Source: an archaeon (GTDB lineage: Archaea; Asgardarchaeota; Thorarchaeia; Thorarchaeales; Thorarchaeaceae). From it: a stretch of DNA of 28,591 nt. The notes beneath the pieces were generated by a model that was given only the letters and a program-made list of their open reading frames with translations, searched no databases and was not told where the DNA came from. Positions 1-28,591 of this stretch are shown here, piece by piece (the stretch's first letter is position 1; each line of letters starts with the position of its first letter). The stretch is from the NCBI GenBank assembly GCA_024275415.1, contig JAJRZD010000086.1:1-28591 (forward strand). The letters are read 5' to 3'. The position numbers and the translations under genes were made by a program.

Positions 1-3000
1 TGGGCGAGCTGGCAACAGGAGTCGAACACGACTAGTGATGAGTGGACGTGGGAAAGCAAGAATTGGCTGTTTGGACCACAGCCAAGTTTTGAGATATACC
101 ATGCAAACGGATCCTTGCTTACACCAGACAGTTACGCTGAGATTGATGAGATCATCAGTTTCGTAGTAACAGTTCCGAAGGATATCCTTCAGGGTGTAGA
201 CATCGGTTCTGTAGGATTCAACGGATGGTATATCAGCGCAAACTGGAACTTTTCAGCTGGGTTCGATTTCAGATTCGAGGATTTTGATTACTCGTTCGAA
301 CCTTGGAGTGCCTATAGCTGGCAGTACAACCAGTCTGATGAAGGTGGCCCTCCACTTCCAAGCTTTGTCGATATCATTCCAGCAAGCTGTTCGAACACAA
401 CCGACGCGAATAACTACTATTTCACGTTCGCTATTCGATTCACATCAGACACACCGCTGGGACTTTATCAACTGAACATGGACATTCAGGACAAGGATGA
501 GAACTGGATAGGTTCCTACAATTATGCATCGGATTGGGACTTCCAAGGCATTGCCGTAGGTATTGTTCCTAGTTTGGCTTGGAAATTCTCCTTCGGGGGA
601 AGTTACACTCTTCAGAAGCTGGATCTAGCTGGTGATATGCTGTACTCGGTAAGCCGAATGACAGATTTTGTCATGCGATTCAATGTGACCGGGGACGATC
701 CTGCGTATGCACTGCTGAGCTTCACTGTTCCCGGTGGAATGGAAGTTCCTGTCAACCGAACTGGTTGGCACACTGAGCTTCAGACCAGCTATGGTGGTTG
801 GGTTTACGATTCCGCCCTCCAGACATACGTCTATGATGCTGCTGTTAAGATAACGAGCCTTGTAGAGGTATACGGCACATACGAAGCCTTCGAGTGGACC
901 GACATGGGGACTTACGAAGAAGTCAATGTCACCGTCCTACATGACTATTGGGATGATATTTCTCAAACATGGGTCCGCGAGTTGGTCAATGAAACCCAAT
1001 GGGTCGAGAAGAAGATGCTCTACATCTACAATATCTCCACCGGCTCATTCGAGCAGTATTATGGATACGAGTACTACGGATACCCGTACGAAACACTCCA
1101 ACCAGATACTTGGAATGAGATGATTATGGTCTTTGAACCCATTCCAACCGACTATCCACTTCTTTACGAACTTAATACAACTGCTTCTCAAGCACAAACT
1201 ATCGGCAATGATCTCGTAATCGACTTTGTCGGTCACTTCACACCTCTTATGCCAAAGACCAAGCAAGACTCATACTTTGCATTTCAAACAAAAGTCATGG
1301 GTCAGGAATTCGAATACTGGCCAGACACCTGGGGTGAGCGCTCGCGACAGACCCATCAAGAGTTCGAGCTTGCACGCCAGATTGTTATCGAGAGTCCTGT
1401 GACCATTGCGAAGATCCTCAACTCTGATGGCACTCAGCCAACCGGCTGGATGTTCCAGGTAGATAGAGGTGAGCAATTCAAGGTCGAGGGTAGGCTCCAA
1501 GGTGGGAGTGACATAGCCGATGATATCGACGGTGTTTCATTCCGGCTCGAAGCATTCGAAAGCTACTGGAGTGAAGACGAATCACGATGGTCAAACCTTC
1601 AATTCGTGGTTGACATCTTAATAAATGGCACTCCAGCTTACAAGGCATACAACATGACCCAGAAATACAACTACACCTACGGAACATATTGGGACTATGT
1701 ACTCCAGAACCAGACCGGATGGCACTACAGCTACAATGAAACCACCAGTTCTTGGGAATGGGTATTTGGTGAATACGAAGAATGGATGTGGGCTGAAGTA
1801 GAGGGCTGGCACTGGCAGGACTGGTACTTCAACCAGCTGACTCAGGAATGGCAAAAGGAGTGGATCGAGTATCGATCTGCTGAAACCGTCGTCCCAGCCA
1901 CCTTTGGTACTGTTACCTCGTTCACAAACTGGACTGATGGAGGTGACTTCTTCGCAAGTTTCTTCTTCACTCCAAGCCTGACAATCCCTGAAACCAACTA
2001 CTGGTGGGACTTTGCATTCATGAACAACACCTGGTATGAGGATTACTCTTCTGGGTGGGGTGAGCATGAAGTCTATGAATGGGGACTCGAATGGGCATAC
2101 AGTTTCGACTATGCACCCACTGGCGATCGCGTCTTCGTCGATGAGATAGAATACAATCAGCTTGCCTATCAATTCGTGAATGGATCCCTGATTTACAAGA
2201 TTGCCAAAGGCGAAGAATCGCCATACATCACTATTGATGGTGATGACTTGCCCATCAAGGTTCGAGAGAACTACGACCCATGGAGTGGTAATACGTGGAC
2301 CAGCATGTTCCTATATGACCATTACGACTCTGCAACTGAGAAAGATGTCTACTTCTACGAACTCACAAATGGAACCAAGATATCCGTCACATACAACGAG
2401 TCCTTTGTGATCTACAATGTGACTACGTTTAGCGGTGACACGTTCCTGACCGCTCAGAACTACCACGAGTATCTGTTCGATGGCGTAGACGAGTATGCGG
2501 TGTGGATGGACATATATGGTGTGATTCATGGCGGGCCTGTTCTGGACTATGCCGTGTACAACCTCAAGAGCTTCACTATTGACAGCCAAGTCACAGGTGA
2601 CAAGAGTGCACCTCAATACGGTTACGTTGTCTATGGTTCAAGCCTGAGCTCCCTGAATATCGTTGATTTCTGGTGGTCCAGTCGTGATAATTCGTACTTC
2701 ATGACTGATATCGATGGCAATCTGATTCAGATGGTCTACAACACGGCAACCGGTGTGAACGAGATATTCATTGACGGTGCATGGCAACCAGCAACGTGGC
2801 CAAGAAACTATTTCGTCTCAGACTACATGGGTTCAGATGGGTACTTCGCTACCTTTGATACAAGCCGGTATTGGTATACTGAAGTTAATGGCATTGCCTA
2901 TGAAATGCCATATCCGGGTGCAAACGCTCAATGGCAATGGGAACTTGATAACACTGTACTAAACGGTGGCAAGGTTCCTACAACAAACTCGCTCATATGG

Positions 3001-5676
3001 AACGGAACTGCCTATCCTGTCATGAACACAACGTCCTACGATTACGTAGTGATTGGCGGAGAAACCATGGAATTGACACAGTCTGTGTATCCATACATCC
3101 GTGCCAATGGGACCGATATCTGGTTCCCACAGAATAATGGATACGCTGGAGCGGTAGGTAGCTACGATGGTGACTTGGTCTTCACCAAGTATGAAACGAT
3201 TCGGTACAATAATGGTACCTCACCAGAACCTGAGGGTGTATTCCCAGATACATACATCACCCTTACCAACGGATCGGTATGGGCAGTTGAAGACTCATAT
3301 GTGTTCACGGTGTACGAGTATGACTTAGGTGGGAAGAGTTTCTTCTCTGCTCAGGATTGGCCCTTCTACAACGAATCGGGAACCGATTGGTGGTACGAGT
3401 ACACAGCTATCAATGGTACAGTGTACAAGTTCTACGACTGGTACCTACCTCCTGTGTTGAGCACAATGGCTGTCAGTACATACTACAATGATACAGGCCC
3501 ACAAGGTCCTGGTGACTACTTCGACTTTGATGGACAAACCTATCTGTTCGACTACATGGGGCGATGGATCCAGACCTACAGAATCTTGAATTCCACACAA
3601 TCCCTATATGGCGATGTGTTCCTCAACTGGGATTCGGTCAAGGAAGCCTTCAAGTTCGACTACAGAGGTGAGCTTGTCGATGCTACCGCCAAATTGGAGT
3701 TCGTGAAGCGTACTCGGTTCAGGTGGGGCTTTGATCTAGTCTATGGCCTACAACCGATTGATAGTACCGTCTACAAGAACTTCTTTGATCTTGTGATTGG
3801 CACTCCTCAATGGGGCATGTGGGGCATAAAGAACTGGGCAATCAATGAAGACAATGGTGCTCTCGACCTTGACGGCGACCTTGATACTACGGACGACCAG
3901 TACTTCATCCAAGAGGAATACAGCTCCAAGGATAGCTGGACACACGAGTTCAACAAGATGTGGGTCAATGTCATGTGGGATCCTAACACCACACAATATG
4001 GCGATGACATGAACATCTGGTCATGGATGGGTGTTGACACCTTCACATGGTCATACGAGTGGAACCAGACCTTCTATTGGTATCATGCAAGCAACTTCTC
4101 ACAGCTCACATCTGCTCAGATGCAAGATGTGCAGGATATGCTGATATCACCCTCGGGTGAGCCGATGCCCGGGTACTGGGACATCGCATGGATGGCCAAG
4201 AATGTCACTTGGCAAGACATCGTTGCAGAAGCCATTGCCAATGGATGGGACTGGCTGACCTCTAACGAGCAGACTTGGACTTGGTTGAGCTTTGGCATCA
4301 GTCAGGACTATGGTACGAGCTATGTCGATAATGATGTAGAACACTGGCTCAGCATAGGATTGCGCTATGAGTTCAGTGGACTAATGGTCTGGGAGGACGA
4401 GAATGAGGACGGTCTCATGCAGGTCGACCTTACCAATCCTGGATCAGCCGAACTTACACATTACCTCATACCAGACTCGATTAGTTCAATTGACTTTGTC
4501 ACTCCTGGTGCGGCATATGGTGATTTCAACACCTCTGGAAGTATCGTTCGCGGTATTGAGGACGAGATCACTTGGGGCGTCACCTTCTACGATGTCAATG
4601 GGACTGTGTATCCGTTCACGACTTACGGGTACTGGGGTTGGTACGATAGTGTGTTCACGGGTTCTGACCTACGGACATTCGATGAGCGTCCGACGGACAT
4701 CTCCATTGATGAGCTATCATTCCTAGTCCACTTCCAAGGCTACCTCAATACAACGGAAGGCGCAGTGAACAACTACGCAGAGATCAAGGTTGACAACTAC
4801 GTCGGCAACTGGGACGTTGACATGACCGGTGGCCGTAGCAATCTGGAGAACAGATCGCTAGCTCTCAACTACTTGGCGGACGTTTCACTCAGTGATTTCG
4901 CATTCAAGGCGAACGGTAGTTTTGCCGATGGCGAGTCCACAGTGGGTGCAGATGTCTTCGAGTTAGAGACCGCAGGTGCTCAGTTCGCTGAGATGATCAT
5001 GGGTGGTGTCACCTACGATTGGGGCAAGAACATGACCGCACCTTACGATGTGGTCAGCATGACAACTCCTATGGGAACATTCCGACAAGCCTTCGAGTCC
5101 GAGAGCGGTCAGAGTGCGGTCGGGTGGTCATCCAGCTCAAGCATGTACTATGTCACCATTGGCTTCCCACAGTGGGAAGGCTACAGTGTCATGCAGGATC
5201 CAGTCTTTGTCAGCTACACTTCTAGCAGCGGGACATCAGCTCCTATCGGCACAGTGACTTTCGGAGCTTTCTCCATCTCACCAACAGTACCACAGGACAA
5301 CGAGCCCGTGACGGTCAGTGTTGATATATTCTCACAGGAGCCAATCGGAGAAGTCATCCTTGAGTACTCTACTGACTTGGTGAACTGGCAACAGACCGCC
5401 ATGACGAACACTGGTGGCAACACCTACTCTGGCGAGATTCCAGGCTACCCTGATGGGACAATCGTGTACTTCAGAGTGCTGGTTGAGACCGATGGTCTAT
5501 GGACTACCTCTCAAGTAGGATCGTATCAGGTGGGTGTTGGACTAGTCACCACTACCACGACACCTACTGGTCCGCCTGACGGTGGCGAAGGAATTCCAGT
5601 CGAACTCCTAGTCATGGTCGCTGGAGTCGCCGTGGTCATTGTAATAGTGCTCGTCCTTGTTAAGAAGCGACGCTAA
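1..5676 (+). CDS. Giant membrane-anchored cell-surface glycoprotein (S-layer/adhesin-like), 5'-truncated, at least 1,891 aa
   Basis: Frame 1 is open from base 1 (WASWQQESNTTSDEWTWESKNWLFGPQPSFEIYHANGSLLTPD), so the track's TTG at 115 is not the true start. Rich in W/Y/D/T/N, with about 39 N-x-S/T sequons by my count. The C-terminus has an Ig-like beta domain, a TTTTTPTGPP linker, a hydrophobic helix (LLVMVAGVAVVIVIVLVLV) and a KKRR stop-transfer tail. Confidence 0.8.
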   Translation, partial: WASWQQESNTTSDEWTWESKNWLFGPQPSFEIYHANGSLLTPDSYAEIDEIISFVVTVPKDILQGVDIGSVGFNGWYISANWNFSAGFDFRFEDFDYSFEPWSAYSWQYNQSDEGGPPLPSFVDIIPASCSNTTDANNYYFTFAIRFTSDTPLGLYQLNMDIQDKDENWIGSYNYASDWDFQGIAVGIVPSLAWKFSFGGSYTLQKLDLAGDMLYSVSRMTDFVMRFNVTGDDPAYALLSFTVPGGMEVPVNRTGWHTELQTSYGGWVYDSALQTYVYDAAVKITSLVEVYGTYEAFEWTDMGTYEEVNVTVLHDYWDDISQTWVRELVNETQWVEKKMLYIYNISTGSFEQYYGYEYYGYPYETLQPDTWNEMIMVFEPIPTDYPLLYELNTTASQAQTIGNDLVIDFVGHFTPLMPKTKQDSYFAFQTKVMGQEFEYWPDTWGERSRQTHQEFELARQIVIESPVTIAKILNSDGTQPTGWMFQVDRGEQFKVEGRLQGGSDIADDIDGVSFRLEAFESYWSEDESRWSNLQFVVDILINGTPAYKAYNMTQKYNYTYGTYWDYVLQNQTGWHYSYNETTSSWEWVFGEYEEWMWAEVEGWHWQDWYFNQLTQEWQKEWIEYRSAETVVPATFGTVTSFTNWTDGGDFFASFFFTPSLTIPETNYWWDFAFMNNTWYEDYSSGWGEHEVYEWGLEWAYSFDYAPTGDRVFVDEIEYNQLAYQFVNGSLIYKIAKGEESPYITIDGDDLPIKVRENYDPWSGNTWTSMFLYDHYDSATEKDVYFYELTNGTKISVTYNESFVIYNVTTFSGDTFLTAQNYHEYLFDGVDEYAVWMDIYGVIHGGPVLDYAVYNLKSFTIDSQVTGDKSAPQYGYVVYGSSLSSLNIVDFWWSSRDNSYFMTDIDGNLIQMVYNTATGVNEIFIDGAWQPATWPRNYFVSDYMGSDGYFATFDTSRYWYTEVNGIAYEMPYPGANAQWQWELDNTVLNGGKVPTTNSLIWNGTAYPVMNTTSYDYVVIGGETMELTQSVYPYIRANGTDIWFPQNNGYAGAVGSYDGDLVFTKYETIRYNNGTSPEPEGVFPDTYITLTNGSVWAVEDSYVFTVYEYDLGGKSFFSAQDWPFYNESGTDWWYEYTAINGTVYKFYDWYLPPVLSTMAVSTYYNDTGPQGPGDYFDFDGQTYLFDYMGRWIQTYRILNSTQSLYGDVFLNWDSVKEAFKFDYRGELVDATAKLEFVKRTRFRWGFDLVYGLQPIDSTVYKNFFDLVIGTPQWGMWGIKNWAINEDNGALDLDGDLDTTDDQYFIQEEYSSKDSWTHEFNKMWVNVMWDPNTTQYGDDMNIWSWMGVDTFTWSYEWNQTFYWYHASNFSQLTSAQMQDVQDMLISPSGEPMPGYWDIAWMAKNVTWQDIVAEAIANGWDWLTSNEQTWTWLSFGISQDYGTSYVDNDVEHWLSIGLRYEFSGLMVWEDENEDGLMQVDLTNPGSAELTHYLIPDSISSIDFVTPGAAYGDFNTSGSIVRGIEDEITWGVTFYDVNGTVYPFTTYGYWGWYDSVFTGSDLRTFDERPTDISIDELSFLVHFQGYLNTTEGAVNNYAEIKVDNYVGNWDVDMTGGRSNLENRSLALNYLADVSLSDFAFKANGSFADGESTVGADVFELETAGAQFAEMIMGGVTYDWGKNMTAPYDVVSMTTPMGTFRQAFESESGQSAVGWSSSSSMYYVTIGFPQWEGYSVMQDPVFVSYTSSSGTSAPIGTVTFGAFSISPTVPQDNEPVTVSVDIFSQEPIGEVILEYSTDLVNWQQTAMTNTGGNTYSGEIPGYPDGTIVYFRVLVETDGLWTTSQVGSYQVGVGLVTTTTTPTGPPDGGEGIPVELLVMVAGVAVVIVIVLVLVKKRR

Positions 5677-5683
5677 AGTTCAG

Positions 5684-5719
5684 GGAGGGATTCATTCCCT
5701 CCTACTCCCCTCTTTTTTT
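5684..5719 (+). terminator. Hairpin plus T-tract terminator after the surface protein gene
   Basis: GGAGGGA(5684-5690)-TTCAT-TCCCTCC(5696-5702) is a perfect 7-bp stem. It is followed by a pyrimidine run and T7 (5713-5719), just after the stop at 5676. Confidence 0.7.
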
Positions 5720-5745
5720 CAAAACTAGTTTCTGACAATAACAGC

Positions 5746-6150
5746 CTACTCTTTGGCAACGAGCGGTTTCATTTTCGAGTGAAAGAATTTTAGTCCTGAG
5801 ATATGTGCCTGATAGATACTGCTGAATGCATCATAGGAGATTCCTATCACGGGGATAGCATTTCGCAAGATGATGAAACTCTTCTTGTCAAGTCCATAGG
5901 ATATCTCAGCGAACTTCGCGTTTGCTTTCAGGAGATGCTCATACACGTTCCGCTTTTCCTTTGCCGTGTACCCTTCAAGTTTCATTAGTCGTGTGGTGAG
6001 TGTGATCCAATTCTCTCCGGGGAACACCTCTATCTCCTCGGTTTCAGGTGGTCCGTATGGAAGCAAACAGAATGTCTTCCTTCCTTTCTCTTCGAAATTG
6101 ATTTCCAATCTCTTCAGGTATTCTTTGGTGATGTACCATGTGGTACTCAT
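5746..6150 (-). CDS. YbjN/CesT-like chaperone-fold protein
   Basis: 134 aa with an alpha-beta3-alpha-beta2-alpha pattern. LLKANAKFAEISYGLDKKSFIIL resembles the YbjN-family 'LLxxNxxxxxxKFxLDxxGxIxL' segment. Family call is from memory. Confidence 0.55.
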   Translation of the reverse strand: MSTTWYITKEYLKRLEINFEEKGRKTFCLLPYGPPETEEIEVFPGENWITLTTRLMKLEGYTAKEKRNVYEHLLKANAKFAEISYGLDKKSFIILRNAIPVIGISYDAFSSIYQAHISGLKFFHSKMKPLVAKE

Positions 6151-6482
6151 CGTTCAGTATGACTCCTCTGCTCGGCTGTAGACCAATTACCAAAAAGGCC
6201 TATCTCTCTCTGTAGAATATATGGAACAATCTGGTAAAAGTCTTCGCCTTCCCTAGATTTAGATTTGCATCAAGCTCGGAAGTACTCTAGAATACGATTT
6301 CAGTGATATTCTATCTGGAATCCAGAACAATGTTTGGTTCCCCAGTCATGTTGTCATCAATCATTGATCAGCATATCTTTGACCATTTCCCTGTAACAGA
6401 TATACACACTCCATTCGAGGACATTTGAAAATTAGATTCAGATGATTGGATCCACCACATGACCTTTTCGAGTCTACGGCTG

Positions 6483-7364
6483 TCATCTATCCTCGTGGAT
6501 GTCTAGAACCTCACTCTTCTCTTGATATTTGCTCAGTAGAATAACCCCGATGACCCCAAAAGACAGACCAATGACATAGATTGGTGTATTCATCATGGTC
6601 TGGCCATATATCAGCATCCCACCAAAGATGACTGCAAACATGCTAACTGTACCGACTATTGCGTTGAACCTAGCTGCCGGGTTTTTCTGAAGTCCAATTG
6701 AAACCGCATAGACTCCCGCTGCGAATGTAAAGACTCCCATAAGAATGAGCGGAATGAAGCCCGTGATGATTCCTTGGAATAGATTCTCCTCACCAAAGAT
6801 CGAGAGTGTGAACCATTGTGTGAATATAGATGCAAGTGCTTGCAGGAACGATGTGATTGGAGCCCAAAGGATTGGTAGTTTCTTGGATGCGGCAATCATG
6901 ACTCCGATCCCAACCAAAAGTATCGTGCAATAGATGGTGATGACTGAATATTCGCTAAACAGGACCGGTCTTGTCACGTTTCCAAAAGCAATGAACACTG
7001 GTGTGAGTATCAATAATCCGATTCCTATGACCGCCTGAATATCAATTGACTCTCCCAATCTCCGAGATGAAATGATGACAAGGGCGATAAGACCCACGTT
7101 CATGAGGGGTTGCACAATTACAATTCCCGCTAACTGTGTGGCGACAAGATAGGTCAGTCCTCCGAGGAGTGACATAACAAAGCCTGTGGACCACTTCTTG
7201 TTCGTGAAGAGACGCCGTGTGTGACTTGTGGCACTTGCAGCATCTATCTTCTCCATTCCTTCTAGAGCCTCTTTTTGAATTGCAGGTGCGATATTCCAAA
7301 ACAGGGAAGTGACGACTGCAAGTAGCAGTCCTAAAAGAACACCTGTTAAAATCAGTTGGAGCAT
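6483..7364 (-). CDS. DMT-superfamily membrane transporter (NIPA/Mg2+-transporter-like)
   Basis: 293 aa with about 9 hydrophobic helices in two repeats. Motifs AIQKEAL, NKKWSTGF and LAGIVIVQPLMNVGL are typical of NIPA-like DMT proteins. Confidence 0.7.
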   Translation of the reverse strand: MLQLILTGVLLGLLLAVVTSLFWNIAPAIQKEALEGMEKIDAASATSHTRRLFTNKKWSTGFVMSLLGGLTYLVATQLAGIVIVQPLMNVGLIALVIISSRRLGESIDIQAVIGIGLLILTPVFIAFGNVTRPVLFSEYSVITIYCTILLVGIGVMIAASKKLPILWAPITSFLQALASIFTQWFTLSIFGEENLFQGIITGFIPLILMGVFTFAAGVYAVSIGLQKNPAARFNAIVGTVSMFAVIFGGMLIYGQTMMNTPIYVIGLSFGVIGVILLSKYQEKSEVLDIHEDR

Positions 7365-7559
7365 TGGAGTTCTTGTGCGTGGACATAGCTCGGTTAATAA
7401 GCTGCTCTATCTGACTACCACTTGCGATCTTATTGGGACTAGGGGAATATGCAACATCCTGTACCACTGATCCTAAGAGTGCTATATTCCCACTAGTTCA
7501 ATCGTTCCAGAGGACTGTATCCTTATATTCAGATACTTCTCTCAATTCGTTATAGGATG

Positions 7560-8960
7560 TTAAGAGTCCCAATTCAAGAGTCTTTGTTCACCCTCAAGAC
7601 TTCGAATCTCAGTCACATCCTGTGAAACCTCCAAGGTTCCCATGAATTCTCCCTTGTCATCCCGTACTGCATAGTAGCCAATGACAATGAATCGACCACC
7701 TATTTGGATCCAGAACATTGCCTTGTCCTGTGTTCCCTCCCTGAATGCATCCATGATTGCTTTGACCTTGTCATAGCTCTTTTGCGGATGGCAATTGATG
7801 ACGCTTCTTCCGATGACCCCCGGACTACGTGGGAATACACGATCATCTGTCGCAGAGTAGTAGACGACCTTTTCATGAGCGTCCACGAATGAGATGTCAA
7901 TAGGCAGGTGCCTGAGAATCAGGTCGATTTCCTTCAGGGTCAGGTTTCCTGTGTTCAACTTGATCTTGGGTGATTCAGGTGCCTGGTCTGCTTGATGGAT
8001 GTCAATTGGAGTTATTGGCTCCCACTTGTTTCCTGGAGTCACCCAAGCATACCCGATCTCCTCTTCCCCTATCCTGACTCTTGCCCAATCGTATTCGGAT
8101 AACGTTTCTAGGGCCATTGGATAGAGTATGTTCTCCTCCTTGTATATCATATCCTCAATGGCCGCAAGCACCTTGTCGAGGCTCGATTCGCCGGCATCGT
8201 TCAGCATGTCCTTGATCTCATCTTGTTTTGCCCACATGACAGTAGAGGGACCTGTGATGCCCGCTTTTTCAAGGACTGGGAACAGCTGGTTCTGTAGTCG
8301 CTGGTAGTGTATCACTATCTTCTTCAACTCATCAAGGGTATCTGAATCACTGGGATTCTCTTTTAGGATCCCTACCAGTCGCCTTGCCTCGTTGTTCTCG
8401 CTCATGTAGGTGTTCACAGGGTGACCCGGAATGGACTCTGGCTTCTCTTGGACATCAAGAGACTCTTTGAACACCTGAATATGCAGGTCGCATAGTGCCG
8501 TCACCTGTTGAGCAGTAAGTTCTCCGGATGAGATTAGTGACTGCTCCATCTCTGCTATCTCCGTTGCGCTCACATCACCTAGTATCTCTTTGAACTCCTC
8601 TTGCAAAGGCTCTAGATCCTGACCTGCATGCAATTTTAGAACAAGCTCTTTTAGCTTCACTTGTCGCTTCTGAAGTTCCTCCTGCCATTCGCCTTTCTCT
8701 TGATCTTCTTTGTCAATGATCACATTTTCGTTCGCGTTCTTTGATATAGATTCAGAAAGTAGGACAAACAGACGGTTCAGGGGCACTTTCGAAATTTTGG
8801 ATACGTCTGTCAGTGTTGCTCTCTTGCCAATCGTCTTTTGCAGAATCGGGTTCTTCAATCGTTTCAATTTTGGTGAGATATCAACAAGCGTATCGAATAG
8901 GAAAGGGAATTTCTTCGCAAGATCCAATATCTTTGTGGACGCTTTCAGTGTGACAGTCAT
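7560..8960 (-). CDS. DUF438 domain protein (DUF1858 - DUF438 - hemerythrin-like - PAS_10)
   Basis: N-terminal DUF1858-like segment (LKNPILQKTIGKRATL); DUF438 segment (LKELVLKLHAG...SATEIAEMEQSLI...LCDLHIQVFK); hemerythrin-like segment (GHPVNTY...HY..LFPVLEKAGITGPSTVMW...MIYKEENILYP); C-terminal PAS (LPIDISFVD...FPRSPGVIGRSVINCHP). Confidence 0.88.
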   Translation of the reverse strand: MTVTLKASTKILDLAKKFPFLFDTLVDISPKLKRLKNPILQKTIGKRATLTDVSKISKVPLNRLFVLLSESISKNANENVIIDKEDQEKGEWQEELQKRQVKLKELVLKLHAGQDLEPLQEEFKEILGDVSATEIAEMEQSLISSGELTAQQVTALCDLHIQVFKESLDVQEKPESIPGHPVNTYMSENNEARRLVGILKENPSDSDTLDELKKIVIHYQRLQNQLFPVLEKAGITGPSTVMWAKQDEIKDMLNDAGESSLDKVLAAIEDMIYKEENILYPMALETLSEYDWARVRIGEEEIGYAWVTPGNKWEPITPIDIHQADQAPESPKIKLNTGNLTLKEIDLILRHLPIDISFVDAHEKVVYYSATDDRVFPRSPGVIGRSVINCHPQKSYDKVKAIMDAFREGTQDKAMFWIQIGGRFIVIGYYAVRDDKGEFMGTLEVSQDVTEIRSLEGEQRLLNWDS

Positions 8961-8989
8961 GTTAGACCCTCTGCAACTAATAACTTAGC

Positions 8990-9007
8990 GATAGTTAATA
9001 AACTATC
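8990..9007 (-). promoter_or_regulatory. Palindromic operator enclosing the TATA box of the DUF438 gene
   Basis: GATAGTT-AATA-AACTATC is a perfect 7-bp inverted repeat. On the minus strand it contains TTTATTAA and lies about 30 bp upstream of the ATG at 8960. Confidence 0.55.
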
Positions 9008-9293
9008 CGGTGAATTCACGCTCGGAAATAGGTTATCAGTATCTGCTTTGATGTACTGTATGGTCGTACGACTGAATGTGGAGATTTTATATATCACGAA
9101 GCTAATCGCTAATGAAACTTGCAACATGCCTGTTGAGGATGGTTACAATGAATTTCGATCAAGCAATTGTAGACTCTTGTGGGTCTATGGTGATCACCAT
9201 TCTTCCACAATCCATGTTTCCTTGCGGACTCGGACAAAAAATAACTGACCGTTGTCGGCATTTCATATTCAAACCACGTGAAGTACGTTAGCA

Positions 9294-9327
9294 TATAATA
9301 TTTAAGTATAATATTTAATAATATAAT
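9294..9327 (+). repeat. AT-only 12-bp direct repeat upstream of the Rab-like gene (probable promoter region)
   Basis: TATAATATTTAA occurs at 9294-9305 and 9307-9318, followed by a partial TAATATAAT at 9319-9327. An RBS-like GGGAGAGG precedes the GTG at 9344. Confidence 0.6.
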
Positions 9328-9343
9328 CGTATGGGAGAGGTCT

Positions 9344-9940
9344 GTGGTGAGCAATCCGTCATTCATATTCAAGGTCTGTGTCATTGGCAATGGAGGAGTT
9401 GGTAAAAGTAGTGCTGTTCGCAGATACTCAGAGGGCATCTTCTCAGAAGAATACCAAGTAACAGTAGGCGTCAGCCATTCATCCCATACAATCGTCTTTG
9501 AAGGGACTGACGGGCCTACTGCAGTGAAGGTCATAATCTGGGATCTGGGCGGGCAAGACAAGTTCCGGTTTGTTCGACCCATGTTCTATAGAGCAGCCCG
9601 AGGACTCGTCTTGATGTTTGACATTACTGATAAGAGGTCATTCGAGGATCTCCCACGGTGGCTGAACGAGGCTCGTGAGAACATAGGATATGAAGTTCCA
9701 ATTGTCCTTGTGGCAAACAAGGTCGATTTGCCGAACCACGAGATCTCAGAAGAAGAAATCATTCGCTATGCTGATTTTCTCGGTGCTGAATACGTCCTGA
9801 CTTCTGTCAAGACCGGAGAGAATGTAGAGAACATGTTCGCAAAGCTTGCGGAGGTTCTCTATACGAATAGGGAGTCGGGAATACAGACAGGAACAAAAAA
9901 AATGGTTGAAATAACAACATCTTCTCAGGCAACTAGCTGA
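9344..9940 (+). CDS. Rab-like small GTPase (Ras superfamily)
   Basis: G1 GNGGVGKS, G2 T in QVTVG, G3 WDLGGQ, G4 NKVD, G5 TSVK. RabF-like motifs KVIIW, KFRFVR, FYRAA and LMFDIT. No C-terminal Cys. Confidence 0.93.
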   Translation: MVSNPSFIFKVCVIGNGGVGKSSAVRRYSEGIFSEEYQVTVGVSHSSHTIVFEGTDGPTAVKVIIWDLGGQDKFRFVRPMFYRAARGLVLMFDITDKRSFEDLPRWLNEARENIGYEVPIVLVANKVDLPNHEISEEEIIRYADFLGAEYVLTSVKTGENVENMFAKLAEVLYTNRESGIQTGTKKMVEITTSSQATS

Positions 9941-10081
9941 TGCAGGTGTATGCGTATTTGCGAAGATGTACGAGCAACTATATGGATATACGTCGTGTTG
10001 GATGCCAACTGCAGTCTGCGGGAGGGCTATATGACCCATCATCTAGCCTTTGTTTAGTTCCATTCTTGGTTTCCTTCTACT

Positions 10082-11872
10082 TCATAGTCTGTGACGAGCC
10101 CTGAATCTTGCTATCGCATCTGGTCCGGTTCTACCAAATCGTTTGTCGAGTTCCTCCTTTGAGATACGGATGATAGTCGGACGACCGTGGGCACAGTGAT
10201 ATTTCCCTTCGGTCGCGAACAATTCAGCTATCAGCCTTCGTGCTTCTTCATGTCCTATCTTCTGACCCGAGCGTATCGCAGCATGACATGCCGTGAGCCT
10301 TACGAGGTCGTCCATGAACTCGTTCATAGCAAGTCCCTCTCCAAGTTCGAGGATCCTGTCTACTAACGCAAGCATTTCATTCTCAGAGGCTCTTTTTCCC
10401 AGAATCTCAGGCAGGGTAGAAATCAGGATTTCATTCCCCCCAAAACTAGCGATGGAATATCCTAGCTTCTCCAGAGTTTCACCAAGCCCGAGAACCCTTT
10501 CAGCCTCGCTAACACCTAATCTCAACACAATGGGTTCCAGAAGCTCCTGAACCATGGCATTTCCTTCGCTGACTTGCTTTTTCAATTTCTCATAGAGGAT
10601 CCGCTCGTGTGCAGCGTGCTGGTCAACAATGACTAGTCCGTTCTCTGTTGCAATGACGATATAGACCATGCTTACCTGACCAAGGATGTTGAGGATCCTG
10701 CCAATCTCTTTGATGTCCAATTCTGCAACGTTTGAGGGCACTGGTTCCACAAGCATCGTTTCCTCAAGTAGTAGAGCCCGTCCTTCTGCCCTCGCGCTAT
10801 CTGCGTCAGGGAATATACTCGTTTCCTCTTGTTCGACCATCTCAGATTCCACAAGATACTCCAAGGACTCTGATCTGACTGCTGGTTTGATATCCAGAAG
10901 TACATTCGTGATGACAAATCCTAGAGTTTCTCTTATCAAGTCAAAATCTTGAACCCTGACCTCTTTTTTAGTGGGATGGACATTCGGGTCGACCTTCTCT
11001 GGCTCCAGTTCTATATCCAGCACAAAGATTGGATATCTACCTCTCATCAGGAGTGAGGAATAAGCAGTTTCTACCACTCTTTCCAGCGAAGGGTCAGATA
11101 TAGGGCGTTTCCTGATTGAGAAGAACTCTCTCCCGCGGTTTCCGCGAGATATTATGGGATTCGTAACGAACCCCTTAATGACAATCCTATTGCTGTAATT
11201 CACTTCTATCAGATTGTCCGCAACGTCAGGGCCCAACAGTGCGCGGATGCGTTCTTGAGGAGTCTGATTGCTGGGACAGTCAAAGACAGTCTTCTCGTCA
11301 CGCAGGAATCTGAATCCGACGTCATTCCGGACGATAGCATGTTTCATGATCGCAGCAAGCACTCGTTGGCTTTCCACTCTAGGTTCTGCCAGATGTTTCC
11401 TTCTTGCTGGAATAGTACTGAAGAGGTTACGTACGTCTACAGTTGTTCCTTGGGGTCTCGTGGCATCAGTGATATCGGGAATCTGCCCGGCCCTAGATTT
11501 GATACATGACCCAATCTCTTCGTCTTTGTGACGGGTTGTCACTTCAAGATCCGCGACTGCTGCAATACTGGCGAGTGCTTCCCCCCTGAAGCCATAGGTC
11601 ATAATCCTCTCTATATCATCTCGTGATGCAATCTTGCTCGTAGAATGTCTTATGGTCACAACGGGACAGTCTTCTTTGAGGATGCCCTCCCCGTTATCCG
11701 ATACCGTGATAGAATCGATTCCACCTTTCTCTATCCTTATGTCAATGTTGGTGGCGTTGGCGTCAAGAGAATTCTCGATAAGCTCTTTGACGATTGACGC
11801 TGGATTCTCTATGACCTCACCTGCCGAGATCAATGATACCAATGACTCGTCTAAAACTCTAATCTTTCCCAT
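10082..11872 (-). CDS. mutL: DNA mismatch repair endonuclease MutL
   Basis: GHKL motifs ISAGEVIENPASIVKELIENSLDA, DNGEGI, HSTSKI and GFRGEALASI; VDPNVHPTKKEV; endonuclease motif DQHAAHERILYE; QELLEP; ACH; CAHGRP. Confidence 0.96.
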   Translation of the reverse strand: MGKIRVLDESLVSLISAGEVIENPASIVKELIENSLDANATNIDIRIEKGGIDSITVSDNGEGILKEDCPVVTIRHSTSKIASRDDIERIMTYGFRGEALASIAAVADLEVTTRHKDEEIGSCIKSRAGQIPDITDATRPQGTTVDVRNLFSTIPARRKHLAEPRVESQRVLAAIMKHAIVRNDVGFRFLRDEKTVFDCPSNQTPQERIRALLGPDVADNLIEVNYSNRIVIKGFVTNPIISRGNRGREFFSIRKRPISDPSLERVVETAYSSLLMRGRYPIFVLDIELEPEKVDPNVHPTKKEVRVQDFDLIRETLGFVITNVLLDIKPAVRSESLEYLVESEMVEQEETSIFPDADSARAEGRALLLEETMLVEPVPSNVAELDIKEIGRILNILGQVSMVYIVIATENGLVIVDQHAAHERILYEKLKKQVSEGNAMVQELLEPIVLRLGVSEAERVLGLGETLEKLGYSIASFGGNEILISTLPEILGKRASENEMLALVDRILELGEGLAMNEFMDDLVRLTACHAAIRSGQKIGHEEARRLIAELFATEGKYHCAHGRPTIIRISKEELDKRFGRTGPDAIARFRARHRL

Positions 11873-11874
11873 CT

Positions 11875-13437
11875 TTATGACGCTCGGTTCTTCGTGTAGA
11901 CGACTTCGCCACCCATCACAGTCATTTCTATCTCAATGTCATTGATTCTTTGAGGTGGTGTTGCAAGGATATCATTGGACAGAACAACAAAGTCTGCCCT
12001 GTTCCCGACCCGGATACTTCCGACTGTATGTTCGATGAATGATGCGTAGGCACTTTCCATCGTGTAGCATCGCAACGCCTCTTCGACAGTGATTCGTACT
12101 TTCGGGTTTGGATGAGTAGTTGCTGCTTGAATCCCATAGAGTGGACCAAGAGGCATCCCGTCAGATCCAAAGCACATTCTTGCGCCATTATCGAGAGCGA
12201 GTCTGAACGTGTTCATGTTCTCGACCCTTTCCTTGTGGAGTCGTTGATAATAGAGACCTCCCTCATGTTGCCATTTTGCCACAAAGTTTGGCTGCATAGA
12301 GAGGATGATACCCAATGTGACTGCACGACGTATCTGTTCCTCCGAGATCATCTCTGCATGTTCTAGTCTATGGCGTTGTTCTCTCACCAAGTCCTTCTCA
12401 GTATCTGATAGTTCCTCGAAGGCTGAGATGACTGTTTCAATCGCTCTATCTCCAATCGCATGAATTGCCGTCTGGATTCTACCTGCGATGGCTTTCTTGA
12501 GAATTTTTACTAGTTGTTTCTTCTCAATAAGAAGCTCGCCAAGATTCTCCTTTTGTCCTTTATATGGGTTGAATACAGCTGCCGTACGCGCTCCAATAGA
12601 ACCATCCATGAATATCTTCAAGGCCCCTATACGGGTGAGGGGCGTTCCCATACCTGTTGTTATCCCAAGTTTGAGGAGATGGTTCAACTGGTTCAAGGGG
12701 ATGTTCACTACAATCCTTGATGACATCTCGTTCCTATGTTCGACCTCCCGTATTTCACGAAGATAGCCTTGTGCAACATTATCTATTGCAGTAGTGATAC
12801 CATATGAAGCCGCAATTCGAGTCCCTGCAACGATAGCATTCTGGATCTCATGTGGAGTGCCTCGGATTTTGTTGCTCACCTCATCAATTTCCTTAAGCAC
12901 ACCAGTCGGGTTTCCTTCATCGTCTTTCTCAACCCCTCTGTGACCCAGATCAACGCCAGTCTTTTCCAGTCCGAGGCTGTTGACTGATGTGAGATGTCCA
13001 TCAATACGTATTGCTGCAACTGGTTGTCTTGTGCTCACCTTGTCAAGGTCTCTTAGAGTAAGGTATCGTTTCGTCTTCCATCCGCTCTCGTCATATCCCC
13101 ATCCAATTATCCAGTTCTTGGGTTTCGCTGACTTGGCATACGCCTTGAGGGCTTGGACGGCTTCTTGAGGAGAGGTAGCCTTTGTCAGGTCTGCCTGTGT
13201 GGATCTTATGCCAGTAGTTGTGAGATGCGTGTGAGCATCCACAAATCCCGGAACTACAGTCTGCCCGCCGAGATCCATCACTCGCTTCGCGTGGGGAAGA
13301 AGATCCATAACCATGTCGTTGCCGCCAACAGCGATGATCTTGAAGCTCTTGGCGGCCAATGCCGATGCCTTGGGTTTCTTTGGATCCATGGTTATTATGT
13401 TTGCATTGACCACTATGAGGTCTGCCTTCAGTTTCAA
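11875..13437 (-). CDS. Metal-dependent amidohydrolase, YtcJ/Amidohydro_3 family
   Basis: PGFVDAHTH, KIFMDGSIG, HAIGDRA, RLEHAE, SMQPNF, FGSDG and GSIRVGNRADFVVL. The start is placed at TTG 13437 (MKLKADLIVVNANIITMD) after a GGGAGAG RBS-like motif, rather than at the track's 13467. Confidence 0.88.
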   Translation of the reverse strand: MKLKADLIVVNANIITMDPKKPKASALAAKSFKIIAVGGNDMVMDLLPHAKRVMDLGGQTVVPGFVDAHTHLTTTGIRSTQADLTKATSPQEAVQALKAYAKSAKPKNWIIGWGYDESGWKTKRYLTLRDLDKVSTRQPVAAIRIDGHLTSVNSLGLEKTGVDLGHRGVEKDDEGNPTGVLKEIDEVSNKIRGTPHEIQNAIVAGTRIAASYGITTAIDNVAQGYLREIREVEHRNEMSSRIVVNIPLNQLNHLLKLGITTGMGTPLTRIGALKIFMDGSIGARTAAVFNPYKGQKENLGELLIEKKQLVKILKKAIAGRIQTAIHAIGDRAIETVISAFEELSDTEKDLVREQRHRLEHAEMISEEQIRRAVTLGIILSMQPNFVAKWQHEGGLYYQRLHKERVENMNTFRLALDNGARMCFGSDGMPLGPLYGIQAATTHPNPKVRITVEEALRCYTMESAYASFIEHTVGSIRVGNRADFVVLSNDILATPPQRINDIEIEMTVMGGEVVYTKNRAS

Positions 13438-13503
13438 CGCAATTCTCTCCCACTCATAGTGGCACAACCTGCATATATTTGGCTTGCTACTAAGGCTGGT
13501 AGA

Positions 13504-14148
13504 CTATTTCTTCGTTTTCTCCCAATCTGCAAGGAACCTTTCTATACCAATATCTGTAAGAGGATGGGTCACCATCTTGTCAAGGACTGCTGGGGGAATC
13601 GTTGCGATATCTGCCCCGAGCAGGGCAGCCTCGTAGACATGGATTGGGTGTCTGATACTGGCAACGATAATCTCAGTGGCAAAACCATAATTTGTGTATA
13701 TCTCCGCTGTGTCTGCGATGAGCTGCATCCCAGTGTGACCGATATCATCAAGGCGGCCGATGAATGGAGATACAAAAGTCGCTCCAGCTTTTGCTGCAAG
13801 GAGTGCCTGATTGGCACTGAAGCATAGCGTGACGTTGGTTTTGATGCCTTCAGTAGAAAGTGTCTTGACTGCTTTCAGTCCTTCCCAAGTAAGCGGTATC
13901 TTGATGGCTGCGTTCTCGATCCAGCCATTAAGTTCTCTCGCTTCTTTTATCATTCCGTCCGCATCTTCAGAGATGACTTCTAGGCTGATGGGCCCTTGCA
14001 CGAAGGAGGCAATCTCTAAGATGACTTCTTTGAAGTCGCGGCCTTCCTTTGCGACAAGTGATGGATTGGTCGTTACGCCATCCACCATGCCTCTCTCATG
14101 TGCTTTTCGTATGGCATCAACATTTGCAGTGTCAATGAAGAATTTCAT
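13504..14148 (-). CDS. tal: Transaldolase (short TalC/FSA family, transaldolase-type active site)
   Basis: [16 protein letters not shown] and the Schiff-base Lys in AAIKIP. The Glu in ISLEV and the Phe in SPFIGR are the transaldolase-type residues (FSA has Gln/Tyr). Confidence 0.92.
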
Positions 14149-14220
14149 ATGATCCTCTCGTGGTCGGTTCTGATTTTGTCTGAGAGATTCGGAGAGTTAT
14201 ATATTACATTGTCTGTTCAT

Positions 14221-14886
14221 TCACTTGGAGGTCTGACAGGCTGCACGAAGATTCTTTACCGCCTGTCCGATGTCCTTTGCCTTGAATACCGCAGATCCGG
14301 CGATGAAGAAGTTCGCCCCAGCCTCATAAAGATATCCGATAGTTGTGGTGTCCACTCCTCCATCAATCGCAATATGCACCTCTGGCTTCAATTCATCTAG
14401 TATCTGCCTGAGTTTTCTCGTTTTCTCAAGTGCGTTCGGGATGAACTTCTGTCCTCCAAACCCGGGACAGACACTCATCAGAAGGACTGCATCGAGCTTG
14501 TCAATCAGAGGCTCCACCCATTCAACAGGTGTGCCTGGATTGAGGGTTATCCCTGCTTTCGCCCCCAAGTCAGTGATGAGTTGCACGGTGCGATAGACAT
14601 CATACGGGGCCTCGATGTGTGGGTAGATGAGTCCCACTCCTGCGTCCACGAATTTCGGGATGTATTTGTCAGGATTCGTTATCATGAGATGTGCGTCAAG
14701 AGGCTTTTTCGTTATCCTGCGCATGGTTCGGGCAATCATTGGGCCATATGATATATTGGGCACAAAGTGTCCATCCATAATGTCAAGATGGAAGTAGTCG
14801 GGATTCCCACTCTCGGCCTTTCTGATATCCTCCTCTAATCGTGCAAAGTTGGCTGAGAGAATCGAAGGGGAAATGATAGGTTCCAT
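14221..14886 (-). CDS. rpe: Ribulose-phosphate 3-epimerase
   Basis: ISPSILSANF, HLDIMDGHFVPN, DAHLM, LMSVCPGFGGQKF, IDGGV and AGSAVF. Confidence 0.96.
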   Translation of the reverse strand: MEPIISPSILSANFARLEEDIRKAESGNPDYFHLDIMDGHFVPNISYGPMIARTMRRITKKPLDAHLMITNPDKYIPKFVDAGVGLIYPHIEAPYDVYRTVQLITDLGAKAGITLNPGTPVEWVEPLIDKLDAVLLMSVCPGFGGQKFIPNALEKTRKLRQILDELKPEVHIAIDGGVDTTTIGYLYEAGANFFIAGSAVFKAKDIGQAVKNLRAACQTSK

Positions 14887-15124
14887 GGTATGACTTCCTT
14901 GCTCGTTGCAAGTTGAACATTGTTTCCTTGTTTTTTAACATATCCAAATCGTGATGAGCCACAAAGCTAAACCACCACATGAACTCGATATGACTTCGAT
15001 GGAACCTTGAACACTCCTCTATTTTCTCTTTTTACCGAGTGCGCGTCCGCTAGTCCATTACAATCTCAAAGGCACCTTTGCTCGGACAAAGACCATGCAA
15101 TGACCATCTGGCGTCATCATTTAT

Positions 15125-15946
15125 CTATTTGTTTGGAAATGGTACCAGAATCTGAAGATTCTCGTTGAACATGTGCTTTAGGAAGCGACGAGAAACGATA
15201 AGTGCGTCAATCACACAGGCGAGGAATATCATGATGAAGATGATGACTTGATACAATGCAGCATAGATTGGCGAGGCACCACCCACAATCAGTCCACTCA
15301 TGAATCCAGGTATCGTCACAATGCCAAGTGCAGCGTATCGATTCAGGTTTGGCAGCAGGCCTGTCCGTATGGCTTCTCTGATGGTCAGTTCGGTTGCCTG
15401 ATATGCCGTTGCTCCGAGAGCAAGAGCCGATTCAAGCATCCCTCGTTGTTTTTGAGCATTAGACCACATCCTATCGATGACCAAAGCTGAGATGTTCATT
15501 GCGTTCCCGATTACCATCCCCCCCATAGGGATCATCATTTCGCCTGATAGCTCCACGACTCCAAGCAACCATGCAATGGTCATGACTGACAGCCCTCCGA
15601 CGAGTATCCCAGGCAGTGCCGTGGCGAAGACTCCTGGGATTTCGTCTAGGTTCTGTCTTGCAGTATAAGCTGCGAAGAGTGACATTACTGCTAACACAGC
15701 AAGAATCAACACGATGTTGTCGAACTCGAATATCTGTGTCAGTATCAGTGCCATTAGAATGATCTGGGCTGTGCCTCGAATGGTTCCAACTACAAGTTTC
15801 GAACCTATTCCTAGTCCCTGCCATTTCGATATGATGATCAGCATGGCAAGCAATACTAAAGCTGCAAGATACGAATTGAATGCAGCAATCACCTCATCGG
15901 TGACAAGCCCACTAAGATATGCTATCAGGTCGAACTCTGCCTGCAT
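15125..15946 (-). CDS. fetB: ABC transporter permease, FetB/YbbM (UPF0014) family
   Basis: RGTAQI, IPMGGMVIGNAM, ESALALGAT, LPNLNRYAALGIVTIPGFMSGLIVGGASPIYAALYQ. Confidence 0.85.
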   Translation of the reverse strand: MQAEFDLIAYLSGLVTDEVIAAFNSYLAALVLLAMLIIISKWQGLGIGSKLVVGTIRGTAQIILMALILTQIFEFDNIVLILAVLAVMSLFAAYTARQNLDEIPGVFATALPGILVGGLSVMTIAWLLGVVELSGEMMIPMGGMVIGNAMNISALVIDRMWSNAQKQRGMLESALALGATAYQATELTIREAIRTGLLPNLNRYAALGIVTIPGFMSGLIVGGASPIYAALYQVIIFIMIFLACVIDALIVSRRFLKHMFNENLQILVPFPNK

Positions 15947-15949
15947 CTG

Positions 15950-16597
15950 TCACTTTCCCTCCTGTTCTCCAGTTATCTTGACTAACCTGTCAGTGAATCT
16001 TTTTGCCTGTGCTGGATTGTGAGTGACTATAAGCACACCGATCTTTCTTTCGGCAATGATTGACCCAATGGCTGATTCGACCATCAAAGTAGATTTCTCA
16101 TCCAATGCGGACGTTGGCTCGTCAAGGAGAAGAACCTCTGGCTCCAGCAACAATGCCCTAGCAAGAGCTACCCTCTGCTTCTCACCGCCTGATAGATTTC
16201 CTGCAATATCATCAAGACAGTCACAGTTCAGGTTCACTTCTTCCAATGCAGATTCCAATTTCCCCTCAGAGGCATGAAGCTTGTGAATTGAGAGACCCCA
16301 TTGTAGATTATCTCGTACGGTTCCCGGAAACATGGATGCCTCCTGAGGAACCAGTATCATCTTTCGTCTAAGTTCGCGTGGTTCATACTCTGTGATTGAG
16401 ACCCCTTTGAACAAGACTGTACCTGTCGTAGGCGTGAGAAGATTCACAACGATTCTCAGGATCGTACTCTTTCCAGATCCTGAAGGTCCAGTAATCCCTA
16501 CAGTTTCGTTGATTTCCAAATCCAAGTCAAAACCAGCGAAAAGGACAGTATCGTTGAACTTCATAGATATGTTCCTTAATTCTAGAAGGTGTGTCAT
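15950..16597 (-). CDS. fetA: ABC transporter ATP-binding protein, FetA/YbbL-like
   Basis: Walker A GPSGSGKST, signature LSGGEKQ, Walker B LLLDEPTSALD, H-loop VTH. Lies 3 bp upstream of the fetB-like gene. Confidence 0.82.
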   Translation of the reverse strand: MTHLLELRNISMKFNDTVLFAGFDLDLEINETVGITGPSGSGKSTILRIVVNLLTPTTGTVLFKGVSITEYEPRELRRKMILVPQEASMFPGTVRDNLQWGLSIHKLHASEGKLESALEEVNLNCDCLDDIAGNLSGGEKQRVALARALLLEPEVLLLDEPTSALDEKSTLMVESAIGSIIAERKIGVLIVTHNPAQAKRFTDRLVKITGEQEGK

Positions 16598-16640
16598 CGC
16601 GGTCAGATCCGTTCATATTCTCAAATTTAGTCGCGAGTCA

Positions 16641-18263
16641 CTAGCTTGAGGAATACAAGTCACTCTTATGTGTTGGGAAAATGGTAAAGCCTATGAACCT
16701 CTTCTCAAAGGCCTTTCTCCCGGCGAGGCTGATGTAGTGTGTGGACTTTGCGACCATCTCAGCTTCTTTTCTCATATCAGATGATACGAGCATCATCTTG
16801 GCCCCTAATCCTGCTGTGTTCCCGACTTGCTTGATATTTTCTTTGGACACTGGAGGTAACAATCCAATGGACAGTGCAGCACTTGGGTCGATGTAGTTCC
16901 CAAATGCACCAGCTAAGATGATAGCATCGACCATCTCAAGAGGCACACCTGTTTCTGCCAACAGTACCTCGGCCCCGGCACGTATTGCAGCTTTTGCCAG
17001 TTGGATCTGTCGGACATCTTTCTGAGTGAATAGGATTCTCTTCTTTGCGGAGTATTCTCCTTCTTCAACGACAATGAATGCTCGTCCAAAGGAACCACCC
17101 TCGATAGTTCGGGGTGAATCCAGTATCCTGCCCTCGGGCGTCAGGACGCGATGATACAACATTTCCGCGACCACATCCACTATCGCAGACCCACACAACC
17201 CCCGAGGTATGACATCTCCGCTAATTGACAACTCTGGTGTCCTCATCTCTGCATCAAAGGTCACATGCTCGATGGCTCCGACCTGTCCGCGCATTCCATG
17301 AGTGACAGAGGCTCCTTCGAATGCCGAACCCGCGGCAGTGGAACAGGCATAGACATGTCCATCATGGGAAAGCACGATTTCCCCGTTCGTTCCTATGTCT
17401 ATTGCAAGGTAGGTGTTCTTGGTCTGGTGTAGTCCCTGTGAGAGGATGAGCGCAACAGTGTCGCTACCAATGAACCCTCCAATCAAAGGTGCAGCGTACG
17501 CCTCTCCTTTGATCGTTGAGAAACGTAACTCATCCGTATGCAATGTCAGACCCTCTGTCCTGCTCGGAACATAAGGCGCACGGCTTAGCTTGGAGATATC
17601 TAGTCCTAACACAAAGTGATGCATCACAGTGTTGCCAACAAAGCAGAGCAGGGTCAATACATCTGGCGTCAGCGAGAATTCCTTCAAGAGATTCAGACAC
17701 AACGATTCAATGGTATCGACAATTATCTTTTGAAGCATCACTGCATTCTTCGCATCTTTCTCAGAATAGACAAGCCGCGAAATCACATCATCACCATATG
17801 CGACCTGAGGATTCAGCACCGAGGTAACACCTAACTGGTCGCCTGTTTCTAGGTCTAATAGATATGCCACGACAGTAGTGGTGCCAACATCGATAGCGAT
17901 GCCATATTCTCCTTCTCTTCCTTGATCCACAGGTACCGAAACCTTTGAAACATTGGATTCATCCAAGATGGTTGCTGTTTTGAGCACATCGAGAAGTACC
18001 ACTCTCGTATCTGAATGGACTATATGCTGACAAGCAAGACGGACTCCTTGCTCGATTTCGTCTTCATTCAGGTGGAGTCTGTCTTGAGTTGTGGGCATAC
18101 GTTCTGGGAATAGCATGACTCTACATTTCCCACAGGTACCCTGGCCTCCACAATCTGATGTGACATAGTAACCGCAGTTTCTGATAGCCTCAAGGATCGA
18201 TATTCCTTCTCTCACTAGGCTTCGTTGACCGGACGGTAGAACGACCAAATGATGGTATTTCAC
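16641..18263 (-). CDS. Reductive activator of corrinoid proteins (RACo; 2Fe-2S plus ASKHA/DUF4445)
   Basis: N-terminal CGGQGTCGKC...RLAC [2Fe-2S] motif; GIAIDVGTTT; NPQVAYGDDVISR; IDIGTNGE; STAAGSAFEG; GLCGSA; LFTQKDVRQIQLAKAAI; LAGAFGNY; VGNTAGLGA. Confidence 0.92.
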   Translation of the reverse strand: MKYHHLVVLPSGQRSLVREGISILEAIRNCGYYVTSDCGGQGTCGKCRVMLFPERMPTTQDRLHLNEDEIEQGVRLACQHIVHSDTRVVLLDVLKTATILDESNVSKVSVPVDQGREGEYGIAIDVGTTTVVAYLLDLETGDQLGVTSVLNPQVAYGDDVISRLVYSEKDAKNAVMLQKIIVDTIESLCLNLLKEFSLTPDVLTLLCFVGNTVMHHFVLGLDISKLSRAPYVPSRTEGLTLHTDELRFSTIKGEAYAAPLIGGFIGSDTVALILSQGLHQTKNTYLAIDIGTNGEIVLSHDGHVYACSTAAGSAFEGASVTHGMRGQVGAIEHVTFDAEMRTPELSISGDVIPRGLCGSAIVDVVAEMLYHRVLTPEGRILDSPRTIEGGSFGRAFIVVEEGEYSAKKRILFTQKDVRQIQLAKAAIRAGAEVLLAETGVPLEMVDAIILAGAFGNYIDPSAALSIGLLPPVSKENIKQVGNTAGLGAKMMLVSSDMRKEAEMVAKSTHYISLAGRKAFEKRFIGFTIFPTHKSDLYSSS

Positions 18264-18454
18264 ACACTGTCACCTATCATGTATTGGGATGTGGACTTTC
18301 TAATCCCTTTCTGGCCTTTATGAGGATACCCGACAATGCTGTGAGAACACTTCCGGGCGTTCCTTCTATTCTCACACCGCCTATTAGAAGAGTTGACTGT
18401 TCTGTTGAGCAATCGAACAAGATAGACACGCTTCGATGTTCTCCACAGGCTGAT

Positions 18455-18473
18455 ATTTCTTAAGAGTAGTGGC
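18455..18473 (-). promoter_or_regulatory. 19-bp element, copy 1, upstream of RACo
   Basis: ATTTCTTAAGAGTAGTGGC is identical to 20512-20530. The minus strand reads GCCACTACTCTTAAGAAAT, with a TATA-like TTAAGAAA. Confidence 0.6.
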
Positions 18474-18630
18474 GTGAAGCAACGAACGTGGGATTTGGTC
18501 AACTAACATGCTGTTGCGAACATCTGTAAGAATCCCGGTCACAGCCACCTCTTCCTATGCACATTCCGCTCGTAAGAGTGAACAATTGCTCGGAATGATA
18601 TTCTTTTCAATTCGGAGCTAAGATATGCCA

Positions 18631-18644
18631 AAGGTCTTAATATA
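18631..18644 (+). promoter_or_regulatory. Probable BRE/TATA promoter of the CPBP gene
   Basis: AAGGT-CTTAATATA: a purine-rich stretch followed by a TATA-like box, upstream of the ATG at 18711. Confidence 0.4.
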
Positions 18645-18710
18645 GTGGGGATAGTCTGTCAATGTGCCGTTGTAGCGAAGAAAGTGGAGATTCGCAACGT
18701 GAAGAACGAT

Positions 18711-19517
18711 ATGACTGAGAGGCAGGATGATACAGAAGGGAACCGCACAGTGGCAGACACTGTAGGCACATTTGAAAAGTGGGGGTTATGGGGCACAGAT
18801 AGAAGGCCCCTCTCTTTGGATTATCCGACACTTTCTCTTGGCATTGCGATACTGTCAATTTTGAGTTTCCTAGGGTTCTTTAATCTGACAATTCGCTTGG
18901 TCTTGACCGCCCTTATTCAAGACTCAGAGTATGCTAGCACAATCTCTACCGTCCTCGGTCAGTTGCTACGGCTGTCCATTGTAATTGTATTTGTTTTTGT
19001 GAACAAAGGAAATCTACACCAATTCTATATTCAACGTAATCCATTCAAATTAAACAAGGATAACCATAATGAACTGAAGATTTTGTTGATTGGAATCGTA
19101 GGACTTGTTATCTATTCCCCCCTCTTTGCATTTTACAAGATTGGCACGATTTCCTTTATGCCGGTTGGTGAATATCCATCAACAATAATGTCGGCATTGT
19201 ATTATGGTATTGTCGAAGAGATTGAGTTTCGAGGAATCCTGTTTGTCTATCTCACGTATTGGCTTAGCAACAGAATAAAAGACGAAACGAAGCTAAGAGC
19301 AGTATCAATCATCGTGACCTCATTGATCTTTGGCCCGCTATACCACAACAGGTATTTCCTAACCGATATAGTCTTGCTCATAACCGTATCGATCTTCGGG
19401 CTGCTAATGCAATTGATTGTGTTGCGGTTCCAATCCCTTAATGCTGCTTGGATGCTTCATGCTCTGCTTGATATCATCCCATTCATCTTTATTGCAGGTG
19501 CTGTGACCACATTGTAG
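18711..19517 (+). CDS. CPBP (CAAX protease/Abi) family intramembrane glutamic endopeptidase
   Basis: Multi-pass membrane protein with GIVEEIEFRGILF (EExxxR), SLIFGPLYH (FxxxH) and AWMLHALLD (HxxxN/D). The start is placed at ATG 18711 (MTERQDD). Confidence 0.85.
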   Translation: MTERQDDTEGNRTVADTVGTFEKWGLWGTDRRPLSLDYPTLSLGIAILSILSFLGFFNLTIRLVLTALIQDSEYASTISTVLGQLLRLSIVIVFVFVNKGNLHQFYIQRNPFKLNKDNHNELKILLIGIVGLVIYSPLFAFYKIGTISFMPVGEYPSTIMSALYYGIVEEIEFRGILFVYLTYWLSNRIKDETKLRAVSIIVTSLIFGPLYHNRYFLTDIVLLITVSIFGLLMQLIVLRFQSLNAAWMLHALLDIIPFIFIAGAVTTL

Positions 19518-19571
19518 GGTTTTCTGACATTGTTCGACTCCGCGTTTATGCAGGCCATGTCCCGATGTCGT

Positions 19572-20486
19572 CTAGCTTATCATGTATCTTGGATGCGGTT
19601 TCTCTGGTCTCTCTCTGGTTTCCATGTGAATGCCAGACAATGCAGCATCGGCCATGGCAACTATAGGATACACGATAGGTGCGTGTTTTGCAGGCCCCAT
19701 CAAGACGAAATCTGCTCCGAGTACCACTGGCATCAAGTTAGCCCCGACCAATGCCGGTTCCTTTGCTCTCTGCCCGAATTTTGGAATCAACCCTTTCCAT
19801 GTGCTGACCGCGTTGTGAGCGCCACTACCAACGGGATATCCATATTTAGTCTTCAGAAGATGCTGCGTCTTGCAAGCGATACCGAGAGTGGGAATATCTA
19901 GAACCCCTGCATCTATGAGGATGTTTTTCACTCCCACCGACCTTGATTTGTTAATAAGCTGGTCTGCCAGTTCAACTCTTTTGTTTGAGGACACCAATGC
20001 ACTTGTGTCGAAAGTGAGAAGCAATGCATTCCTAAGTCCCGTGTCGTGGATGCTGTCATAGAGTATCTGCTCTGTGGAGGGGGTCAACGAGTTGATTATT
20101 ACCCGGTCTAGTATCCCCGCGTCCTTCGCGGTTTCGATTCCAGCGACATTCACCTCAGTCGAGTCTGAGCCATCTATGAGGAGTGGGAACTCCGTAGCAT
20201 CAGCAAGATATCGTAGATACCTATCCATTGCCTCTGGCGTAGTCCCTATGATGTCCAACATCGTGGAGAGACCTGTCCTCTCTGTTAGATCTGTCAGCAT
20301 CGCTAATGTCGCCTCAGTCTGTGTTACGTCCAAGTTCCCCATCTTTGGATCACGTACGTGCTTGTCAGAAGTGTAGAACAGCGAAGGAATTAGGACAGTA
20401 GGGATTTTTCCTGGTATCCCTCCGATCCTCACATTCCTGATTCGCAGAGTTGATTGTTCAGTCGAGTACTCGAACACGATAGGCAC
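19572..20486 (-). CDS. MtrH-family methyltransferase (methyl-corrinoid:pterin methyltransferase, MtxH/MtgA-like)
   Basis: IGGIPGKIPTVLIPSLFY, PLLIDG, RVIINS, ILIDAGV, YGYPVGSGAHNA and LGADFVLMGP. No other mtr subunits lie nearby. Confidence 0.85.
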   Translation of the reverse strand: MPIVFEYSTEQSTLRIRNVRIGGIPGKIPTVLIPSLFYTSDKHVRDPKMGNLDVTQTEATLAMLTDLTERTGLSTMLDIIGTTPEAMDRYLRYLADATEFPLLIDGSDSTEVNVAGIETAKDAGILDRVIINSLTPSTEQILYDSIHDTGLRNALLLTFDTSALVSSNKRVELADQLINKSRSVGVKNILIDAGVLDIPTLGIACKTQHLLKTKYGYPVGSGAHNAVSTWKGLIPKFGQRAKEPALVGANLMPVVLGADFVLMGPAKHAPIVYPIVAMADAALSGIHMETRERPEKPHPRYMIS

Positions 20487-20511
20487 CTTTTGCAGTTTCC
20501 TTTAGAATTGG

Positions 20512-20530
20512 ATTTCTTAAGAGTAGTGGC
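20512..20530 (-). promoter_or_regulatory. 19-bp element, copy 2, upstream of the mtrH-like gene
   Basis: Identical to 18455-18473. The TATA-like TTAAGAAA ends about 27 bp before the GTG at 20486, consistent with a leaderless or short-leader transcript. Confidence 0.6.
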
Positions 20531-20664
20531 ATGTGCTGGCAGTCACGGATCAAATCCGTTCCAATATGCCATGAGCTCCCTTTAGTATGGTCTTAATCAG
20601 TACTAAAGATGCCTTGTTGAGATTGGTTTTAGGTCATTGTGGAATGTTGTGGTTTCGATGGGTA

Positions 20665-21354
20665 CTATCTGTTCTTCTTGCGAAGGGCCTTGGCAAGTGC
20701 CATTACAAATTGCTCCATTGGTGGCATCGCTTCGGGCACGAGAACCACAGAAACAAACACATGGGGCTCCTTACGCGCAATTGAGAGACGTGTTAGATAG
20801 GGAGCGACACCGTCAAAACTCTCTCGAAATCGGGATGAATTAAAAAGCCTCTCACCAACCTCAGTATCGGATGTGACTATATAGAACCGGTCTCTCAGGT
20901 CTTCGATTGTCAGCTCACTGATACTATCCGGATGCGACTTCATTGATGTTTCCAGATTCTGTTGTTCCCTCCGAATTACTAGTTCAAGGTTCAGTGCCGG
21001 GCGCTTGGTCAGATTTGCCCGTATTTGGAGCTGGTCCGAGCGATGTCGTGCCTTGCAATAAGCAAGATGAAGGATGTTTGACCTGTCGAGTAGCAGGATT
21101 GTAGATTCAAGTTTTGGCAAAGGACTATCAGATTTTTGGTGATACGCGAATTTAGCTCCCGTATTACCTAGAAGTCTAACACTGACCTTTGATGTTGTTG
21201 ACTGAAACCGATTAGCAACATCCTGAGCAATCTTCCTGCGCAATCTTGAAGTGCCGTAACGTCCTATCATCCATGTCCCGATCAGGAAGAATGCCAGTCC
21301 GACGATGATTGCTTGTCCGGTCAGGGGGATGTCTTGCATTTGTTCGAACTCCAC
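20665..21354 (-). CDS. Single-pass membrane protein, probable CCDC47 (DUF1682, PAT complex subunit) homologue
   Basis: N-terminal TM followed by [23 protein letters not shown]...[10 protein letters not shown] and [14 protein letters not shown]. These parallel remembered human CCDC47 segments [22 protein letters not shown]...[10 protein letters not shown] and [14 protein letters not shown]. Confidence 0.6.
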   Translation of the reverse strand: [229 protein letters not shown]

Positions 21355-21396
21355 TCCATAATGAAAGAGTCAACTCATCCTACGCCTCCTTCCTCC

Positions 21397-21413
21397 CTAT
21401 AAGACTTTTCAGA
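21397..21413 (-). promoter_or_regulatory. Probable BRE/TATA promoter of the CCDC47-like gene
   Basis: The minus strand reads GAAAAGTCTTATAGGG: a purine-rich BRE followed by CTTATA, about 45 bp upstream of the GTG at 21354. Confidence 0.45.
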
Positions 21414-21663
21414 GGCATGGCTCTACTGGTGTGTTATACTTTTGAACACAGACAGGTAATCAAGGTTTCTTGTGAAAGAATCTACCAGTCGTTACTGCTG
21501 AGGTATCGTACTATCTTTAGAAATCATTCCAGTCAGACCTTTTGTTTCTCAAGAAACACAATTAATATATCCTCCTTCAGTTGTACCAGGATGGAGTCGG
21601 GATACCATGAATTCCAGCAAGCAAGTCGAGGGCACACGTGAGGTCTGTGTCGAAGCATGGAAC

Positions 21664-22224
21664 ATGATATTTGGTCGTGCAGTCTTTGTTTATCTTTTCC
21701 TCCCTCGCTCATGGATAACTGGCTACCAGCTGAATGATCCATTAGTAACAAATCGTTTTCTTTACAAGGATCGTGTATGGGTTGGCTCTGGCGAGATCGA
21801 ATGCCTTATTTCTCGTGAACATGGGCAACAGAAGCATCCTGACCTTGATTTCAGAACTAAGATACTAGTTGATCTGAAAAAGGGATTCCCAACCCCTCCG
21901 AGTCCACAAAGCCTTCGTAAGCAAGCTGTAAAGAAAGGCAGGGAAGTGGTAGATTGTGGAGAACTGCATACCGGTGGCCATTCGGGAAGCTATATCCTTT
22001 GGAAGTCATACCGTCCACGTTTCGGGATTTTTGGATCGCCACGTCTCAATGCGCAATTGCAGGGATTCATACCGTGTGAAGAAACCTCACGACTAATAGA
22101 AGTCATCTGGACCTCTCCCACTCCCAGCCTTGTTATTGATCAATCCGAGGTACTCATAGAGGCTCTGAACTCGATTCTTTGTCATGGACATGATATCGAA
22201 TCGTATGAGGACAACATCCTCTAG
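21664..22224 (+). CDS. Hypothetical protein (possible PsbP/Mog1-like fold, possible metal site)
   Basis: The ORF has protein-like composition. The start is placed at ATG 21664 (MIFGRAVFVYLFLP); the track start is 21607. Contains GGH, PCEETSR and a near-terminal LNSILCH. Confidence 0.65.
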   Translation: MIFGRAVFVYLFLPRSWITGYQLNDPLVTNRFLYKDRVWVGSGEIECLISREHGQQKHPDLDFRTKILVDLKKGFPTPPSPQSLRKQAVKKGREVVDCGELHTGGHSGSYILWKSYRPRFGIFGSPRLNAQLQGFIPCEETSRLIEVIWTSPTPSLVIDQSEVLIEALNSILCHGHDIESYEDNIL

Positions 22225-22374
22225 AGGCACTAGTTTGTTCTAATTGTTTCTAATGTATCAAATTCGGCAGTCCAAAAGTTTACCGACAGATTTAATGCTA
22301 GGATATACTATCGTTTTGTAACCGAGACCGAGAACTACACAAAACAAGTGAATCGGCCTTGGAGGTGGTTAGGT

Positions 22375-24156
22375 ATGCAACAGTTCTCACCTGCGATTTT
22401 TATCGGGGTTGGACTTGCGATCTATATTGTTGGCTATTTACTATATGCTAGGTATGTGGATCGCAATGTCTGGAGTCCGAATCCAAATGTAAAAACACCT
22501 GCACATATGTACATGGATGGAATAGAATTCTTTCCCACCTCAAAAAGTGTGCTATTTGGATTCCAATTCAAATCCATTGCTGCTCTTGGTCCCATCAGTG
22601 GGCCATTTATAGCATTGGTATTTGGCTGGTTGCCAGCATTTCTGTGGATAATATTCGGTACGTTCTTCATCGGGTGGATACATGACTACACATCCGTCAT
22701 GATCACTGTGCGTAGCGAAGGTGAATCCTTTGGTCCAATTACCTATCGGATGGTTGGATCACGAGCTCGCAAAGGTCTGATGGGTTTCATAATCTTCTAC
22801 CTGATTCTAGTAATGTCCGTATTCGCGTATATCTGTGGAGCATTCTTCAGGGCATTTACCCAAAGTATTGTTCCGACGATATTCGTAATTGTTGGGGGTG
22901 TGTTATCCGGAGTCATGCTGTACAAGCTGAGAATGAACATCGTTGTTTCCACAATTGTGGGTCTGGGACTCATGGTTGTCGGTATTTGGGCTGGGATATG
23001 GCTCTATCTACAGGGACTTCTGGATTGGGTTAGTTCTACACCTGTTGAACTGTGGATTGTTGTCGCTTTGATTCTGGTGTACTTCGGTGCCACATTGGCG
23101 ATAACAGATTGTGCTCAACCTGTAAACTATGTTGCCTTCTGGCCATGTTTCGTTGCAGTGATACTGATCATTGCCGGTGCTTTGCTCAGCCCCTTGACGA
23201 TGGCACTTTATCCGGCTGATCCTGTCCTAGTCCAGACTGAGCCGATCATAACCTTCTACGATGATAACTATGGTCCGCTTTGGCCTATACTATTTGTGGC
23301 AATTGCATGTGGTGCGGTGTCTGGATGGCATAGCTTGGTTGGTAGCAGTGCAACTGGCAAACAGATTGGGTCTGAAATTGATGTTCTTCCAGTTGCTGGT
23401 GGTTCTATGTTTCTTGAGGGGCTGTTGGCGATGAGTGCTATGTCAGCATACGTCGTCATTGCACCTGCAAGTGTGAATCCGGCATGGTTCGTCAATTTTC
23501 CAACTGGCGCAGCAATCCTTACTCAGGGGATGTTTGGTGGTGCCGCTGTGGCTGGAGTGATACTGGTCGCTTTCTTTGCAATGGTGCTAGAACTCTACGC
23601 TATCACTGTATTGCAGCTCATGCCACGGTTCTTCCGTTTGGCAGCAGCAGACCTTGCTGGAACCTCTGCAGTTGCTCCTCTATTTCGGAACAAATGGATT
23701 GGTGCTGGAATCGGAATACTCATTGCGTTTGCCTTTGCAGCCACTGGTGCGTGGTATCACCTCTGGATGTTATTCGGCGGTAGTAATCAGTTGCTCGCAG
23801 GGCTTGCGTTAATGCTTGCCTCAGTCTATCTGGTGCGTGCAAAGAAACCGTCGTACTATACACTGATACCCGCGGTTTTCATGATACTGACCTGTGAAGC
23901 TGCGCTTCTTTGGGAAACATGGATCTTCGTTCGCGCACTATTGACGGTTGGCTATTTCGCTAGACCCGGGAGTCTGATTGGTGATATGGCAGCTGCTGGT
24001 AACATATTGCCAGCAGTAGCGCTTACATGGATATTCATAGCTCTCTCTCTGATTCTGTTTGTTCTTGGATTGCTTGTGTTTGCGGACACATGGGCAGCAT
24101 TGAAACGCAGTTCTAAGGAAGCTAAGGGATCCGTTGAGGTAACTGTATCTGCTTAG
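22375..24156 (+). CDS. cstA: CstA (carbon starvation protein A)-family transporter
   Basis: TPAHMYMDGIEFFPT, LFGFQFKSIAALGPISGP, FGWLPAFLWII, WIHDY, LWPILFVAIACGAVSGWHSLV, GSMFLEGLLA and LFGGSNQLLAGLAL. RBS GGAGGTG at 22361-22367 precedes the ATG at 22375. Confidence 0.92.
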   Translation: MQQFSPAIFIGVGLAIYIVGYLLYARYVDRNVWSPNPNVKTPAHMYMDGIEFFPTSKSVLFGFQFKSIAALGPISGPFIALVFGWLPAFLWIIFGTFFIGWIHDYTSVMITVRSEGESFGPITYRMVGSRARKGLMGFIIFYLILVMSVFAYICGAFFRAFTQSIVPTIFVIVGGVLSGVMLYKLRMNIVVSTIVGLGLMVVGIWAGIWLYLQGLLDWVSSTPVELWIVVALILVYFGATLAITDCAQPVNYVAFWPCFVAVILIIAGALLSPLTMALYPADPVLVQTEPIITFYDDNYGPLWPILFVAIACGAVSGWHSLVGSSATGKQIGSEIDVLPVAGGSMFLEGLLAMSAMSAYVVIAPASVNPAWFVNFPTGAAILTQGMFGGAAVAGVILVAFFAMVLELYAITVLQLMPRFFRLAAADLAGTSAVAPLFRNKWIGAGIGILIAFAFAATGAWYHLWMLFGGSNQLLAGLALMLASVYLVRAKKPSYYTLIPAVFMILTCEAALLWETWIFVRALLTVGYFARPGSLIGDMAAAGNILPAVALTWIFIALSLILFVLGLLVFADTWAALKRSSKEAKGSVEVTVSA

Positions 24157-24248
24157 TGGAAAAGAGTAGCCTAACGGCTACCCTTCCCTTTTTTAGTCCA
24201 TGTAGAAACACTAATCTGACACGGTTCGGTGTTCTGCTCACTACGATA

Positions 24249-24524
24249 ATGGCGGAAATTTTTTTGCGGATTCTCAAGGTTATTCGGGACACTTTAGAAG
24301 GAATTTGGAAGGCTCAGAAAGCAGGTTTGGCTGGGCCGCTGATCAAAGCAAAAGTGGACAATGACAATGCTCTGATGTTTGTGATTCTTGGTGATATCTT
24401 GGGATTTCCATTCCAATCGACTTTCTACTCAAGACTGTTTTTGGTTTCTTTAATAGAACAGATTCCTTCATGGAAAAAGAGAATTCTGAAAGAACGTGAC
24501 ACTTTGGAGTACATGCACGATTAA
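24249..24524 (+). CDS. Small CstA/ArsA-associated protein 1 (cory-CC-star-like, no terminal CC), about 91 aa
   Basis: MAEIFLR...LMFVILGDILGFPFQSTFYSRLFL...WKKRILKERD; clearly paralogous to the next ORF. An alternative GTG at 24156 overlaps the cstA stop but adds an implausible N-terminus. Confidence 0.72.
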   Translation: MAEIFLRILKVIRDTLEGIWKAQKAGLAGPLIKAKVDNDNALMFVILGDILGFPFQSTFYSRLFLVSLIEQIPSWKKRILKERDTLEYMHD

Positions 24525-24622
24525 GACTTGTCCAATCGTTATTTGATAATGTATTGGACAGAGCCCATTTGATAATAAGAGTTATAGGGAACATTGCTAT
24601 CTATCCTTGCGGGGATTACCTA

Positions 24623-24910
24623 ATGAATGGCAAAGAGAACCCTGACGCTTCTAAAGAGCGTCGAGGCGCAAAAGAGACAGTAAAGGATTTCTTCTATGGT
24701 ATGGCCATGCAAGGTATGGCAAGGTATGCCCTGAAGACGAGGATGTACCTTGAACAGCTTTTCATGCTCATCACATTGGGTGATATGTTGGGCATTCCTA
24801 TCCTCCCTCCCTACTATTCTCTCAAGCTCCTACCTTATGCCGTTCCTAATATCAAGACTTGGAAACGTGGGCTATTCAAGGAACGTGACTTCACGGACGC
24901 TCTCTTCTAG
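24623..24910 (+). CDS. Small CstA/ArsA-associated protein 2 (cory-CC-star-like, no terminal CC), about 95 aa
   Basis: VKDFFYG...LEQLFMLITLGDMLGIPILPPYYSLKLLP...WKRGLFKERD. Resembles the remembered cory-CC-star core (DLFMLLVFSEMLGVPNP..YYTLELLP...W). Confidence 0.78.
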   Translation: MNGKENPDASKERRGAKETVKDFFYGMAMQGMARYALKTRMYLEQLFMLITLGDMLGIPILPPYYSLKLLPYAVPNIKTWKRGLFKERDFTDALF

Positions 24911-24959
24911 GATAATTGGTGATTCCTTATCTGCAATGAAACGGATATGGTGAACACTC

Positions 24960-25967
24960 TTGGTAAAAAACATGAGCAGCTTTTACGAAGATAACCCTGA
25001 CCTGAAAATTGCGGTGTTTGCCGGGAAAGGAGGCCTTGGCAAGACCACCTGCAGTGCTGCACTGGCGATGTGGCTTTCGAAAAAGAAACAACGTGTTCTA
25101 TGTTTCAGTACGGATCCTCAGGCGTCTTTATCAGACATTTTCGAAAAAGATGTCTTCGGGAAAGGTTCTGTAACTTTGGATAAGAACCTCTATGTGATGG
25201 AAATTGATGCAGACAAGCGAATTGCTGCGTTTCAGGAAGAAGTCCGTCAAAAGATAAGAGACATGTACGGTATTGATGAGCTTCCAAAAGAAATTGATGA
25301 ATACATAAATGCCGCGGGAGCAGAACCTGCGATGCACGAGTCTGCCACTTATGACGCGATGGCCGGATTGTTGGCCTCCGACGAGTATAACTTCCATGTG
25401 TTCGACATGCCGCCCTTTGGGCATGGCATTCGGATTGTTTCAATGGCACGAATCCTCGATGTCTGGGTAGAAAAGATGGAAGAAACCAGAAAGAAAGCAC
25501 AAGAGTATGGTGAATCTGCTTGGAAGATGCAGCAGAGGACATCTGGTGCAGGTCAGGATGAGATGCTTGCGGAGTTGCTTGAGATTCGGAAGAAGCTCAG
25601 TTTCTTTCAGGATATTCTTACCGACAACAAGCGAACCGCATTCTATATGGTCATCACGCCTGAGAAAATGTCAATCTTGGACACTGAACGCGCATTGAAG
25701 ATGTTCGAGCAGATGGACATCACCCTCACCGGTGTAATCATCAATCAAGTGTATCCCAAAGAGTTGCTCCAAAGGAAAGATTTGGGCGATTTTCTCCGGA
25801 AACGAATTGAGATGCAGCAGAAGTATATGAATGAGATCAAAGATAAGTTGGGCAAACATGTATGTGCAGTCATCCCGATGTTCGATCGAGAGCCTAAAGG
25901 TCTCGAGATGATCCAGCAGGTAGCAGACATAATGATGAACTGGGATGGGAAGATAACGGAGGAGTAG
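24960..25967 (+). CDS. ArsA/Get3/TRC40-family ATPase, subunit 1 (catalytic motifs intact)
   Basis: Deviant Walker A GKGGLGKTT, switch I STDPQASLSDIF, switch II DMPPFGHGIR, TAFYMVITPEKMSILDTER and IINQV. Single ATPase domain. The start is TTG 24960 or ATG 24972. Confidence 0.9.
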   Translation: MVKNMSSFYEDNPDLKIAVFAGKGGLGKTTCSAALAMWLSKKKQRVLCFSTDPQASLSDIFEKDVFGKGSVTLDKNLYVMEIDADKRIAAFQEEVRQKIRDMYGIDELPKEIDEYINAAGAEPAMHESATYDAMAGLLASDEYNFHVFDMPPFGHGIRIVSMARILDVWVEKMEETRKKAQEYGESAWKMQQRTSGAGQDEMLAELLEIRKKLSFFQDILTDNKRTAFYMVITPEKMSILDTERALKMFEQMDITLTGVIINQVYPKELLQRKDLGDFLRKRIEMQQKYMNEIKDKLGKHVCAVIPMFDREPKGLEMIQQVADIMMNWDGKITEE

Positions 25968-25970
25968 AAA

Positions 25971-26981
25971 ATGAGTGATTTCAAATTCAAGGACTTCGTC
26001 GAGCGACATCCAAACATCAAGTTTTTCTTCACGGGTGGTAAGGGAGGTGTAGGTAAGACTGTTAGTGCCGCTGCTATTGCCCAATATTTTGCTTCTCAGG
26101 GACGGAAGGCACTTCTTGCCTCTCTAAATCCAATCCACTCCCTTTCGACGTTGTACGGGCAAGATATGTGGGGGAAAGGAATTCAGAAGATTGAAGGAAT
26201 CGATAATCTGTGGGGTGTTGAGGTCGATATCAAAGAGAAGATATCGACATATCGTGACCAGCTTAGCGAACGCATCACCTCATTTCTCAAGTGGGCTGAT
26301 ATTCCTGTTGACCCCTCGGCATTCATTGATATCGCAGTCACTAATCCGGCCTTTGAAGAGTCGGCCCAGTTTGACACCATGACTGATATCATGCTTGAGC
26401 ATGGCGACTCTTATGACGTAATTGTGTTTGATTGTGCTGCTGTTGCCAATGCTATCCGGTTGCTCGGTCTTAGCAAGATTTACGACTTGTGGCTTAGCCG
26501 CATGATTGAGAGCCGGAAGGAGGCTTTGTCTTTACGTGTGCAACTATCTTTCAGAAGAGATAGGGTCATGGAAGAGGTCAAACGTGATCCGATGCTTGCG
26601 GATCTCTTGAGACAACATGAGAAGAACCGTAAAGCGAAGGAAATACTTAGTGACGCAGAAAGAACGGCATTCGTATTCGTGACAATCCCATTGGCGCTGC
26701 CGATTGCTGTCGTGCAGCGGTTCATATCGATGGTCCGCGCTTTTGACATCCCTGTCGGAGGAGTCTTTGTTAATAGGGTCATCCCACAGGAGGCAGCCGA
26801 ATCAGACTCGACGGACTACATGAAGAATAGCTATCTACAGCAATCACGATACCTAGATATGATACAAGAAAAATTGGGCGATTTGGTATCAGCCTATGTC
26901 CCTCTGTATCCCACAGAAGTGGCTGGTGTGGATGGGATTGCAAAGTTCTGTGATGACATGCTGAACTTTAATCCTGAGTAG
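25971..26981 (+). CDS. ArsA/Get3/TRC40-family ATPase, subunit 2 (degenerate catalytic motifs)
   Basis: GKGGVGKTVS; switch I SLNPIHSLS (Asn in place of the catalytic Asp); switch II DCAAVANAIRLL; TAFVFVTIP; FVNRV. RBS GGAG, with a 3-bp gap after subunit 1. Confidence 0.9.
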   Translation: MSDFKFKDFVERHPNIKFFFTGGKGGVGKTVSAAAIAQYFASQGRKALLASLNPIHSLSTLYGQDMWGKGIQKIEGIDNLWGVEVDIKEKISTYRDQLSERITSFLKWADIPVDPSAFIDIAVTNPAFEESAQFDTMTDIMLEHGDSYDVIVFDCAAVANAIRLLGLSKIYDLWLSRMIESRKEALSLRVQLSFRRDRVMEEVKRDPMLADLLRQHEKNRKAKEILSDAERTAFVFVTIPLALPIAVVQRFISMVRAFDIPVGGVFVNRVIPQEAAESDSTDYMKNSYLQQSRYLDMIQEKLGDLVSAYVPLYPTEVAGVDGIAKFCDDMLNFNPE

Positions 26982-27285
26982 TCACCCATATGATCTATTC
27001 CAGCTCTCTCCAAAGGTTATGTGAGTAGGATGACCAGCTGCTGGCCATGTGAACGAAGCAATCTGTCAGTTCCACTCCATATCGGCGCTGTGTGAAAAGT
27101 TAACATGGTTGTTTCTGTTTGAAATCAGCACAATTGATTGCGTGTCAGAACTCCAACGCCTTGACCCTTACCACTATCGATTGTATGATATCCGGTTGGA
27201 CTTTCCACATAGATCTCTCCATATAAACAACCTCTAAAGCACAGATTCTGCTTTTATCAGAGATAGTTAAGGGTGTGATTCGAAA

Positions 27286-27642
27286 ATGGCAATTACAGTA
27301 GAGCCCGAGGATATTATTAGGATTGACATCAAGTATCGTGAAATCGGTGACACAAGTGATGGGTATGCGGTCGTGTATCTTCGTGAGCATATACCAGAAG
27401 TACGTACATTTCATTTCACATTCTCGATGCATAACGAGGATTTTCAGAGGCAAGTTGTGGCTTTGACAGAAACAGGCCAACAATCAGGCTATCTGCTCAC
27501 TTTGAGTCGGAAATCTCGGTTTGTTCTTGCACTGGAGAAGGCAATGGTGGGTGCATTAGCCGGCCTAGAATATCAAAGTCAAGGTTGTCCCTCTTGTCGA
27601 ATGATTGATACATTTGTGTCCTCCAAACGTTATTCAGAGTAG
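27286..27642 (+). CDS. Hypothetical protein
   Basis: 118-aa ATG-started ORF with protein-like composition, preceded by GGGTGTG. Contains a CPSC motif near the C-terminus. Confidence 0.6.
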   Translation: MAITVEPEDIIRIDIKYREIGDTSDGYAVVYLREHIPEVRTFHFTFSMHNEDFQRQVVALTETGQQSGYLLTLSRKSRFVLALEKAMVGALAGLEYQSQGCPSCRMIDTFVSSKRYSE

Positions 27643-27726
27643 TCGGCAACCAGTCCCAAACCCGATTCAAATTGTGTATGGCAAAGCCTAAAGGTTAGTA
27701 CAGCATATCAGAATCTAGGTGATTCC

Positions 27727-28275
27727 ATGCGTATCTCAGGTTCAGATGAAGAGAACAAGTCCGTTATTGATGTTGCTCGACTCATGCTCCTCGCTGCGAG
27801 AACCGCTCCCAAAGCTGGAGGTAAGGATGATATCGAAACCATGATTCTCACAGGTGATGACAAAGATGACATTGCTAAGGAGATGCGGAAGATGGCCGAA
27901 GTGTATGGAGACATGTTTGTTCGAGATGCGATCAACGTGGAACAGGCATCCGCACTCATGCTTATCGGACTAAAGGGTTTCAAGTCGGTTGGAGTGAATT
28001 GCGGCGCTTGTGGATATGAAACATGTGCTGATTTCACCGATGCCGACCAAAAACACGGAGCAGCATTCACCGGGCCTATCTGTGTCATAAAAGCTCTCGA
28101 TCTTGGTATAGCATTAGGAAGTGCGGTCAAGACCGCACAAATACACAATGTCGATAACCGCGTCTTCTATCGGTCAGGTGCAGCAGCCATCAATCTAAAA
28201 GTGATGCCAGACTGCCCAATAATACTATGTATTCCCCTCTCAGCAACCGGCAAGAACGTCTTCTTTGATCGGTAG
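27727..28275 (+). CDS. DUF2148 / ferredoxin-domain Fe-S protein (nitroreductase-like)
   Basis: LLAARTAPKAGGKDDI, NCGACGYETC, GPICVIKALDLGIALGSAVKTA and VDNRV. RBS GGTGA precedes the ATG at 27727. Confidence 0.85.
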   Translation: MRISGSDEENKSVIDVARLMLLAARTAPKAGGKDDIETMILTGDDKDDIAKEMRKMAEVYGDMFVRDAINVEQASALMLIGLKGFKSVGVNCGACGYETCADFTDADQKHGAAFTGPICVIKALDLGIALGSAVKTAQIHNVDNRVFYRSGAAAINLKVMPDCPIILCIPLSATGKNVFFDR

Positions 28276-28523
28276 AATTGAAACACTATTGCCTACCGTT
28301 TATTGTAAGTTGTACAAGCTTTGACACCAGAGTGTTGTACTTCCAGAGTACGGCACTGGGTGGACTCTGAGATCCTACGTGTGTCATGGATGCCCTCACT
28401 GAGTATGTCTCGTCGAAACTATACAAGCACCACAACAAGATGTCCGGGATCGTCTAGAGTTTGTACAGATATTGACAACCCAAGACTAATCATGCACTTT
28501 TTCACTGAGAAGAGGTGGTTAAA

Positions 28524-28591
28524 TCAAATCTGCTCTATAAGTTTCTTTAGAACCGAGTGATGACGGTTTTCATCTTCCAGAACATGTTCAA
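28524..28591 (-). CDS. C-terminal end of a probable ferritin-like/rubrerythrin-family protein, truncated by the window edge
   Basis: Not in the ORF track. The minus strand from 28589 reads EHVLEDENRHHSVLKKLIEQI* (TGA at 28526-28524), containing the ferritin-like DExxH diiron motif. Confidence 0.5.
   Translation of the reverse strand, partial: EHVLEDENRHHSVLKKLIEQI

Follow-up and report, generated by a model that had tools for sequence, protein, structure and literature searches.

The window, by which we mean the whole 28,591-nucleotide stretch analyzed (contig JAJRZD010000086.1, assembly GCA_024275415.1, a member of the Thorarchaeaceae), contains a gene for a CstA-family permease followed by genes for two small paralogous proteins (small A and small B) and two Get3/ArsA-type ATPases (AT1 and AT2; Table 1). 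ORF calls and family matches bear out the five co-directional genes of a preliminary description of this DNA, and the intergenic gaps from cstA to AT2 are 92, 98, 49 or 61, and 3 nt (49 nt if AT1 begins at TTG, 61 nt if at ATG). The hairpin and T-run after cstA are possibly a terminator or attenuator, a candidate from a consensus scan in which sites of this type were no more numerous in the region than in shuffles.

Table 1. Genes and other features of the thorarchaeal locus, by position in the window
Feature	Position	Strand	Description
CstY-like protein	20665-21354	-	229 aa; CCDC47-like fold in model
Z	21607-22224	+	Soluble, 205 aa; PsbP/Mog1-like fold in model
cstA	22375-24156	+	CstA-family permease, 593 aa; ATG start, GTG at 22348 possible
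Hairpin then T-run	24166-24195	+	Directly 3' of cstA stop codon; consensus scan
Small A	24249-24524	+	91 aa; divergent CstX/DUF7990-like paralogue
Small B	24623-24910	+	95 aa; DUF7990 (PF25952)
AT1 (ATPase 1)	24972-25967	+	Get3/ArsA-type; ATG start, TTG at 24960 possible
AT2 (ATPase 2)	25971-26981	+	Get3/ArsA-type paralogue of AT1
k18	27286-27642	+	118 aa; C-terminal CPSC motif

CstA matches PF02554 (E 1.9e-95), has about 14 hydrophobic peaks, and is present as a single copy in the genome. It scores far below the cut-off of the E. coli equivalog profile (138 bits; cut-off 1188). E. coli CstA and BtsT are proton symporters that work without an ATPase, a point against ATP coupling of the permease. 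The E. coli pairs cstA-ybdD and btsT-yjiX (DUF466, PF04328) resemble the thorarchaeal locus in that a CstA-family permease gene is followed by a gene for a small conserved protein, but they have no ATPase partner and identity to E. coli CstA is only 28%. DUF7990 and YbdD showed no relationship in profile-profile comparison (probability 1.2% and 0.4%).

Conservation of the module and its earlier description

Neighborhoods were counted in 36 related loci, each flanked by 5 kb or more both upstream and downstream (full flanks). Of these, 34 encode CstA together with small B, AT1, and AT2, far beyond chance; they come from Asgard archaea, Bathyarchaeia, Korarchaeia-type Thermoproteota, Thermoplasmata, Methanomethylicia, Bacillota, Chloroflexota, and Thermodesulfobacteriota. 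The arrangement of one permease, two small proteins, and two ATPases, which the preliminary description had put forward for survey, is thus conserved in both archaea and bacteria; the second, divergent small protein is found in at least 32 of the 36 loci, at variable positions, and in at least 31 it accompanies the other four. The extent first given was too narrow, since two upstream genes co-occur with these five: a CstY-like gene (34/36) and Z (23/36, and 42 of 79 sources, lower bounds because some loci end before the expected place of the gene). The module therefore has at least seven genes, encoding a CstY-like membrane protein, Z, CstA, small A, small B, AT1, and AT2.

Operons of cstA, cstX, and arsA homologues were described from genomes by Castillo & Saier 2010 (PMC2963123; Int J Microbiol 2010:187373), so the module has been known since 2010. 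They reported co-evolution of the three families, with congruent trees; a Pyrobaculum arsenaticum set of one CstA, two CstX paralogues, and two adjacent ArsA homologues that are 31% identical; and a proposal that the ArsA homologues energize CstA, with CstX as a linker. The "new type of transport system" of the preliminary description is consequently not a new idea, as both the coupling and the 1+2+2 form were already there. Their operons are like ours in having CstA, a CstX of ~90 aa, single-domain ArsA homologues of ~330 aa without the ArsA cysteines, a ~210-aa archaeal CstY with a single TMS, and no ars genes. The present copy differs in being Asgard-like archaeal, and its proteins were matched to theirs by description. 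We found no experimental test of the module in the literature searched.

The order small B-AT1-AT2 is constant in related loci, even when cstA is encoded on the other strand. The Bathyarchaeial cstA is convergent to the rest of the module and not co-transcribed with it, which speaks against ATP coupling and for conserved neighbors with related but physically independent functions, in which the ATPase pair and small proteins might, for example, regulate something other than CstA. Small B occurs without the rest of the module in three loci (L014, L048, L051), and a fusion gene in L081 has no cstA beside it. However, a transposase-family gene breaks up the L081 locus, CstA stays linked to small B-AT1-AT2 in two domains of life although order and strand have been rearranged, and the trees of the three families are congruent (Castillo & Saier 2010, PMC2963123); we consider independence very improbable.

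The small proteins and the ATPase pair

Neither small A nor small B has a Pfam match in a profile search, and their matches to the NCBIfam family cory-CC-star (4e-4 and 2.7e-7) are weak and below the cut-off; the assignment to DUF7990 comes from precomputed annotation on relatives of small B. The two are 34% identical over 59 aa (E 1e-11). Small B has 680 homologues in archaea and bacteria, with 57-100% identity among the 120 listed and 32 invariant alignment columns. It is more conserved than CstA (38-48% identity outside Asgard loci) or the ATPases, as would be expected if it had several binding surfaces. Small B always lies immediately 5' of AT1, and in-frame small B-AT1 fusions occur in P0126, P0129, and P0153, which belong to one bacterial lineage. 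Invariant adjacency and fusion support the prediction that small B and AT1 are physically linked. Docking of the ATPases and small proteins on CstA is predicted purely from gene linkage.

AT1 and AT2 are both above the cut-offs for PF02374 (E 8.6e-73 and 1.7e-57, respectively) and TIGR00345, and are 30% identical over 327 aa (E 9e-51). The P-loop GKGGLGKTT and the switch I motif TDPQASL, which keeps the catalytic Asp, are found in 67/67 AT1 orthologues, and switch II of AT1 keeps Gly-His. All 62 AT2 orthologues have NP(V/I)HSL as switch I, with Asn replacing the catalytic Asp; the P-loop of AT2 is intact and the PTGH-type switch II motif is lost. The lineage whose small B and AT1 are fused has this Asn as well. 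In yeast Get3, the D57N protein binds ATP and does not hydrolyze it. AT1 and AT2 fall on opposite sides of one branch of the tree (support 100/99) with parallel topologies and, judged from this, are an ancient pair. The duplication and divergence of both accessory parts noted earlier are real and ancient; the heterodimeric ATPase proposed with them is plausible, given that AT1 and AT2 form separate ancient clades.

Among solved structures, AT1 and AT2 are closest to archaeal Get3/TRC40 proteins (3ug6, 3zq6; E 1e-43 to 1e-54) of the same SIMIBI fold family, and the likeness extends to the deviant Walker A, switch I, and switch II of AT1. The genome encodes a third, canonical Get3 on another contig, with a CxxC clasp and a Met-rich subdomain. 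AT1 and AT2 lack both the CxxC zinc clasp and the Met-rich client groove, which marks them as a specialized pair, and they differ further as a predicted paralogous heterodimer with one Asn-substituted site. Their helical subdomains are 27-43% DEKR with 2-3 Met, compared with 21-28% charged residues and 5-6 Met in canonical Get3; together with the missing clasp, this leaves no obvious TM-binding groove.

The CstY-like protein, Z, and cysteine-pair proteins

The CstY-like protein has an N-terminal TM helix (peak 19-residue hydropathy window 1.85, residues 9-27) and a ~190-aa domain that is probably cytoplasmic, based on the basic flank C-terminal to the helix (positive-inside rule). It has no Pfam match at E<=5 and no NCBIfam match. 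The best Foldseek PDB matches of its AlphaFold model (pLDDT 93.5) are translocon chains (7tm3_4, 9i78_4, 6w6l_7; E 7e-9 to 1e-6, TMq 0.59-0.75), and among Swiss-Prot models they are the PAT complex subunit CCDC47 of animals and its fungal and plant orthologues (E 1e-10 to 5e-8, TMq 0.64-0.75). The match to human CCDC47 spans residues 134-395 (TMq 0.75, E about 1e-10), covering the TM helix and cytosolic alpha/beta domain common to both. Missing from the CstY-like protein are the luminal N-terminal part of CCDC47 and its C-terminal part past residue 395, and the two have no sequence-level match. The CstY-like gene is found in both archaea and bacteria, and its partners in the genome encode a permease and Get3-like ATPases, where CCDC47 has Sec61 and a ribosome. 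The next, weaker PDB match is mycobacterial TtfA (6t84), which also serves a transporter (MmpL3) as accessory factor.

Z has no match in Pfam or NCBIfam. Its model (pLDDT 89.8) gives VIA-align Z-scores of 11.5 with CyanoP (2xb3), ~10.5 with T6SS immunity proteins, 9-10 with PsbP, 9.1-9.2 with Mog1, and 8.0-8.3 with the Eag chaperones SciW and EagT6, below PsbP and Mog1.

CCDC47 and the PsbP/Eag relatives include proteins that handle transmembrane segments in membrane-protein assembly, an observation against ATP coupling. The modeled folds of the two extra genes fit biogenesis better than energization and add some weight to the insertion-chaperone alternative raised in the preliminary description. 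The module would then be dedicated to membrane-protein biogenesis or quality control: the Get3-like heterodimer, CstY, and Z would chaperone hydrophobic segments, either those of CstA or those of small A and small B, DUF7990 proteins whose layout resembles a tail anchor. These clients would be inserted or assembled to give a working permease complex, and hydrolysis by AT1 would release them at the membrane. The kinship with archaeal Get3, the TtfA match, and the Eag-like fold of Z (Eag chaperones shield the TM helices of effectors) are consistent with this, as is the moderate hydrophobicity (KD 1.5) of a segment that small A and small B carry ~22-28 residues from the C-terminus. However, Asp, Gly, and several Pro occur within that stretch, which is below the usual TM threshold, the ATPase helical subdomains are charged and Met-poor, and the extreme conservation of small B suits a permanent subunit over a passive client. 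A common fold is also not a common function, and PsbP-fold proteins are varied in role. We regard a biogenesis module as unlikely on balance, though it is a serious alternative and the strongest one.

The Z alignment has invariant H125, C157, and C192-H193, the last pair forming the C-terminal end in most orthologues; these residues are a putative metal site. In 23 loci the module is accompanied by a ~135-aa CxxC family (k10), which forms fusions with small B in P0128 and P0130. The CPSC protein k18 is found in 11 loci, all Asgard and 3' of AT2, has no family match in Pfam or NCBIfam, and is possibly a lineage-specific accessory. ATP coupling does not account for these recurrent Cys-pair proteins, which counts against it. 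They would fit, as would the Cys-Cys C-terminus of E. coli YbdD, encoded beside cstA, with thiol, metal, metalloid, or selenium handling in the manner of ArsD/ArsA/ArsB, in which a thiophilic species would be bound by Cys-pair proteins, handed over to the ATPase complex, and moved through the CstA-type permease; the substrate would then not be pyruvate or peptides. Yet AT1, AT2, small A, and small B have no invariant cysteine in their alignments, unlike ArsA, there are no ars genes among the neighbors examined, and the thioredoxin-like nature of k10, which has no Pfam match, is a motif reading. An aminotransferase and a LysE exporter adjoin the Bathyarchaeial modules and point instead to amino-acid or keto-acid metabolism. 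We find thiophilic handling improbable.

Possible coupling of the ATPase pair to CstA

With ArsA, the carrier ArsB becomes a pump driven by ATP. The thorarchaeal module resembles ArsA-ArsB in its Get3/ArsA-type ATPase, two non-equivalent nucleotide sites, and secondary-carrier-type permease. In ArsA a single protein provides both sites in its fused halves, and here they belong to two genes; AT1 and AT2 lack the metalloid-binding cysteines and a conserved DTAP motif, CstA takes the place of ArsB or Acr3 as permease, and there is no ars context.

We tentatively favor, at a little short of even confidence, a mechanism in which an asymmetric AT1/AT2 heterodimer of Get3/ArsA type, docked via the small proteins, couples ATP to CstA activity. 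AT2, with its Asn, would bind ATP without hydrolysis and hold the dimer together while AT1 cycles. The DUF7990 proteins would bind the ATPases, with small B on AT1, and together with the single-pass CstY-like protein would tether the ATPase to CstA at the cytoplasmic membrane face. ATP binding and hydrolysis may then energize or gate CstA, in the way that ArsA acts on ArsB. To our knowledge, the way in which a SIMIBI ATPase drives a carrier is not established even for ArsAB, and this counts against ATP coupling.

The thorarchaeal locus is an Asgard copy of the conserved module of cstA, cstX, and arsA homologues, in its form with two ATPases and two CstX proteins. The present analysis adds to the 2010 description the AT2 Asn rule, the small B-AT1 fusion, the fixed gene order, and the CCDC47-like and PsbP/Mog1-like folds modeled for the upstream genes.

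The gene module and its earlier description

The locus is an Asgard member of an already known kind of gene cluster, with the module extended here to seven genes. Five co-directional genes lie where the preliminary description placed them: cstA, two genes for small proteins (small A and small B) and two genes for Get3/ArsA-type ATPases (AT1 and AT2). All five are open reading frames on the forward strand, with gaps of 92, 98, 49 or 61, and 3 nt. Both paralogous pairs are real. Small A and small B are 34% identical over 59 aa (E 1e-11), and AT1 and AT2 are 30% identical over 327 aa (E 9e-51). Two upstream genes, encoding a CstY-like protein and a protein here called Z, also belong to the module.

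Coordinates of the module genes and associated features in the window and in related loci (L numbers). Full-flank loci are related loci with at least 5 kb on each side (n = 36).
Feature	Location	Strand	Details
RACo-type activase and MtrH-like methyltransferase genes	16641-20486	-	upstream of the module
CstY-like protein	20665-21354	-	229 aa; 34 of 36 full-flank loci
Z	21607-22224	+	205 aa; 23 of 36 full-flank loci, some cut off by the fetched range
cstA	22375-24156	+	PF02554, E 1.9e-95
Hairpin and T-rich run	24166-24195	+	6-bp stem
small A	24249-24524	+	91 aa
small B	24623-24910	+	95 aa
AT1	24972 (or TTG at 24960)-25967	+	331 aa; PF02374 and TIGR00345 above cut-off
AT2	25971-26981	+	336 aa; PF02374 and TIGR00345 above cut-off
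118-aa protein with C-terminal CPSC	27286-27642	+	after AT2; 11 loci, Asgard only
Extra small B copy	L003:12303-12566	-
Extra small B copy	L004:8116-8379	-
Extra small B copy	L006:12282-12545	-
Extra small B copy	L007:12300-12563	-
~135-aa CxxC family, example	L031:4546-4941	-
~135-aa CxxC family, example	L060:4489-4893	+
~135-aa CxxC family, example	L046:8613-8981	+
Aminotransferase and LysE-type exporter genes	L011:4794-6759	-
Third Get3/ArsA homologue	L079:1023-1982	-	contig C111 of the same genome
P0153 fusion locus	L081:6039-8266		352-kb bacterial contig

The preliminary description saw in this module a new type of transport system, with an ATPase heterodimer docked on the permease through the small proteins. 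That interpretation is partly supported, but it had already been published as a hypothesis (Castillo & Saier 2010, PMC2963123). The 2010 paper describes cstA with single-domain ArsA homologues of ~330 aa in 26 bacterial and archaeal operons, 24 of which also encode a ~90-aa CstX, and a ~210-aa single-TMS CstY that accompanies some archaeal operons. In the authors' proposal the ArsA homologue energises CstA, with CstX as the linker; they also noted Asn as the only residue able to replace the Asp of the S-x-D motif. Their data set contains the 1+2+2 form of the window: Pyrobaculum arsenaticum has a single CstA together with two CstX paralogues and a pair of adjacent ArsA homologues that are 31% identical.

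Like these operons, the window encodes a CstA-family permease, and AT1 and AT2 are single-domain proteins of the expected length without the three ArsA cysteines. Small A and small B are likened by description to CstX, which they resemble in size and in position between cstA and the ATPase genes; the CstY-like protein, with its one N-terminal TM helix, is likened to CstY in the same way. The gene association and the energisation hypothesis were thus known before. Newly added are the seven-gene extent, a fixed Asp/Asn asymmetry between the ATPases, the evidence from fusions, and the resemblance of the two extra proteins to CCDC47 and PsbP in fold. Literature searches on experiments with CstA and ArsA-like ATPases, on DUF7990, on prokaryotic CCDC47 relatives and on BagAB gave nothing relevant beyond the 2010 paper.

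A pattern scan with one genome per species found 266 small B relatives; 78 loci were fetched and compared by tblastn and ORF clustering. The nearest relatives come from Thor-, Hermod- and Promethearchaeota MAGs (83-87% identity in small B, 72-83% in CstA), so that the window is very probably of Asgard origin. The module also occurs in Bathyarchaeia, Korarchaeia-type Thermoproteota, Methanomethylicia, Thermoplasmata, Bacillota, Chloroflexota and Thermodesulfobacteriota. CstA, small B, AT1 and AT2 are found together in 34 of the 36 full-flank loci, and a second, divergent small protein in at least 32. The order small B-AT1-AT2 is kept in essentially every locus with room for it. In Asgard, Thermoplasmata and bacteria the cstA gene is upstream and has the same orientation, and in Bathyarchaeia it is downstream and convergent; because its position and strand vary between lineages, the linkage outlasts rearrangement. 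That these genes are mere neighbours with independent functions is highly improbable.

Several loci depart from the common form. Some Thorarchaeota loci have a run of three small genes, and Thor/Hermod loci have extra small B copies (72-80% identical) on the opposite strand, ~3 kb downstream. In a few loci (L014, L048 and L051) small B occurs without the ATPases or CstA, and in L051 it adjoins the genes for Z and the CstY-like protein. In L011 and about ten other Bathyarchaeia loci, genes for a class-V aminotransferase and for a LysE-type exporter immediately precede those for the small proteins, which may hint at amino-acid or keto-acid metabolism.

Scans of the window for promoter and terminator consensus sites found no more sites than in shuffled sequence. 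A search for RNA sequencing runs covering the locus listed none. A hairpin followed by a T-rich run begins 10 nt past the cstA stop codon; on its sequence, it could mark an end or attenuation of transcription between cstA and the accessory genes. Upstream of the module are genes for a RACo-type corrinoid activase (540 aa) and a stand-alone MtrH-like methyltransferase that appear unrelated to it.

The ATPase pair, the small proteins and the permease

AT1 and AT2 orthologues separate cleanly, with mean scores of 426 bits for their own type versus 156 for the other, and 398 versus 174. In the maximum-likelihood tree a branch with 100/99 support separates AT1 from AT2, with parallel topologies inside the two groups; the duplication is therefore older than the spread of the module. 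In both ATPase trees, the bacterial and Thermoplasmata sequences (L031, L056 and L059-L069) group in one well-supported clade that is nested among those of archaea, which suggests that the whole module was transferred between domains.

A deviant Walker A motif and a catalytic switch-I Asp mark Get3/TRC40; the motif is kept in both types. The switch-I Asp is retained in 67 of 67 AT1 sequences (TDPQASL), whereas all 62 AT2 sequences have Asn at this position (NP[V/I]HSL), together with a degenerate switch II and an intact P-loop. Yeast Get3 D57N reportedly binds ATP and does not hydrolyze it. By analogy, AT2 should bind ATP without hydrolyzing it, and in an AT1/AT2 dimer one site would be live and the other locked.

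The genome encodes a third Get3/ArsA homologue on another contig than the module. It has DPAHSL and DTAPTGHT motifs, a CKFC clasp and Met/Gly-rich helical subdomains, and is a canonical Get3, presumably the housekeeping tail-anchor factor. AT1 and AT2 lack the CxxC zinc clasp of the Get3/TRC40 dimer interface. On composition alone, their helical subdomains (27-43% charged, 2-3 Met) differ from the Met-rich hydrophobic client subdomain of Get3, which in the canonical protein of this genome is 21-28% charged with 5-6 Met. ArsA (~590 aa) has two fused halves and a metalloid Cys triad, whereas AT1 and AT2 are separate genes; their alignments (A4 and A5) contain no invariant Cys, and the ArsA equivalog model TIGR04291 scores 96-97 bits against a cut-off of 650. 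Judged from their sequences, we take AT1 and AT2 to be a specialised pair, since they have no clasp and their helical subdomains carry more charge and fewer Met. They would be neither the tail-anchor targeting factor of the cell nor, because they have no conserved cysteines, ArsA.

The small proteins match the NCBIfam cory-CC-star family weakly, below its cut-off, and match nothing at E<=5 in the Pfam copy searched. The cluster of small B and its 120 listed relatives carry a precomputed assignment to PF25952, named DUF7990 in the Atlas. Those relatives, from archaeal and bacterial phyla, are 57-100% identical, and 32 columns of the small B alignment (A6) are invariant. Small A types diverge much further, with G-D-x-L-G-x-P, Y-Y/S, W-K/R and K-E-R-D-like positions retained. 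The most hydrophobic 19-residue window of the small proteins reaches only 1.5 and includes Asp, Gly and Pro, which makes a membrane-spanning helix doubtful. A LETM1_RBD assignment of small B in the Atlas (0.82-0.83, below the trusted level) was set aside.

One bacterial lineage has in-frame fusions of small B to AT1: P0126 (414 aa), P0129 (428 aa) and P0153 (421 aa). At the one fusion locus examined, that of P0153, the next gene is of AT2 type with the Asn kept. Here the fusion gene directly follows a transposase-family (DUF772) gene, the N-terminus of the small-protein part is missing and there is no cstA nearby, so that the locus looks disrupted. For these reasons the fusion argument leans mainly on P0126 and P0129. 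Because of the fusions and the invariant adjacency of the two genes, small B probably binds AT1. P0125 (640 aa), a candidate small B-CstA fusion, was rejected as a frameshift artefact on account of an Arg-rich middle typical of an out-of-frame GC-rich gene. P0155 also appears frameshifted.

The permease is not assigned to the E. coli-type CstA/BtsT pyruvate/peptide:H+ symporters, whose hallmarks are equivalog-level similarity and a YbdD/YjiX (DUF466) partner. It is 28% identical to E. coli CstA and scores 138 bits with the E. coli-type equivalog model NF011590 (cut-off 1188). YbdD is the small protein encoded beside E. coli cstA. By eye, the small proteins resemble YbdD/YjiX (G-x-P ... F-[KR]-E-R at similar spacing); homology was set aside as unsupported, with hhalign probabilities of 1.2% and 0.4%. 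A complex prediction of CstA with both small proteins scored 0.00 with small B as partner (partner pLDDT ~50), which is evidence neither way.

The CstY-like protein, Z and Cys-pair proteins

The CstY-like protein has one TM helix, at the N-terminus; the basic flank that comes next should place the ~190-aa domain in the cytoplasm. The three best PDB matches of its AlphaFold model (pLDDT 93.5) in Foldseek are chains of multipass, TMCO1 and SND3 translocons (E 7e-9 to 1e-6), the best being 7tm3_4 (TMq 0.75, E 7e-9); next is TtfA, an MmpL3 accessory factor. Among Swiss-Prot models, the twelve best matches have E 1e-10 to 5e-8 and TMq 0.64-0.75. Eleven of them are CCDC47 of animals or the counterparts in S. 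pombe and Arabidopsis, with yeast YNR021W in twelfth place, and TtfA again follows. The model predicts a TM helix and a cytosolic alpha/beta domain of the same fold as in CCDC47 of the PAT complex. The resemblance does not extend to the sequence level, where Pfam gives no match at E<=5. The N-terminal luminal region is absent as well, and the alignment covers human residues 134-395 of 483, stopping short of the C-terminal extension.

Protein Z has invariant His125, Cys157 and Cys192-His193 (alignment A3), and the Cys-His pair is the C-terminal end in most orthologues. Its model (pLDDT 89.8) is an alpha-beta-alpha sandwich of the PsbP/Mog1-like superfamily (Foldseek probability 1.00). VIA-align matches it to CyanoP 2xb3 (Z score 11.5, 143 residues, rmsd 3.3), PsbP (9-10) and Mog1 (9.1-9.2), and also to Eag chaperones, which shield effector TM helices (8.0-8.3).

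With Get3, CCDC47 and Eag-type proteins as fold relatives, the module could be a dedicated assembly or insertion system, the main rival to ATP coupling. The charged and Met-poor character of the AT1 and AT2 helical subdomains speaks against it, as does the extreme conservation of small B, and we consider it somewhat doubtful. A narrower form is unlikely: a prokaryotic ATP-driven membrane-protein assembly machine, with a Get3-type ATPase pair and a CCDC47-type membrane protein, dedicated to a CstA-type permease. If true, two parts of the eukaryotic ER biogenesis machinery, the GET pathway and the PAT complex, would each have relatives in prokaryotes, already acting in concert and present in Asgard archaea.

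Other proteins with Cys pairs accompany the module. A family of ~135 aa with CxxC (or CxxxC) near the N-terminus occurs in 23 loci from Thermoplasmata, bacteria and some Thermoproteota and Bathyarchaeia; it has no Pfam match, and its motifs alone suggest a thioredoxin-like protein. P0128 and P0130 are apparent fusions of this domain to small B. The 118-aa CPSC protein has no family match, with nothing usable from the Atlas, and may correspond in Asgard to the CxxC protein of other lineages. The recurrence of Cys-pair proteins would suit an ArsD/ArsA/ArsB-like handling of thiophilic species, a reading we regard as decidedly unlikely.

Proposed ATP coupling to CstA

The simplest reading is the published model made more specific, in which the ATPase heterodimer couples ATP to CstA; we regard it as quite possible. 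An asymmetric AT1/AT2 heterodimer would carry the small proteins, which together with the CstY-like protein would tether it at the membrane. There it would couple ATP to the activity of CstA, in the manner of ArsA with ArsB.

The puzzle has been on record since 2010: the carrier family acts on its own in E. coli, and in many archaea and bacteria it is linked to a pair of Get3/ArsA ATPases and very conserved tiny proteins. Understanding the coupling would reveal either another SIMIBI ATPase that drives a secondary carrier, the second example next to ArsAB, or a prokaryotic system dedicated to membrane-protein assembly. The live and Asn-substituted sites, the small B-AT1 fusion, the CCDC47-fold membrane partner and the PsbP-fold Cys/His protein make the question testable, and these added features connect it to the origin of eukaryotic ER biogenesis factors.

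Follow-up and report, generated by a model that had tools for sequence, protein, structure and literature searches.

A CstA-linked pair of Get3/ArsA-fold ATPases with a fixed Asn at the catalytic Asp position of one paralogue, and its possible reading as a one-sided heterodimer

Introduction

The usual picture of Get3/ArsA ATPases is that of a symmetric homodimer, or of a pseudo-dimer fused into one chain, in which both sites are catalytic. Here we analyze a stretch of archaeal DNA of 28,591 nucleotides (referred to below as the window), in which two adjacent paralogues of this fold are encoded and the second carries Asn where the catalytic Asp is expected, raising the question of whether such a pair could work as a dimer with one live and one dead site.

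The roles of the residues concerned have been described for Get3. In the yeast protein D57 primes the attacking water, the D57N variant binds ATP without hydrolyzing it, and K26, T32 and T33 are key residues of the P-loop (PMC12506534; PMC10248533). Adenine is selected by an Asn of strand beta7 together with the A-loop, which contacts both adenine and ribose (PMC10248533), and the signature Lys acts as a finger from the other subunit onto the alpha and gamma phosphates (bioRxiv 10.1101/2022.06.23.497298). A reading made from the DNA alone (hereafter the sequence-only reading) had invoked a catalytic D57, a non-hydrolyzing D57N and a signature Lys acting in trans, in agreement with all three of these sources, and had proposed that the two subunits form a one-sided heterodimer of the Get3 type.

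Results

Both ATPase genes lie on the plus strand. The upstream gene, subunit 1 (S1; ORF 24960..25967, 335 aa from a TTG), encodes a Get3/ArsA-fold ATPase with a complete catalytic site; the ATG at 24972 is the likelier start, giving 331 aa as in S1 orthologues. The downstream gene, subunit 2 (S2; 25971..26981, 336 aa), encodes a paralogue with a degenerate catalytic site, and the two proteins are 30% identical in a full-length comparison. At the junction between them (25955..25973, plus strand), a GGAGGAG within the end of S1 is followed by the S1 stop codon TAG (25965-25967), a 3-nt spacer and the S2 ATG at 25971, a layout which suggests that the two genes may be translated in a coupled manner. 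The GGAGG in the S1 end resembles a Shine-Dalgarno sequence. The nearest database proteins to S1 and S2 are labelled Thorarchaeota or Hermodarchaeia, and the host of the window is an Asgard archaeon.

The motifs of the two subunits, all on the plus strand, differ precisely at the positions associated with catalysis. S1 has a Walker A motif GKGGLGKTT (25023..25049) that holds the signature Lys23, a catalytic Asp52 encoded by GAT (25113..25115) within STDP, and a switch II DMPPFGH (25404..25424) in which Gly and His are kept. In S2, the deviant Walker A GKGGVGKTV (26037..26063) keeps the signature Lys24 and the Walker Lys29 and has Val in place of the second Thr (yeast Get3 T33); Asn53, encoded by AAT (26127..26129) within SLNP, stands where yeast Get3 has its catalytic Asp, D57; and switch II, DCAAVAN (26430..26450), keeps the Walker B Asp and has Ala for Gly and Asn for His. 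Further downstream, Asn268 in strand beta7 (VNR; 26772..26774) corresponds to the adenine-selecting Asn of Get3 and is invariant in the S2 alignments, as are Pro311 and Glu316 of the A-loop region (26901..26927), with Gly319 of the same region nearly so. HMMER alignment to the archaeal Get3 structures 3UG6 and 3ZQ6 places S2 Asn53 under the STDP Asp and DCAAVAN under DTAPTGH, so the positional equivalence of these S2 motifs with those of Get3 is real. Our ORF and motif check thus agrees throughout with the sequence-only reading, which had reported STDP and DMPPFGH in S1, SLNP, DCAAVAN and GKTV in S2, with the Asp and Asn codons at the coordinates given here, and a GKGG signature Lys in both window subunits.

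We then find Asn at the D57 position in 120/120 of the closest S2 orthologues (56-100% identity), a set drawn mostly from archaeal metagenome-assembled genomes (MAGs; Asgard, Bathyarchaeia, Thermoproteota) plus Anaerolineae and Bacillota, every member of which reads S-L-N-P-[VI]-H-S-L at switch I and FD[CT]AAVANA.RL at switch II, with I or V as the residue after GKT. The same Asn is present in all 80 S2 genes of independent genome loci, within a motif S[TL]NP[VI]HSL; these loci, gathered through S2, extend down to 41% identity and across Chloroflexota, Acidobacteriota, Desulfobacterota, Burkholderiales, Bacillota, Actinomycetota and several archaeal groups. When 1.8 billion proteins are reduced to representatives at 50% identity, those of S2 type with a visible switch I have N, once S, and never D. 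No S2-type protein that we examined has Asp here, and the possibility that Asn53 is a one-off mutation or a MAG sequencing error, which the sequence-only reading had itself raised, is ruled out by the 120 orthologues and 80 loci.

The remaining catalytic-site positions of S2 follow the same pattern. The final P-loop residue is V, I or A and never T in both the 120 orthologues and the 80 loci, and the switch II of most bacterial S2 genes in the loci is DTAPTAN, so that the consistent changes are the replacement of Gly by Ala and of His by Asn; three of the 80 read DTAPVAH and retain His. Four positions are therefore altered together (T33 to V/I/A, D57 to N, switch II Gly to Ala and His to Asn), and across these sequences the changes are fixed family-wide, with the three DTAPVAH loci as exceptions for His. 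The conservation of Asn and of the switch II changes, for which the sequence-only reading had proposed an orthologue alignment, is thereby borne out. On the S1 side, FSTDPQASLSD and FDMPPFGHG.R do not vary among 121 sequences (the 120 closest relatives and the window's own S1), and the Asp is found in 74 aligned S1 genes of the genome loci, being visible as well in 4 variants with a GGGG P-loop that had been set aside by a P-loop filter; wherever examined, S1 partners retain both the Asp and the Gly-His.

The residues expected to hold the nucleotide show the opposite behavior in S2. GKGGVGKT is invariant (120/120 orthologues, 80/80 loci), as are the Walker B Asp154, Asn268, Pro311 and Glu316 across bacteria and archaea, and the altered motifs are themselves conserved, to the point of invariance among close orthologues. 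The signature Lys of S2 is likewise never lost in the 120 orthologues and 80 loci, whereas that of S1 is replaced by Gly (GGGGVGKTT) in four related bacterial loci (L047, L062, L064 and L074), in which the S1 genes are intact and the S2 partners normal. These four S1 sequences are 88-92% identical, among 300 genomes from the class to which L062 belongs the module was recovered only in the starting genome, and by these sequences the loss is a single evolutionary event. Since in Get3 the signature Lys reaches over to the partner subunit, the S1 Lys would feed the S2 (dead) site and the S2 Lys the S1 (live) site; the loss in S1 is then what a dead S2 site would predict and is hard to fit with S1 homodimers, an independent hint at a dead S2 site.

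To place the origin of the pair, we turn to a maximum-likelihood (ML) tree, in which S1 (support 99/98) and S2 (100/99) form two clades that are sisters (98/99) relative to canonical Asgard Get3, with stem branches of 0.74 for S1 and 0.81 for S2 and with mirrored topologies. On this tree S1 and S2 come from one old duplication. Their pairwise identities across loci correlate at r=0.96 and average 0.681 for S1 vs. 0.666 for S2; given these near-equal means, S2 is as constrained as S1 and is no decaying copy, a view to which the invariant ATP-binding residues, the invariant altered motifs and the similar stem lengths also contribute. S1 lies directly upstream of S2 in all 77 loci where both scored full length, usually with a tiny or overlapping junction, and the median distance from the S1 stop to the S2 P-loop is 83 nt in these loci. 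We also identified a single-ATPase CstA module (P0318/L117), in which an ATPase with canonical STDP and DTAPTGH lies beside CstA and small proteins; this ATPase branches outside the S1+S2 clade, and given that position the S2 changes would be derived if the root lies on the canonical side.

Across the window's lineage, canonical Get3 is present in 21/21 genomes searched, the window's own included, while the S1/S2 pair occurs in only about five of them, making the pair an accessory module. A search for longer proteins, together with the fused representatives of 600-900 aa, yielded no natural S1-S2 fusion, so Rosetta-stone support for a heterodimer is absent. Two apparent fusions (P0241 and P0242) were rejected as frameshift-ridden read-throughs, and the 600-900-aa representatives were set aside since all are closer to canonical Get3/ArsA than to S1/S2.

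The first gene of the module (22348..24156, plus strand) encodes a CstA-family permease (PF02554, 321 bits) and is followed, within 24156..24910 on the same strand, by two paralogous small CstX-like proteins (about 24249-24524 and 24554/24623-24910) with weak NF041419 matches, each having one moderately hydrophobic segment (maximum KD19 about 1.5); the order in the window is thus CstA, the two small proteins, S1 and S2. In most of the 80 loci CstA likewise adjoins the pair and one or two CstX-like genes precede S1, usually in the same order, and by this gene context S1 and S2 belong to a CstA/CstX module.

Operons of the form cstA-cstX(-cstY)-arsA homologue have been described computationally before (Castillo & Saier 2010, Int J Microbiol 2010:187373, PMC2963123). 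In that work the CstA-linked ArsA homologues make up clusters 14-18, single-domain proteins of ~330 aa encoded with cstA and a ~90-aa cstX, and cluster 15 includes tandem ATPase pairs from Pyrobaculum arsenaticum and Symbiobacterium thermophilum (PMC2963123). The single-domain ATPases of the window fit this description, our S1-S2 loci share the module make-up, the ~330-aa ATPases and the lack of arsenic genes with those clusters, and a Symbiobacterium locus (L007) is one of the S1-S2 loci. The same authors noted that the Asp of the SXD motif in single-domain homologues is replaceable "only by N" and proposed that the ArsA homologues energize CstA, possibly as homodimers, but drew no distinction between D-type and N-type paralogues and proposed no asymmetric heterodimer (PMC2963123). 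Our literature search found no experimental work on the S1/S2 pair and no statement of the asymmetric-heterodimer idea.

We next compared the pair with known members of the superfamily. Over their full length, both subunits score above the cut-offs of PF02374 (24.3) and TIGR00345 (135), with 195 and 209 bits for S2 and 246 and 229 bits for S1. The S2 model has the Get3/ArsA fold (SIMIBI core plus helical subdomain), and both window subunits have a deviant Walker A with the signature Lys; the elements of catalytic competence, a switch I Asp and the Gly-His of DTAPTGH, are present in S1 and missing from S2. The best sequence matches are archaeal Get3/TRC40 proteins (M. jannaschii 3UG6/3UG7 and M. 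thermautotrophicus 3ZQ6; E 1e-49 to 1e-54), which have in common with S1 and S2 the deviant Walker A, the signature Lys, the A-loop and a single domain of ~330 aa. In the archaeal Get3 homodimer, however, both sites carry Asp, a zinc clasp is formed by CxxC, and the client groove is rich in Met. In the aligned region neither S1 nor S2 has any Cys, whereas the canonical Get3 of the same genome, a separate protein with STDP and DTAPTGH, has CKFC. In composition only, the first helical segment contains 0.4% Met in S2 and 3.5% in S1 vs. 10.5% in canonical Get3, while in the second segment S2 equals canonical Get3 at 7.2%; the helical subdomain of S1 and S2 is also more charged throughout (40% vs. 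25% in the canonical protein, first segment). The absent CxxC, the groove composition and the separate canonical Get3 together weaken a classical Get3 reading of the pair.

The laboratory mutant yeast Get3 D57N carries the same substitution at the same position and forms a closed, ATP-bound dimer without hydrolysis (PMC12506534), and its structure 9NS5 is among the fold matches of S2. In that mutant both sites are dead, whereas in S1/S2 the substitution is natural, is confined to one of two paralogues and is accompanied by fixed P-loop and switch II changes.

Two non-identical halves of Get3/ArsA fold are also found in E. coli ArsA, with two composite sites of unequal behavior. ArsA (1F48, a fused A1-A2 pseudo-dimer) matches S1 and S2 at 87-92 bits, but its halves, each with Asp and DTAPTGH, are joined in a single polypeptide, while S1 and S2 are two genes. 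Against TIGR04291, which describes the fused ArsA of ~580 aa with a cut-off of 650, S1 and S2 score 96-97 bits, and both are single-domain proteins of ~335 aa. ArsA has three metalloid-binding Cys and a partner ArsB, and single-domain homologues without those Cys have been noted (PMC2963123). The only Cys of S2 are at 155 and 327, both variable among orthologues, and no sizeable ORF of the 28.6-kb window has a match to ars-type Pfam families. We reject an arsenic pump reading on score, architecture, Cys content and context, which also corrects the routine public annotation of both genes as 'arsenite-transporting ATPase'.

Another paired system is the bacterial Get3-like heterodimer of M. tuberculosis BagA and BagB (Rv3679/Rv3680; PDB 6BS3-6BS5). 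These are reportedly tandemly encoded Get3-like ATPases that form a complex (Hu et al. 2019; Whitaker et al. 2020). They are not known to be linked to CstA. With S1 and S2 scoring 48-49 bits against NCBIfam BagA (NF053622; cut-off 400) and 32-35 bits against BagB (NF053621; cut-off 521), and with 6BS3 matching at 33 bits in the P-loop region only, a BagAB identity is rejected by score and a distant relation alone is left.

The AlphaFold2 (AF2) model of S2 has a pLDDT of 84.8 and matches archaeal TRC40 3ZQ6 with TM scores of 0.76/0.83, and its top PDB matches are all Get3/TRC40 (TM 0.70-0.77 over ~330 columns). For the complex, a prediction of S1+S2 with 2 ATP and 2 Mg scores 0.61, vs. 0.00 for the best of 3 controls; a mark of 0.61 is attained by 58/80 solved complexes and by 2/110 mismatched pairs. 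Runs share at least 56% of contacts, with a partner pLDDT of at least 74, and the modeled P-loops are opposed (S1 19-21 with S2 24-27), the main contact being formed by the region equivalent to that of the Get3 zinc clasp (CxxC). The prediction thus passes its controls, but solved structures of Get3 homodimers exist and likeness to these may account for the pass, and modeling of this kind cannot tell a heterodimer from homodimers.

Discussion

Collectively, these results lead us to favor, as the probable reading, a Get3/ArsA-fold ATPase that is an obligate heterodimer, has a single working site out of two and acts with CstA/CstX; its basis is sequence comparison and modeling. In such a dimer, as in Get3, S1 and S2 would enclose two ATP between opposed P-loops, and each would send its signature Lys into the site of its partner. 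The site built on S1 would be complete, with the S1 GKTT, Asp52 and switch II Gly-His plus Lys24 of S2, and would alone turn over ATP at a useful rate. The S2-based site should still bind ATP, its P-loop, Walker B Asp, Asn268 and A-loop being invariant, but would hydrolyze it very slowly or not at all, because it is without the water-activating Asp, the second P-loop Thr and (three loci excepted) the Gly-His that senses the gamma phosphate; it may thus serve as a nucleotide-dependent latch or regulator. The pair would then be a one-sided engine working with the neighboring CstA permease and the small CstX-like proteins.

In heterodimeric ABC exporters (TM287/288, TAP1/2, CFTR), the dimer interface holds two composite sites, and changes in both subunits come together at one of them, which binds ATP but scarcely hydrolyzes it. 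The cis changes of S2 and the dispensable trans Lys of S1 likewise fall on one site, although ABC exporters belong to an unrelated fold and family and the analogy is one of logic only. A more specific version, in which all degenerate elements sit on one composite site of a half-dead motor, a permanently ATP-loaded latch holds the dimer closed, and the live site works on CstA via the paired CstX adaptors, is tentative, and we would give it slightly less than an even chance.

Several other readings of the pair deserve consideration. Asn still positions water in some P-loop enzymes. Slow hydrolysis at the S2 site is for this reason possible, and the heterodimer could contain S2 as a slow but real ATPase that acts as a timer, with Asn53 orienting the water and hydrolysis in S2 resetting the cycle. 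An S2 pocket invariant apart from four residues would fit a site that turns over just as it fits one that only binds, and a Get3d homologue with Glu at the D57 position retains some activity, at a lower Vmax (PMC10248533). Even so, we consider the timer unlikely: the four catalytic-site residues have changed together and are fixed family-wide, D57N alone serves to trap ATP-bound Get3 (PMC12506534), and the trans Lys that would feed the S2 site is dispensable in one clade. The converse idea, that S2 no longer holds nucleotide and has only a structural role, as partner or adaptor, can appeal to its motifs, which are those of a pseudo-enzyme, but an invariant GKGGVGKT, Asp154, Asn268 and Pro311/Glu316 would be unexpected in an empty pocket, and we regard this as very improbable.

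A further alternative questions the pairing itself, with S1 and S2 forming separate homodimers that are merely co-expressed, S1 active and S2 ATP-locked with another job such as sensor or scaffold. Get3, and possibly the ATPases of single-ATPase CstA modules too, are homodimers, and, as noted above, complex prediction cannot separate the two arrangements. What speaks against it is the strict adjacency of the genes, with junctions suggestive of coupled translation, the mirrored trees with r=0.96, and the clade with GGGG P-loops, in which S1 could not activate itself as a homodimer and yet the gene is intact and its S2 partner unchanged. To us, separate homodimers are therefore quite improbable. 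With respect to the one-sided Get3-type heterodimer of the sequence-only reading, the one-sided heterodimer gains from fixation, the invariant ATP-binding elements of S2, co-inheritance, the Lys pattern and the model pass, whereas 'Get3-type' overstates the case for a pair that lacks CxxC, sits in a CstA/CstX module and coexists with a separate Get3; 'Get3/ArsA-fold, CstA-linked' would be the better label.

The favored heterodimer bears on both the ATPases and the permeases. A naturally fixed D57N-type partner across many phyla offers a ready system for asking what role one ATP site plays when the other cannot fire, a question otherwise approached in Get3 with engineered mutants. The pair also points to a putative ATPase role next to permeases of the CstA family, for which proton-coupled transport is normally assumed, where the module could serve in the energization, regulation or biogenesis of CstA. 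If the half-dead motor is true, it would represent an undescribed mode for this ATPase family, fixed before the module spread over bacteria and archaea, and would provide a natural model for the origin of the A1/A2 asymmetry of ArsA.

Related ATPases outside the S1-S2 pair

Our searches also recovered a canonical Get3 in the window's own genome (L081; contig C111:5231-6142, PF02374 at 301 bits), which carries the motifs STDP, DTAPTGH and CKFC. Canonical Get3 was present in all 21 genomes searched, including this one, whereas the pair of S1 (complete catalytic site) and S2 (its Asn53 paralogue) was not found in all 21. Source records call orthologues of both S1 and S2 (P0002, P0003, P0124 and others) 'arsenite-transporting ATPase' or 'arsenic transporter', an arsenic label that is not backed by gene context.

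Among S1 orthologues, we found a small clade (L047, L062, L064 and L074, from two Burkholderiales, one beta-proteobacterium and one Pseudolabrys) whose P-loop reads GGGGVGKTT, as in the S1 gene at L062:4881-5852, and which has therefore lost the signature lysine. The S2 partners of these four S1 proteins retain GKGG.

We also observed canonical-type tandem Get3/ArsA fusions of about 525-660 aa (P0298, P0295, P0299, P0301, P0321 and P0326), in which the N-terminal half is degenerate (DTAAGAH, with P0298 additionally carrying YSVNPAHS, with Asn) and the C-terminal half is canonical (GKGGCGKTT, STDPQ.S, DTAPTGH). The fused proteins look like an independent, fused instance of an S1/S2-like asymmetry. 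Another genome of the window's phylum encodes a stand-alone ArsA-family protein of 341 aa (L114:1495-2520) on a very long branch, with the motifs GKGGVGKS, SFDMAHN, CDFC and, at the end of switch II, PPTAN (His to Asn); this protein may represent a different kind of degenerate Get3 paralogue.

Neighboring genes and module composition

Elsewhere in the window, a Ras-family small GTPase gene (9344-9940, forward strand; PF00071, 137 bits), of a family typical of Asgard genomes, adjoins genes for a DUF438/hemerythrin/PAS protein (7560-8960) and a MutL homologue (10082-11872).

A version of the module with one ATPase was found at L117:4349-7775, where a 98-aa DUF7990 small protein overlaps a 328-aa ArsA homologue with canonical motifs, followed by a protein of 101 aa and by CstA in convergent orientation, with FAD/CCG oxidoreductase genes on the flanks.

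Within the window, a 229-aa protein (20665-21354, reverse strand) with an N-terminal TM helix and without a Pfam match fits the 'CstY' of Castillo & Saier (PMC2963123) in size and layout, and by plain phmmer 20 of the other 80 loci carry relatives no more than 6 kb away from S1-S2. Two further forward-strand genes recur around the module, namely an ORF of 205 aa that matches no known family (21607-22224), which 7 other loci carry in the module's vicinity, and a gene for a DUF2148 ferredoxin-domain protein (27727-28275), which lies downstream of S2 both here and at 5 other loci. The CstA/CstX/S1/S2 module may comprise more than five genes.
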